Part shown: positions 1 to 64,000 of the stretch, one piece after another | How positions within the stretch are numbered: the first letter of the stretch is position 1 | How the letters are laid out: each line of letters opens with the position of its first letter | DNA from: Nitrospirota bacterium | Lineage (GTDB): Bacteria; Nitrospirota; Nitrospiria; Nitrospirales; Nitrospiraceae | Length of the DNA: 64,000 bases | NCBI GenBank assembly: GCA_963703955.1 | Contig: CAVPGK010000012.1 | Span: forward strand, 1-64,000 | Direction: 5' to 3' | Notes under the pieces: generated by a model | Told to the model about the DNA's origin: nothing | The model's input: only the letters and a program-made list of their open reading frames with translations | Databases searched by the model: none | Translations under genes and position numbers: made by a program

Positions 1-1230
1 GTCACCGCTTCCGCGAGCAATGCGCTTCTTTCGGTTGCCGTTGATAATCGTATGATCCCGACGCTCGCGAGAGGTCATCGAGTCAATAATCGCAACGACT
101 CGCTTGATCTCCTGCTCGGGCACTCCGCCGCCGGCCATTTCTTTGAGCCGTTGCCCGCCCGGCAGCATACCCAGGAGTTGGTCCATCGACCCCAAGCGAT
201 TAACCTGACCGATCTGCTCTCGAAAATCCTCTAAGGTGAGGGTATTGGACGTCAGCTTCTTTTGAACCGATTCGGCCTGTTCCCGCGAGATAGTTTGCTG
301 CGCTTTTTCGATGAGTGAGAGCACATCCCCCATCCCAAGGATGCGTGACGCTATCCGATCCGGATGAAACGCCTCGAGCGCATCGAGCTTTTCACCCACA
401 CCGATGAATTTGACCGGTTTGCCGGTGGCGGCTCGAATTGACAGGACCGCACCTCCACGGGCATCACCCTCCACCTTGGTCAAGATTATCCCGGTCAGGC
501 CCACACGCTCATTGAACCGTTCCGCCATGGCGACGGCATCCTGGCCGGTCATCGCGTCCGCCACAAGCAACACTTCGTGGGGTTGGACGGTTTTCTTCAC
601 CTCTGTCAACTCATCCATCAACTCATCATTAATATGTAACCGGCCGCCCGTATCCAGGATTACCACGTCAAAGCCCTGGTCCCGGCCACGCCCCACCCCA
701 TCGGCACAGGTCCGCACGACATCGGCCATCGAGACGCCCGGCCGGTCTGCGCGATGCACCGGGACATCCAAATCGGCGCCAAGGCTGCAGAGCTGCTCAG
801 CGGCCGCTGGTCTCCGTGGGTCCGCAGCAACGAGAAGGATCCGTTTCCCCTGGGTCTTGAACAAGCGAGCCAGCTTGCCGCTCGTCGTCGTCTTCCCAGC
901 GCCCTGCAACCCGATCATCATGATGACGGTCGGTGGGACGGAGGCCAGGCTCAGGCTCGTTTGGCCGCGGCCCATGAGTTCGCACAATTCTTCCCAGACC
1001 AGTTTGACGACCTGATGGCCGGGGGTCAGGCTTTGCAACACTTCCCGGCCGACCGCTCGCTCACGCACGCGATCGAGAAAGCCTTTGACGATCTTGAAAT
1101 TGACATCCGCTTCAAGGAGTGCGAGACGCACTTCTTTAAGGGCCTCAGCAATATTTTGCTCGGTCAAGACCCCTTGGCCGCGGAGCTTTTTGAGGATCTG
1201 TTCAAATTTCTGGCTGAGGGAATCCAGCAC
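1..1230 (-). CDS. ffh: Signal recognition particle protein Ffh (3' end outside window)
   Basis: The minus strand from GTG at 1230 reads MLDSLSQKFE... and contains SRP GTPase motifs GLQGAGKTT, DTGGR, TKVEGDARGG and FHPDRIASRILGMGD. The frame is open to the window edge and absent from the ORF track because its stop is outside the window. Confidence 0.95.
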   Translation of the reverse strand, partial: MLDSLSQKFEQILKKLRGQGVLTEQNIAEALKEVRLALLEADVNFKIVKGFLDRVRERAVGREVLQSLTPGHQVVKLVWEELCELMGRGQTSLSLASVPPTVIMMIGLQGAGKTTTSGKLARLFKTQGKRILLVAADPRRPAAAEQLCSLGADLDVPVHRADRPGVSMADVVRTCADGVGRGRDQGFDVVILDTGGRLHINDELMDELTEVKKTVQPHEVLLVADAMTGQDAVAMAERFNERVGLTGIILTKVEGDARGGAVLSIRAATGKPVKFIGVGEKLDALEAFHPDRIASRILGMGDVLSLIEKAQQTISREQAESVQKKLTSNTLTLEDFREQIGQVNRLGSMDQLLGMLPGGQRLKEMAGGGVPEQEIKRVVAIIDSMTSRERRDHTIINGNRKKRIARGSGD

Positions 1231-1278
1231 GAGGAAATCTCCGAATACCCAGAAAAACCTTAAAAAAGAGCATCGTGT

Positions 1279-1307
1279 AGTCTAAACAGCGGAGGGGGCG
1301 AAGTCAA
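1279..1307 (-). promoter_or_regulatory. Putative sigma70 promoter of ffh
   Basis: TTGACT-N17-TAGACT on the minus strand, ~50 bp upstream of the start. Confidence 0.6.
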
Positions 1308-1449
1308 GCAAACGCCGCTCCTGCCGCATCATTTTCTCGTCCGCTGATGTCACACGCCCATGTTTTCCGATCGGCAACTCCATAGTCCCGATATCGACAA
1401 CACGGGACAAGAAAGTCGACCGTGTGTGAGCAACGTTTCGCGTCCTTCC

Positions 1450-1478
1450 TTGACTTCCTGTGTCGCTTTCGCTATGGT
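1450..1478 (+). promoter_or_regulatory. Putative sigma70 promoter for the 1591 gene
   Basis: TTGACT-N17-TATGGT. Confidence 0.5.
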
Positions 1479-1590
1479 GCGCCGCAATTTGCTCGTGGGA
1501 AGGAGCGCGTCCCCCCGGCAAGAGAACTGGTTTTGGCCAGTTCGGGGGCGGGTGAGATGGAACCAGCGCCTTGCACATAGAGAAAAGGCT

Positions 1591-1851
1591 ATGCGGAAAT
1601 CGCCGTGGCTTCTGTTTGTCTTCGTCCTTCTTGGTGGACTACTGGGCGGAATTCTCGGTGAGGTTTTACAGGTCATGGCGCCCAAAGGCACCATTCAGAA
1701 CATCTTCTCGACTACGCTCACACCGGGTATCAATCCACCCTTCACTGTCGATCTTGTCCTACTGAAAGTGACGTTCGGTTTCGTGCTGAAAATGAATTTG
1801 TTAACGTTTTTGGGAATGTTTCTCGGAATCTACTTGTACAAGCAGGCATAG
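1591..1851 (+). CDS. Small membrane protein, DUF4321-like
   Basis: MRKSPWLLFVFVLLGGLLGGILGEVL...; two hydrophobic segments; AAGG before ATG 1591. Confidence 0.75.
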   Translation: MRKSPWLLFVFVLLGGLLGGILGEVLQVMAPKGTIQNIFSTTLTPGINPPFTVDLVLLKVTFGFVLKMNLLTFLGMFLGIYLYKQA

Positions 1852-1882
1852 GACGATCAAATAACGGAACGATCACATCGCT

Positions 1883-3881
1883 TCAGGTGCTCACCTCTAG
1901 TTCTTTCAGCTTCAAGGCCCGAATCCGATCACGAAGTTGGGCGGCCCGCTCGAACTCGAGCAGTTTCGCCGCCGCTTTCATCTCCTCCTCTAGCTTTTTG
2001 ATCGTCATTTCCACATCTGTCGATCTCCCATACCCTTCCTCGGCTTCCGCGGCCACGCCGATCGTCACATAATCCGCCTCTGCGACCTGGTACTCCAGCG
2101 TGCCGATGCTCTTCTTCACACTCTCCGGGGTGATGCCGTGTGTTGCATTGTAGTCTGCTTGTAAAGCACGACGGCGAGCTGTCTCTTCGATGGCAAGGCG
2201 CATCGAGTTGGTCATCGCGTCGCCGTATAGAATGACCCTGCCCTCCACGTGGCGCGCGGCGCGGCCGGCGGTCTGAATCAGCGAACGGTGCGATCGCAGA
2301 TAGCCTTCCTTATCCGCATCGAGAATCGCCACCAGGGTGACCTCCGGAATATCCAACCCTTCCCGCAAGAGATTGATCCCTACCAGCACGTCAAAGACGC
2401 CGCGACGCAGATCCCGAACGATTTCGGCGCGCTCCAGCGTCTTGATATCGGAATGCAGATACCGAACCTTGACTCCGAGATCGTGGTAGTACTCCGTCAA
2501 ATCCTCCGCCATCCGCTTGGTCAGGGTGGTCACCAGGACACGACCACCCCGCTCCACCACCGAGTGCACTTCGCCCAAGAGGTGATCCACCTGGCCTCGC
2601 GCCGGGCGCACCTCGATCAGCGGATCCATCAACCCCGTCGGTCGAATGATCTGCTCGACCACATGCGAACCCGCATGCTTCAACTCGTAGGGCCCCGGCG
2701 TGGCCGACACGTAAATGATTTGATTCATGAAACGCTCAAACTCGACGAAGGTCAGGGGCCGGTTATCGAACGCGGATGGCAACCGGAACCCGTACTCCAC
2801 CAGGCTCTTCTTGCGTGACCGATCTCCCTCATACATCCCCTGCACCTGGGGAATCGTCGCGTGGGATTCGTCCGCAATGAGTAAATAGTCCTTGGGAAAA
2901 TAATCCATCAGTGTCGGGGGCGGCTCACCAGCCTGACGCCCGCTGAGATGGCGCGGAATAATTTTCAATCCCATGGCAGTATCCCATGGCGCGGATCATC
3001 TCCAAATCAAACTTGGTGCGCTGCTCGATCCGCTGCGCCTCCAGCAATTGATTGTGTAGCTTGAAGCACGCAATCCTTTCTTCCAACTCCTCTTCGATGC
3101 CGTTCAACGCGCGCTCGTAGCGATCCGGCGCGATGAGATAGTGGGAGTTGGGATAGATCGGCACCTTGGGGAGTCGGTTCAACGACTTGCCTGTCAGCGG
3201 ATCGATCTCGTGAATGGCATCCACCGTATCACCGAATAGCTCGATCCGTACCGAGATGGCGTCATTGGCGGCCGGAAAGATTTCGATCACATCGCCGCGC
3301 GCCCGAAATGTCCCGCGGTGAAAGTCGGTATCGTTGCGCGCGTACTGAATCTCAACCAGTTTGGAGAGGATCTGCTCGCGCCGGACCTCCATGCCCTCTT
3401 CCAGATACAGCAACATGCCGTGGTACACCTCCGGCGAGCCGAGACCGTAGATGCAAGACACCGAAGCGACGATGATGATGTCGTTGCGCTCGAATAGCGC
3501 GCGCGTGGCCGAGTGCCGCATCTGATCAATGGCGTCGTTGATCAGAGCGTCTTTCGCGATATACGTATCGCTTGAGGGGATGTAGGCCTCCGGCTGATAG
3601 TAATCGTAATAGCTGACGAAGTACTCGACCGCGTTGTGGGGGAAGAAGCTCTTAAACTCGTGGTAGAGCTGCCCGGCGAGCGTCTTGTTGTGGACCAGGA
3701 CCAGCGTCGGCTTTTGCACCCGCTCGATCAGGTTGGCCATCGTAAAGGTCTTGCCGGAGCCTGTCACACCCAACAGGACCTGGTGCTTCACACCGGCTGT
3801 GACTCCGGCAACCAATTTCTCAATCGCCTGCTCCTGATCGCCTTTCGGCGCAAACGGCGCTTCGAGTCTAAATGCGGGCAC
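1883..3881 (-). CDS. uvrB: Excinuclease ABC subunit B, split by a +1 frameshift near 2955
   Basis: [32 protein letters not shown] and QTAGRAAR motifs. Two ORFs (2925..3881, 1883..2974) join at the conserved ENYSRHL. Confidence 0.95.
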
Positions 3882-3981
3882 GGTTCCCTCCGGCGGTCAT
3901 CTTACCAAGCACGATCGGTTCTTACCACAGCTCCCAGCGAAAATGTTCTCCGTAGCTATTTTCATCGCCCTGGTAGCATTA

Positions 3982-4010
3982 TTGACAGGTCTTAAGGGGA
4001 AGGATATAAG
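3982..4010 (+). promoter_or_regulatory. Putative sigma70 promoter upstream of the hsdM remnant
   Basis: TTGACA-N17-TATAAG. Confidence 0.5.
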
Positions 4011-4133
4011 CGGCCAGCTTGGACTTTACTGTGTCCGACTCATGAGAGCCAACGGCATTCTCCCGGCAGCATGAGTCGTCTATGGTCGAATGGCTACGAA
4101 CACCTCCATGGAGACAAGAAACGAGATTCCACA

Positions 4134-4408
4134 ATGAACGGAACCGACAAATCGCTGGAATCCTGGATCTGGGATGCGGCCTGCTCCATCCGCGGTGCCA
4201 AGGACGCGCCGAAGTATAAGGACTACATCCTGCCGCTCGATTTTTACGAAGCGGCTCTGTGATGTCTTCGACGATGAGCTGAACCGCATCGCCAAGGAAG
4301 TCGGCTCGCGCGCTAAGGCGTTCAAGCTGGTCAAGCACGACAAGAAGCTCGTCCGCTTCTATCTTCCCCTCGAACCCGCCAATCCCGACGAGCCGGTCTG
4401 GTCGGTCA
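4134..4408 (+). pseudogene. hsdM: N-terminal fragment of type I restriction-modification methyltransferase HsdM
   Basis: [30 protein letters not shown](I)[12 protein letters not shown] is typical of the HsdM N-terminal domain. Frameshift near 4238; truncated after ~90 aa. Confidence 0.8.
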
Positions 4409-4715
4409 GCACCTCCTCGGACACGATTAGTCCCAGCTTAATGCCCACCCCGGCAAACCCAATGCCCTGCCCACGAGTCTTGGTGCTGGCGGCGAGATCG
4501 TGATAACGCGCCAGGTCTCGACGCTGCATGCCGGAGCCATTATCTACGACCGTCAGCGTGGCTTGTTCAGGATCGGCCGTGAATATGATCCTGCTTGCGC
4601 CGGAGTCCAGGGAGTTGGCAACGATCTCGGTGAGAATCGTCTCTTCCAGCGAACCGGGATAGGCATCGCGTAAGTCTTCCAGCAGATGCAGCAGGTCAAC
4701 GCGCGTTTCGCCCAC
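4402..4715 (-). pseudogene. N-terminal fragment of a GHKL (Hsp90/MutL/MORC-type) ATPase
   Basis: Bergerat-fold motifs EIVANSLD, VVDNGSGM and GIGFAGVGIK. After ~104 aa the frame runs into antisense hsdM sequence. Confidence 0.75.
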
Positions 4716-4840
4716 AGATCACCGGGTGTCTTTCTTCATGCTGGAAATGGCCCGCTTCGAGATGAAGAGCAAGTAGTCGGATGACTCAGGTGGTTCAACT
4801 CTTGTCTCCCCGCCCCCCCACCACTCTCAGGATCCTCTAG

Positions 4841-5575
4841 CTAGTGCGTCCAGATTTTTTCCGGGGTGACCTCGAAGGGGTAGACGTGCACCATCCAGCC
4901 AAAGATTTGCGGGTAGAACCGGCCGCCGGCAGCCTGGCAGTCTTCTCTCCTTACGATCGACCCCTTGAAGCCGAACCTCGTGGGATCGGCCTTCCCGGCT
5001 TCGCCTCGCGGTGGCAGACAGATATTCACGTGCGCATGCCACTGCGCAACACTCAAGGGAATCCGATCATTCAACTGGTCTTCGGTCATGCGCTTCGGCG
5101 CCGTGTACATGGCGCCGATCAATTCGTATCCGTGCGGGCTCTTCTTGTAGAGTAGGGAGGTGGGCTCGTTGGGATTGAATCGCAAAGCACCCTTGAAACC
5201 ATACCATTTGTTGGTGAAGTGATAGCGCGGCTGAGGAACGTCTGGGAGAAACGGGTGATACCCGTCCTTGACTGCAACGCGGTAGTCCTTGTACCGGGCC
5301 AACGTATCCCTGAGCGTCCCGACGATCTGGTCTGCACGACGCCGGTCTGCCGGATTGGGTGGTCGGGTCGCCGTCCACTTGAAGTGCGGGCCCAGGTGCA
5401 GGTGGTCGGATGACATGGACTCAACAGACTCTGCGTGGTGCACGTGCGCATGTTCCTCTTCGGGCTCAAGGTGCTCCTCAGTCACCGCGGAGGGCGGGTC
5501 ATGCTTTGCCGCACAGGAAGCATGCAGCGTCGCGGCTATGACCAGCAAGACTACAGATGGCGGTGTCACTCTCAC
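4841..5575 (-). CDS. Hypothetical exported/lipoprotein with His/Glu-rich N-terminus
   Basis: 244-aa ORF; hydrophobic leader ending LHASC; EEHLEPEEEHAHVHH; WHAH and WMVHV motifs. Confidence 0.7.
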   Translation of the reverse strand: MRVTPPSVVLLVIAATLHASCAAKHDPPSAVTEEHLEPEEEHAHVHHAESVESMSSDHLHLGPHFKWTATRPPNPADRRRADQIVGTLRDTLARYKDYRVAVKDGYHPFLPDVPQPRYHFTNKWYGFKGALRFNPNEPTSLLYKKSPHGYELIGAMYTAPKRMTEDQLNDRIPLSVAQWHAHVNICLPPRGEAGKADPTRFGFKGSIVRREDCQAAGGRFYPQIFGWMVHVYPFEVTPEKIWTH

Positions 5576-5593
5576 CGTTTGCTTGTGCAGAGA

Positions 5594-6157
5594 CTAAGAA
5601 AACTTGGCTTTTCCGTTCACAGCCCAATCCTTCAGGTAGCCGGTCACCGCCAACACGAACAAGCCCGCAGGGATCCAGATCCAGACGATCTCGCTCACCA
5701 AGACACGGGCTCCATACAGCGTGAAAAACTCCGTCAGCCCGATGGGGGAGACCGTTATTGGTCTCCACACAAAGAAGTAACGCGTATTATCGACCGGCGC
5801 AAAGAACGCCACGCCTAGGCCGCCATCGGTCATCGCGTCCAGGGCGCCGTGAGACGCCGTGACGAGGAAGAAGTGCATCACGAGCAGCCACCACCCGCGT
5901 GACCCGCGCGTCACACTACCGAACCACACCTGCACAACCACGAGGCTCAGCACCAAGGCAAAACTCAATGAATGAGACAGTCCCCGGTGTCCGAGCACGT
6001 GGCCATACTCGATCCCAGCCCAAAATCCGATCACGTCCGCGTCCGGCAGAATCGAACACGCGATCGACAGGAGCCAGAAGCGAGCCGGAAAGGATTGCTC
6101 CGTCGAGACTCTGCACACGGCCATTGCCACCACCGCATGTGAAAAGGCTGAGGCCAT
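5594..6157 (-). CDS. Membrane-bound metal-dependent hydrolase (YdjM-like)
   Basis: SH...LPDAD...HRGLSHS...SHGALDAMT.GG motifs. Confidence 0.85.
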   Translation of the reverse strand: MASAFSHAVVAMAVCRVSTEQSFPARFWLLSIACSILPDADVIGFWAGIEYGHVLGHRGLSHSLSFALVLSLVVVQVWFGSVTRGSRGWWLLVMHFFLVTASHGALDAMTDGGLGVAFFAPVDNTRYFFVWRPITVSPIGLTEFFTLYGARVLVSEIVWIWIPAGLFVLAVTGYLKDWAVNGKAKFS

Positions 6158-6171
6158 CGCCCCTGTCCTGA

Positions 6172-7089
6172 TCAGTAAGCGGCCGGCGGTGAGAGAGGCT
6201 TCTGTGAATAGAGCGGCGCGGCGTTCAAATTATCGAATGCCATGACGGCCTCTCCCCTTGTCGCGAGACCGATCTGGCCGACCCCGAGGCTCTTATCTTC
6301 GAGCGACAATGTCTGGACGCCGTCGAAGAACACCTCGATGTATTCCTTACTGATGATCGTATTCCGACGAACCCGCAGGAGATGCCACGGGGTCTTCCAG
6401 GGCTGCACCGGAGTGCGTCCTAGGACGGATATCTTTCCATCGAGCATGCGGATCACCTCGACGGTGTTCGCCTCCAGATTCGCGAACGCCACGTAGAAAT
6501 TCTTCTGATCTTTCACCGCAAACACCATCCCGCCGCCGCCCTGTGACCCTGCGGCGAGCCGAACCCTGACGGTTACATCAAAATACTCATAGTTCAATTC
6601 TTGGGCTAGCAGGATCTGAAAGCAATCCTCAGCCGAGCAAGCCGTTTTCTGCGTCAGGCGATGGGGTGAGGAGGGCGCGCCCTGCTCTTGTTCGATCTTC
6701 CAGCTTCCAGGCTGACCAGCGCCGACGGTGTGGGGAGAAAATCCCGCCGGCGTCTCCCCGGCCGGCTCGCCGTCGAAATTCCAGGTTTTGAACAACCTCT
6801 GCGCGGCCAGCGGGACTGTGACCTTCGGCGCAAGCTGAGGAGTTGGTGTTTCAGTGCGGCCAATCACGCTCGACGCCAACGGCCACCCAACAAAAGCCAC
6901 GAACACGACAGTGATGACGTGGACCTTGGCCCTGATGGCGACACATACTCTCGAGCTTCCGATGGCCGGCACACTCTCGGCGGCCGCCTCCCTCATGTGC
7001 CTCCTTGTTCGTGCATGCCCCCGAGGCGGCATCTCACACCACCACTTCACCATCGGCTCTCCGCCGGTGACATCAGGCGCTTGAACCAA
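6172..7089 (-). CDS. Exported beta-sandwich (concanavalin/DUF1080-like) protein; start uncertain
   Basis: Long ORF with a hydrophobic segment followed by a beta-rich domain (WNFD..., GGGMVF, GQIGL, AFDNL). Confidence 0.6.
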   Translation of the reverse strand: MVQAPDVTGGEPMVKWWCEMPPRGHARTRRHMREAAAESVPAIGSSRVCVAIRAKVHVITVVFVAFVGWPLASSVIGRTETPTPQLAPKVTVPLAAQRLFKTWNFDGEPAGETPAGFSPHTVGAGQPGSWKIEQEQGAPSSPHRLTQKTACSAEDCFQILLAQELNYEYFDVTVRVRLAAGSQGGGGMVFAVKDQKNFYVAFANLEANTVEVIRMLDGKISVLGRTPVQPWKTPWHLLRVRRNTIISKEYIEVFFDGVQTLSLEDKSLGVGQIGLATRGEAVMAFDNLNAAPLYSQKPLSPPAAY

Positions 7090-7092
7090 ACC

Positions 7093-7332
7093 CTACTTCT
7101 TCGGTGGGTTCTTGAGTTGCAGAATCTCTTCCTGACGGAGGTCTCGCTCGGCTCTAATTTGTCTTATCCGCTTCCATCGGTCCAAGGACCACCACCGCAA
7201 CCTGTCCATGAACGTCACCTTCGGCGGCGGGACGTTGCCGGTGGGAGCATGCTGGAAGTCATAGCCCCGAGCCTTCTCGCGTTCGAGGAAAAATTTCGCG
7301 TACCGCTTCAGGTACGACTGTTCGTCGCTCAT
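7093..7332 (-). CDS. Hypothetical protein (79 aa)
   Basis: ATG start, protein-like charged composition, abuts the downstream gene. Confidence 0.55.
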   Translation of the reverse strand: MSDEQSYLKRYAKFFLEREKARGYDFQHAPTGNVPPPKVTFMDRLRWWSLDRWKRIRQIRAERDLRQEEILQLKNPPKK

Positions 7333-7489
7333 GGCTTTCTGAGGGTGATTGGCCGGACTGCCCCGCGTGTCACAGCAGCATCCTACCTGGAGGCTCGGCT
7401 CGGCGCAACCTGAACGTGACGCTCTTGTCTTTCGAGTCCGCGTTTGAGCTTTCAGGCGATCGGGTTGGCAACCGTCACGGTTAGACGCA

Positions 7490-7885
7490 TCAGGCCGTCC
7501 GTCGCTGGTGGGCCCGTGTTCGCGCGTCCGTCACCAACACAAAGATAGCGTCTCGTCCATTGAACGGGATTGGATAGCAGATGATATCGGCGTCCATCAG
7601 TGTGCCATCCTTTGTGCGATGCTGATAAATGCCGGCCCGAATGGGTTCCAACTTGCAATCTTTGCCGGGAAGAGCGCACCGCTCGATGAGCCCCGGGACC
7701 TTTTCGGACGGGTGGATATCGGCAACCGTCATGGCCAGAAATTCTGCACGTGAATAGCCGTACCCCCGGACCGCGGCGTCATTGACGGTGAGCACAGCCA
7801 GCGTTTCGCGGTCGAAGGCCCACATTGGAGATGGGTTCTTCTCGAACAGTATGTGATAGGAGGCTTCAATATCCGGATCAGACAT
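7490..7885 (-). CDS. Stand-alone PAS domain protein
   Basis: YHILFEKNPSPMW...VNDAAVRGYGYSRAEFLAMTVADIHP...HRTKDG...D; GGGGAG RBS before ATG 7885. Confidence 0.8.
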   Translation of the reverse strand: MSDPDIEASYHILFEKNPSPMWAFDRETLAVLTVNDAAVRGYGYSRAEFLAMTVADIHPSEKVPGLIERCALPGKDCKLEPIRAGIYQHRTKDGTLMDADIICYPIPFNGRDAIFVLVTDARTRAHQRRTA

Positions 7886-8149
7886 CAGAATTCCACTCCC
7901 CAATCAGACCGTTTGCGCCGCATTGGAAGGGTGTGATGGTATCCATCCGGCCAGCCGAGAGTCAATCGGAGTCTCTGCCCGCCGTCGCTTGTCATGTCAG
8001 GCCGTTCGGATTGTGGGTAGAAGCGAAACCCTCCACAACCTTACCGATCGGATTGACGCATCCTTCTCAGAAGCGTATCGTTCCAGCCCAATAGACGACT
8101 GCACGTGTTCTGATCTTGCGACGTTTCCAAGGGCGAGCTGCAGGAGACG

Positions 8150-8278
8150 ATGCTCGACCTCGAGAATTTCGAAGAGGTCGTGGTCGAACGTGAACTCAAG
8201 ATAATCGCGCTCGAAAAGAAAATCCTCGCGCTCCGTCGGGAGCGCGACACCTTGAAAATGGAACGGGAGCGGGATTGA
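8150..8278 (+). CDS. Short coiled-coil peptide (42 aa), possibly a sensor-protein remnant
   Basis: GGAG RBS; MLDLENFEEVVVERELKIIALEKKILALRRERDTLKMERERD; stop overlaps the TTG of the next gene. Below the ORF-track length cutoff. Confidence 0.45.
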   Translation: MLDLENFEEVVVERELKIIALEKKILALRRERDTLKMERERD

Positions 8279-9768
8279 GCCGTTGGCTGTTGCGGGAGTT
8301 CCTTCTTCTCTGCGTCGTTCCCGTCCTTTCTGCCGCTCAGGACGGGCCCAGTCCCTCCGCCCCTGCAAGGGAGACCGGCGAGCATGAGATCATCTCCGGC
8401 GCGCGCATGATGGCCGATGTCGCACGGCTCAGCGCGCCCGACTATAACGGACGGCAGACCGGCACGCCCGATGATCTCTCATCCGGCCGGTTGATCGCCG
8501 ACCGGTTCTCTGCGCTGGGCTTGAGTGATCCGATGGCCGGATCGAGTCATCCGTGGTCGCAGCAAGACCGCGTGACCGCCACGGTCATCGGTCCGGAGCC
8601 TCATCTCGAATTCCTTATCGACTCCCGATCACTTCCCGCCCGCAGCGGCATTGATTATATGCCGATCTTGGATTCACCGTCCGTCGATGTCTCCGCCCCG
8701 GTCGTCTTCGTCGGCTATGGTATCTCGGACCCGGCCCGACGCTTCGATGAATATGAAGGCATGGATGTTCGTAACCGCATTGTGTTTTTTTTCAGAGGAA
8801 AACCGGACGGCTATACACCGGCGGTCACCCAGGCCGACAAGGAGCGCGTAGCCCGCGAAAAAGGCGCCGTCGCCTTCTTGACCGTGACGGGCCCTATCCT
8901 CAGCCGGTACGAAGCGCGAAAGGGTCTGGGCGGAAAGCCGCTGGCGCTCTATAGTCAATCCGACGGGGAACGACCGTTGCCCGGAGCGTGGATCAGCGCG
9001 GAGTTCGCCCATGCCGTCTTTCCATCGCATCTGATGAGGAACGGGCGATCGTTGGACGAGATCCAGGACCAACTCAATCATCTCGCTCCTCAATCCATGC
9101 CCACGACCGTGTCGGTCCATCTGGAGTGGAACAGCATGCAGACGCCGGGCATGTTGCACAATGTCCTCGGGCTTCTTCCCGGACGCGATCCTGCGCGCGC
9201 CGACGACACCATCATCATCGGAGCACACCGCGACCATTTCGGACGGCAGGCCGGCTTGCTCTTTCCCGGCGCTGATGACAACGCGTCGGGGACGGCCGTT
9301 CTCTTGGAAGTAGCTCGAGCCCTGACGCTGTCCGACCGCGCGATGGCTTGTTCCGTTCTCTTTGTGTCCTTTAGCGGCGAGGAGGAGGGTCTGCTCGGGT
9401 CCAAGCTCTACGTGAGCCAACCCGCCCGTCCGTTGAAGAAGACGGTCGCGATGATCAATGTGGATCACGCAGGAACTGGAAACGGCCGCTTGACGGTGGG
9501 ACTGAGCAGAGTTTTCAAGACCGTCGCTGCCGAGGCCGGCCAGCGCGCAGGGTTAGGCGACAAGCTTGATCTCTTTGGCTTCTTCCCTGGTGGCGATCAT
9601 GTTCCCTTTCACGAAGCCAGCGTCTCAACTTTGACTGTCGTCAGCGGCGGCATTCATCCCAACTTTCACCAACCCTCGGACACGGCGGAAACGGTCCAGC
9701 CCGAGATCCTGGAAGCGGTCGCCCGATACGTTCTGGAACTGACTCGACAGATTGCAGCCGCGCCCTGA
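8275..9768 (+). CDS. M28 family peptidase with PA domain
   Basis: Signal peptide; VVFVGYGI (PA domain); GAHRDH, GADDNASG, GEEEG, INVD and DHVPF...FHQPSD motifs. Confidence 0.9.
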   Translation: MSRWLLREFLLLCVVPVLSAAQDGPSPSAPARETGEHEIISGARMMADVARLSAPDYNGRQTGTPDDLSSGRLIADRFSALGLSDPMAGSSHPWSQQDRVTATVIGPEPHLEFLIDSRSLPARSGIDYMPILDSPSVDVSAPVVFVGYGISDPARRFDEYEGMDVRNRIVFFFRGKPDGYTPAVTQADKERVAREKGAVAFLTVTGPILSRYEARKGLGGKPLALYSQSDGERPLPGAWISAEFAHAVFPSHLMRNGRSLDEIQDQLNHLAPQSMPTTVSVHLEWNSMQTPGMLHNVLGLLPGRDPARADDTIIIGAHRDHFGRQAGLLFPGADDNASGTAVLLEVARALTLSDRAMACSVLFVSFSGEEEGLLGSKLYVSQPARPLKKTVAMINVDHAGTGNGRLTVGLSRVFKTVAAEAGQRAGLGDKLDLFGFFPGGDHVPFHEASVSTLTVVSGGIHPNFHQPSDTAETVQPEILEAVARYVLELTRQIAAAP

Positions 9769-9877
9769 CAAGCTCCAGGGACTCAGGCTTGAGCTGGGTC
9801 TATTCTCCCCTGATCGAAGTCGTGTATGAGCACGACGACGAATTGCGGAAACACGCGTCGTCTGGTCCAGGGAAACC

Positions 9878-10438
9878 TTATGGGATGTCCAGGACGCTCG
9901 ATTCGATTTCAAGCGGAGAGGGGGGCTGACGAGTTGGCACCAGAAGAAGGGAAGGGACTCGACCACCGGTTGGCGTTCCGCCGATCAGCTGACCGCCACC
10001 CACCAAAGGCGCCGTGGTCAGGTTGACAGGGCTAACCGGCGTCACGGGCAGATTCGCAAGATTAACGCTGAACGGCGAGACCAATGAAGACCCGGGTTCA
10101 CGAGGCGGCGGAATCAGCACCACCGGAGAGCCGACTTGATTGGTTCCCTGAATGAGTCCAATGGACAATTGCGGGCCGAGAGTCATGATCGCCCCACTCC
10201 AAGCCTGACTGCTCATCGGATTTCGATAGCTATAGGATTGGAAATTATTGCCGGGGGTGTACATATAACCCTGAGTCCCTTGGTTATCAAGGTACAGATT
10301 TCCCGGACCGACGAGGTTGAATAGCGGCGCCACTCCGCCACCGAAGCCCCGGACGCCGGACACAGTCTGTCCCCACGCTTGCGGGCTCCAGGCTAGGCCA
10401 AGCAAGACGACGGCCACCACTATCATCCATCTCTTCAT
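9878..10438 (-). CDS. Hypothetical secreted protein with Pro-rich C-terminus
   Basis: AGGAG RBS before ATG 10438; signal peptide MKRWMIVVAVVLLGLAWSPQAWG. Confidence 0.65.
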   Translation of the reverse strand: MKRWMIVVAVVLLGLAWSPQAWGQTVSGVRGFGGGVAPLFNLVGPGNLYLDNQGTQGYMYTPGNNFQSYSYRNPMSSQAWSGAIMTLGPQLSIGLIQGTNQVGSPVVLIPPPREPGSSLVSPFSVNLANLPVTPVSPVNLTTAPLVGGGQLIGGTPTGGRVPSLLLVPTRQPPSPLEIESSVLDIP

Positions 10439-10523
10439 GAATACTCCTTGAGATACTCGATGACAGCCTACATCAGATACACTAGTATACTGCGATCGTC
10501 GCTGCACATCTAGGGGGGATTTT

Positions 10524-12077
10524 ATGAATACCATAAGGACCCGATCAGCATTATTGTGGCACGGGGTGGCCGTCTCACTCATGGTCTTGCTGACGAGCCT
10601 CGTCGCGTGGAGCGCTGTGGAGCCCGAGCCGCCCAAGACGGCTAGGCAAGAGTCCATTTCCATCTCCGACGCGGTCCTCCAGGCCCTTGAGCGGAACCTT
10701 GACGTCACAATAAGCCGCCAGACCAAGGAAAGCCGTCTCACCGATATTGTCTTTGAACAGGCCAAGTTCGATCCGACCGCGAGCCTCAACGCTCAATACA
10801 GCCGCCTCGTCCAGCCCTTGAACCGTCCGGTCTTGGGCTTCACCGGCGCCGCCTTGACCGAAATCACCCCCTTCGACCAGAACGTGGCACAGTTCACCGC
10901 GGATCTCACCCAGAATCTTTCGACCGGCGCCAACTATGATATCAATTACAGCCCACAACGCACCTTCGTCGCTGGGCCGAATACGTTCCTCTTCAACCCT
11001 GCCTACGCAGGAGGGTTGGTGTTCACCATGACACAGCCCTTGCTGCGTAACGCCGGTACGGAAATTAATAAGACGTTTATCAAGATTGCGCAGAACAATG
11101 CATCCGTGGAGGAACAGGTGTTTGTCGATCGTGTCCTAACCGTCGTTTCGACCGTGGAGCAGACATTCTGGGAGCTGGTCTTCGCCAACGAGAACCTCAA
11201 GGTAGCCCAGTCCGCGCTGAAAGCCGCAGAAGAACTGCTCGCCAGCAACCGAGCCAAGGCGAAGGCCGGTGTTATGGCGGTCGTGGAGGTCCTGCAAGCG
11301 GAGGCGGGCGTAGCTTCAAGAGTCGAGCAAATCCTCGTCGCCGAAAAGGCCATTCACGATCAAGAAGATCAACTGCGGCGTCTCCTGAACCCGGCTGAGG
11401 AAGATCTCCGTCAGGATGTGCGGCTCCTTCCCCTCGATCAACCGGTGCAGGCTCTTGAAGCCATCAGCCTTGAAGAAGCCATCGATGTTGCCATCGAACG
11501 ACGACCCGAAATTCTGCAGGCCAACAAAAACATTGAGACCAGCGACCTCAACACGAAATTCGCCAAGAATCAATTGCTGCCGAGCTTGGGCGCGCAGGGC
11601 ACCGCCGGGCTAGCCGGTCTCGGCGCCAACGGCGCGGATTTCAACGACAAGGTATTCAGCGGGAACTACTTCAGCTACGGGGCCGGGCTCGTGCTGAGCT
11701 ATCCATTGGGAAATCGCTCCGCGTGGAGCCAATACAACAAACGACAACTGGAGTCCCGGAACGCAAAAGCTTCCTTGCAGAGTGTTCGTCAACAAGTGAT
11801 CGTGTCCATCAAGGAAGCGGTGCGGCGTGTCCAGACCGATTTTCGGCGGATAGAGACAACCCGCTCGGCGCGCATTCTCGCCGAGAAGCAACTGCAAGCG
11901 GAACAAGAGCGATTCAAGGTCGGCCTGAGCACCACCATTTTCGTCTTGGGCTTTCAGCGCGATCTGGCCATCGCCCGGGGCAATGAACTGCGAGCGATCG
12001 TCGACTACAACAAGTCTCTCTCGAACCTTTCGCGGACGAAAGCCACCACGCTCGAACGGTATCGGATTACGCTGTAA
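10524..12077 (+). CDS. TolC family outer membrane protein
   Basis: Signal peptide; two repeated OEP helical halves; ALERNLD, RRPEI and ERFKVGLST motifs. Confidence 0.9.
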   Translation: MNTIRTRSALLWHGVAVSLMVLLTSLVAWSAVEPEPPKTARQESISISDAVLQALERNLDVTISRQTKESRLTDIVFEQAKFDPTASLNAQYSRLVQPLNRPVLGFTGAALTEITPFDQNVAQFTADLTQNLSTGANYDINYSPQRTFVAGPNTFLFNPAYAGGLVFTMTQPLLRNAGTEINKTFIKIAQNNASVEEQVFVDRVLTVVSTVEQTFWELVFANENLKVAQSALKAAEELLASNRAKAKAGVMAVVEVLQAEAGVASRVEQILVAEKAIHDQEDQLRRLLNPAEEDLRQDVRLLPLDQPVQALEAISLEEAIDVAIERRPEILQANKNIETSDLNTKFAKNQLLPSLGAQGTAGLAGLGANGADFNDKVFSGNYFSYGAGLVLSYPLGNRSAWSQYNKRQLESRNAKASLQSVRQQVIVSIKEAVRRVQTDFRRIETTRSARILAEKQLQAEQERFKVGLSTTIFVLGFQRDLAIARGNELRAIVDYNKSLSNLSRTKATTLERYRITL

Positions 12078-12087
12078 TCACGCGCCG

Positions 12088-12768
12088 GTGGCGGGTGGAC
12101 TTGCATCAGAGCGGGTATCGGGGCTTGCCCTGATACCCGTGGCCGCCACCGGCCTTTACTATCTGCTCTCCTCTCCTCTCCAGGAGATGCCCGCTCTTCA
12201 ATTTCTGCCCCAAGTCATCGCCTATGTAAGTTTAGCCATCTGGGCTACCCAGAACACCAGTGTTGCCGACCGGCTGGGTATTCGACTTGGACAAGTGTGG
12301 CAGGGGCTTCAGTGGGGACTGCCCATCGGACTCACCCTGGGCATTCTGAACGTCGTGGTCATCCTCTGGGTTGTCCCTTGGTTAGGAAAAGACATCGGGT
12401 TTCTTCGCGAGACGCCGCACGCCCGCGTGCCGGGCGCTGTGATGGTGCCATGGTTCATCATGTGTATCGCCGCCGCTGTGGAGTTGAATTTCAGAGGCTT
12501 TCTGCTGGGTCGTTTGGTGGCGCTCTCGCAGCAATGGCTGTCCCTGCACGCGATGGCCGGGCAAGCGATTGCTGTAGCTCTCGCCTCGCTTGTGTTCTCT
12601 TTCGATCCTTTCATGGTCGCCACGTTCAAGCATCTCCACTGGATCGCCCTTTGGGATGGGATCGTGTGGGCTCTGATTTGGCTGCGGATCCGAAATTTGT
12701 ATGCCACAATCATGGCACATACAATCGAAGTGATTGTCATGTATGTGATCGTGAGAATGATGATCTGA
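12088..12768 (+). CDS. CPBP (CAAX/Abi) family intramembrane protease; start uncertain
   Basis: Multiple TM segments; VELNFRG (EExxFRG variant); NLYATIMAH. Confidence 0.75.
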   Translation: MAGGLASERVSGLALIPVAATGLYYLLSSPLQEMPALQFLPQVIAYVSLAIWATQNTSVADRLGIRLGQVWQGLQWGLPIGLTLGILNVVVILWVVPWLGKDIGFLRETPHARVPGAVMVPWFIMCIAAAVELNFRGFLLGRLVALSQQWLSLHAMAGQAIAVALASLVFSFDPFMVATFKHLHWIALWDGIVWALIWLRIRNLYATIMAHTIEVIVMYVIVRMMI

Positions 12769-13790
12769 TGAGGCCGTCGTTCTCGAGCTATTTGGTCAAC
12801 GACCCATTTGGTGACCCGGGCCTATACGTGGACATTAAATGGGCCCGCCGGTCGCTGCTGTTTGACCTCGGGAACAACGAAACCCTGACGCCGACACTCC
12901 TGCTCCGCGCCTCAGACCTGTTTGTCTCCCATACACACATGGATCATTTCATCGGGTTCGATCGAGTTCTGCGGGTCGCGTTGGGTCGCGGGAAGACCCT
13001 TCGGCTTTACGGCCCTCCGGGGCTCATCTCTAATGTGACCGGGAAACTGCAGGGTTACACGTGGAACCTAGTCGACGGCTATCCGCTTTCGATCCAGGTG
13101 CAGGAATGTCATCCTCACGAAACTCGATCCGCAACGTTTTTTGCCGCCGACGCGTTTCGCCTGCGCGAAGCGCCGCCGCGGATTCGACCGGTCGTCGAGC
13201 CGACTAGCTCTCTGTTTACGGTGATCGAGGATCCAATGTTCACGATCCGTGCCGTTGCGCTGAACCATCGGATTCCCTGTTTCGGTTATGCGCTCGAGGA
13301 ACAGTTTCACATCAACATCAATCGAGAGCGCCTGCACGCAACAGGACTACCCGTCGGGTCATGGCTCAAGGACGTTAAGCGTCATTTGTGGGAAGGCCGT
13401 CCGGACGACTTTCGGTTTACCGCCACCCTGTATTTCGAGCACCGCAAGGAGGAACGGGAGTTTCGACTGGGTGACGTGCGGGACCGCTTCGTCACCATTA
13501 CGCGGGGCCAAAAGCTCGCCTATGTGGTCGATGTCCGCTATGATGGCGAGAATGAAGCGAAGATTGTGGAGCTTGCCCGTGAGGCCGACATCTTCTATTG
13601 TGAAGCACCGTATCTCGAACAGGACGCGGACAAGGCCAAAGAGCGATATCATCTGACGGCCCGTCAGGCCGGGGTGATGGCGAAAAAGGCCTGCGTGCGC
13701 AAGCTGGTCGTTTTCCATTTTTCGCCCCGGTACACAGGGCAGGGTGAAGCGATTGTGACGGAGGCGATGGATGCGTTTGAGAATGGGTAG
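12768..13790 (+). CDS. Ribonuclease Z-like metallo-beta-lactamase fold protein
   Basis: HTHMDH, LNHRIPCFGYA, CEAPY, YHLTA and FHFSPRY motifs; ATG overlaps the upstream TGA. Confidence 0.85.
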   Translation: MRPSFSSYLVNDPFGDPGLYVDIKWARRSLLFDLGNNETLTPTLLLRASDLFVSHTHMDHFIGFDRVLRVALGRGKTLRLYGPPGLISNVTGKLQGYTWNLVDGYPLSIQVQECHPHETRSATFFAADAFRLREAPPRIRPVVEPTSSLFTVIEDPMFTIRAVALNHRIPCFGYALEEQFHININRERLHATGLPVGSWLKDVKRHLWEGRPDDFRFTATLYFEHRKEEREFRLGDVRDRFVTITRGQKLAYVVDVRYDGENEAKIVELAREADIFYCEAPYLEQDADKAKERYHLTARQAGVMAKKACVRKLVVFHFSPRYTGQGEAIVTEAMDAFENG

Positions 13791-13819
13791 GGGGTCTGGA
13801 AGAATCCGGAGCGGGTCCT

Positions 13820-13952
13820 GTCGCCGAACAGCCCAACCCTGCTCGCTCAACCAATCCCCTAGTTGGGCCCTTCCGCTACGCGCGCTTGGGAAAGGGCGCG
13901 TCCTGGCGCGCCTAGGGCTGGGCGGGTGAAAAACAATGCGCCCGTTCGGCGC
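13820..13952. repeat. Palindromic intergenic element (REP/MITE-like), copy 1
   Basis: Arms cgccgaac/gttcggcg and gcccaaccct/agggctgggc. 13891-13931 matches the reverse complement of 40488-40527 at about 35/41 positions (manual alignment). Confidence 0.65.
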
Positions 13953-14002
13953 CATCCGCCAAGAAGAAGACAGGCGCAAATCGCCTGGAAGGAAGAGAGA
14001 GA

Positions 14003-14341
14003 ATGAGTGAGGTGACGAAGTACGTGTTGTATTTCTTGTTGGGCGGGTTATTGGTGAGCGTCTCTACTTACGTGGGCGCGATGGGGCGAGGATTCCTAGC
14101 GGCGTTCGCCAGCACGTTTCCAGCGATCACCGGCGTCACGTTCGTGTTGATCTATCTGAACGGCGGATCGGAATACACCTTATCATACGCTAAGCATCTC
14201 CTCTGGTTTGTCCCACCGTGGGTTGCCTACGTTGGCTTCATCATCCTCACATTGAATCGTCTCGGCTTCTGGCCCGCCATGATCGGCGGCCTCGCGGTCT
14301 ACATGGGCTGTGTCGCGCTACTCAAGCTAGCCCTTCGCTAA
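14003..14341 (+). CDS. Small 4-TM membrane protein (DUF3147/GlpM-like)
   Basis: 112 aa, four hydrophobic segments, ASTFPAIT motif. Confidence 0.7.
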   Translation: MSEVTKYVLYFLLGGLLVSVSTYVGAMGRGFLAAFASTFPAITGVTFVLIYLNGGSEYTLSYAKHLLWFVPPWVAYVGFIILTLNRLGFWPAMIGGLAVYMGCVALLKLALR

Positions 14342-14659
14342 CCTCGAATAGGGTGACGAAGCTCCAGAGTTCTGACTCAGAGCGCCTTGGTCGGTCACTC
14401 TCTCGAATTCCGTCATCTCTTCACCTCCAACTCGAAGTTCCCTTGAATCCATGTGGCCCACGACTAGCGGAAAGGGGGCGATCACGCCCTTGCCGCTGAA
14501 TCACATCCACCAATAGACTGATGCGATCATTATGCAGTGGCTTCCACTCACACGATGAGATCGACCAAGTGAAACCAGACTACCCCCTCACAGTTTGCAC
14601 GAGCTCTTGACGGCTTGGTACGATGCTCATGGTCAGAATCAATAAGAGTGCTGAACGAC

Positions 14660-17437
14660 ATGTCCAAGATGGACCACTGCTCGAGCGACTTGATCATCGA
14701 AGGCGCCCGGCAGAACAACCTGAAGAATATCTCCCTGCGTATTCCCCACGACGCCGTCACGGTGATCACCGGCGTATCCGGCTCGGGTAAGTCCTCGCTG
14801 GCCTTCGATACCTTGTTCGCGGAGGGCCAGTGGCGATACGTCGAGTCGCTCTCCACCTACGCGCGGATGTTCTTGGAGAAGGTTGATCGGCCGAACGTGG
14901 ATCGCCTGATCAACATCCGGCCGGCCATTGCGATCGAGCAGAAGAATCCGGTTCGGACGGCGCGCTCAACCGTCGGGACCTCGACGGAAATTTACGATTT
15001 TCTCCGGCTGCTCTTCGCAAAAATCGGACATCCCGTCTGTCCCGACTGCCACTCCGAGGCGCGCGGATATCAGCCGGCCGATGTGGTCGACGACCTGCTG
15101 ACTCGATTTGCCGAGGGTCGCGCCATGGTCCAGTTTCCACTGAAAGCAGACTGTCGCGACCCAACCCTGATTCCGTCATTGCTCAGACGAGGGTTTGTGC
15201 GCCTGCGTTGCGGCGACGACCTTATTGATCTCGAGGGCAACACTGTCCTGCCGACCCATCTGATAGGCGATTTGTATGTCGTGCTGGATCGCCTGGTGAT
15301 TCGAGCCGACAACCGCGGACGCCTGCTTGAAGCGGTTGAGACCGCGTTCCATGAGGGAGAGGGGATCTGCCGTATCGATGTCATCGGTCACCCACCGTAC
15401 ACCTACAGCACGCGCTTCCAGTGCCAGCGATGCGGGCGCTTGTTCGAGCCGATTCGCCCCGTAATGTTTTCCTTTAACCACCCGCTCGGCGCCTGTCCTG
15501 ACTGCAAAGGCTTCGGGAACATTCTGAAATATGACGAAGATCTTGTGGTTCCCAACCCCAATCTGTCCTTGGCAGAAGGCGCGATTGAGCCGTGGACCAA
15601 GCCGGGCACCGACTGGTGGCAGAAGCAGATGCTGGTGGCCATGAAGCGCCGTGGCGTCAGTCTCGCCACACCCTATGCCAAGCTTTCCGACAAGGAGCGG
15701 GCGTTGCTCTGGGAGGGTCACCACAAGTTCGAAGGGATTCGGCAGTTCTTCGACTATCTCGAGCACAAACGGTACAAGCTACACGTTCGAGTCTTCCTCA
15801 GCCGGTACCGGAGCCCATTCCCATGCCCGACCTGTCACGGTGCACGGCTCCGGCCGGAAGCCCTGCACGTCAAGGTCGCAGGGCAAGACATTCGTCAGGT
15901 GTCGGCCTGGACGATCGATGACACCACGCAGTGGTTGAACGACATCAAGTTATCGGACTTCGAGGGGCGGGTTGCGCAAGATATCGTCCGCCAGCTTCGT
16001 ATGAAATTGGACTTTCTCCGCCGTGTTGGCCTTGGCTATCTCACACTTTCCCGACAAACTCGTACCTTGTCCGGAGGCGAAGCTCAGCGAATCACCCTTG
16101 CCAATCAACTCGGAGCCCGTCTGGTCGGTACGCTCTACGTGTTGGATGAGCCAACCATCGGCCTTCACGCCCGTGACACATCCATGCTCGCCGCCATCTT
16201 AAGGGATCTTGCCGCAGCCGGAAATACGGTCGTCGTCGTGGAACATGACCGACAGATGATCTTGGCCGCAGACCATGTAGTGGAACTTGGCCCAAAATCG
16301 GGGGAGCAAGGGGGTGACATTGTCTGCGCTTCTCCCCGTGACCAGTTCTTGAGGGATCCGCAATCGCTGACAGCCCGTTACCTGCGGGGCGAGGAGATCA
16401 TCCCCGTCCCGAAGATGCGCCGCCGCGGCAACAGAAAATTCCTTGTCCTGGCCGGTGCCCGCGAGCATAACCTGAAGGATCTGACCGTGCGGTTCCCCCT
16501 CGGCATGCTGATCTGTGTGACGGGCGTATCGGGCTCCGGCAAGAGCACTCTTGTCGAGGACACGTTGTATCGTGCCGTCGCCCGTGTGTTCCAGACGGAT
16601 GCGCGGCCGATGGGTCGGTTTCGGGCGATTAAGGGCTTGGAGCATTTGAAGGGCGTGCGCCTGATCGACCAGGGGCCCATCGGACGAACACCGCGATCGA
16701 ATCCCGTCACCTATCTGAAAGCCTTCGATGATATCCGCAAACTGTTCGCCGTTCTGCCGGAGGCACGGGGACGAGGACTCACCCCGGCCCATTTTTCGTT
16801 CAATACGCCAGGAGGCCGCTGCGAGCGTTGCCAGGGGACGGGCTATCAGAAACTGGAGATGTTTTTCTTTGAGGACATGTTCGTCACCTGCGATGCGTGC
16901 GGAGGCCGGCGATTCAACGAGAACGTCCTGAGCGTTCGGTTGCAGGGAAAAACAATCTCTGACGCGTTGGGGATGACGGTCAGTGAGGCACAATCCTTTT
17001 TCTCGGGTAAGAGCACGGTTCTCGGCGAGAAGCTCCATCTCCTGATGTCGATTGGCCTCGGTTATCTGCGCCTCGGCCAGCCGGCGACAACCCTGTCCGG
17101 CGGGGAGGCCCAACGGTTGAAGATCGCGGCTGAGCTGAAGGGTCGGGGAGCGCGCAACCTTTTATATGTCCTAGACGAGCCGACGACCGGTCTTCACCTC
17201 GATGATATCAAGAAGCTGCTGGCCGTCCTCGGCAAGCTGGTGGACGCCGGGAACACCGTGGTGCTGGTCGAACATCACCTGGATGTGATCAAAACAGCGG
17301 ATTGGGTGATCGATCTGGGGCCGGAGGGGGGTGAGAATGGCGGTTGGATCGTCGCTGAAGGCCGGCCCGAACAGGTCGCTGAGCTCCCGGAATCACACAC
17401 CGGCCGGTTTCTGCGTCCTTTGCTCTTCAACGCTTAA
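14660..17437 (+). CDS. uvrA: Excinuclease ABC subunit A
   Basis: Two Walker A motifs (GVSGSGKS), two LSGGEAQR, DEPT motifs and zinc fingers. Confidence 0.93.
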   Translation: MSKMDHCSSDLIIEGARQNNLKNISLRIPHDAVTVITGVSGSGKSSLAFDTLFAEGQWRYVESLSTYARMFLEKVDRPNVDRLINIRPAIAIEQKNPVRTARSTVGTSTEIYDFLRLLFAKIGHPVCPDCHSEARGYQPADVVDDLLTRFAEGRAMVQFPLKADCRDPTLIPSLLRRGFVRLRCGDDLIDLEGNTVLPTHLIGDLYVVLDRLVIRADNRGRLLEAVETAFHEGEGICRIDVIGHPPYTYSTRFQCQRCGRLFEPIRPVMFSFNHPLGACPDCKGFGNILKYDEDLVVPNPNLSLAEGAIEPWTKPGTDWWQKQMLVAMKRRGVSLATPYAKLSDKERALLWEGHHKFEGIRQFFDYLEHKRYKLHVRVFLSRYRSPFPCPTCHGARLRPEALHVKVAGQDIRQVSAWTIDDTTQWLNDIKLSDFEGRVAQDIVRQLRMKLDFLRRVGLGYLTLSRQTRTLSGGEAQRITLANQLGARLVGTLYVLDEPTIGLHARDTSMLAAILRDLAAAGNTVVVVEHDRQMILAADHVVELGPKSGEQGGDIVCASPRDQFLRDPQSLTARYLRGEEIIPVPKMRRRGNRKFLVLAGAREHNLKDLTVRFPLGMLICVTGVSGSGKSTLVEDTLYRAVARVFQTDARPMGRFRAIKGLEHLKGVRLIDQGPIGRTPRSNPVTYLKAFDDIRKLFAVLPEARGRGLTPAHFSFNTPGGRCERCQGTGYQKLEMFFFEDMFVTCDACGGRRFNENVLSVRLQGKTISDALGMTVSEAQSFFSGKSTVLGEKLHLLMSIGLGYLRLGQPATTLSGGEAQRLKIAAELKGRGARNLLYVLDEPTTGLHLDDIKKLLAVLGKLVDAGNTVVLVEHHLDVIKTADWVIDLGPEGGENGGWIVAEGRPEQVAELPESHTGRFLRPLLFNA

Positions 17438-17500
17438 GAGGACGGTCAAGAAGGTCAGCCATGAGTGAGAACACCGCTGGAGAGGTTTTTTAGTATTCTC

Positions 17501-17698
17501 TTAGCAGGAGCCGACCATGCCCGGGGGACACGTCGGACGCACCGGTCGTGGACCGACATCTTTTGGAAGCCGGTCTTCCTCCTCTGTGGAGGCACCCACT
17601 TCTCCGGGGACTTGCGTCATTGGCGATTCGCTCCGGTCGGAACGTGCGGCGCATCCGAGCAAGAGAAGGACAGCGCTAAGCGCAAGAGGCTTGATCAT
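17501..17698 (-). CDS. Small lipoprotein (65 aa)
   Basis: MIKPLALSAVLLLLGC lipobox; ends TCPPGMVGSC; directly downstream of the Spy-like gene. Confidence 0.6.
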   Translation of the reverse strand: MIKPLALSAVLLLLGCAARSDRSESPMTQVPGEVGASTEEEDRLPKDVGPRPVRPTCPPGMVGSC

Positions 17699-17709
17699 AC
17701 ACCGTAGCT

Positions 17710-18141
17710 CTATTCCTTTGTGGTAGTCCGCGCCGAGTCTTGAATGTGTCTCCATTTTTGAAGTTGGTCGGGGGAAAGAACTTTGTTGATGTTTCGTGTG
17801 GCGACGATGTCGGCATAGGTCATTGACGCCCGAAGACTCGCTTCCTGGTCCAACGCTTTCCTAATTTGCTCCAGATCAGCCTCTTTCTTGATCAGATCCT
17901 GCAATTCGATGCTGGCAATCGTGTGTTTGGCTTTTTCCAACTGAAGTTCTCGGTTGAGATCGACCAGAATTTGCTTGATCTGCCTTTCCTGCGCATCGGA
18001 TAGATTCAACTCAGTCTTGAAATCAAAGATCGTCTTGACGGTCTGTGGATTCGCCGTTTGAGAATAGGCAAGACTCCAAGCCAGAAGCCCCACCGCGACA
18101 ACGCTCGCCATTACCAGTCGTTTGCAGGTGTCTGGGTTCAT
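17710..18141 (-). CDS. Spy/CpxP-like periplasmic helical protein
   Basis: Signal peptide; two LTXXQ-like motifs (LNLSDAQ, VLSPDQ). Confidence 0.75.
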   Translation of the reverse strand: MNPDTCKRLVMASVVAVGLLAWSLAYSQTANPQTVKTIFDFKTELNLSDAQERQIKQILVDLNRELQLEKAKHTIASIELQDLIKKEADLEQIRKALDQEASLRASMTYADIVATRNINKVLSPDQLQKWRHIQDSARTTTKE

Positions 18142-18182
18142 ACCCTCATTGCTCCTCTTGGAAGGAACTTCTAACCGCGTTA

Positions 18183-21100
18183 TCATGGCACACGCAATAC
18201 GAAGTGTCCACGGCGATTTTGCTGGTAGCAGGCCTCATTGGACGCGTTGCAGATCGGCCGTTCTTTTCCATAGGACACTACCTTGACCTGCTTGGCATTC
18301 ACACCGAAGGTGACGAGAATATTCTTCACCGCCTTGGCTCTCTTCTCACCCAGCATCAGATTGTAGGCCACTGAGCCACGCTCGTCGCAGTGCCCTTCGA
18401 TGATCAGTCGTTTCTTGGGATTGGCCTTCAGCCATTCAGCAACTTTCATCAAGGCCTGGATCCCTTGATCGGATATCCGCCAACTTTCAAATCCGAACAG
18501 GACATCGTTCTTGAGGGCTGCCCCCTCCGGCGTGTCTAGTCCTTGCTCGATTTTCTCCGTCAAGGAGAGGTGACCATTCTCCGCATTACCTTGCGCCAAA
18601 ACGGTATCATGGATCCCAGAGTTGTCGCGTCCGCCCGAACCATTTTCCCGATGGCCGGCCTCGATCGACTTTCCCATGGCCACAGCGACCTGCTCCTCCT
18701 GTAGGCGATGCTCGGCCGCCCCATTTTCTCCGGCAACGGAGTCGCCGGGAACGACACCAGAGAGCGACGGGATAAGTGATGAAACTGCCACGCCTGACTC
18801 ACTCACGGTTCCATTCCCCGCTTCAACCTGTCTCCCAATGGTTCCGAAGCCATCGGCTTCTCCTGCCAACAAGGTCTCAGGTTCACTGTCCTCCACAACC
18901 AGCACGACCACTTGCGATTCCGTCGGCAAGTCCCTGATCGGCTCCAAGGTGGTGCTGTTCCGCATGAACGACCCCAAACTCAGCGACCCAATGGCTCCCC
19001 CGACCACAGACTGGGATGGTGGCGCATTTCCATTAAAGAGGATCAAGCCAGGAGGCGCATTCAACGCCTGCAAGGCGTTGCTTGGTGAAACGGTTCCATT
19101 AATGGTGACCGAAATACCATTGACTTGGTTGCTCGCGGCAACACTAAGGGTCCCGCCGTTGACATTGACCTCGATGGGATCAGGTCCAAGACCGACGACT
19201 CCTCCCAAGGCACTAAGGCTTGAGTTCGCTGAAGCCGTGACATTGTTGCTCGTGCCGTTGCCGTCCAAGATGGAGCCTGACGCTGCGGTCAGGTCTACTC
19301 CTCCGGAGGTGGCTGTGACGGTGTTGATCGTCATGTCACCGGTGGCGTTGTTGATCAGGACGTTCCCAGTTCCAGCCACGACATTACTAAGTGTAATGGG
19401 ACCCGCTTCGGTGACAAAAATCCCGCCCGCGGAGGTTGCAGCATTGAGCGTTCCAAGGTTCGTCTCGATGGGATCACCTGCAGTGCCAATGCTAGCGCCC
19501 GTTAGATTCGCGGTTGTGGCTGTGATGTTGTTGGCCGGCCCATTGGCATCCGTTATCGCCCCGTTTGCGGTCACGTTCAAGTTCCCCGATGGGGTTAGAG
19601 TCCCGAGGCCAAGCGCGTTGCTGTCCCGCAGGGTCACATTGTTCCCACTGGCGATCCCGACCGTGCTGAAATCATTCGCCGCATTGTTGAGGGTGATATC
19701 ATTGCCCGCCCCGGCGGCCAGGGTGGTCACCCCCGTCACGGTCAACGCGCCGCTCTGGGTGAGCGCGCCGTTGGTCGCGACGGTCAGGGTGCCGGCGACG
19801 GTCGCGGCCCCGAGATCCAGCGCGTTGGTATCGGTCAGCGCCACATTATTGCCAGTCGTCACGCCCACCGTGCTGAAATCATTAGCGGCATTATTCAAGA
19901 TGATGTCGTTCCCGGGGCCGGCGGCCAGGGTCATCGTGCCGACGACGCTCAAGGCGCCGCTCTGCGTCAACGCCCCATTGGTCGTCACACCTAACGCGCC
20001 GGAGACCGTCGAGGCCCCCAGGATCAGCGCGTTGGTGTCATTCAGCGTCACATTGTTGCCGCTGGTGATGCCGACCGTGCTGAAGTCATTGGCCGCATTA
20101 GTGAGGATAATGTTGTTCCCCACCCCCGCCGCCAGGGTGGTCGGACCCGCCGCCGTCACCGCCCCGCTCTGCGTGATCGGGCCGTTCGCCGTGATCGTCA
20201 GCGCCCCGGTCGAGGTCGCGCCCGGCATTGGCGCTCACGCTGCCAATCGTGACCGCGTTGGCCTGGTGCCAGGCAATGTCCCCGCCCGTAAAGGTGACGG
20301 TGTTGAAGCTATTACCCGGATTCGTCAGCGTGATGTTGCCGCGCGTGCCCGCCGTGCCCCCCAGATCCGTCGCCGTCAGCCCCTGGCCCGGATTGAGAGT
20401 GACTGGCGCGCTCTGCGTCAGATGATAGGTGTTGGTCACCGTGCCGGTGAAGGCTGGCGCCGCCGTGGTCACGCTCACCGTCCCCACGAAGCTGTTCCCC
20501 GCATTCGACAGCGTCACGGCGGCAGGTAGCAGCGGTGCCCCCGCAAAGGTCGCGTGCGTCCCGGTCAGATTGACCGTGACGTTGCCGGTCGCCGGTAAGG
20601 CCAGCGCGTTGAGGTTCGTATCCGCCGCCAGGACAAACGTCGACCCGGTCCCGCCATTGAAGGTCTGCGTCCCGCCGATCTGGGTCGGGCCCAGAAGATT
20701 AACGGTGCCGGCCGGTGTCAAGGTCGCATCGCCCACCACCGTGAGCGTCTGGCCGCCCGGCAGCGTGATATCCCCCGCCGTCGTGCTGACCGTCAGATTG
20801 CCCCCCACCGTCGAGGTCCCCAGCGTCAGCGCCCCGCCATTGGTCAGACTCACCGAGCCCAGGGCCGGCGCGGCCGTCGTGGTGAAGCTCGCATTGCCCG
20901 CCACGCTCACCGCCCCCGACTGGCTGATCAGCCCGCCGGTCGTCACCCCCAACGTCCCACTGATGGTCGACGCCCCCAGGTCCAGCGCAGTGGCATCAGT
21001 CAGCGCCACGTTGTTGCCGCTGGTCACGGCCACGGTCGAGAAATCATTACCCGCGTTGTTCAAGGCGATGTTGTTGCCCAGCGCCAGCGCCCAAGGTAGT

Positions 21101-24100
21101 CGTGCCGGCAACGGTCAACGGCGCCGCTCTGCGTGAGGGCGCCGGTGGTCGTGACCCCCAAGGTGCCGCTCACCGTGGACGCGCCCAGGTTCAGCGCAGT
21201 GGCATCCGTCAGGCTCACGTTGTTGCCGCTGGTGATCCCCACCGTGCTGAAGTTGTTGGCGGCGTTATTGAGGGTGATGTTGTTGGCCGCCCCCGCCGCC
21301 AGCGTGGTCACGCCGGTGACGGTCAGCGCGCCGCTCTGCGTCAACGCACCGGCGGTCGTCACCCCTAAGGTGCCACTCACCGTGGAGGCGCCCAGGATCC
21401 AGGGCAGTGGCATCCGTGAGCAGCACGTTATTGCCGCTGGTGATCCCGACCGTGCTGAAGTTATTGCCAGCATTATTCAGGGTAATGTTATTGGCTGCCC
21501 CGGCCGCCAGCGTGGTGGTGCCCGTCACGGTGAGCGCGCCGCTCTGCGTGAGCGGCCCCATTGGTCACACCCAAGGTGCCCGACACGGTCGAGGCGCCCA
21601 GGATCAGGGCGTTGGCGTCGGTCAGAGTTGACGTTGTTGCCGCGTCGTGACCGCAACCGTGCTGAAGTTATTCGCCGCATTGGTCAGGGTGATGTTGTTG
21701 GCCGCGCCCGCCGCCAGAGTGGTCGTCCCGGTGACGGTGAGCGCCCCGCTCTGGGTCAGCGCGCCGGTGGTCGTCACGTTCAGGGTGCCTGACACAGTCG
21801 AGGCGCCCAGGATCAACGCATTGGTGTCGTTCAGCGTGACATTGTTGCCGCTGGTGACCGACACCGCGCCGGTGAAGTTGTTGGCGTTGTCCAGGGTGAT
21901 ATTGTTCGCGCCTGCTGTCAGGGTCGTGGTGCCTGGGACGATCAGGTTCCCGCTGTCGGTGATTGCTCCGCCCGCGGTGATGTTCAAGTTTCCACCGGCG
22001 GTCAGGGTGAGGGCCGGCAATGCTACCGGTGCGTTGTCAAACGTCAGCGTCAGGTTGCGCAGGTTGGTGAGGCCGGCGAGGGCCGGCACCGTCGCCCCCG
22101 CGTTGAGGTTGCGCAACCCCACATCGCGAAGATTGGCCGGGACGCCGCCGAACGACACCGCGCCCGTGAAGTTGTTAGCCTGAGTGTCGAGGAGGATATC
22201 GGAATTGGCGACCGTGCTAGCGAGCGTGGTCGCGCCGGCCACGGTCAGCACGCCAGACTGGGTCAACGCCCCAGTGGTGGTGACCCCGAGGGTGCCGCTC
22301 ACGGTGGAGGCGCCCAGGATCAAGGCGTTCGCGTCGGTCAGCGCCACATTGTTGCCGCTCGTGATGCCGACGGTCGAGAAGTTATTGCCGGCATTATTCA
22401 AGGTAATGTTGTTGGCGGCCCCGGCGCGCGAGCGTGGTCATGCCGGTCACCGTCAGGGCGCCACTCTGGGTGAGCGCCCCGCCGGTGGTCACACCCAGGG
22501 TGCCCGAGACGGTGGAGGCGCCCAGGATCAGGGCGTTGGTGTCGGTCAACGCGACATTGTTCCCACTGGTGATGCCCACCGTGCTGAAGTTGTTGGCGTT
22601 GTCCAGGGTGATGTTGTTGGCGGCCCCCGCGGCCAGCGTGGTCGTCCCGGTGACGATCAGCGCGCCGCTGTCTGGTGATCGCCCCGTTGGTGGTGACGTT
22701 CAGGGTCCCCGCCACCGTCGAGGCGCCCAGGTTGATGGCATTGGTGTCCACCAGCGTCACGTTGTTGCCGCTGGTGACCGCACCGGGGTGAAATTGTTGG
22801 CGTTGTCCAGGGTGATGTTGTTGGCCGCGCCAGCGGCCAGGGTCGTGGTGCCGGGACGACCAGCTCCCGCTGTCGGTGATCGCCCCGCGCGGTGATGACC
22901 ACAGGTGCCACCGGCGGTCAGGGTGAGGGCCGGCAGGTCGATCGTGCGTTGTCAAACGTCAGCGTCAGGTTCGCAGTTGGTGGCCCGGAAGGACCGGCAC
23001 GGTTGGCGGCATTCACGTTGCGCAGTTGGACATCCCGGATGTTGGCTGGCCCGCCAAGACCGCGCCGAAGTTGTTGGCCTGGTGCCGAGGAGTACATCGG
23101 TGTTAGCGGCCGCTCTGCAGTGAAGTTGGGTCGTCCCAGTGACGGCGAGTGCACCAGTCTGTGGTTAGGCCCCGCCGGTCGTGACGGACAAGGTGCCAGC
23201 GGACGGTGGAGGCCGCCAGATCAGGGCATTGGCATCCGTCAGCGCCGACGGTGTTCGCCGCTGGCGATCGCCCACGGTGGTGAAGTTGTTGGCCGCATTG
23301 TTCAAGGTGATGTTGCTGGCGGCGCCGGCCGCGAGGGTGGTAGTGCCGGTGACGGTCAGGGCGCCGCTCTGAGTCAGGGCCCCGGCGGTGGTCACGCTCA
23401 ACGCGCCGGAGACGGTGGAGGCGCCCAAGATCGAGTGCATTGGTGTCGCGCCAGGATCACGTTGTTGCCGGTGGTGATCCCGACCGTGCGAAGTTGTTGG
23501 CGTTGTTCAGGGTGATGTTGTTGGCGGCCCCGGCCGCCAGGGTGGTGGTGCCGGTGACGGTCAGGGCGCCGCTCTGAGTCATCGCCCCGTTGGTGGTCAC
23601 GCCCAAGGTGCCGCTGATGGTGGAGGCGGCGAGATCGAGCGCATTCGTATCGTGAGCGCCACATTATTGCCGCTGGTGATGCCCACCGTGGTGAAGTCGT
23701 TCCCCGCATTGTTCAAGGTGATATTGTTGGCCGCCCCGGCCGCCAGGGTCGTTGCACCGGTCACCGTGAGCGGGGCCCCACTCTGGGTGAGGGCGCCGGC
23801 CGTGGTCACGTTGAACGTCCCGGAGACGGTCGAGACCCCCAGGTGAGCGCGTTCGCATCACGTAAATTGACGTTGTTGCCGCTGGTGATACCCACCGTGC
23901 TGAAGTTGTTCCCGGCATTATTCAAGGTGATGTTGTTGGCGGCCCCCGCGGCCAAGGTGGTCGTGCCGGTCACGGTGAGCGCGCCAGTCTGTGTCAAGGC
24001 ACCGTTCGTCGTCACCCCTAACGTGCCGGACACGGTGGAGGCCGCGAGGTTCAACGCAGTGGAATCTGTGAGCAGGACATTGCTGCCGCTGGTGATACCG

Positions 24101-26745
24101 ACGGTGCTGAAGGTGTTCCCGGCATTATTCAAGGTGATGTTGTTGGCGGCCCCGGCTGCGAGGGTCGTGGTCCCGGTGACGTTCAGTGCGCCGGACTGTG
24201 TGATCGCTCCCGCGCTCGTGACGCCCAAGGTGCCGCTGATCGTCGAGGCCCCCAGATCAATCGCGTTCGTATCTACCAACGTCACATTATTGCCGCTGGT
24301 GACCGAGACGGCGCCGGTAAAGTTATTGGCATTATTCAGCGTAATGTTGTTGACGGCGCCGGCAGCCAATGTCGTCGTGCCGGCCACGACCAGATTTCCG
24401 CTGTCAGTGATCGCACCGTTCGCCGTGACGTTCAGGTTGCCTGACACGGTAGAGACGGAAAAATTCAGTGCCGTGGAATCCTGCAATGTGACGTTGTTAC
24501 CGCTAGTGATCCCGACATTGCCCCCCAAGACGTTTCCGGGATTGTTGAGCGTAATGTCATTGGCAGCTCCGGACGTGAGGGTGGTGGCACCGGTCACCGA
24601 GAGGGCGCCGCTCTGCGTCAGGGCCCCGGCGGTCGTCACATTCAAGGTTCCGGAGATGGTCGAGGCCCCCAGGACCAGGGCATTGGTGTCGTTCAACGTG
24701 ACGTTGTTGCCGCTCGTGATCGAAACGGCGCCCGTGAAGTTGTTGGCGTTGTTCAACGTGATGTTGTTGGCGGCCAGGGTTGTGGCCCCCGTGACGCTCA
24801 AGGTGCCGCTATCAGTAATATTGCCACCGGTGGTCACATTCAAGTTCCCGCTGACGGTGGACGCCCCGAGAACCAAGGCGTTGGTATCACGTACGGTCAC
24901 ATTATTTCCGCTAGTGATGGCAACGGTGCCAAAGTTGTTCGCCGCGTTGTTCAGGGTAGCGTCATTGGCAGCTCCCGCGTTGATGGTTGTGGCTCCCGAA
25001 GAGGTCACAGTCCCAGTCAGATTGATGCTACCGGCGCCACCCGCGTTGGTGCCAAGCGTAAGATTGAGCGCGCCGGACCCAGAGCTGATGTTGCCAGCTC
25101 CAGTGATGCTACCGGCTCCTGCCGCCCTCCCCGCGCCTGCGCCCGCATCGTTCGCTGTGAGGGAAATAGCAGCGTTGGTCGTGCTGATATTTGCATTAAT
25201 ATTGATGTTGCGTCCGGCCTGCATCGTCAAGGTCCTGCCGTTATTGGTCTTGGCGATAGCATTAGTGACCGTAATGTCGTTGTTCGCTTGCAACGTAATA
25301 TTGGCATTTGCATTAAGAGTGGCAGGACTAATGGTGCAGCCGCCCACGACGCAATCGGGATCAGTGAATTGATCGACCTGACCTGTCGTTGCAGTGCCGC
25401 CCGTGGCGACCGTGATATTGGTTGGGTCGAGCAGCAGCGTGCCCATGGTTCCGTTTGCGGCCTGTGTGTCAACCTGACCTGAGAAGGCGAGATTGTCATG
25501 ACCCGATATTTCGATCTGGCCGCCGTTGCCACCGAGCGCACCACCTCTTGCCAGAATGGTGCCCCCGAACGTCGTATTCCTGTCCGACCAGATCACCACA
25601 TTTCCGGCGCCGGAATTGTTGCCTCCTGACGTATCGATCAGGCTGTCACTGGTTACCAATGTTTTGCCGGTTGACGTGATGAGGACCCGGCCGCCTTGGG
25701 CATCGGCTGCGCCTCTCGCAAGGATCATCCCGGCTACTCCTACCAGTTCCCCGGAGATCGTCACTTCCCCTTGTGCGGCTCCTCCTTCCGCTGCAGAGAC
25801 GTCCAACGTTCCGGTATTCAGCACCTTGCCTTCAGCGTTCTGTACCTTGCCCATATTGTTCTGCCAGCCGAGCGTACCTGTGTTGGCCACCGGATCGGAG
25901 CCTTCCAGACGAATGACTCCGCCTCGGTTCACCAGGCTTCGCGCTTCGATCACACCTGACTGATTGATGACCGAGGAAAACACATCGGAGGCCGCCCTGG
26001 CCGACAACAGAACCTGACCGCCATCGGCCTGAATCGTTCCGCTATTGCTGACCGCCGATGAAAGTGGTTTTCCATCGGGCCCTTTCACCTGTTCAAGGAC
26101 TTTGCCGTCGATGGCATAGGTGATGAGACCATCGCCCATAAAATCCACCATCAACTTCTCTCCAGACCCGAGCGCCACCTTGCCGAGATTGGCAACAATC
26201 AACCCTTCATTGGAGACGGCCGGGGCAACCAGTAACACAAACCCGTTGTCTGAGACGTGAATCTGTCCTTTATTAATGACGTAGGACAGGGCTTTGGTCG
26301 GATCTTGGGCAAAGGAGAACTTGCCGGCCATGAAATCACTATCCTTGATGTTGAAGGTCGTGGCCAAAAGCCCGGCGGTGTTGACCACTGCGCTCGATCC
26401 GAACAGAATTCCGTTCGGGTTGATCAGGAACACCCGGCCGTTGGCGAGAAGTTGACCCATAATCGCGGATGGGTCACCCCCGACAACTCGATTCAGCGCA
26501 ATCGAACCGGCATTCGGTTGGACAAACTTCACCAATTCATCCGCACCGATGTTAAATCCTCTCCAATTGATAATGGCTTTATCGGTTGCCTGATTAATGT
26601 GGAGTGTCTGAGCTGTGGGTTGACTGATCGTCGCGCTGCCGCCCGCCACTTGCCCCTCATTGGGAAGAGCCCACGCGAATGGTCCAAAACACAAGTGAAG
26701 GTATGAGAACAGCACTACGTAGGTCAGCGCGTGGCGTGTACGCAT
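18183..26745 (-). CDS. Giant TpsA (filamentous haemagglutinin family) exoprotein, ~2,850 aa, with C-terminal Pal/OmpA-like domain; many frameshifts at 20.2-23.85 kb
   Basis: Signal peptide ending AWA-LP; TPS domain (INWRGFNI, ANGRVFLINPNGILFG); G/T/N/A-rich repeats in all fragments; the last ORF ends in [22 protein letters not shown]...SYGKERP...NRR. Confidence 0.88.
19560..25020 (-). repeat. Imperfect ~207-bp (69-aa) tandem repeats within tpsA, roughly 20 copies
   Basis: Unit NxFSTVGITSGNNVxLxDTNALxLGASTVSGTLxVTTxGALTQSGALxVTGTTTLAAGAANNITLNNAx; spacing is 207 bp between the 20081 and 19874 copies. Confidence 0.9.
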
Positions 26746-26746
26746 G

Positions 26747-28387
26747 TTAGAACCTTGCCGTGACCTGGATATAAAAAGTTGGAGAGCTGCCACCGCTGAT
26801 CGACCCACCTCTTGCCTTGGGCGGGTCTAATGGGAATCCCACGTCAAACCGAACGGCAGACTCGTAATATGGCAAGTTCACCCTTAGACCTGGACCTGCA
26901 CCGGTCAAGTACTGAGATCTTTGCTCCCCTATCTCCGGGCTCCGGACTCGAGCGCCGCCGTGATCGACAAATGCGACGAACTGCGCGTATTTCCAGACCG
27001 GCACGCGGAGCTCTGCGCTCACCGTATACCCATCGTCGCCGAGAAATTCGCCAAGCTGATACCCCCTGACGGAGTCGGCGCCGCCGAGAAGGAACTGTTC
27101 GATGATCGGTAAGGGCCCACCACTGATTTGGCCTGAACCCCTGAAGATCAGGAACACATCATCAACAAGATTCTGGATTCGACCGATCGACAGATCGGCT
27201 TTGGTAAATCGGTTATCGGCTCCCTGACGGGTGGCCATCGGATCGTCGTTGCTCATACCGCCCAGCAATTCACTCAAGCCTTGAAACCCGTACAGGGAAA
27301 GAAAGCTTCGACCGGTGAGGTCGGTCCGATCGTAATTCACTCCGAGCTTGATCATTCTGAGGTGATCCTCGCCCGTTACCTGCCCGAGCATGGAGAGCCG
27401 ATTGTCCTTGGACGCGAACCCCACTTCGGCTTGGAGATTTTGTAGGCGTGATCTTATGAAGGGATGCCCGACCGAAATGTCATACGTTCTGATTGTTCCG
27501 TTGATATTCAGCGCGGCGAGTTGCCCGCCGACATCGTATCGGCCGTCTGACCCGGAAAGAATCAGTTTGGTACCAAAACGGTTTAGAGGGATGGCATAGG
27601 AGCCGAGCACAAACGCGAGTCGGCTAGGATCTTCACCGATGATGCCGTTCACTTTGAGCAAGCTACCTTCGATCAGCGCATTTCCCACTTCAACACCTGC
27701 GCCAAAGCGGTTCCGCGAGATGGAGGGAATCCCGAAGTTGTTGTAATCAAGCGTGAGATGAATCGGACGTGTATCCTTGACCTTGGCAACAATGTCGGTG
27801 GTTCCAGGGGCCTGCCCCGGCTCAAGAGACGCCGCGACGTTCAAATTGGGATACTCGTTGAGGAGTAGGAGGGACTTTTCGAGAGACGTATGTCGGATCA
27901 CGCCATCTTTGAGGACCGGAGTGAACCTGCTTCTGATGAACCCGTCCGAGTAATGCCGGTTTCCTTCGACCTGTAACTCCCCGATTTTTCCCTCCAGGAT
28001 GGCAATTTCAACGAACCCGTCTCGAATTTCCTGTTCAGGCAAGTAGGCTTTTGCAACGGTGTAACCCTGGCTTCGATACTTCTGGGTGATCAGGTCGGCA
28101 ATTTTTTGTAATTCTGCCATTCCGACCGATTGCCCGATGTATGGCCTGACAATGGGTGACAGCTCTTGAATATCGATGACAGAATTTCCAGTTATCTTGA
28201 ACCCTTGAACTCTTATCTGATCGACGGTTTGTGTTTCTGTTTGAGAGGGGTCGTGTGACACGGTCGTCTCACTTTGAGCGTGAACCGGCGGCCACAACAG
28301 CAAGGCCAGTAGTGGTGAGATGAACCAAATGAACCGGCCTTTCTCGGTAGAACCTGCGAACCAAGCCTTTACCCTTTTTCCAACCAT
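26747..28387 (-). CDS. TpsB transporter (ShlB/FhaC/HecB family)
   Basis: POTRA signature (YRSQGYTVAKAYLPEQEI..G.VEIAILEG); GGADSVRGY loop motif; C-terminal ...ARF; stop lies immediately before the tpsA start. Confidence 0.92.
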   Translation of the reverse strand: MVGKRVKAWFAGSTEKGRFIWFISPLLALLLWPPVHAQSETTVSHDPSQTETQTVDQIRVQGFKITGNSVIDIQELSPIVRPYIGQSVGMAELQKIADLITQKYRSQGYTVAKAYLPEQEIRDGFVEIAILEGKIGELQVEGNRHYSDGFIRSRFTPVLKDGVIRHTSLEKSLLLLNEYPNLNVAASLEPGQAPGTTDIVAKVKDTRPIHLTLDYNNFGIPSISRNRFGAGVEVGNALIEGSLLKVNGIIGEDPSRLAFVLGSYAIPLNRFGTKLILSGSDGRYDVGGQLAALNINGTIRTYDISVGHPFIRSRLQNLQAEVGFASKDNRLSMLGQVTGEDHLRMIKLGVNYDRTDLTGRSFLSLYGFQGLSELLGGMSNDDPMATRQGADNRFTKADLSIGRIQNLVDDVFLIFRGSGQISGGPLPIIEQFLLGGADSVRGYQLGEFLGDDGYTVSAELRVPVWKYAQFVAFVDHGGARVRSPEIGEQRSQYLTGAGPGLRVNLPYYESAVRFDVGFPLDPPKARGGSISGGSSPTFYIQVTARF

Positions 28388-28592
28388 TGCGACCAAGACT
28401 GAGGCTCTTGGTCCGTCTCTCCAAAGCCCCACGCCAAACCCTTGCCAATAAAGGAACATCCGTTACGTAAAAGGTTATACGACATCCCAAGAGTGGTCCA
28501 ATTCTGGTCTCACTATTGAGAGAGCGGCACCCGATGGATCGGTCCAAGTCACGATTGAGCATTTACGAATCAAAACAGTAGGATAGGGATGC

Positions 28593-28602
28593 GGGGGGGG
28601 GG
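28593..28602. repeat. G10 homopolymer upstream of tpsB
   Basis: gcGGGGGGGGGGcg in the tpsB-yqgE intergenic region. Confidence 0.8.
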
Positions 28603-28681
28603 CGAAAAAGAGGGACACAGAGCAGACAGCTAGGCGGCTAGAGATAAACAGCAGAGGCAGGCAGTAGACGATACTTGGTGG

Positions 28682-29242
28682 CTAGTTTAGGCTGGGATCG
28701 GCAGGCATCTCCGCGTACAGATCGTATGGTTTGCCAAGTGATTTCATGATATCAGGCCAGATTTGAGAAGGTTCCTTCTGAAAGACAATCATTGAATCGG
28801 CAGGCAAGGCAATCCACGATCCGGTCTTCATCTCATTTTCCAGCTGGCCGGGTCCCCATCCGGAGTACCCCACATAGGCCCTGAAAAATTCGGAGCCTGA
28901 GGGCATTTGTAGGACTCGCTCGACTGCTTCCATATTTCCTCCCAGGTACACTCCATCGAACACATGATGCGTGTCGGTCGGCTCTTGGCTGAGGCGATAG
29001 AGAATCAAGACGTGATTGGGTTGGACCGGTCCTCCGGCAAACAGGACATGATGCTGCCCTTCGATGATAGGGACTTGAGGCAGCGCCTCGGAGATCAGCA
29101 TGGCCGTTGGTCGGTTCACCACAACACCGAGGGCTCCGTCCGGTCCGTGCTCGCACAGTAACACCACGGTCTGCCTGAAATTCGGATCACGCATTGCAGG
29201 CGAGGCGACGAGAAAGACCCCTTTGCCAAGTGAATTGCTCAT
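28682..29242 (-). CDS. yqgE: YqgE/AlgH family protein
   Basis: DPNFRQTVVLLCEH..GALGVVVNRP, GGPV and GYSGWGPGQLENE motifs. Confidence 0.9.
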   Translation of the reverse strand: MSNSLGKGVFLVASPAMRDPNFRQTVVLLCEHGPDGALGVVVNRPTAMLISEALPQVPIIEGQHHVLFAGGPVQPNHVLILYRLSQEPTDTHHVFDGVYLGGNMEAVERVLQMPSGSEFFRAYVGYSGWGPGQLENEMKTGSWIALPADSMIVFQKEPSQIWPDIMKSLGKPYDLYAEMPADPSLN

Positions 29243-29314
29243 TGGTGTTATGCTACCGCTTCTCAGCGACACGTTCAAGCGACCCGGTGTGTCCATGGAA
29301 ATGGGGGGCTTCGT

Positions 29315-30106
29315 TCAGGGCTGGTAGAAGTCTTTTCGGCGATCTTTGAAAAGATCGTTATAGGCATTCAACGACTTGTCACGGGCTTCGGTGGGATCAA
29401 TGTCGAGAATTGCCAGGTCTTCTCGATCGGAAGGCGCGCGATGAAGCACTCGTCCCCGAGGCGAGACAATTTCGCTTTTTCCGATATAGGTCAGACGATC
29501 TCTGCCACCCCTCTGCTCCGACCCGACTCGATTGGCCGTAATCGCGAAGACTCGATTCTCCAAGCATCGAGTCACCATGGCATCCGGACAATGAGGCAGA
29601 ACGAGATTCGACGGATGGCACAGAATGTCGGCGCCGCCGAGAGACAGCGTTCTGGCTGCTTCTGGATAGAACCAGTCGAAACAGATCATCACGCCGATCC
29701 TGGCTTTCCCGATATCCCACACCTGAAAACCGGTATCACCGGGCGAGAAGAACATCGTCTCTTCGTAAAACAAATGGGTCTTTCGATAGAGGCCATCGAA
29801 GCCTTGCGGGCCTACCAACACGGCAGAGTTGTACAAACACGACCCGGCTCTTTCCGGCAAGCCAGCGACTACATACGTGCCGTAATCGCGCGCCATTTCC
29901 ATCAACCGTTGTGTGGTCTGACCATTGGGAACCTCCTCGGCCAATGATTCCACTTCCTGCTTTGAAGTAAATTGATAGCCCGAAGCGAAGAACTCGGGTA
30001 GGACCATGAGATCACAGCGCTCCTGCGCCACGCGGGACATGACAATGTCCATGTTGCGCTTGACCTCGCCGAAGACCGGATTGAACTGGAAAAACCCGAC
30101 GCGCAT
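29315..30106 (-). CDS. Carbon-nitrogen hydrolase (nitrilase family)
   Basis: Catalytic triad motifs LPE, YRKTHL and ICFDW. Confidence 0.9.
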   Translation of the reverse strand: MRVGFFQFNPVFGEVKRNMDIVMSRVAQERCDLMVLPEFFASGYQFTSKQEVESLAEEVPNGQTTQRLMEMARDYGTYVVAGLPERAGSCLYNSAVLVGPQGFDGLYRKTHLFYEETMFFSPGDTGFQVWDIGKARIGVMICFDWFYPEAARTLSLGGADILCHPSNLVLPHCPDAMVTRCLENRVFAITANRVGSEQRGGRDRLTYIGKSEIVSPRGRVLHRAPSDREDLAILDIDPTEARDKSLNAYNDLFKDRRKDFYQP

Positions 30107-30116
30107 GATGAATACC

Positions 30117-30150
30117 AAACAAAAACGGGCAGGGATCCCCTGCCCGTTTT
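30117..30150 (-). terminator. Rho-independent terminator after smbP
   Basis: 13-bp perfect stem aaaacgggcaggg/ccctgcccgtttt with T-runs on both sides. Confidence 0.85.
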
Positions 30151-30172
30151 CCATCGATGGTTCGTAACGATC

Positions 30173-30529
30173 TTACTTCACTTCAGAAAGGTGCATTACC
30201 GCGCCCTCGGCGGCTTTCGTGGCCACATCGGCGTGTCCGGCCTTCCCGTGCTCCACTGCCTCCTTTAGCCCTTTTACCCCTTCATCCAGGTGCGGGTTCT
30301 TCATGTCTTTCTGCGCCGCCTCGGCATGCTTCAGCGCGCCCTCCGCATGCTTCACCAGCGCATCAGCGTGTCCCTGTTTCCCGTGCGCTACTGCTTCCTT
30401 TGCATGCTCGACCGCTTCGGAGACGTGCTTATTCTCCCCAGCCAGCGCAGGAACGCCAAGAAATGCCATGCTTAGGAACCAAGTCGCTGCACTCAAGATG
30501 ATTGCGCCGAGTAATGCTTTCTTGCCCAT
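30173..30529 (-). CDS. smbP: Small metal-binding protein SmbP
   Basis: Signal peptide then heptad His repeats (EAVEHAKEAVAHGKQGHADALVKHAEGALKHA), as in Nitrosomonas SmbP. Confidence 0.88.
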   Translation of the reverse strand: MGKKALLGAIILSAATWFLSMAFLGVPALAGENKHVSEAVEHAKEAVAHGKQGHADALVKHAEGALKHAEAAQKDMKNPHLDEGVKGLKEAVEHGKAGHADVATKAAEGAVMHLSEVK

Positions 30530-30684
30530 TGCAGACCTCCTTTAGGATGCGGTTAGAGTCCGTGGATCGATCTCTTTGAATGGTCTTTTGAGAACAGGCT
30601 CAGTAAAACGACGATAACATGCAATTTTTTTGAGTGTCAAGCAACCCGTCCTGCTTCCTCAACTAATTGTTAGGTACACAATTG

Positions 30685-31560
30685 CTACGATGGTCTCGGC
30701 TCATCCTGCCCGATGATCTTATGCAGAAGTCGAGCATCAGTCTCAACCGGCGCGGCGAAGTCGCGGCTCCATTCCCACCATGATCCTGGGTAATTTCTCA
30801 CCTTCTGATATCCCGCCAACTTCAACACGACATAGAGCCAGGCCGAGCGTACCCCACCCGTGCAGTAACAAACAATTTCCTGGGGCTCGTGAAGACCCTT
30901 CTCCTCCAGAGCGGTCTTCAACGCATCCAATTCTTTGACGGTCCCATCAGGATTCAGAAAGGCGTTCCACGGCACATTGACGGCGGAAGGGATATGGCCG
31001 GGCCGGGGTATTCCGGCAATCTCCTTGCCAACATACTCCTCGAGGCTCCGGGCATCGGCTAGCACAGTTTCAGGGTGTGGCCGCTTGACCAGTTTCTTGA
31101 GTTCATCCTTGAAGACGATCAATTCGGGTTTCGGCGACGCCTGAAAGAATCCGGGCTTGGCTTTTTCCGTTCCATGTGCATACCGTCGTTTCTCCGCCAC
31201 CCATGTGACCCATCCCCCGTCCAGGATTCGTACGTTCTGGAGGCCCAAGTATTCCAGCATCCAGAACATGCGCCCTTCATCTCCCCAATTATCGAAAGGG
31301 TTGGAATAGATGACGATATCGCTCTCATTGTTAATCCCCAGCGCTCGAATTTTCTGCTCTATTCGCCCCAAGTCGGGGTCCAGCAAGCCCTTGGCGACAG
31401 CGCTGGGATCGCTGAACTCATGCCACGTCGCATGGACCGCGCCTGGGATATGGCCACCGAACTCATAGGCCGCCTTGCCGCGGACGTCAATCACTACCAA
31501 TCCTGCCCGACCCAGATTCTGTTCAAGGGTTTGGGTGTCAATCAGGAGCGGATGTCGCAT
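30685..31560 (-). CDS. Tandem-domain sulfurtransferase (rhodanese family)
   Basis: Two GHIP motifs, ILDGG, active-site YCTGGVRS and YPGSWWEW. Confidence 0.9.
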   Translation of the reverse strand: MRHPLLIDTQTLEQNLGRAGLVVIDVRGKAAYEFGGHIPGAVHATWHEFSDPSAVAKGLLDPDLGRIEQKIRALGINNESDIVIYSNPFDNWGDEGRMFWMLEYLGLQNVRILDGGWVTWVAEKRRYAHGTEKAKPGFFQASPKPELIVFKDELKKLVKRPHPETVLADARSLEEYVGKEIAGIPRPGHIPSAVNVPWNAFLNPDGTVKELDALKTALEEKGLHEPQEIVCYCTGGVRSAWLYVVLKLAGYQKVRNYPGSWWEWSRDFAAPVETDARLLHKIIGQDEPRPS

Positions 31561-31734
31561 GAAGTATCCTTTCCCTCACCACCGCAATGAGTCAGCCCTG
31601 CAGGTGCAGATCAGTGGCGCATCTTCTGGTTCGGTGTAGAACAGATAGGTCACGCCCATCACAACGAGAAGGACTCCGATCATGACCGTTCTCTTTCTCT
31701 ACTGTTCGTAACCGGGTCAGTTGCCCCACTGCGA

Positions 31735-32679
31735 TCAGGCATCCAGTAAGGCAAGAATGTGTCTCTCGACCGACGAGGACAAAGCCCTGAGATTGTACCC
31801 ACCTTCCAGGCAAGAAAGGATGCGTCCACCGCAATGACGACGTGCAATGCCGACAACGATATCACTCAATGCCGCATAGCCGTCCTCCGTTAACGCCATG
31901 CCGGCTAGTGGATCATCTCTATGCGCATCGAACCCCGCTGAGATGATTATGAACTCTGGTTTAAACGCGTCAGCTGCAGGGACCAGTACCTGCTCGAACA
32001 CCTCCCGATAGTCCTTGTCTCCCTGTCCCGGATTCATGGGAACATTGATGGTCATTCCATACCCTTCCCCTTCTCCACGCTCAGTCGCCCGGCCCGTCCC
32101 CGGATAATAGGGGTACTGGTGGGTGCTGAAAAAGAGAACCGAAGGGTCGTGATAAAAGACGTGCTGGGTACCATTCCCGTGATGGACGTCCCAGTCGACA
32201 ATCAACACTCGGCCGACATGATGCTGACGTTGGAGGTAACGTGCAGCGATTGCCACATTATTGAAGAGACAAAACCCCATGGCCCGGTCATACTCCGCAT
32301 GGTGGCCGGGAGGACGAACGGCACAGAACACATGGTTCACGTGCCCGGCCACGAGCGCGTCGGCAGCCGCCAAGACTCCCCCCACGGCTCGATAGGCCGC
32401 CGGCAACGATCCTGCCGAGATGGACGTGTCCGGATCCAATGAGACTCGCCCGGTGGTAGGCGCACGCATCTTCAGGGCTTTCAAGTACGTAGGGGAGTGC
32501 ACGTGCACGATCCATTCATCTGTGGCCAGAGGAGGTTCAATGTGTTGAAGCCGTCTAAGTACCCCGCTGGCGGTCAATCGGCTCACGATAGCCCGCAACC
32601 GCTCCGGCGATTCCGGATGTCCTGATCCCATATCGTGATTCAGGAAGTCAGGGTGGTAGACAAAGCCTGTGCGTCCCAT
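31735..32679 (-). CDS. Histone deacetylase family protein
   Basis: HPESPERL, RPPGHHA, GFCLFNN, DWDVHHGNGT, SAGFDAH and LEGGY motifs. Confidence 0.93.
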   Translation of the reverse strand: MGRTGFVYHPDFLNHDMGSGHPESPERLRAIVSRLTASGVLRRLQHIEPPLATDEWIVHVHSPTYLKALKMRAPTTGRVSLDPDTSISAGSLPAAYRAVGGVLAAADALVAGHVNHVFCAVRPPGHHAEYDRAMGFCLFNNVAIAARYLQRQHHVGRVLIVDWDVHHGNGTQHVFYHDPSVLFFSTHQYPYYPGTGRATERGEGEGYGMTINVPMNPGQGDKDYREVFEQVLVPAADAFKPEFIIISAGFDAHRDDPLAGMALTEDGYAALSDIVVGIARRHCGGRILSCLEGGYNLRALSSSVERHILALLDA

Positions 32680-32805
32680 GAGCCGCCCTGGTGGTAACAA
32701 CGGCATCGTAGCATGCGCCAGATCGCATAGACAACGATGAGGACGACGTGCTACGGTGATCCATCTACACACGAGTCGTAGCGAACAAGTCGCTGGAGAA
32801 TTGCT

Positions 32806-33120
32806 TTGGCACATCCTCGCATTGAACCTCTGAAAAAAGTCCTGGCGATTGACCCCAACGACGAGGTGGCCTGGTTCGGGTTAGGAAAAGCCTACTTGGA
32901 AGATGCGAATTACGGTGAGGCGATTACCGCGCTTCAAAGTTGCATTCGTGTCAAACCAACCTACTCGGCTGCCTATCTTGCCCTTGCACAGGCGTTTCAG
33001 AAAAGCGGGCAGGTCGATCAGTGCCGGCAGGTCTGCGATCAGGGTATCGAGGTCTCGAGCAAGAATGGGGATGCGATGGTGACAAAAAACCTGGGACTGC
33101 TCAAGCAAAGCTTGGGCTGA
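32806..33120 (+). CDS. TPR repeat protein
   Basis: AWFGLGKAY...YSAAYLALAQA TPR pattern; GGAG RBS. Confidence 0.8.
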   Translation: MAHPRIEPLKKVLAIDPNDEVAWFGLGKAYLEDANYGEAITALQSCIRVKPTYSAAYLALAQAFQKSGQVDQCRQVCDQGIEVSSKNGDAMVTKNLGLLKQSLG

Positions 33121-33483
33121 TCTCTTCAACGGAGACCTTTCTGTCTCATGTCCGTTTGGAGCATGGAACCTGGAGCGGCGCGATGTCTGGAAGAAAGCGC
33201 GCCTCCTGGACGCAGGACCAGGCCCCTGAACACCTAAGAGAGAGAAGAGAGGGGGTCTCGGCGTCGGTTGGGAGTTTTACGGATACAATCAGAGCTATGT
33301 CCTGAGTGTGAATGCCGGGCTGGGATCACTTATGGTTCATGGGAACGGACGGGAGAGGGATGAAAGAAAAGTGCTTGCCTTTTTCTGACAAGACGCGTAT
33401 ACGCATTTTCATGGGTCTTCGCCTTCAATCTCTGCTCAGCCTTACTGTGAACCAAGTCCCTTGGAGGTGAAAGGAGGTTGTCC

Positions 33484-34208
33484 ATGCGCCTCGTACTTTC
33501 CTGCCTGATCGGTGCACTGAGTCTCCTGTCCTCGGCCATGAGCTACGCCGATTCGTTCACGATCAACGAAGGGGATTTTACATTCGACGCAATTCGGTTT
33601 AGCGCAGTTTTGACGTCGCGGGCGACGGCATCCGAGGCGGAGCGGGGTGACAACGTGGCAGTTTCGCTTTGGAGGTCCGGTCCTCCACCACGCCGGTACC
33701 ACCAGGAACGAATCTCCGGATTGAACTGCGCGCGGTCGAGGGTCGACTTGAACTTTAGTCAGCTTCACAGTGAATGGTGCAACCGTTTCCGGGACCTGGC
33801 TCGCTGCGGCGGCTTTTCGGGTCGACGGTCACTGGACCTGTGAGCCGCGTCACACTCCCCTCGACCCTGCGAACCATTGGCCACGGTACAATTCCCAGCC
33901 GGGTTAAATGGATCCCTTTTGTGCTCGGATCGGCGACCAGGACTGCCGATGATCCCGTCAAGTCTCGTGCCGGCGACGTCAGGTATCGCACATGGGTTTT
34001 CTGGAGAGGGGTAGGCAGTCTCACGTTCCACGGCTCTGCAACGACCGGGCTGTACGGCGGACCAGTAGCACTTACAGCGGACTTTTCTGCCGTTCCTGAG
34101 CCTACGTCCTTGCTGTTGCTGCTGTCTGGGCTAGTCGGATCGAGGATTCAGAGGTGCCAGGCACACATCGCTAACCACAGGGTAAGCAAGAGCGTACAAG
34201 AAATCTGA
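33484..34208 (+). pseudogene. Degenerate PEP-CTERM sorting domain protein
   Basis: Signal peptide (MRLVLSCLIGALSLLSSAMSYAD) in one frame, AVPEPTSLLLLLSGLVG in another; several frameshifts between them. Confidence 0.7.
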
Positions 34209-34386
34209 CGAATCCTGCGCCTTCAAGGGTACGATAGTGCGGTGACCCGCACGACCGATCGTCCCAGCCTGCCAGCTTCCACGCACCAGAATACATCGCG
34301 TACCCTGGCCGAATGTGAGTGGCACTTCTCCTTCTCGGGCTTCCGATCGCACCCCCAAACAACCTAGTCCGGACAGTACAGCTCCT

Positions 34387-34686
34387 CTAACCGTCTTTCA
34401 ATAATTCAGGCCTTTCGCGAGCAATAGTGTCGCAAACCTCGTCCAACCATCGCCCAGCGCAGCCGAGCACTTCCCTAACCAGCGGTTCTGGTTGTCCGGT
34501 GCGAGTCATCGTCCAGCGACAGACATATTCCAGCAGGGTATCCCGTCCAAAGGATCTTGTGCTAGTGGTTGCCACGGCAGTCAGTTCGGTCAGACCTGTC
34601 CGAATAATCGTTGAGACTACGTCATGCCCATGAGATGTTCTCGCGGTCACGTATTGGACCGCACGATTGATTTCCTGTTCAGTCAT
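34387..34686 (-). CDS. Hypothetical protein (99 aa)
   Basis: ATG-started ORF with helical character and a weak internal duplication. Confidence 0.6.
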   Translation of the reverse strand: MTEQEINRAVQYVTARTSHGHDVVSTIIRTGLTELTAVATTSTRSFGRDTLLEYVCRWTMTRTGQPEPLVREVLGCAGRWLDEVCDTIARERPELLKDG

Positions 34687-34894
34687 TGAATTGTGTTCTG
34701 GTCAGTGGTTCTCACGTCACTTTGGAGCTGTCAGCCCGTCGAACGGGTCAAAAGTCGAAACTGGGCGCACATGATTCCTTGTCCACGCTTTTCGGGATAT
34801 TTGTTCATAAGTTATTGAAATAACAATAATAATTATTTCCATTCCCGGGCAAGCATGATGATATGATCTCAGGCAGGTTTGCGGGAGGACCACC

Positions 34895-36715
34895 ATGAAA
34901 CGACGCCTTATGACACGCCACAATGCGAAACCGCTGTCTCAGCGGTCTCGGCAGGAACATTTGGCTGACCAGTGGGACCTGTCTCACCTTTTCAAAGATC
35001 CCGTCACCGAATTTGATCTTCTGGTGAAGGACCTTGACGCACAGGTGACGAGGTTTGAGGCGTTCCGTGGACCTTTGCACCCACAGATTCCAGCAGACAC
35101 GTTCATTAATCTTCTCCGGCTGCATGAGGAAATCGCCGAGTATTCGGCGAGGCTGAGCGCCTACGCGCATCTTTGGTTTTCTGAAAACACCGGGAATGCA
35201 CATGCACGCACATTCAAAACGAAAGTTGAGGAGCAACTGACGTCACTGCAGAACCGCATGATATTTTTTGATCTCTGGTGGCAATCCGTGGACGACGAGA
35301 ACGCCAAGCGGCTCTTGGATCAGTCGGGTGATTTGAGATACCACCTGGAAACCGTCCGTCGCTACAAGAACCATACGCTATCTGAACCCGAAGAAAAAAT
35401 CATCAACTTAAAGAACACGACCGGGCGTACCGCGGTCAACACCCTATACGACGTGCTGACGAATGGTCTCACCTTCAACCTCACGGTTCAGGGCAAGCGG
35501 AAGAACCTGACTCGCGAACAGCTCTCCGTTTACATGCACAGCCGTCATGCGCATCTTCGGGAGGAGGCGTACAAAGAATTTTATCGCGTCTTTGCCGGCC
35601 ACCGCGACCTCATTGGCGAGATCTATGCCACATTGGTGCACGACTGGAAGAGTGAAAACCTCGAGTTGCGGCGATTCTCATCGTCGATCGGTGCGAGGAA
35701 TCTGGGGAACGACGTGCCGGACGAGGCAGTCGAGGCGCTACTCTCAGTGTGCACAAAGAATACGGCCATCTTTCAGGATTATTTCCGACTCAAAGCGCGC
35801 ATCTGCAAGATCAAGTCTATGAATCGCTTTCACCTCTACGCCCCGCACCGCGCCGAGAAGATGCAGTACCGGTACTCGGATGCGGTCCGTATGGTTCTCG
35901 ATGCGTACGAAAGGTTCTCACCCCGGCTCGGGGACCTTGTCAGGCAAGTCCTGGCTGACCATCACCTGGATGCTCGAACGACCCCGGGTAAGTTGAGCGG
36001 CGCGTTCTGTTACAGCGTCGTTCCAGGCTTCACCCCCTACGTTCTGCTCAACTACACCGGTGAGGCCCGAGACGTCGCCACGCTCGCCCATGAACTGGGC
36101 CATGCGGCTCATGCCATGATGGCGGCAGATCATTCGGTCTTCACATTTCATTCGACCTTGCCTCTGGCTGAAACTGCATCCGTGTTCGGCGAACGGCTGC
36201 TTTCGGAAGCCTTGATGGCAAAGGAATCCAGCAAAGCGGTGAAGCAAGGGCTTCTCCTCGCTCAGCTCGATGACATTTACGCTACCGTCCAGCGGCAAGC
36301 CTACTTTATCCTATTTGAGAAGACCGCTCATGAGATCATTTCGAAGGGCGCGACTGTGAACGATGTCTCTGCAGCCTATCTGGGAAACTTGCGGGAACAG
36401 TTCGGCAAGGCGGTCAGGGTTCCAGATGAGTTTCGATGGGAATGGCTGACCATTCCCCATTTGTTTGGGAGTCCGTTTTACTGCTACGCCTATAGCTTCG
36501 GGAATCTCCTTGTGCTCGCCCTCTACCAGATGTACAAGCAGCAAGGCACCGACTTTGTACCAAAGTATCTCAACCTGCTTGCAGCGGGTGGGTCCAAAAG
36601 TCCGGAGGCCATCCTACAGGAGGTCGGGGTCAATATACGCTCGGAGAGCTTCTGGCAGTCGGGCTTTGACACCATCGCACAAATGGTGGACGAGTTGGAG
36701 CGGACAGAGAGTTGA
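34895..36715 (+). CDS. pepF: Oligoendopeptidase F (M3B)
   Basis: WDLSHLF, GKLSGAF, TLAHELGH, AETAS and HLFGSPFYCYAY motifs. Confidence 0.9.
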   Translation: MKRRLMTRHNAKPLSQRSRQEHLADQWDLSHLFKDPVTEFDLLVKDLDAQVTRFEAFRGPLHPQIPADTFINLLRLHEEIAEYSARLSAYAHLWFSENTGNAHARTFKTKVEEQLTSLQNRMIFFDLWWQSVDDENAKRLLDQSGDLRYHLETVRRYKNHTLSEPEEKIINLKNTTGRTAVNTLYDVLTNGLTFNLTVQGKRKNLTREQLSVYMHSRHAHLREEAYKEFYRVFAGHRDLIGEIYATLVHDWKSENLELRRFSSSIGARNLGNDVPDEAVEALLSVCTKNTAIFQDYFRLKARICKIKSMNRFHLYAPHRAEKMQYRYSDAVRMVLDAYERFSPRLGDLVRQVLADHHLDARTTPGKLSGAFCYSVVPGFTPYVLLNYTGEARDVATLAHELGHAAHAMMAADHSVFTFHSTLPLAETASVFGERLLSEALMAKESSKAVKQGLLLAQLDDIYATVQRQAYFILFEKTAHEIISKGATVNDVSAAYLGNLREQFGKAVRVPDEFRWEWLTIPHLFGSPFYCYAYSFGNLLVLALYQMYKQQGTDFVPKYLNLLAAGGSKSPEAILQEVGVNIRSESFWQSGFDTIAQMVDELERTES

Positions 36716-36816
36716 CACTTTGTCCATAGTTTTATAATATATTTCGGTAGCTTAGGCGTCATAGCCTTTCTACCTGTAACCCCTCTTAACTTTCTTACCC
36801 CCGGCAAAGAAACTCC

Positions 36817-36869
36817 TTGACAGTTCTGTTTTCTCCGTCTATACTTTCTTCTGTTGATAACAATTCTCA
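36817..36869 (+). promoter_or_regulatory. sigma70 promoter with Fur box upstream of bfd
   Basis: TTGACA(36817)-N17-TATACT(36840); TGATAACAATTCTCA at 36855-36869 has two mismatches to the 7-1-7 Fur consensus TGATAATnATTATCA. Confidence 0.75.
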
Positions 36870-36928
36870 TAATCGTTTTAGGGGCATACGGACCACTTTA
36901 TATTTGGTGACCAAGGAGGAGACCTCAG

Positions 36929-37114
36929 ATGTATGTTTGTCTCTGTAAGGGTCTAACCGAAACAGACGTCCAACGCGTCGTCCGCGATGGAGTAGTAGGA
37001 CCGGACAGGGCCATTAGTGCTCTTAGGCTCGACGATGATGATTGCTGCGGGCGCTGCGCCAGAAATATCCATGAACTGATCAATGTCACCTGCGGGAGTG
37101 CCGCATGCGGCTAG
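36929..37114 (+). CDS. bfd: Bacterioferritin-associated ferredoxin-like [2Fe-2S] protein
   Basis: MYVCLC...CCGRC; strong AAGGAGG RBS. Confidence 0.85.
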   Translation: MYVCLCKGLTETDVQRVVRDGVVGPDRAISALRLDDDDCCGRCARNIHELINVTCGSAACG

Positions 37115-37221
37115 ACCGCAGCCACTGATGCCGGAATCAACGGTTCAATGAATCGGCGGGAAAAACCCGGTCACCTAGCGAAAACGAATCTTCCGTGAGC
37201 GAGTGAAGAACCCCAAACGTC

Positions 37222-37812
37222 CTACGACTTCTTTCCTGCCCTCACGATCCGAGCAACTTCCGCCACCCGCTGTCCCAACATCCTCGCAGCCTCGAGTTCT
37301 TTCTCGTCGATTCCCGGACTGTCTCCTTCTGTGGTCGCCGAGGCACCCAATGCTCCGCCCCCGCTGACGACAATCATCTGATTCCCCAGCATCGCCGCAA
37401 GAATCGTCAACATGGTCACTTCCTTCCCTCCTGAGATTTGTCCGCCAGTGGTGAAGGCGGCTCCAACCTTGTTGCGCATTTTGAACTCCGGGAAGACTCC
37501 GAACTTGAGTTGCCAATTGTCGAAGAAGGTCTTAACCTCCCCCGCCATATTGGTCCAATAGACCGGTGACCCCACGATTAGAGCATCAGAAGAAAACAGA
37601 TCCTCGGCCGTGACTTGTCCGACTCGTTTGAGGCGCACCTCAGTTCCCGGCACACCGTTTGCCCCCTGCGCAACCGCCTCAGCCATTTTTTCCGTATGGC
37701 CGCTCACCGAATGATAGGCCACCAAGACGGCCACCGCTTGATCCAGGGCCGTCGCCGTGCCGGACCACCCCAGAAACCACATCACTACTGCAAGGGTCAG
37801 GACCTTCCCCAT
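37222..37812 (-). CDS. Flavodoxin-like NAD(P)H oxidoreductase (WrbA-like) with apparent signal peptide
   Basis: YHSVSGHTEKMAE, GSPVYW and KVGAAFTTGG motifs; hydrophobic N-terminus ending TATA. Confidence 0.8.
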   Translation of the reverse strand: MGKVLTLAVVMWFLGWSGTATALDQAVAVLVAYHSVSGHTEKMAEAVAQGANGVPGTEVRLKRVGQVTAEDLFSSDALIVGSPVYWTNMAGEVKTFFDNWQLKFGVFPEFKMRNKVGAAFTTGGQISGGKEVTMLTILAAMLGNQMIVVSGGGALGASATTEGDSPGIDEKELEAARMLGQRVAEVARIVRAGKKS

Positions 37813-37933
37813 GCTGTGCGCTTCGTGAACTAACAGGCCCAATTGAAAAAGGGGGAGACCACAGAGGTCTCGACGTTTGTGATAAGCCGCGCCGTCACAC
37901 CCCTAACCTGGTCATGATAGACACGCAGGCCGA

Positions 37934-38122
37934 TCAATGGCGGATCGTTTCCTCGTCCATATACTCTTCGACTGACACTTCGGTCAACGTTCCGCGATAG
38001 TCGCACCGATGACACCGAATTCGCCACTCCTCAAGCCATTTCTCTTGGACATAGGATTGGCGGCACTTCGGGCACACGAACACTCCCTTTTTGAATAAGA
38101 CCCGACGCTTTTCTTTCATCAT
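37934..38122 (-). CDS. Small zinc-ribbon protein
   Basis: CPKC...CHRC. Confidence 0.6.
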   Translation of the reverse strand: MMKEKRRVLFKKGVFVCPKCRQSYVQEKWLEEWRIRCHRCDYRGTLTEVSVEEYMDEETIRH

Positions 38123-38205
38123 TCACCCGCGATGACGTTGCTCAAAAGGATGGCACAGCATGAGTTCTGATTTCAAGGTGGAGGATCGCCTTTCGCATCG
38201 GGCGC

Positions 38206-39903
38206 TCACTCCTTTTCGCCTGCGGTTGGATTTTGCCTCTTGATCTCTTCTTCTACCAACAACCGACGCAAGACCTTCCCGACCAGCGATTTGGGAAGTT
38301 CGCTCCGAAACTCAACCTTCTTCGGGACCTTAAACCTAGCGAGTTCTTTTCGGCAATGCTCCAACAGCTCTGCCGCTGTCGCTTCCTCGCCGTCTTTGAG
38401 CACCACGTAGGCCTTGATCGACTCACCTCGCATTCCCTGAGGGAGACCGACCACGACCGCTTCCTTTACCTTGGCGTGACGATACAGCACCTCTTCCACC
38501 TCGCGAGGGTAAACATTCTCTCCCCCCGACTTGATCATGTCCTTCTTGCGGTCCTCGATATAAAAGAATCCATCGCTATCCATGCGGGCGAGATCACCCG
38601 TATAGAGCCATTCTCCTCGCAGCACCTGACGAGTCTCGTCCTCTCGCTTCCAATATCCTCGCATCACCTGGGGACCGCGGATGACGAGCTCGCCGATCTC
38701 CCCGACCGGAAGTTCATGCTCTCCGGTTTCGACATCCACAATCTTCGCCTCCGTGTCCGGCAAGGGTAGACCGATGCTTCGGCGGCGCCGCCGCTTCGCC
38801 TCCGCTTCGACCGGGTTCACATGGGTGACCGGCCCGGCCTCCGTCAACCCATAGCCCTCGACCAAACGAGCGCCCGTGAGAGCTTCAAAGCGCTCCTGGA
38901 CAGACTGATGCAGCGGACCGGCGCCACTGATGCATAAACGGATCGAATGAAGATCGTATCGATCCAGGCGCTGATGATTGTTGATGGCCGAATACATAGC
39001 CGGAATTCCCGGAAAGACCGTCACCCGCTCCCGAGTGATCGTCTCCAACACCTCGGTCGCCTGAAAGCGAGGCAGCAAGGCCAGCGCTCCGGCCACACTG
39101 ATCGCCAAATTCTGACAAGCGCTCATCCCGTACACGTGAAAAAAGGGCAAGACTGCGAGAAACGTCTCCTGTCCTTCGCGAAGCGACGGCATCCAGTTTC
39201 GGCATTGCCATGTATTCGAAACCAGATTACGGTGGGTCAGTTCGACACCTTTCGGAACGCCAGTGGTTCCTCCAGTGTATTGGAGGAGGGCGATATCATC
39301 CGGGGACACCTTCACGCAGGGAGGTTGCGCGGGTCCAGTCATGATCTGTCGCAGAGAATAGGCAGCGGAAGAACGACGAGCGCATCGTACAGAATCAGAT
39401 CGAGGTTTCATCCAAGGATAGAGAAGGCGCTTGAACCAGGGCAAATAATCTTCTGGCCCGGCCAAGATGACGCGCTTGAGACAAGCACGCCTCATTAAAG
39501 GTTCAATCCGCGGAAAGAATTGATCCAGCGCCACCAGCGTCTCACACCCGGCATCCGTGAGTTGGCGCTCGATTTCAGTCTCCACATACAAGGGATTCAC
39601 AGGGGTGACGGTCGCACCAGCCTGAAGGGTTCCGTAAAAGGCGATCACCATCTGCGGAAGATTCGGCAACATGAGACCTACCACTGAACCCGGACGAATC
39701 TCGAACCTGAGCAAGGCCTGGGCGAATCGGTTCACCAGATCGGTCAGCTGGCGATACGTGATGACTCGGCCATAGTAGGTAATGGCCGGTCGGTCGGGAA
39801 ACTTATCGGCGGCGCGAGACAGAAGGTCTGGGAGAACTCCCGGCGGATACGCAAGGCTGGGGGGAACATTGGGATCGTATTGCGCTCTCCAGATCGCGTC
39901 CAT
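38206..39903 (-). CDS. Long-chain-fatty-acid--CoA ligase
   Basis: YTGGTTGVPKG, EGYGLTE, TGDLA, DRKKDMI and GKVLRR motifs. Confidence 0.92.
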   Translation of the reverse strand: MDAIWRAQYDPNVPPSLAYPPGVLPDLLSRAADKFPDRPAITYYGRVITYRQLTDLVNRFAQALLRFEIRPGSVVGLMLPNLPQMVIAFYGTLQAGATVTPVNPLYVETEIERQLTDAGCETLVALDQFFPRIEPLMRRACLKRVILAGPEDYLPWFKRLLYPWMKPRSDSVRCARRSSAAYSLRQIMTGPAQPPCVKVSPDDIALLQYTGGTTGVPKGVELTHRNLVSNTWQCRNWMPSLREGQETFLAVLPFFHVYGMSACQNLAISVAGALALLPRFQATEVLETITRERVTVFPGIPAMYSAINNHQRLDRYDLHSIRLCISGAGPLHQSVQERFEALTGARLVEGYGLTEAGPVTHVNPVEAEAKRRRRRSIGLPLPDTEAKIVDVETGEHELPVGEIGELVIRGPQVMRGYWKREDETRQVLRGEWLYTGDLARMDSDGFFYIEDRKKDMIKSGGENVYPREVEEVLYRHAKVKEAVVVGLPQGMRGESIKAYVVLKDGEEATAAELLEHCRKELARFKVPKKVEFRSELPKSLVGKVLRRLLVEEEIKRQNPTAGEKE

Positions 39904-39919
39904 TCAGGTTCCCGTCCAC

Positions 39920-39948
39920 TTGACAGGCCGGACAAGTGGCCCTACGAT
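39920..39948 (+). promoter_or_regulatory. sigma70 promoter, probably leaderless, of the DUF192 gene
   Basis: TTGACA-N17-TACGAT, then 6 nt, then ATG 39955; no SD sequence. Confidence 0.65.
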
Positions 39949-39954
39949 TCGTTC

Positions 39955-40440
39955 ATGCTTCGGCTGTTGGCCCGAGCCGCGCTCGTCGCCTCCATGTCAC
40001 TGCTCACCGCGGTGCCGAACACCGGGGCAGGCTCCGCATCCTCGGCCAACGAAACCCTGATCTCCATCACGACTCCCGGAGGTGTGACCATCCTGGCTGA
40101 ACTGGCCGATACCGCGGAGAAGCGAGGGCGAGGCCTGATGTTCCGAGAATCATTGGCCAAGGACCGCGGCATGCTGTTCACATTCAGCGAGCCTCAGCAA
40201 TGGACCTTTTGGATGAAGAATACCCGCATTTCCCTTGACATCATCTGGATGGATGCGAAAAAGACAATCGTGCATGTAGAACGCAAGGTCCCGACGTGCA
40301 GTCGCACCGACGATGGATGCCCTCAATATCAGCCGAATGATGCTGCCGTCTACGTATTGGAACTCGCTGCAGGTGTGGCGGATTCCTTGAAATTGCAGCG
40401 TGGAGTGACCTTGAAGTTCCACGTAGCTAGAGGGTCGTAG
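39955..40440 (+). CDS. DUF192 domain protein
   Basis: ELADT...RGLMFR...GMLF...FWMKNT..SLDIIW...YVLEL. Confidence 0.9.
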   Translation: MLRLLARAALVASMSLLTAVPNTGAGSASSANETLISITTPGGVTILAELADTAEKRGRGLMFRESLAKDRGMLFTFSEPQQWTFWMKNTRISLDIIWMDAKKTIVHVERKVPTCSRTDDGCPQYQPNDAAVYVLELAAGVADSLKLQRGVTLKFHVARGS

Positions 40441-40487
40441 TCCAACGGACATTCACCAGCCAGCCACAGGCACTATCTCATCCGCCG

Positions 40488-40527
40488 TTTCACCCGCCCA
40501 CCCCAAGCGCGCCAAGACGTGCCCCTT
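40488..40527 (-). repeat. Palindromic intergenic element, copy 2
   Basis: Reverse complement aaggggcacgtcttggcgcgcttggggtgggcgggtgaaa matches 13891-13931; sits between convergent genes. Confidence 0.65.
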
Positions 40528-40582
40528 ACTGATCTCAGTCATCCCCGAGCCAGCCAACACGAAGTCTTCCCGGGAGCGCCAG

Positions 40583-42760
40583 TTATCGGTCCTGCCAGGT
40601 TCGAACGCGCCGGGCGGTGATGACTCCCTCCACACGCTCCACAGCCTTCAACACTCGGCTCAGGTGCGCGGTGTCCGTGACTTCGATCACAAAGTCCAGC
40701 AGAGCTTTCTGATCCTCCCGCGTTGTGATTTCGGCGCGGCTGATATTGGCCTCGCAGGTTGAGATGGAGGACGAGACATTGGCGAGGACTCCGGGCTTGT
40801 CCACGGCCAATACCGACATTTTGACTGCGTGCGTGCTCGGAGACGTGGTATCCCATTCCACTTCCACCAGCCGCTCTTTGTCGTAATCAAGCGCGTCCAG
40901 ATTCGGGCACCCCACCGAGTGAATCGTCAGTCCTCGGCCTCGCGTAATGTAGCCCATGATCCGATCCCCGGGGACAGGATTGCAGCAGCGGGATAGTTGC
41001 ATCAACAGATCCCGGTCGCCTATGACCTTGACGCCCTTCTCCGGCTGCTTGGCCGTTGCGGGACGCAGTTCAACCGTTTCGTCCGCGGTCGGTTGACGCG
41101 CCGCTTCCGGACGCGGAATCAGGCGGTTGATCACCTGCGCCGTCGAGACGCGGCCATAGCCCACCGCCGCCGCCAATTCGTCGGTTGTATCACAGCCCGA
41201 CTCCCGAGCGACCTGTAAGAACCGGTCCGACTTGAACATCTGAGCAGGAGGCAGTTCGTGGCGCCTGAATTCCCGCTCCAGTAATCGCCGGCCAATTTCT
41301 ATGCTGCGCTTCTGCTCTTCGCCCTTGAGCCAATGCTTAATTTTGGTTTTGGCCCTCGGCGTCCGGACAAATTTCAGCCAATCCCTATGGGGCACTTGGG
41401 TCGGCGCGGTGAGAATCTCAACGGTGTCGCCGCTGGCGAGTTGATGCTTCAGCGGCACGATCTTGCCGTTGACCTTTGCCCCGACACAATGATCACCTAC
41501 TTCGGTATGAATCGCATAGGCAAAATCGACGGGCGTCGCCCCAAGGGGCATCTCCTTCACCATTCCTTTCGGGGTGAACACGTAGACGACATCGTGGAAG
41601 AGGTCCAGCTTGACCGTGTCCATGAACTGGCGGTTGTCCGTCAGGTCTTGGTGCCACTCCACGAACTGGCGCAGCCAACTGAAGATTTTGCCGTCTTTCT
41701 CATCAATCTGGCCGTGTTCCTTATACTTCCAGTGAGAAGCGATCCCATGCTCTGCGATCCGATGCATTTCTTCCGTCCGGATTTGAAATTCCACGTGTTC
41801 GCCCTTGGGACCGACGACCGTGGTATGCAGCGATTGATATAAATTGGATTTTGGAATGGCGATGTAGTCCTTGAATCGCCCCGGGACGGGACGCCACAAA
41901 GAATGGATCAATCCCAGGATCGCATAGCAGTTCATTTTCACATCGGTGATGACGCGAATGGCGGTGAGATCGTAGACCTCTTCGAATGAAATGGATTGGC
42001 GCTCCATCTTCTGGTAAATGCCGTACAAGTGCTTGGGGCGTCCGTGAACCTCACCGGTCAAGCCCGCTTCAGCCAACGCCGCGCTCACCTCGCGAATGAC
42101 TTCTTCGATGTATTGCTGGCGTTCCTCGTCCCGTTTCGCCACCCGAAGTTTGAGTCCGGCGTACGCCTCCGGTTTGAGATACTTTAGACACAGGTCTTCC
42201 AGCTCATTCTTCATCCATCCGATGCCAAGCCGGTTGGCGAGCGGCGCGTAAATTTCCAAGGTTTCCTGGGCGATCTGTTGCCGCTTGGTTTCAGGGAGAT
42301 GCTCGAGCGTCCACATGTTATGAAGACGGTCGGCCAGCTTGATGAGGACGACGCGGATGTCGTCTGCCATCGACAATACCATCTTGCGAAAATTTTCAGC
42401 CTGCTTTTCCTCGTAGTTCCTGAATTTGATTTTTCCGATCTTCGAGACACCGTCGACGAGCCGGACGATGTCCTTTCCGAACAATTGCTCCAATTCATCC
42501 TGAGTCGCCAGCGTGTCTTCGAGGGTGTCGTGAAGTAAGCCCGCCACGATCGCGGTGACATCGGAGCGGAGCGACGTAAGTACGCCGGCTACCGCGAGAG
42601 GATGCTGAAGATATGGCTCTCCCGACTGCCGCATCTGGCCTTCGTGGGCTTTGGCTGAGAATTCATAGGCCCGCCGCACCAGATCCGTTTCCGCATCCGG
42701 GTTGTAGCTCTGCATCCGCTTGATCAGCTGATCAATATGCGTAATGGTCTCGTACGGCAT
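40583..42760 (-). CDS. rel: Bifunctional (p)ppGpp synthetase/hydrolase (long RSH)
   Basis: HD hydrolase (LLHDTLED), synthetase (RPKH, YQSLHT, EFQIRT), TGS, CCNPVPGD and ACT domains. Confidence 0.95.
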   Translation of the reverse strand: MPYETITHIDQLIKRMQSYNPDAETDLVRRAYEFSAKAHEGQMRQSGEPYLQHPLAVAGVLTSLRSDVTAIVAGLLHDTLEDTLATQDELEQLFGKDIVRLVDGVSKIGKIKFRNYEEKQAENFRKMVLSMADDIRVVLIKLADRLHNMWTLEHLPETKRQQIAQETLEIYAPLANRLGIGWMKNELEDLCLKYLKPEAYAGLKLRVAKRDEERQQYIEEVIREVSAALAEAGLTGEVHGRPKHLYGIYQKMERQSISFEEVYDLTAIRVITDVKMNCYAILGLIHSLWRPVPGRFKDYIAIPKSNLYQSLHTTVVGPKGEHVEFQIRTEEMHRIAEHGIASHWKYKEHGQIDEKDGKIFSWLRQFVEWHQDLTDNRQFMDTVKLDLFHDVVYVFTPKGMVKEMPLGATPVDFAYAIHTEVGDHCVGAKVNGKIVPLKHQLASGDTVEILTAPTQVPHRDWLKFVRTPRAKTKIKHWLKGEEQKRSIEIGRRLLEREFRRHELPPAQMFKSDRFLQVARESGCDTTDELAAAVGYGRVSTAQVINRLIPRPEAARQPTADETVELRPATAKQPEKGVKVIGDRDLLMQLSRCCNPVPGDRIMGYITRGRGLTIHSVGCPNLDALDYDKERLVEVEWDTTSPSTHAVKMSVLAVDKPGVLANVSSSISTCEANISRAEITTREDQKALLDFVIEVTDTAHLSRVLKAVERVEGVITARRVRTWQDR

Positions 42761-42773
42761 GGCATGACACGCG

Positions 42774-44477
42774 CTATAGCGAGGGCGTCGCTCGAATATC
42801 TCTGATCTTCAGTTGGATCTTGTCCAGCCCGTTCCAGCGATGCAACTCCGGCATAAAGGCGAGATCCACGGGTTGGCCGGGTGAAAACCCGCGCTCAGCG
42901 AAGGCGCCCATCCGAAAGCCAATGCTCTCGAACGGGTGAGAATTCTTTTGCCGCACCGTCAGTTTGAGATGGCGATCCCCGACCACACGCGACTCCAACA
43001 CCGTCAAGTTTCTCACGGCAAAGGTCGGTTCCGGATTGCCGGTCCCAAAGGGGTGAAGAAGATCCAACTCCCGAACGAGCTGTGGCGCCATATCCAGAAG
43101 ACTGACCTCCGCATCCACGTGAAGGACCGGATCGTACGGATGCCCGCCTGACCACTCGCTTGCGACGTCGGCAAACCGTTTCAGGAACTCCGGTAGAGCA
43201 GCCTCGCGTATCGTCAGGCCGGCCGCATCGGGGTGCCCCCCAAATCTCTCCAAGAGATCACGGCACAGGGACAGCGCCTGATAGAGATCAAAGCCCGGGA
43301 TACCGCGCGCAGAGCCCTTCCCGATTCCATGCTCGTCCACGGCCACGACGATGGCGGGACGATGATAGCGTTCGACGAGCCGCGCCGCGACAATTCCCAC
43401 GACCCCCACATGCCAGTGTCGCGCCCACACAACGAGCGCCGAGGGTGCGTCTATATTCGCCGCAAGCGCCATTGCATCAGCGGTCATTTCTTCCTCGATT
43501 TGCTGGCGATTTCGGTTCAACTCTTCCAACTGCCCGGCCAGTTCGATCGCTTCCGCATCTGACTCCGTGGTAAGCAGCCGTACGCCAAGCTCCGCATGGG
43601 CCAACCGTCCGGCCGCATTGATCCGCGGAGCCAGTCGAAACGCCACGGTATCCGCTGTACAGGGTCGGTCAATACCCGCAACCTGTTTCAGCGCGCGCAG
43701 ACCGGGTCGCGATCCCTGAGAGATCAAGGCCAATCCTTCTCGCACGAAGCGCCGATTCTCATCCTGTAAAGGAACGATATCGGCAATAGTGGCCAACGCC
43801 ACGAGATCGAGCAAGGACTCGACCGCGCGCCCTCCGCCTCCATACTTCGCCTGATAGGCCGTCACCACTTTGAACGCCAAACCCGCTGTGCAAAGCCCTG
43901 CGAACGGATAGCGGGAGTCCTTTCGATGAGGATTGAGGAGCGCGAGTGCGGGGGGAAGATGGGCTTCACCTTGGTGGTGGTCCGTAATGATGACCTCCAT
44001 CCCAAGTCGCGTCGCCGTCTCGACCTCACGATGCGATGTGGTTCCACAATCGGAGGTCACGAGCAAGGTGACACCCTCAGCCGAGAGGCGCTGAATCGCC
44101 CCGTCATTCAGTCCGTAACCTTCGTGAAGACGATGTGGGACATACCAACCCGCATTGGCACCGACCCGGCGGAAGAAGGTCACATAGAGACTCGTGGCCG
44201 CCATACCGTCGACATCATAATCTCCGTAAAAACAGACCCGTTCCCCGAATTTCACCGCCCGGTGTAAACGATCGACCGCCAGGTCGATATCCGGAAGCAA
44301 GAATGGATCGCGGACATCAGCCTGATGAAACGATAACCAATGCGATGCCTGTTCCCTGGTCACCACCCCACGGGCAAGCAACACCGACGCGGTAATCGGA
44401 GAGAGTGAGAGCATAGACGCCAGCGCCATTTGTTCGTCCCGACTAATCTCGCGAAAAACCCACCGTCTCTTGACCAT
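42774..44477 (-). CDS. recJ: ssDNA exonuclease RecJ
   Basis: GDYDVDG, DCG, DHH, RINAAGRL, GSARG, GGH and PFGTGNP motifs. Confidence 0.95.
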   Translation of the reverse strand: MVKRRWVFREISRDEQMALASMLSLSPITASVLLARGVVTREQASHWLSFHQADVRDPFLLPDIDLAVDRLHRAVKFGERVCFYGDYDVDGMAATSLYVTFFRRVGANAGWYVPHRLHEGYGLNDGAIQRLSAEGVTLLVTSDCGTTSHREVETATRLGMEVIITDHHQGEAHLPPALALLNPHRKDSRYPFAGLCTAGLAFKVVTAYQAKYGGGGRAVESLLDLVALATIADIVPLQDENRRFVREGLALISQGSRPGLRALKQVAGIDRPCTADTVAFRLAPRINAAGRLAHAELGVRLLTTESDAEAIELAGQLEELNRNRQQIEEEMTADAMALAANIDAPSALVVWARHWHVGVVGIVAARLVERYHRPAIVVAVDEHGIGKGSARGIPGFDLYQALSLCRDLLERFGGHPDAAGLTIREAALPEFLKRFADVASEWSGGHPYDPVLHVDAEVSLLDMAPQLVRELDLLHPFGTGNPEPTFAVRNLTVLESRVVGDRHLKLTVRQKNSHPFESIGFRMGAFAERGFSPGQPVDLAFMPELHRWNGLDKIQLKIRDIRATPSL

Positions 44478-44531
44478 CAGCCCCCTGACCAACTTCTCGT
44501 GACACTCACAAATCAATGAGATTTCAGCGGA

Positions 44532-44560
44532 ATACTAGTCTGACGATCCGGCTTTGTCAA
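44532..44560 (-). promoter_or_regulatory. Putative sigma70 promoter of recJ-rel
   Basis: TTGACA-N17-TAGTAT on the minus strand. Confidence 0.6.
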
Positions 44561-44734
44561 ACGGACGCAGGAGAACCTTGGGCAAACGTTCAGGGCGACC
44601 AGAGCAATCATGGTAACACCCCTCGGGACCCATTGTCAGGGGCAGGGGCGACCGGGTTCAAAAACCGTCGATGGTCGCTCTAATCAATGCGCGTGAGATA
44701 CGGAGGGCGGAAGGAGTGGAGACGAGGCGGGTGT

Positions 44735-44932
44735 TTACTCCCCACCTTTCTGAACATAGTTCTTGACGAACTCTTCGGCATTCTCTTCGAGGACGTCGTC
44801 GATCTCATCGACCAACTTATCGATATCTTCTTTCAGTTTCTTTCCGGCTTCGACCACCTTCGGATTCGGCTTGACCTCTTCTCTTGTCTGCGTGTCCTTT
44901 TTTGATTCCGGTCTCCTCTCCTGTTTTTCCAT
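44735..44932 (-). CDS. pup: Prokaryotic ubiquitin-like protein Pup
   Basis: C-terminus DEIDDVLEENAEEFVKNYVQKGGE closely follows actinobacterial Pup; GAGGAGG RBS. Confidence 0.92.
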   Translation of the reverse strand: MEKQERRPESKKDTQTREEVKPNPKVVEAGKKLKEDIDKLVDEIDDVLEENAEEFVKNYVQKGGE

Positions 44933-45050
44933 CGGAGTCCCTCCTCACAATTCGAACACCAGTGAGATCGCATCGCTACACCTAAGATACTCTAGGCTTT
45001 CCCAAACCGTCAAGCAACACGTCAAGGCACATGGCGCATCCATTGAATCC

Positions 45051-47108
45051 TCATGGGGCAATCAACGACACGATAAGCAGGGCGACGATATTGATAACCT
45101 TGATCATGGGATTGATCGCCGGTCCTGCGGTATCTTTGCATGGGTCACCGACGGTATCACCGGTTACTGCAGCCTTATGGGTGTCCGTGCCCTTCTTTCC
45201 TTGCTCCTCAATGAATTTCTTAGCATTATCCCACGCTCCACCGCCGCTCGTCATCGAGATGGCCACAAAGAGTCCTGTGACGATACTCCCGACCAGCATG
45301 CCACCCAATGCCTGCGGGCCCAGGACCACACCGACGAGAATGGGCGACAGCACAGGAATGAGCCCGGGAATCATCATCTTCTTGATCGCGGCCTGAGTCA
45401 CGATGTCGACGCAGGTTCCATACTCCGGTTTTCCCGTCCCCTCCATGATGCCTTTAATGCTCCGGAACTGTCGCCGGACTTCTTCCACGACCAATCCACC
45501 TGCCTGGCCGACGGCTTTCATGCACAGCGAACCGAACAGAAACGGCAACATCCCTCCGAGAAAGAGGCCAACCAACACAGACGGATTCGACAGATCAAAT
45601 CCGCTGCGTTGATTCTCCCCGGCGACCGCTCGGGCATATTCGGCAAAGAGCACGATCGCGGCCAAGCCTGCCGAGCCGATGGCGTACCCCTTCGTCACCG
45701 CCTTGGTCGTATTCCCGACCGCGTCCAGCGGGTCCGTGATGTTCCGGACGTCACTTCCTAAATGGGCCATCTCCGCGATGCCACCTGCATTATCGGTGAT
45801 CGGTCCGAACGCATCGATCGCGACCACGATACCCGCCATCGAGAGCATGGACACCGCCGCGACCGCCACACCGTAGAGACCTCCCGCCGTCGCTCCTCCG
45901 CAGATCCAGAAACTGGCAAGGATCGCACCCGCAATGACCACCACCGGCCATGCCGTCGCCTGCATGCCGACCGCGAGGCCTGCGATAATGTTCGTCGCAT
46001 GTCCGGTTTCACTGGCCTTGGCGATCTCCTGGACCGGCGAATAACTCTTGGAGGTGTAATAGTCTGTGATAAACACGAGGGCCAGCGTCACCGCGAGCCC
46101 CAGCAGCGCGGCAACGTAATAGCTGACCCCGCTGACCCCTCCCACACCCTCCATTATCTTCACAGTGATCGGATAGAAGGCCACCGCCGCAATCCCACCC
46201 GCGACAAAAAGCCCCTTATAGAGAGCGGACATAATCCCGCCGCCCGGGCCGACTTTCACGAACATGATGCCGATGATCGTCGCTAAAATGGTGAGCCCTC
46301 CCAATACAAGCGGATACAGGATGGGTTCTGCCTGGCCCTTGAACATGGTATAGGCCAGCACCATAGCCGCCACGGTTGTAACGGCGTAGGTTTCAAAGAG
46401 GTCGGCCGCCATGCCGGCGCAATCGCCGACATTGTCACCGACGTTGTCCGCGATGACCGCCGGATTTCGCGGATCGTCCTCCGGAATACCCGCTTCCACT
46501 TTCCCGACCAGGTCCGCTCCGACGTCGGCCGCTTTGGTGAAGATGCCTCCGCCGACACGTGCGAACACGGAAATGAGGCTGCCTCCGAATCCGAGGCTCA
46601 GCAACGCATGGATCGCCTTCTCCTGCCCGACCATCGTTGAGGCGATGGCGTAGAAGCTGGTTAAGGCCAGCAGGCCGAGTCCGATCAGGAGCAGGCCGGT
46701 CACGGCTCCGCCTCGGAAAGCCACCGTCAACGCGGCATTGAGCCCTTGATGCGCCGCCTGAGCGGTCCGCACGTTCGCCCGCACGGCGATGAACATGCCC
46801 ACATACCCTGCGAGTGACGATGCCACGGCGCCGACCAGAAACCCGACAGCGGTGACCAGCCCGAACTTATCGGACCACAGCCCGGCGACCCATAGCAGCA
46901 CGAACAGCACCACCGCCACCGCGCCGATCGTTCGGTATTGTCGATTCAGGTAGGCAGCCGCGCCCTCTTGGATAGCCTGCGCGATGCGCTGCATCTCCTT
47001 ATTGCCGGCGTCCAACCGAAAGACCCACAACGTCAAGTACAGCCCATAGCCGATGCCGACTAGGGATGATGCGATCGCGAAGACAATCACGCTCGTCGAA
47101 AGATCCAC
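45051..47108 (-). CDS. hppA: Membrane H+-translocating pyrophosphatase, K+-independent type
   Basis: [11 protein letters not shown] and DNVGDNVGD motifs; GNTTK carries Lys at the K+-dependence position. Confidence 0.93.
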
Positions 47109-47366
47109 GGAAGAACCCTCCTAATCCAGTTGCACCGGAACGGTTTGAGGCAGCCCTCACTCTCCCTTATCGGAGTCCGTCTCCGCAAGTCTCTGAATTT
47201 GCTTTACAGTACGAAAGCCTCTAAAAGGCCGGCACATTGTATACACGCACAGGGGAATGATCAAGACGAAACCCCACAGAAATACGGAGGTGAGCGCTGT
47301 AATGCACTTGCTCATTGCCCCGCATTGTGACAAAAGAAGGTGGACGGGAGTGGATCGGAGGGCCTG

Positions 47367-49094
47367 ATGACTCGAATCGAAGCACGAGCCGAAGGGCATT
47401 GGGCAAGGGTTCGGAATACTTGTCAGGAAATAGTCAGCAGCAAGGCAGCACCCTGGCTTGTCCTCATACTCGTCGGGCTCTTCGCCTTCTTTGGGAATCT
47501 CAGTCTCTCTCTCTTTGAGGGGAGCGAAGGTTTGTATGCCCAAATCACGCGAGAGATGGTCCACTCGCAACACTTTACTTCTCTGACCTACCAGGAAGAA
47601 CCCTACTCGAATAAGTTTCCGCTTTTCTTTTGGGTGCTGGCCTTCTCGACCGGCCTCTTCGGCGAGAACGAGATTGCGCTCCGGTTGCCGGGAGCGCTGT
47701 TTAGTTTCGGGATCATGGCGCTGACCTATGCGCTCGGGAAGGCCCTTTTTTCGAGAACGGCCGCCTTCTGGGCGGCACTCCTCGTTCCCACGACCCATGT
47801 GTATCTGTGGTATGGCCGTCGCGTGCTCTTCGACTCGATGCTGACCTTCTTTATCACTTTGGCGCTCCTGGCGTGGGTGCGGGCTCACATTCAAAAATTG
47901 GGATCCTGGTGGTATGCGGCCTGCTTCGTTTCGATGGCTCTTGCTGCCATGACGAAGGGGTTACATGGATACGTCCTTCCATTGGTGGTCATCGCCGTCT
48001 TTCTTGTCATCACGAAGGATGCCACTCCGTTCAAGAAATGGTCAGTGTGGATCGGGCTTTTCTTGTCCATCGCCCTCATGACCGCATACTCACTGAACCT
48101 GGATGTTGACCTGCAAAAGCATTTCAATCCACTCAAAGCCTCCCGATCGGTTTTCGAGTTTGTCACTGTCCGGCCATCCACAGAAAGGCACCCCATCTAT
48201 TGGTATCTCCTCATCATGTGGTTTGATTTCTTCCCCTGGTGCGCCTTGGTCCCATCCAGTCTCCTCGCAGTGCTTTCCAAACGGCCTCTGCGGCCGAGCC
48301 CAGCCGAAGCCTTCGTGCTGGCCTGGGTCCTTGGCATGTTTGTGGCGTTGAGCGTGTCAAGCCTCAAGCGGGAGCCTTACCTGATGTCCCTGGTGCCCGG
48401 GCTCGGTCTCATGATCGGTTACTATCGCCAAACCGTCTCGCATGCCTCCGAGCAGAATCGATGGGCCACATGGCTCCTCAGATTGCTGCTCGCTCTGCTG
48501 GCAGTTGCCTTCACCGTGGCCTTGTTCACCGGCCCCTCCCTCCTGCATCGCCGCTGGAGCGTCGAACCGGCTCTGTTTCCAGTTGTATACCTCCTCGTCA
48601 TGATCGTGCTTTCCATGGCTCTCATCTATTGGGCCGTTCGATTTGATATTCGGAGAGCCTTTCAAACCACAGGGGCTTTGGCCATCGGATTTGCATTCGG
48701 CGTCGTCCAGTTCGTCCTGCCAGCTATCGATCAAGCCGGTTCGGCAAGACAGATCAGCGAGGACATCAAGGCAATTGCCACGAACTCCGCTCAGCCCATA
48801 CACAGCTACAGTCCGCGATGGCCTAAGAATGAGGATGCGATCTATTACCTCAATCTGCCGCCTGCCCTGCCGCGCATAGCCTCAGAAGACGCCTTGATCG
48901 AGATTGCTCGTGAGGCCGGGCATGTGTCTGCGGTCATGGATAAGACCGTTCTTAACGATCTCAGGACGCGGGACGATCTCACGATCGAGCTGGTCCGCGA
49001 ATTTCCTCGGCCGAGGGATAAGGGCATGTATTTGCTTACCGTCCAGGTGAAGAAGCCCGCAGGACCCGATGTCCGGGGCGGCCGCCCCCGTTAG
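47367..49094 (+). CDS. ArnT/GT39-GT83-like membrane glycosyltransferase
   Basis: EGLYAQITREM, KFPLFFW, ALRLP, MTKG, HPIYWY and FFPW motifs; many TM segments. Confidence 0.85.
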   Translation: MTRIEARAEGHWARVRNTCQEIVSSKAAPWLVLILVGLFAFFGNLSLSLFEGSEGLYAQITREMVHSQHFTSLTYQEEPYSNKFPLFFWVLAFSTGLFGENEIALRLPGALFSFGIMALTYALGKALFSRTAAFWAALLVPTTHVYLWYGRRVLFDSMLTFFITLALLAWVRAHIQKLGSWWYAACFVSMALAAMTKGLHGYVLPLVVIAVFLVITKDATPFKKWSVWIGLFLSIALMTAYSLNLDVDLQKHFNPLKASRSVFEFVTVRPSTERHPIYWYLLIMWFDFFPWCALVPSSLLAVLSKRPLRPSPAEAFVLAWVLGMFVALSVSSLKREPYLMSLVPGLGLMIGYYRQTVSHASEQNRWATWLLRLLLALLAVAFTVALFTGPSLLHRRWSVEPALFPVVYLLVMIVLSMALIYWAVRFDIRRAFQTTGALAIGFAFGVVQFVLPAIDQAGSARQISEDIKAIATNSAQPIHSYSPRWPKNEDAIYYLNLPPALPRIASEDALIEIAREAGHVSAVMDKTVLNDLRTRDDLTIELVREFPRPRDKGMYLLTVQVKKPAGPDVRGGRPR

Positions 49095-49502
49095 ATGAGG
49101 AGGATCATCCCTATTTTGTCACTATTGAGCGCCGCGCTGAAGGGACGCGGTGCTCAAACGATCTTAGCGACATGGTTCTATGAAACTGTTGTAACCATGA
49201 GATTGATATGCTTTTCAACTATTCAACAAGATACCATCACCACCGCGACCGGCGTTTCCAGTGATTGCTATACGCCCTTGCAATAATTTTATAGCCTTTG
49301 AAGAATGCCGCCGCGATTGCACCGACATAGCTGACTCGCAGTCTTGCCATACAAACCGGTGATGCCAGACGAGGGATCGAGAGCCCTGAATCAGTGCCGA
49401 TATTCGGAAGAAGTACGAGAGGTAGAATCCCATCAATCACATCTATGGAGAGACTGAAGACTCCAGAAACACTCCCCTTCCAACCAACATTAAGGAGGAC
49501 TC

Positions 49503-49898
49503 GTGAAATACTTCATCACTAACATAGAGGACGCTACGGCAGACAATCAGCACTATAGAAGAGAATTGTTTACGGCAAAGCATAGCCAGCTCGTGCTGAT
49601 GAATCTCAGGCCCGGCGAGGAGATTGGGATGGAAGTCCACGAACTGGACCAGTTTATTCGCTTTGAAGCCGGTGAAGGCAAAGTCGAGCTCAATGGAAAA
49701 GTACATGACGTTCATGATGGAATCGCCGTCGTCATTCCCGCCGGAACCAAGCATAACGTGATGAACACATCGTCTCAAGACCTGAAGCTCTACAGCATCT
49801 ATAGCCCTCCCGAGCATAAAGTCGGCACTGTTCATAAGACGAAGCAAGAGGCAGAGAAAGACATCGATCACCACTTCGATGGTCGGACATCGGGATGA
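49503..49898 (+). CDS. Cupin domain protein
   Basis: QLVLMNL.PGEEIGMEVH..DQF...IPAGTKHNV..KLYSIYSPPEH. Confidence 0.88.
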   Translation: MKYFITNIEDATADNQHYRRELFTAKHSQLVLMNLRPGEEIGMEVHELDQFIRFEAGEGKVELNGKVHDVHDGIAVVIPAGTKHNVMNTSSQDLKLYSIYSPPEHKVGTVHKTKQEAEKDIDHHFDGRTSG

Positions 49899-49942
49899 AC
49901 CAATCAAGATAGGCGGGCAAGAGGGAAGCGCGAGGGAACGTC

Positions 49943-51781
49943 ATGGCCTACCAACCCATTGAACATTACGGCCTCATCGGCAACATGCGGACCGTCGCGC
50001 TTGTGGGCATGAACGGTGCCATCGATTGGTTGTGTTTTCCGCATTTCGATTCACCGAGTGTGTTTGCCGCGATTCTCGATGATGCGAAGGGCGGCCGTTT
50101 CCAGATCGCTCCTATCAACGATGACGTGAGGTTCAAACAGTTCTATTGGCCGGAAACCAATGTGCTGATCACGCGTTTTCTCTCGCAGGATGGAGTGGGC
50201 GAGATTGAGGATTTCATGCCGGCCGGCATGGGGTCAGGATCCGAATGGCATCACCAACTGATCCGGCACGTCAAAGTGGTTCGAGGCAGCATGAGATTCC
50301 ACCTGGAATGCCATCCGGCCTTTAACTATGCTCGCACGGCGCATGAGACCAAACTCGATCTGCATGGGGCTGGGTTCTATACGCCCCACTTGAGCCTCGG
50401 GCTTGCGACCACTCTTCCTTTGAAGCTCGATAAGCGCGGCGTGTCCGCCGAATTTACGTTGCAACAAGGCCAGGCGGCCGTCTGCGTACTCCGGCAAATT
50501 ACGCCTGAGCAAAGCTGCGGTGCTTCTCCTCCTGACGAGGAAGCCCGCGCGCTGTTCGAAACGACGGTCGACTTTTGGCGCCGCTGGCTGTCGCAGTGCA
50601 ACTACCTGGGTCGCTGGCGGGAAATGGTCTATCGATCCGCATTGGCCCTCAAACTGCTCACGTTTGAGCCGACCGGAGCGATCGTCGCCGCGCCGACCTG
50701 TAGCCTACCGGAGGGGATCGGCGGCATTCGAAACTGGGACTACCGCTACACCTGGGTCAGGGACGCGGCCTTTACATTGTACGGCTTGCTTCGGATCGGA
50801 TTTACTCGGGAGGCGGCCGCGTTTATGGAGTGGCTGGATGCGCGCGCGCGCGAGAAAAGTCATGCGCCCGGTCCCCTCCAGATCGTATATGGCATCGACG
50901 GCCGCACCAATTTGAAGGAGGAGATTCTTGATCACTTGGACGGTTATAAAGGGTCGCGTCCCGTCCGCATCGGCAATGGGGCGTACACACATCTGCAGTT
51001 GGACATCTACGGCGAGCTTCTCGACTCTGTCTACCTGTACAACAAGTATGGAAGCCCGATCTCCTATGACACGTGGGTTCACTTACGGGATATCCTGAAT
51101 TGGCTTTGCGAGACCTGGAATCAGGAGGATGAGGGGATCTGGGAAGTACGGGGTGGGCGGCGACACTTCGTGTACTCCAAATTGATGTGCTGGGTGGCGA
51201 TGGATCGCGGCCTTCGCTTGGCCGACAAGCGGTCGTTTCCCGCAGATCGCATGAAGTGGTTGGCGGTGCGGGATCAGATCTATGAAGAGATCATGGCCAA
51301 AGGGTGGAGCAGCTCGCGTCAGGCGTTTGTCCAATATTACGGGAGCGATTCATTGGATGCGTCGAATCTGCTCATGCCCTTGGTGTTCTTTCTCTCGCCC
51401 TTCGATCCCCGCATGCTGAAGACGTTGGAGGCGATCAACCGCCCGCCGATGGAGGGTGGCTTGGTGTCGGATGGTCTGGTGTTTCGGTACGACGCCGCCA
51501 AGGGGGTAGACGGGCTACACGGGGCGGAAGGCACCTTCAACATGTGTTCGTTCTGGCTCGTCGAAGCGCTGACCCGGGCAGGACGTGAAGATCGCCGGAA
51601 GCTGGATGAAGCCCGACTGTTATTCGAGCGGATGCTAGGTTACGCCAACCATGTGGGTCTCTATGCCGAAGAGACCGGCGACCATGGAGAGGCCTTGGGA
51701 AACTTCCCGCAGGCCTTCACTCATCTCGCCTTGATCAGTGCGGCGTTCAACCTCGACCGTGCGCTTGGACAGAAGAAATAA
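49943..51781 (+). CDS. Glycoside hydrolase family 15 (glucoamylase/trehalase-like)
   Basis: [33 protein letters not shown] and GNFPQAFTH motifs. Confidence 0.92.
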
Positions 51782-51978
51782 CGGTCAAGGTAGAGAATCG
51801 GCACTTCCCTGAAGGTGGCGATCTCCTTCATCTCAATATCAATACCGTTCACCAAGGGTGGTCGAGGTGCGCCTCGGCAAAGCGAAGGCGAGCGAACTTC
51901 TGGTGGATCGAGCAAGCAATGGCCTAAGAGACGAGGATGGATTACGCCCTACAGGTTCAATCGATGGAGCCTGTCATC

Positions 51979-52416
51979 ATGCATCAAAATACCAAGACTA
52001 TCGTTCTCATCCACGGCCTGTGGATGACCCCCCGGAGTTGGGATCATTTCCGCCGCTTTTACGAAGAGCGTGGATAACGCGTGTTGACGCCGGCGTGGCC
52101 CCGCCTGCAGGGTGAGGTGGAAGATGTACGCCGCGATCCGTCGGCGCTTGCAGGCCTGGGCGTCTCCGAGATTGCCGACCACTACGAGAAATTTGTTCGG
52201 GCCCTCGACGAACCACCCATCCTCATGGGCCACTCGTTCGGTGGACTGATTGTGCAGATGCTCTTGGATCGCGGGCTGGGCGCCGCCGGAGTGGCCATCG
52301 ACGCCGCTGCCCCCAAAGGAATACTGCGGCTGCCGTTTTCGGCGATCAAGGCGGCGAACCCCGTGTTGTCGAACCCCGCCAACTACAAGCGGCGGAAGCT
52401 CGCGGCCCAAGCGTGA
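51979..52416 (+). pseudogene. Alpha/beta hydrolase remnant
   Basis: IVLIHGLWMTPRSW, in-frame TAA at 52075, GHSFGG nucleophile elbow; truncated before the catalytic Asp/His. Confidence 0.8.
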
Positions 52417-52561
52417 CGCAATCACGCACGAACTATAAAAAAGAAACATGTGGCAACACACCAAAAGGGAATGATAAAGACTGCCCGAAAAGGAGTAGAT
52501 TGAAGCCTCTGTTCCACAAGGAGAGGTTTCCTGGTGAGGAATATCAAGTGAAGGAGCTACC

Positions 52562-53585
52562 ATGAAGACACGAACAACCCTCTTAACTGGGACTGCACTA
52601 GCATTATTCCTTACCTCCCATGTCCTTGGCGCCGGGGGACCGCTGGAAAAAAAATACTGACCAGTTTATTCAGGTGCTTGCCGCAAAGGGCGGCCCACCG
52701 ATTTACACGCTCTCGATCGCAGAGGCTCGCAAGGTGCTCGACGACGCACAGTCCGGGCCCGTCAAGAAATTGCCAGCTCAGATCGAAGACCGGACCATCC
52801 CGGGCGGGCCAACCGGTGAAATCTCAATTCGAATCATTCGTCCGAAGCAAGGCACCGGGAAATTACCTGTGGTCATGTATTTCCACGGCGGGGGATGGAT
52901 CTTGGGCAACAAGAACACACACGATCGTCTCGTCCGTGAGATCGCGAACGGCGCGAAGGCGGCCGTTGTATTTGTGAACTACGCTCCATCACCGGAGGCA
53001 AAATATCCCACCGCTATTGAACAGGCATACACCGCGACGAAGTACATCGCCGAGCACGGGAAGACTCTGAATCTCGACTCTACGCGCCTTGCAGTAGCTG
53101 GTGACAGTGTCGGTGGGAATATGGCGGCGGTCGTCACGCTGCTGGCCAAGGAGCGGGGAGGTCCGAAGATCAACCACCAAGTGCTTTTCTACCCTGTCAC
53201 CGATGCCAACCTCGATAATCCCTCGTATAAAGAGTTTGCCAACGATCCTTGGCTTACCAAACCGGCTATGGAGTGGTTCTGGAGCGCCTACGTCCCGGAT
53301 GTTGCCGAGCGGAAAAAGCCGACCATCTCCCCTCTTCAGGCTCCGATCGATCAGCTGAAGGGTTTGCCGCCAGCCCTCGTGATCACCGATGAGAATGATG
53401 TCCTACGCGATGAGGGTGAGGCGTACGCCCATAAACTTAGCCAAGCGGGCGTGAGTGTGACCGCAATGCGCTACCTAGGAACCATCCATGATTTCGTTAT
53501 GCTCAACACCATCATGGACACCCCGGCAGCCCGCAGTGCGATCGGTCTGGCCAACGCAAACTTGCAACGGGCTTTTGCCAAATAA
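52562..53585 (+). CDS. Secreted HSL-family esterase/lipase; frameshift in the A8 run at 52647-52654
   Basis: HGGG, GDSVGG, DVLRDEG and HDF motifs. The signal peptide from ATG 52562 joins the main frame if the A run is 7 nt. Confidence 0.85.
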
Positions 53586-53688
53586 GGACCGGCAGTCGGG
53601 GTTGACTCGGGTCCTAGTTCACCACGCCAGGCCCTGAGCTCGCACCGACGACGGCCAATTCGAGACCGCTACGAGAAGGAGGGCTGTG

Positions 53689-55096
53689 ATGAGGACCAAG
53701 ACAGCAATTCACATAGGGGTCATCGTAGGATGGCTCTGTGTCGGGACCCTCGTCCTGGGCATCGCGTATAGCCGTGACAACGACCAGAAGGGAACGAGCT
53801 ACTCGCCCGTCGATATTACGGAGGGTTTCGCCACCATCATGACCCGCATGAAGGCCGCGAAGCCTGAGGTCATGAAGCGGCAGATGGATTTGCTCCATGA
53901 GCGGTATGACTTAGCGAACCGCCCGGCTAAGGATGTCACGATGTCCCGCGGAAAGCCTATCCAGGAAGGCGTACGAGCCAGACTTCCCCAGGGAGTGACC
54001 TGGGAGAAGCTAGAGGCCATGAGCCCCGAAGAGATTCGTGAAAAGGATGTGTTCCCGGCGGGGTTCTTTCCTCTTCCCCACCCAATCACCCAGAAGGCGG
54101 CATGCTTTTCCCCAAGTTCCACATCGACGAGATTCAGAAGCAGGAGGGGCGAGATCTCACCCGCTTTGACCTGGATTTCGATCTGCCCGATCCATTTTCT
54201 TCCCGAGTTCCCGGCGCCCATCTATCTGACGACACGGCCCGACCTCGGTGACGTGTCTCAGGGCAAGTTGGTGACCATGGATAACTATTACGAACTGTTC
54301 AACGGGATTCTGAATCCCAAGCAGCTCGAGGGCTTACGCCTGCTGCGTCACCCCGTTCCCGCAGCAACAGTTCAACCAGACTGAGGACCGGCGCACGGCG
54401 CGCCCCAGCCGTGGCGTCATCTGCTTCGATTGTCATGCCAACGGCCATACGAATGCCAGCACCCATTTGGTCGGCGACATCCGCCCCCAGGAGTTCCGTC
54501 ATCGCCTTGACACGCCTTCGCTGCGCGGCGTGAATATCCAGCGTCTGTTCGGCTCACAGCGAGCGCTGAAGAGCGTCGAGGACTTCACGGAGTTTGAACA
54601 GCGCGCGGCCTACTTTGACGGGGATCCGGTGATCGCCACGAAAAAAGGCGCCAACATCCTGGAACGAGGGAGCCAGGTGCACTTCATGGCGGAGTTCCAA
54701 GCGCTCCTGGACTTCCCGCCGGCACCCAAACTCGGCATCGACGGCAAGCTAAATCCGAAAAAGGCCACCGAGTCTGAGATGCGCGGGCAGGCCCTGTTCT
54801 TTGGCAAAGCCAAGTGCGCGAGCTGCCATCAACCGCCCTACTATACGGACAATCTCATGCACAACCTGAAGGTGGAGCGCTTCTATAAGCCGCGCATGAT
54901 CAACGGCAGGATGGCGTCAGCCGACGGCCCCATCAAGACATTTCCCTTGCGCGGCATCAAGGACTCGCCGCCCTATCTGCATGACGGCCGGCTGCTGACG
55001 ATCGAGGACACCGTCGAGTTCTTCAACCTGATTCTGGAGCTCAAGCTGACCGAGGTGGAAAAGAAAGATCTGGTAGCGTTCCTCCGCGCACTATAG
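53689..55096 (+). CDS. Di-heme cytochrome c peroxidase-like protein (frameshifts near 54085, 54190, 54345)
   Basis: Signal peptide; CFDCH (~54422) and CASCH (~54815); DTPSLRG and TFPLRGIKDSPPYLHDG typical of the CCP/MauG superfamily. Confidence 0.8.
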
Positions 55097-55166
55097 CAAC
55101 CTCTGATAGAATGAATTGGCTTTCCTGACGCTGTAAGCAGGAACCTAGAGGAGAGGAGTGTATCTA

Positions 55167-56106
55167 ATGACCGACCTAACGCGTCGCGATATCCTCATTG
55201 GTGGTGCGGCCATGGAAGCGGCTGCAGCACTTCCAGCCAAGATCATTGCCGCAGTCGCCAAAACGGAAACTTCAGGATCCCCCAGCAGTAACAAAGGAGG
55301 ACATCCCATGACGGCGATCATGACCAAAGATGGCACGCAGATTTACTACAAGGACTGGGGCAAAGGGACAGCCAGTGGTCTTCAGCTATGGCTGGGCGCG
55401 GACGCTTTTGAAGGCCAAATGTTCTTTCTCGCGTCCCGCGGATACCGCTACATCGCCCATGATCGCCGCGGCCATGGCCGCTCGAGCCAGCCCTGGAACG
55501 GCAACGACATGGACACTTACGCCGACGACCTCGCGACCCTGGTCAAGAATCTCGACCTAAAGAACGCAATTCATGTCGACCACTCTACCGGGGGTGGTGA
55601 AGTCGCCCGGCACGAAGCGCGTGGCCAAGGCCGTGCTGATCGGCGCAGTACCGCCGCTGATGCTGTAGACGGCCGCCAATCCCGGCGGCTTGCCGATCGA
55701 GGTTTTCGACGACATCCGCGCCAAGGTCCTGGCCGATCGCTCGCAGTTCTGGAAGGATCTCACCCTGCCGTTCTACGGCTATAACAGGCCGGGCGCGATG
55801 ATCTCGGAGGGGGTGCGCGAGTCGTTTTGGCTTCAGGGAATGATGGCCGGTTTCCCCGCCGCCTACTTCTGCATCAAGGCGTTCTCGGAGACGGACCTCA
55901 CCGAGGATCTCAAGAAGATGAACGTGCCGACGCTGATCATGCACGGGGACGACGATCAAATCGTGCCCATCGGAGCCTCGGCCATGCTCTCGTCCAAGAT
56001 CGTCAAGAATGCGACGCTCAAGGTCTACAAGGGTGCGCGGCACGGCATGTGCACGACGCACAAGGACCAGGTCAACGCCGATCTACTCGCGTTCCTCAAG
56101 GCGTAA
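55167..56106 (+). pseudogene. Non-heme haloperoxidase-type alpha/beta hydrolase with Tat-like leader, decayed
   Basis: [42 protein letters not shown] and HG motifs; multi-codon deletions, frameshifts and an in-frame TAG near 55666. Confidence 0.8.
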
Positions 56107-56191
56107 AGGAGACGAATAGGTCTGGGGAACTCGAGCTGTAAGGTTCGCAATACGCACAGATCGTGGACCGAGCTTAGCTTGTGGAGTTTTT

Positions 56192-57115
56192 ATGAATGTA
56201 CAGCCAGGCATCCTTGAACCGCAGCAAGAGCATCTGGACGTCATCTTCCTCAACGCCACCACAAGCAACCACACCACACTCCTAGGCGCGCTCCAACGCC
56301 TCTCCGAGGATGCGGCACGCCTCATGGAGCAACACGTGGCATCCGAACTGACTGTGACCGTCGGCTTCGGCAGCGGATTCGTGGACAAGTTCTCGCCCAA
56401 GCGGCGGCCGAAAGCACTGCGTTCCATGCCACGCTTTGAGGGCGACGAGTACGACCCTGCGGAGACACAGGCAGATATGGTCGTGCAAATCTGCAGCAAC
56501 GTGAAGTTCGCGAACCACACCGCAGGCGAGAAACTCCTCGGCCTCCTTAGTCGGGCGTTCACACCCAAGGCATACCATCAGGGATTCACCTTCCCGGGTA
56601 GTCGCGGCGTGCTCGGCTTTATCGATGGCACGGCCAACCCGGGCACTGAGGACCGGCCCAGCGTAGTGCTCGTCGGCGACGCCGATCCCGCCTTCAGGGA
56701 CGGCTCATACATGCTCTTCCGCAAGATCCGCGAGGACGTGGCCGCCTGGAACAAGCTCTCTCTCAGGGCACAGGAAGACGCCATGGGTCGTCGCAAGGCC
56801 GACAGCGCGGAGTATCCCGACGCCCCCACGACAAGCCACAAGAAGAAAAGCGACGTGAAGGTGGGCCGACGTGATATCAAAATCTACCGGCGCTCGTATC
56901 CCTTTTGGTCGCCCTTCGAGACCGGGCTGCTGTTCATCTGCTACCAGGCGGACCCGGGCCAGTACGAGACTATTAAGAAGAGCATGGTCAGTAAGGCCAA
57001 GGGTGGTCATGACTGTCTGGAGGAATACTATCATGCCGTGGAAGGCGGGTATTACTTCATGCCGCCTCGGCCGACAAACAGGGCAGGTTTCATTGGTGCT
57101 TTTCTGTTCCGGTAA
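56192..57115 (+). CDS. Dyp-type heme peroxidase
   Basis: GFIDGTANP, DGSYMLFRKI, MGRRK, SH, IYRRSYPF and GGYYFMP motifs. Confidence 0.88.
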   Translation: MNVQPGILEPQQEHLDVIFLNATTSNHTTLLGALQRLSEDAARLMEQHVASELTVTVGFGSGFVDKFSPKRRPKALRSMPRFEGDEYDPAETQADMVVQICSNVKFANHTAGEKLLGLLSRAFTPKAYHQGFTFPGSRGVLGFIDGTANPGTEDRPSVVLVGDADPAFRDGSYMLFRKIREDVAAWNKLSLRAQEDAMGRRKADSAEYPDAPTTSHKKKSDVKVGRRDIKIYRRSYPFWSPFETGLLFICYQADPGQYETIKKSMVSKAKGGHDCLEEYYHAVEGGYYFMPPRPTNRAGFIGAFLFR

Positions 57116-57165
57116 TTGGTTCTTCAGGTATTTAGACTGACATGCGTCCTTGAAGGGGCATATGT

Positions 57166-57625
57166 ATGGCTGCTGACGTATGGCCGCCGTTGCCATTGCA
57201 AGATTGGAAGGACACCTATGCGACGCTTCACATGTGGACGCAAATCGTCGGCAAGATCCGGCTTGCACAAACACCGCCGTTCAATCACTGGTGGAATGTC
57301 ACTCTCTACGTCACGTCTCGCGGACTGACGACATCAGCGATGCCGTACGATGATCGCATTTTCGAGATGGAATTCGATTTTCTAGATCACAACCTGCTCA
57401 TCAAATCCAGTGACGGCGGCTCCAAGGCCGTCCGGCTCTACCCGCGCTCTGTGGCCGACTTTTATCGGGAAGCGCTGGCGGCCCTGCAATCGCTTCGCAT
57501 CCCTGTGACCATCTGGAGCAGGCCGGTGGAGGTGGAAGACCGAACACCCTTTGAACAGGATCAGACGCATGCGGCCTATGATCCAGAATATGCGCAGCGT
57601 GTCTGGCGCATTCTGCTGCAGACAA
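57166..57625 (+). pseudogene. DUF5996-like protein, N-terminal half only
   Basis: WPPLPL..WKDT.ATLHMWTQIVGKIRL...NHWWNVTLYV. Protein-like sequence ends near RILLQT; the ORF tail to 57867 is read-through of unrelated DNA. Confidence 0.65.
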
Positions 57626-57647
57626 GAAGACACCAGCCGGGCAACGG

Positions 57648-57704
57648 TATCAGCCCGGTGAGCACTGGCGATGGTGCTACCCCGACGAGCTGTTCATGGA
57701 ATAG
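57648..57704 (+). pseudogene. C-terminal fragment resembling bacterial UBP-type zinc-finger proteins
   Basis: An alternative frame reads YQPGEHWRWCYPDELFME-stop, followed by an AGGAGAGG RBS. Confidence 0.5.
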
Positions 57705-58285
57705 CCAACGTAGGAGAGGAATGGCATGGAAGACCAAGGAAAAGATCAGGCTGGATGACTGCCCCGGCTTCCTATTACGGCCAGAGTCATCATTCCGAAC
57801 ACTGAACGTTTCAGGAGCCATGCGGTTCCATTGCGTGGCTCCTGAAAGACTACCCTCCGCCAGATGAGAGCCAGCTTAGTCAGATGACGAACTCCATCGT
57901 CACTGACGACCTCTCGTCATCGTCACGTCGTCACTACGGCCGTTTTCCACACATCCATTTCCGACGCTGGAGAGATTGTTCCGTTGTCACAAGTACTTGT
58001 GACGGAATTGTCCTAATTAGGAGATGTGGAACGGTCCTTGCCGTTCGGTATTGGCAGACCAAGTGTCGGCTGGGCTGGTGAACGAACAGTTCATCCAACG
58101 ATCGAGAACTGAAAGGGAGGTCGAGTCATGAAAGAACCTTCTATCTGGATGTGGTATCTGATGTTTTTGAGCGTCCCGCTGATGATGCTGGCGCCCTTTG
58201 TAAATGACATGATGAAAGCGCCGGCTGGTCAAGCAACGAGCGCTCGCAACTGAATGCAACAGTAAGGAAGGGAGATTGGGCATCC

Positions 58286-58654
58286 ATGGGACACGTCATC
58301 ATTAGTTCCATTATTCTGAGCATATTCGCGTTCGCCCCCTATGGATTTGCCGAGGTGGGCGGCCAACACATCCCCGGGACGCATGTGAAGGTCTCCGGAG
58401 TCGTCTCAAAGGTGCAATCGGGCGCGCTCTTCATCAAGACCTCGCGTGGACAGATGACCGCGTCGGCAGGCGGGCTCAAGGGTTTCAAGATCGGCGACGA
58501 GGTTGATGTCTGGATGAATGAAAGCAATACGGTCATCGAGGTGCGTCGGGCAAGCGTCAAGATGAATGTTCGAGAACGTCCGCTTATGAAGTCCGCCCAC
58601 CGCTCCGGAGCCGACGCGGCAGTCACGAAAATCGATCCGGGCCTGATCTTCTGA
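58286..58654 (+). CDS. Hypothetical exported OB-fold-like protein, possibly truncated
   Basis: RBS, signal peptide, VSGVVSKV...FKIGDEVDVW. Confidence 0.5.
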   Translation: MGHVIISSIILSIFAFAPYGFAEVGGQHIPGTHVKVSGVVSKVQSGALFIKTSRGQMTASAGGLKGFKIGDEVDVWMNESNTVIEVRRASVKMNVRERPLMKSAHRSGADAAVTKIDPGLIF

Positions 58655-58903
58655 AAGGTCCAGAAAGCGAGACCCATGTTTGTTGCCGCTGACTGGCTGT
58701 GATCTGAGCGAGATGACAAGTTGCCGTGGCTTGGTGCACGGTCCTCACCAGGGAGGACGCGCGACGAGGCCAAGATCCACAGTCGGTGAATCGGCTCATG
58801 CTTCTCACGGCGTGCGCTTGCAATTTCTCCTCTTGCATACGAGTCTCGTGCCAGCTTACCTTTAGTACGGAAAAGGCATTCTAATTCTAAGGGGGAACGA
58901 GAC

Positions 58904-60100
58904 ATGCCGGTCGCCATCTGGACCATCAGACTCTCAGCCATCTTTCTCTTGGGTGTGGGAACGGCAGGATTGTTGGGCTGTAAGAAGGAGGCCGCGTCAA
59001 CGCCTGCTCCTCCTATACCCCAGGTCGAGGTGGTCATTGCCAGCCCACAGACTGTGTCTGATGAACCGGAATTCATTGGCCAAGCTGAGGCCTCCCGCAT
59101 TGTCGAGATTCGACCGCAGGTGACGGGGATGATCAAACAGCGCTTCTTCCGCGAGGGAGGTGACGTCAAGAAGGGCGATCCCCTGTATCAGATCGATCCG
59201 GTGCCATTCAAGGCGGCGGAGATCAGCGCCAAGGGAAGGGTCTCGCAAGCCGAGGCTCGGCTCGTCCAGGCTCAGCAAAATCATGCTCGCGTGAAGCCGC
59301 TCCTGGCGGAACAGGCTGTGAGCCAAAAGGATGTCGATGATGCGGTCGCAGAACAACTTGCCGCCAAGGCTGCTCTGGAAGGCGCCAAGGGAGATCTGGT
59401 CAAGGCCAAATTCGATCTCGATAATACGAACATCGTCGCGCCAATCGACGGCCTGATCGAGCGAACCCGCTATTACGAGGGCCGGCTGGTCACCGCCCAG
59501 ACCGACCTCCTGACCATCATCCACCAGGTGGACCCCATGTACGTCATCGTGAGCGCCCCGGAGAGCTTTCTGCTGAAGCGGAGACGGGACATCATCGCCA
59601 AGCGGATTCAGCACCCGGGGATCTACCAATTGACGGGCAGGATTACCTTTGTTGACGGCACCACTTATGAACACGAGGGCGTCTTGGATTTTGCCGACGT
59701 CGGTCTGCGTACCGAGACAGGGTCCCGGCAGGCCCGCGTGGTCTTCCCCAATCCCGAACGGGTCCTGCTGCCCGGCCAGTTCGTCACCGTGCTCTTCCAC
59801 GGCGTGTCGAAGCCTAATGTCATCCTGGTTCCGCAGCGAGCGGTGCAGCAGGGACCGAAGGGCCCTGTTCTGTATGTGGTCGGGGCCGACGACCACGTAG
59901 AGATCCGCGATGTCCAGGCTACGAGTTGGCAGGGCAAACAGTGGCTCATCGAGGAAGGGCTGCGCGTAGGCGAACAGGTAGTGGTGGACGGCTTCCAACG
60001 AATCATTCCCGGACAGCCGGTCAAACCGGTTCCCTACACGGTGGCCGATGCCACTCCCGCGAACCAGCCGACTGGCACCAAGACGGAGCAGACGAAGTGA
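58904..60100 (+). CDS. RND efflux periplasmic adaptor (AcrA/MexA family lipoprotein)
   Basis: LLGC lipobox; VEIRPQVTG, LYQIDP, IVAPIDG and LLPGQFV motifs. Confidence 0.92.
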   Translation: MPVAIWTIRLSAIFLLGVGTAGLLGCKKEAASTPAPPIPQVEVVIASPQTVSDEPEFIGQAEASRIVEIRPQVTGMIKQRFFREGGDVKKGDPLYQIDPVPFKAAEISAKGRVSQAEARLVQAQQNHARVKPLLAEQAVSQKDVDDAVAEQLAAKAALEGAKGDLVKAKFDLDNTNIVAPIDGLIERTRYYEGRLVTAQTDLLTIIHQVDPMYVIVSAPESFLLKRRRDIIAKRIQHPGIYQLTGRITFVDGTTYEHEGVLDFADVGLRTETGSRQARVVFPNPERVLLPGQFVTVLFHGVSKPNVILVPQRAVQQGPKGPVLYVVGADDHVEIRDVQATSWQGKQWLIEEGLRVGEQVVVDGFQRIIPGQPVKPVPYTVADATPANQPTGTKTEQTK

Positions 60101-63100
60101 GTCCGCGCTTTTTCATCGATCGCCCCATCTTTGCGTCTGTCTTCTCCATCATCATCGTGGTGGTAGGCCTTGTGTCCTTGGAGGCCCTCCCAATTGCTCA
60201 GTTTCCGGAAATTACGCCGCCGGTGGTCCAGATCGATGCCGACTATCCCGGCGCGAGCGCGGAGGTGATAGCGGATTCGGTGGCGCGCCCCATCGAAGTG
60301 CAGCTCCCCGGCATTGACAATCTCCTCTACTACGACTCCACCAGCACCAACGATGGCCACATGACCATCAGGCTCACGTTCGAGATCGGGACGGACGTGG
60401 ATATTGCCCAGGTCCAGACACAGAACCGCGAAAAGCTGGCGGAACCGCAGATCCCGAATGAGGTCATTCGCCAAGGCATCTCGGTGAAAAAAGTATCCCC
60501 GGATCTGCTGGCGGTCGTGGCTCTGAGTTCCAGCGATCCCAGACACGACACCGTCTTTCTCTCTAACTATGCCATTCTCCGCGTGGTGGATAATATCAAG
60601 AGGCTTAAAGGCATGGGGGACGCCTACGTGTTCGGTCAGCAGAACTACAGTATGCGGTTGATCCTGGACCCGATCCGGATGGCGCAATTCGAGTCTCACG
60701 CCGACCGATATCGCGAACGTCGTCCGCGAGCAGAATCGAGACTTTCCGGCCGGCACCGTGGGGCGGGAGCCGGCACCCAAAGGAACCGAACTCACGATCC
60801 CTGTGATTACGCTAGGCCGCTTGACGGAAGTGAAGGACTTCGAGGACATGATCGTGAGGGCCCTTCCGAACGGCTCCATGGTAAGACTGAAAGATGTCGC
60901 CAAGGTCGAGTTGGGCGCCCAATCCTATGCCCTCGAAGGCCGGTGGAACGGTAAGCCCAACGTGTTTCTCTTAACCTTCCTGTCACCCGGAGCCAACGCT
61001 CTCGACACCGTGAAACGGGTCCGCAAGGAGATGGGAGAGGTAGCCAAGAGTTTCCCCACGGGGGTGTCGTGGGACATTCCTTATGACACGACCAAATTCA
61101 TCGAGGTGTCCATTGAGGAAGTCGTCAAGACCTTGGGGGCAGCGATGGTTTTGGTCATCCTGGTCGTCTATCTCTTTCTCCAGAGCTGGCGAACCACGTT
61201 GATTCCCGGCGTGGCGGTTCCGGTCTCCCTCATCGGCACCTTTGCCGGCATGCAGGCGCTCGGGTTCTCCATCAACACCCTGACGCTGTTCGGCATGGTG
61301 CTGGCCATTGGGATGGTGGTGGATGACGCGATCGTGGTCGTCGAGAACGTTGAGCGCCACATGAAGGAAGAATGTTGCTCCTCCAAAGAAGCCGCCAAGA
61401 GGGCCATGGATGAGGTCACCGGACCAGTGATCGCGATCGTGCTCGTCCTCTGTTCCGTGTTCGTGCCGGTGGGCTTCCTGGGAGGGATTACGGGCCAGCT
61501 CTATAAGCAATTTGCGATCACCATCGCCATGTCCGTGACGATCTCAGGGTTGGTGGCCCTCACGCTCAGCCCGGCCCTCTGTGCGCTGGTGCTGAAGCCG
61601 GGGAGCGAGGAGGGTCAACGCAAAGGCTTGTTCGCGCTCTTCAACAAGTTCTTTGATTGGACGAGAGACCGCTACACCGCAGTCGCTGGACTGGTCATCA
61701 AACGGGCGGCGCTGGCGCTGGTAGTCTTCGGCGCCGTGATCGCCCTCAGCGTCGGTCTCTTCCGGGTTCTCCCGTCCAGCTTCTTGCCGGATGAAGACCA
61801 GGGCTATTTCCTCACCATGATACAGCTTCCTGACGGGGCCTCCAAGCAACGGACCGATGCGGTCCTGAGCAAAGTGGAACGCTACTTTCTTTCGATTCCA
61901 GCGATCCATTCGACGGATGCGTTGTCCGGCCTTAACTTCGTCTTCAACACGCAGAGGGCCAAATGCCGCAACGATGTTCTTGCCGTTGCATCACTGGGAT
62001 GAACGACAAGGGCCGCATCAACATGTGAAAGCCCTCATCGGTGCAGCCTACGGAGAATTTGCGAAGATCCCCGAGGCGCTCATCTTGGCCTTCAACGCTC
62101 CTTCCATCAGGGGACTCGGCGCCACGGGGGGCTTTTCTGTGCAACTGCAGGACCCCAGCGGCGGGGACTTCACCAAGTTTGCCGCCGTCGATCAAGAGTT
62201 CCTCGCCAAGGCCAGACAGGACCCGGCCATCGGGGCCATTGGGACCAGCTTCCGCGTGAGTTCTCCGAGACTGTACGCCCACGTGAACCGGGAGCGAGCC
62301 AAGGCGTTGGGGGTTCCCATCTCCGAAGTCTTCGACACCCTCCAGGCCTTTTTCGGCAATCTGTACGTCAATGATTTCCTCAAATTCGGCCGCGTCTATC
62401 GGGTACAGACGGAGGCCGAGGCGCAGTATCGATCCAAACCCGAGGACATCTCCAAGATTTACGTGCGTGCCCTGAACGGACAAGGTCCGTCCATGATTCC
62501 GCTCGACACGGTGGTGACAACGGAATTCACCAGTGGGCCTGATCCCGTGACACACTTCAACGGATTCAACACAGCCTTGGTGCTGGGGGCGGCGGCTCCG
62601 GGGTACAGTTCTGGACAGGTGCTCGATGCACTGGAGCGGGTGGGCCGGGAGGTGCTGATCCCTCAGGGCTACGGGATTGACTGGAGCGGGATTACGTACC
62701 AAGAACGCCACGTCGGGCGACAGTCGGTCTTTGCCTTCGCGTTCGGCTTGCTGATGGTGTTTCTCGTGCTGGCCGCCCAGTACGAGAGCTGGACCGTTCC
62801 TTTCGGCGTGATCCTGGCCGTGCCCTTCGGCGTCTTCGGAGCCTTGTCCGCGGTGTGGGTTCGGGGGATGTCCAACGACATCTACTTCCAGATTGGATTG
62901 GTCACGCTGATCGGGTTGTCCGCCAAGAACGCGATTCTGATCGTCGAGTTTGCCAATAAACGGTACGAGGCGGGCATGCCAGGCGTCGATGCCGCGATCG
63001 AGGCCGCCAAGCTCCGGTTCCGCCCGATCATCATGACCTCGATGGCATTCATCCTGGGTGTCGTGCCTCTCGTGCTGGCCACGGGTGCCGGAGCTGCCAG

Positions 63101-63344
63101 CAGGCAGTCGATCGGGACCGGCGTGTTTGGCGGCATGCTCGCGGCCACCTTCTTGGCCATCTTCTTCGTACCGTTGTTTTTTGTGCTCGTTCGCAAGCTC
63201 AGCCATCGGGTGGCTCGACCGACCCCTGCGCCGACTGCAATGCCGGCGCAATCCGAAGGGAACGGCGCTCTGGAGGGTGTTTCGGAGCGTGATGGTTCAG
63301 CGCCCGCAGCGACGAAAGCAGGGTCTCACAAGGATGGAGGATAA
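60097..63344 (+). CDS. RND efflux permease (HAE1/AcrB family); frameshifts near 60690 and 61955
   Basis: FFIDRPIFA, GMVVDDAIVVVENVER, AKNAILIVEFA and LRFRPIIMTS motifs across three overlapping ORFs. Confidence 0.92.
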
Positions 63345-63346
63345 CG

Positions 63347-64000
63347 ATGCGCGGCGTGGCTATCATAGGATTCGCATTGCTTCTGCTTTCTTGCGCGGTC
63401 GGGCCGGATTACAAGCAACCGGAGGTTGCGAAGCCGGATACGTTCCGCATGGCGGGCGCGGAAGCGGAACTGACATCGATCGCCAATGTGCCTTGGTGGG
63501 AACTCTATCGAGACGAGGAACTCCAAAAGCTGATCCATATCGCGCTGGAGGAGAACAAGGATCTCAAGCGGGCTGTCGCGACAGTCGAGGAGTTCGAAGC
63601 GCGACTGCTCGTAGCCAGAACAGACTTCGCCCCTCAATTCAGCGCGACGGCCAACGCGCCGGCCTTCGGCCGAAAAAGCGTCTTTCTCGTTCCAGGCTTT
63701 CCCAACCCCTTTAATTACTATCTGCAGGGCAATCTCGACCTGGGAACTTGATATCTGGGGGCGGATCCGCCGATCCAATGAGGCGGGCCGTGGAGACTTG
63801 TTTGCTCGAGAGGAGAACCGCCGGGCCGTGATTCTGCAACTTGTGGGTGATGTGGCCCAGACCTACTTCGATCTCCTCCAGTTTGATATGCAGTTGGACA
63901 TCGCCAAACGCACGCTGAAGTCCTGGGAAGAGTCGGTGAAGATCGCTCAGGCCAGGTTGCGACAGGGAGTCATCTCAAAGTTGGATGCCGATCAGTTCGA
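63347..64000 (+). CDS. RND outer membrane lipoprotein (NodT/OprM family), partial; frameshift near 63737
   Basis: LLSCAVGPDY, WWELYRDEEL, then WELDIWGRIRR in the shifted frame; runs off the window. Confidence 0.9.

What the first reader, a model, noticed from the sequence alone, without database searches (positions are those of the whole stretch)
18183..26745. Giant two-partner-secreted adhesin with a fused C-terminal Pal/OmpA peptidoglycan-binding domain: candidate cell-wall-tethered TPS system
Seen in sequence: one uninterrupted ORF (18183..20228) carries the last haemagglutinin-like repeats, then a ~165-aa low-complexity acidic linker (~19020-18520), then a complete Pal-type domain (VLFGF..., [29 protein letters not shown], NRR). 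The linker has no lipobox or signal peptide, so this does not look like a separate pal gene. The gene starts with a signal peptide and TPS domain directly behind tpsB. Established: characterised TpsA proteins are retained by other means, namely the C-terminal disulfide plug of HMW1, the cysteine hook of CdrA (released by LapG) and the FhaB prodomain. Pal/OmpA_C domains bind peptidoglycan in the periplasm. Inference: the filament is exported through TpsB while the folded Pal domain stays periplasmic, blocks full translocation and anchors the adhesin to the cell wall. The linker would span the periplasm and could be a release site. I do not know of this architecture being characterised.
Basis: partly seen in the sequence, partly recalled or inferred. 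Interest (0 to 1): 0.85.

Follow-up and report, generated by a model that had tools for sequence, protein, structure and literature searches.

The report
Adhesin swaps anchor for wall-binding domain
In some nitrifying bacteria, a giant secreted surface filament has lost the small disulfide hook that normally holds such proteins in their export pore and ends instead in a cell-wall-binding domain, a swap that happened at least twice and suggests a new way of tethering these filaments.

Summary
One open frame (18183-20234, minus strand) joins beta-helix repeats, a conserved cap, a 167-aa cysteine-free disordered linker and a Pal-type OmpA domain with both peptidoglycan-binding residues. The tpsA gene follows tpsB, but as assembled it has at least 14 frameshifts, all in the repeat zone and probably assembly errors.

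The fusion is not an artefact. Intact TPS-to-OmpA proteins exist elsewhere (Ca. Nitrospira bockiana, 1724 aa; another of 2598 aa).

New here: in 37 of 42 family genomes with this TpsA cap, the protein ends in a short cysteine-pair tail, mostly CX5C, spaced and placed like the HxuA anchor. In 3 of 42 an OmpA domain occupies that slot. Pal-type and MotB-like domains were captured independently (one origin rejected, p-AU 3e-5).

Best reading (0.65): a folded periplasmic plug that also binds the cell wall has replaced the disulfide anchor. Binding, retention and adhesion are untested. I found no TPS precedent in print; autotransporters of types Vc and Ve carry comparable wall-binding domains. New variant of a known kind.

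The parts
26747..28459 (-). tpsB, Omp85-family transporter (POTRA_2 + ShlB/FhaC barrel), 570 aa, intact
   Evidence: stop codon one base before the tpsA ATG
18183..26745 (-). tpsA, whole gene, about 2850 codons; broken by frameshifts as assembled
26668..26745 (-). probable Sec signal peptide (26 aa), judged by eye, no predictor run
   Evidence: homologues begin their mature part at the same place
25876..26655 (-). TPS secretion domain PF05860, EtpA/HMW1/HxuA type
   Evidence: PDB hits only EtpA, HMW1 and HxuA, E 1.5e-55 to 5.6e-29
19503..25038 (-). DUF5649 (PF18886) repeat stalk, 25 profile matches; last repeats modelled as beta-helix
20220..23841 (-). zone holding at least 14 frame switches, probably assembly indels
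   Evidence: contigs of other runs lack single bases at 20220-20224 and 21076-21117
19020..19319 (-). conserved 100-aa cap that ends the beta-helix; marker for the family survey
18519..19019 (-). 167-aa acidic, cysteine-free, predicted disordered linker
18186..18518 (-). Pal-type OmpA-C domain; D617 and R632 (numbering of the 683-aa frame) match the mDAP-binding pair; own CX6C cysteine pair near the end
17710..18186 (-). small Spy/CpxP(LTXXQ)-like exported protein, probable start 18138; accessory gene of TPS loci

Best explanation
An HMW-subfamily two-partner secretion system of Nitrospiraceae whose C-terminal anchor has been replaced. Shown: tpsB-tpsA operon, TPS domain, beta-helix repeats, cap, disordered linker, intact Pal-type domain, and the swap pattern among relatives. 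Inferred: TpsA crosses the inner membrane by Sec and is threaded through TpsB; the beta-helix folds outside; the Pal domain folds in the periplasm, its native compartment, and cannot pass the barrel; the linker fills the pore and reaches the wall; the domain binds mDAP of peptidoglycan. The filament is thus locked in TpsB, as by the disulfide hook of HxuA, HMW1 or CdrA, and in addition tied to the cell wall, which would fix its position and pass pulling force to the wall. Adhesion is the assumed job of the filament (no catalytic or toxin domain found) and is untested.
For: Slot replacement: of 42 family genomes with the cap (42 of 371 searched), 37 end in a short tail with two or more Cys, 3 in an OmpA domain, 2 in neither. 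CX5C spacing in 47 of 62 Cys tails (genome and metagenome loci, not de-duplicated), at 29/23 or 26/20 residues from the end in the full-length examples checked. HxuA's anchor is Cys855/Cys861 of 884, i.e. CX5C at about the same distance (PMC4873976 passages). In the MotB-like fusions and P0037 the first 60 or so tail residues align with the Cys tails and diverge just where the Cys pair would be. Two independent captures: Pal-type and MotB-like domains split at support 100, and one clade of all 12 fused domains is rejected, p-AU 3.3e-5. All 12 keep the Asp and Arg, which in OmpA bind diaminopimelate (PMC6572160 passages). The domain is more conserved than the linker: 107/111 against 132/167 (P0031) and 88/111 against 51/167 (P0023). 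Intact full-length fusions: P0005 and P0165.
Against: No experiment. P0023 carries both a linker Cys pair and a Pal domain, so the two modules are not strictly exclusive. Among distant cap relatives 104 of 121 have at most one Cys in the tail (some are fragments), so a hook is not universal. The Pal-type domain brings its own CX6C near the C-terminus and the MotB-like fusions keep a Cys pair at the cap end, so a disulfide could still contribute. In the Veillonella trimeric autotransporter VtaG, SLH wall-binding mutants were not released more; only polar localisation was lost (10.64898/2026.01.22.700529 passages), though that protein has its own barrel anchor. The window's copy is frameshifted. 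tpsB adjacency of P0005 and P0165 could not be checked.
Confidence: 0.65

Rival explanations
1. Plug only: any folded periplasmic domain blocks TpsB; wall binding is incidental, or serves stability or positioning rather than tethering.
For: TpsB takes unfolded substrate and a small globular periplasmic domain suffices to retain some TpsA proteins (PMC5422565 passages). Other cap relatives end in unrelated folded domains: beta-propellers (P0068, P0106), PEGA (P0147). The VtaG result separates wall binding from retention.
Against: The same wall-binding fold was captured from two donors and is the commonest folded tail seen: 7 of 146 representatives. The binding Asp and Arg are kept in 12 of 12.
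Confidence: 0.2
2. Polymorphic-toxin reading: the C-terminal OmpA domain is a Tox-OmpA effector delivered to neighbours, with the small downstream gene as immunity protein.
For: Zhang et al. propose C-terminal OmpA domains of PVC-delivered proteins as peptidoglycan-binding toxins (PMC3482391 passages). The C-terminus is variable and a small exported gene follows directly.
Against: The TPS domain matches EtpA/HMW1/HxuA, with no FHA, HpmA or CdiA hit at E up to 1. Pfam finds only TPS, DUF5649 and OmpA in the full-length fusions. The same downstream protein follows Pal-type, MotB-like and two Cys-type tails and lies in TPS loci without any OmpA nearby in G327 and G379, unlike a cognate immunity gene. 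The usual tail is an anchor-like Cys pair, not a toxin.
Confidence: 0.06
3. The whole chain is exported and the OmpA domain works outside, binding wall fragments or other cells' peptidoglycan.
For: EtpA, the closest solved TPS domain, is a secreted bridging adhesin (PMC6555100 passages). Two of 42 genomes have tails with no Cys.
Against: The domain occupies the slot of a periplasmic anchor behind a long disordered linker, and OmpA-C domains fold in the periplasm (established knowledge).
Confidence: 0.06
4. Artefact: misassembly or a lost stop codon joined tpsA to a neighbouring pal gene.
For: The gene has at least 14 frame breaks; other TPS paralogues of this assembly are broken too. The linker weakly resembles the N-terminal linker of a free Pal (E 0.013-0.067), so the domain did come from a pal gene at some time.
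Against: The same in-frame fusion occurs in P0005, P0023, P0031, P0035 and P0037. A contig of another run spans 18174-19120 in one piece. No lipobox in 10 of 10 linkers, and the window's internal Met is not kept in P0031. Free pal genes with signal peptides lie elsewhere in the genome.
Confidence: 0.03

Closest known systems
HMW-subfamily TpsA proteins: HxuA and HMW1 (Haemophilus influenzae), EtpA (E. coli)
   Same: TPS domain type, beta-helix (model of last repeats and cap: HxuA Z 12.0, rmsd 3.2, 181 aligned; EtpA Z 11.6, rmsd 3.6, 196 aligned), adjacent tpsB. Most relatives carry a CX5C tail like HxuA's.
   Different: In the window the disulfide tail is absent; a 167-aa linker and a folded Pal domain take its place. 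DUF5649 repeats.
CdrA/CdrB of Pseudomonas aeruginosa
   Same: Large TPS filament held in its pore by a C-terminal periplasmic module (PMC13405001 and PMC7616799 passages).
   Different: CdrA uses a cysteine hook cut by LapG at TAAG; no TAAG in the linkers and no LapG family gene found in this genome.
Autotransporters with periplasmic wall-binding domains: type Vc with C-terminal OmpA (Streptobacillus) or SLH (Negativicutes), AtaA with helper TpgA, type Ve intimin/YeeJ with LysM
   Same: Surface adhesin coupled to a periplasmic peptidoglycan-binding domain, with more than one independent origin (10.64898/2026.01.22.700529 passages).
   Different: Those proteins are anchored by their own barrel. 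Here the passenger has no barrel, so the wall-binding domain is also the only obvious retention device.
Pal lipoprotein
   Same: Fold and sequence (PDB Pal hits E 1e-24, about 40% identity).
   Different: No lipoprotein signal or lipid anchor; fused behind about 2700 residues of passenger; not next to tolB.
Tox-OmpA of PVC-delivered proteins (Zhang et al. 2012)
   Same: OmpA domain at the extreme C-terminus of a secreted protein.
   Different: Different delivery system; no toxin-type TPS domain, pretoxin domain or cognate immunity gene here.

Membership tests
Two-partner secretion (type Vb) | Adjacent TpsB with POTRA and Omp85 barrel | tested here: met
Two-partner secretion (type Vb) | N-terminal TPS domain on the passenger | tested here: met
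   PF05860 E 1.4e-35, TIGR01901 above cut-off
Two-partner secretion (type Vb) | Sec signal peptide | tested here: inconclusive
   plausible by eye; no predictor available
Two-partner secretion (type Vb) | Beta-helical passenger | tested here: met
   model of the last repeats and cap, mean pLDDT 84.6, beta-helix matches; the rest of the stalk was not modelled
Two-partner secretion (type Vb) | Single ORF from TPS domain to C-terminus | tested here: inconclusive
   not met in this assembly; met in P0005 and P0165
Two-partner secretion (type Vb) | TpsB-dependent export | not testable with these tools
   needs experiment
HMW subfamily of TpsA | HMW1/HxuA/EtpA-type TPS domain | tested here: met
   5 of 5 PDB hits are EtpA, HMW1, HxuA
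HMW subfamily of TpsA | Short C-terminal disulfide anchor (definition from PMC4873976) | tested here: not met
   no Cys in the linker; only the Pal domain's own Cys remain. Met in 37 of 42 family genomes. It descends from the subfamily and probably works like it, but has lost the defining anchor.
Pal lipoprotein | OmpA-C fold with mDAP-binding Asp and Arg | tested here: met
Pal lipoprotein | Lipoprotein signal with lipobox Cys | tested here: not met
   TIGR02802 120.2 bits, under 125.35
Pal lipoprotein | Binds peptidoglycan and TolB | not testable with these tools
   no clear tolB found in the 82%-complete genome
CdiA/polymorphic toxin | FHA-type TPS domain and pretoxin/FHA-2 region | tested here: not met
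CdiA/polymorphic toxin | Cognate immunity gene that changes with the C-terminal domain | tested here: not met
   same gene follows different tails
CdrA-type LapG-released adhesin | TAAG site and LapG protease | tested here: inconclusive
   no TAAG in 10 of 10 linkers; PF06035 not found in an incomplete genome

The most novel reading that the evidence does not exclude
A distinct class of cell-wall-tethered two-partner systems: the filament runs from outside, through TpsB, to peptidoglycan, so that load is carried by the wall rather than the outer membrane. It arose by repeated capture of OmpA-C domains (twice by test, perhaps three times, since P0037 pairs a different cap clade with a different Pal), possibly also of an SLH-like domain (P0130, by eye only). 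The Pal-type version might be detached from the wall by TolB and so be repositioned or regulated; this last step has no support here beyond the domain's ancestry.
Probability: 0.4. Interest if true: 0.8.

Novelty: new variant of a known kind. Interest (0 to 1): 0.66.

Why it matters
How TpsA proteins stay on the cell, and which end remains in the periplasm, is settled for only a few pathogens. This family offers natural variants of one scaffold with a disulfide hook, a Pal-type domain, a MotB-like domain or no module. Swapping them separates steric plugging from wall tethering in a single experiment. A folded C-terminal domain with a known ligand is also a built-in reporter of topology. The system belongs to Nitrospiraceae, which include the nitrite and complete-ammonia oxidisers, and an intact Pal-type copy is annotated in a cultured organism, Ca. 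Nitrospira bockiana.

Tried and rejected
Literature: ten searches. None listed a TpsA with a C-terminal OmpA domain; one search returned 0 papers; two type V reviews and an adhesin review have 0 occurrences of 'OmpA'. The library lacks most subscription papers, and supplements were not read, so a mention in a supplementary domain table cannot be excluded.

Earlier scan findings: four look-ups, nothing returned.

Pal domain alone against long proteins: 2 hits among 45 candidates, neither a TpsA, and it missed P0005, so it says little about other phyla. ESM Atlas with P0005: TPS clusters at 0.80 or less, none with OmpA listed; small clusters are not searched. Phylum survey: 15 of 401 genomes, strong hits only in the family, two weak ones outside. 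TpsA proteins with other caps were not surveyed.

No RNA holder listed. Foldseek of the cap model: no match at E 0.001. SLH in P0130: no Pfam hit up to E 10. LapG and TolB_N not found in the own genome, TIGR02800 only under cut-off. First OmpA tree had three mis-cut rows and was redone. One clade of the six Pal-type domains is not rejected (p-AU 0.31), so a third origin is not shown. Cap tree left out rows with short caps, duplicates, L129, L131 and four fragment proteins, and is poorly resolved. Frame switches inside linker and Pal at low penalties were rejected, as the model was trained on repeats only. Promoter/terminator scan gave nothing usable. No complex prediction was run.
Full report
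1. Observation. The minus-strand frame 18183-20234 is open for 683 codons. Pfam finds four DUF5649 repeat stretches and an OmpA domain at residues 579-668; the best NCBIfam family is Pal, just under its cut-off. The linker is 167 aa, acidic and without Cys. AlphaFold2 on the last 505 residues gives a beta-rich N-part, a disordered middle (pLDDT under 50 for model residues 228-397) and a Pal fold. Upstream, tpsB ends one base before the tpsA start, and a TPS domain follows a probable signal peptide. As assembled, the gene is broken: at least 14 frame switches, all in 23841-20220. The first 1000 and last 683 codons are clean.

2. Are the breaks or the fusion artefacts? The breaks are probably assembly errors (inference). 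They are confined to the repeats, other TPS paralogues of this assembly are also broken, and contigs of other runs lack single bases at 20220-20224 and 21076-21117. A real pseudogene is not excluded. The fusion is real. Ca. Nitrospira bockiana has a 1724-aa protein with TPS and OmpA domains, 40% identical over 98% of window residues 300-683. That species has a closed hybrid assembly (PMC12342949 passages); I did not verify that the protein comes from that assembly. Four more cap-linker-Pal proteins came from the 50% representatives (P0023, P0031, P0035, P0037). A contig of run X5 spans 18174-19120 and one of X2 spans 18817-19256; the indel table was cut, so their frame could not be checked. 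Free pal genes with their own signal peptides lie elsewhere in the genome.

3. What the slot normally holds. A profile of the 100-aa cap matched 42 of 371 family genomes. Tails after the cap: 36 of 41 classified by script have two or more Cys, 2 none, 2 a MotB-like OmpA domain (G029, G094) and 1 the Pal domain (this genome); G036, read separately, has a Cys pair, giving 37 of 42. The spacing is CX5C in 47 of 62 Cys tails. HxuA is anchored by Cys855 and Cys861 of 884 residues, and the HMW subfamily is described as defined by this C-terminal disulfide (PMC4873976 passages; also PMC5422565 and PMC8151025 passages). The window's TPS domain hits only EtpA, HMW1 and HxuA in the PDB. In the MotB-like fusions and P0037 the tail aligns with the Cys tails for about 60 residues and departs where the Cys pair would be. 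The window's own linker does not align with that tail; it weakly resembles the N-terminal linker of a free Pal. So the OmpA domain stands in the anchor slot.

4. Repeated capture. A second full-length fusion, P0165 (2598 aa), has TPS, DUF5649 and a MotB-like OmpA domain ('MotB-like' is my label from the GHTDN motif, not a tool result). Fused Pal-type domains group with free Pal proteins, and fused MotB-like domains with two other OmpA proteins of this genome; one clade of all 12 is rejected (p-AU 3.3e-5), one clade of the six Pal-type is not (p 0.31). On the cap tree the MotB-like rows form one clade (96) and the Pal-type rows fall in three places, weakly resolved. All 12 keep the Asp and Arg; in the window they are 15 residues apart, like D271 and R286 of A. 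baumannii OmpA, which bind diaminopimelate (PMC6572160 passages). The domain is more conserved than the linker.

5. Results against. P0023 has both a linker Cys pair and a Pal domain. Of 146 representatives with a cap end, 110 have at most one Cys in the tail, 104 of them among the 121 distant ones; 29 have a Cys pair and 7 an OmpA domain. A review notes that closely spaced Cys make small loops that should not hinder translocation in type V proteins generally (PMC8151025), although HxuA's CX5C is reported to retain it. In Veillonella VtaG, wall-binding mutants lost polar localisation but were not released more. No LapG gene or TAAG site supports a release switch.

6. The downstream gene. 17710-18186 encodes a small exported protein resembling Spy/CpxP (Atlas 0.90, LTXXQ in 39-74% of members of the top clusters; Pfam LTXXQ E 0.027, under cut-off). 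It follows all six OmpA-fused loci for which DNA was held (G000, G029, G094, L103, L126, L127) and two Cys-type loci. Close orthologues (E under 1e-30) occur in 5 of 371 genomes; the two loci inspected in the other two genomes lie between tpsB and tpsA (G327) or behind a passenger-type repeat gene (G379). It looks like a TPS accessory, perhaps a chaperone, not an immunity protein. This, with the HMW-type TPS domain, argues against the Tox-OmpA reading (PMC3482391 passages).

7. Mechanism. Shown: architecture, recurrence, slot replacement, two donors, conserved binding residues. Inferred: export through TpsB, periplasmic folding of the OmpA domain, steric lock, binding to peptidoglycan, adhesive role. 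I put plug plus wall tether at 0.65, plug only at 0.2, toxin 0.06, fully exported 0.06, artefact 0.03.

8. Novelty. Ten literature searches gave no TpsA with a C-terminal OmpA domain. Papers were seen as search listings, and as keyword passages for PMC5422565, PMC3482391, PMC13405001, PMC7616799, 10.64898/2026.01.22.700529, PMC6572160, PMC6555100, PMC8151025, PMC12342949, PMC11898600, PMC4873976 and PMC7066135; none was read whole and no supplement was opened. The principle is known from types Vc and Ve, and C-terminal periplasmic retention is known for TPS. The combination, a barrel-less passenger held by a wall-binding domain in place of its disulfide hook, appears undescribed. It is rare (3 of 42 cap-bearing genomes) and so far seen only in this family and in unplaced fragments. 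Verdict: new variant of a known kind, interest 0.66.

Noticed in passing
window 17710-18186 (-); L157, L158: Spy/CpxP-like exported protein whose close orthologues (5 of 371 genomes) sit in TPS-type loci with different C-terminal modules; candidate dedicated TpsA chaperone.
   Followed up: partly
G000 C6:164612-192309, C10:294965-301737, C13:216877-220013, C16:155290-158537, C23:64532-67731: A second, unrelated TpsA family with about seven paralogues in this genome, several frameshifted; the intact ones end in a Cys-containing tail.
   Followed up: partly
P0130, C-terminal 250 residues: Full-length TPS + cap protein ending in what looks by eye like SLH repeats plus an Ig-like domain; Pfam gives no SLH hit. 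Possible third wall-binding module in the same slot.
   Followed up: partly
P0068, P0106, P0147, P0086: Cap-bearing proteins ending in other folded domains: beta-propellers, PEGA, and a receiver-like region (the last by eye).
   Followed up: no
P0007, about residues 830-935: RHS-repeat protein with a Pal domain inserted in the middle of the RHS core, 60% identical to the window's domain.
   Followed up: no
L050 (G029 C147), linker of the MotB-like fusion: Linker length varies by internal repeats of about 40 aa among MotB-like fusions (105-182 aa).
   Followed up: no
G000 C9:27696-29939 and C23:95355-96890: Long coiled-coil proteins with C-terminal MotB-like OmpA domains; C9 groups with the donor clade of the MotB-like fusions.
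   Followed up: partly
window 17501-17707 (-): Short ORF after the Spy-like gene with a lipoprotein-like signal (LLGC), possibly the last gene of the operon.
   Followed up: no
G000 C12:162172-162990 and C26:9516-10370: Two free pal-like genes, neither with an obvious tolB neighbour; no clear tolB found in the assembly.
   Followed up: partly
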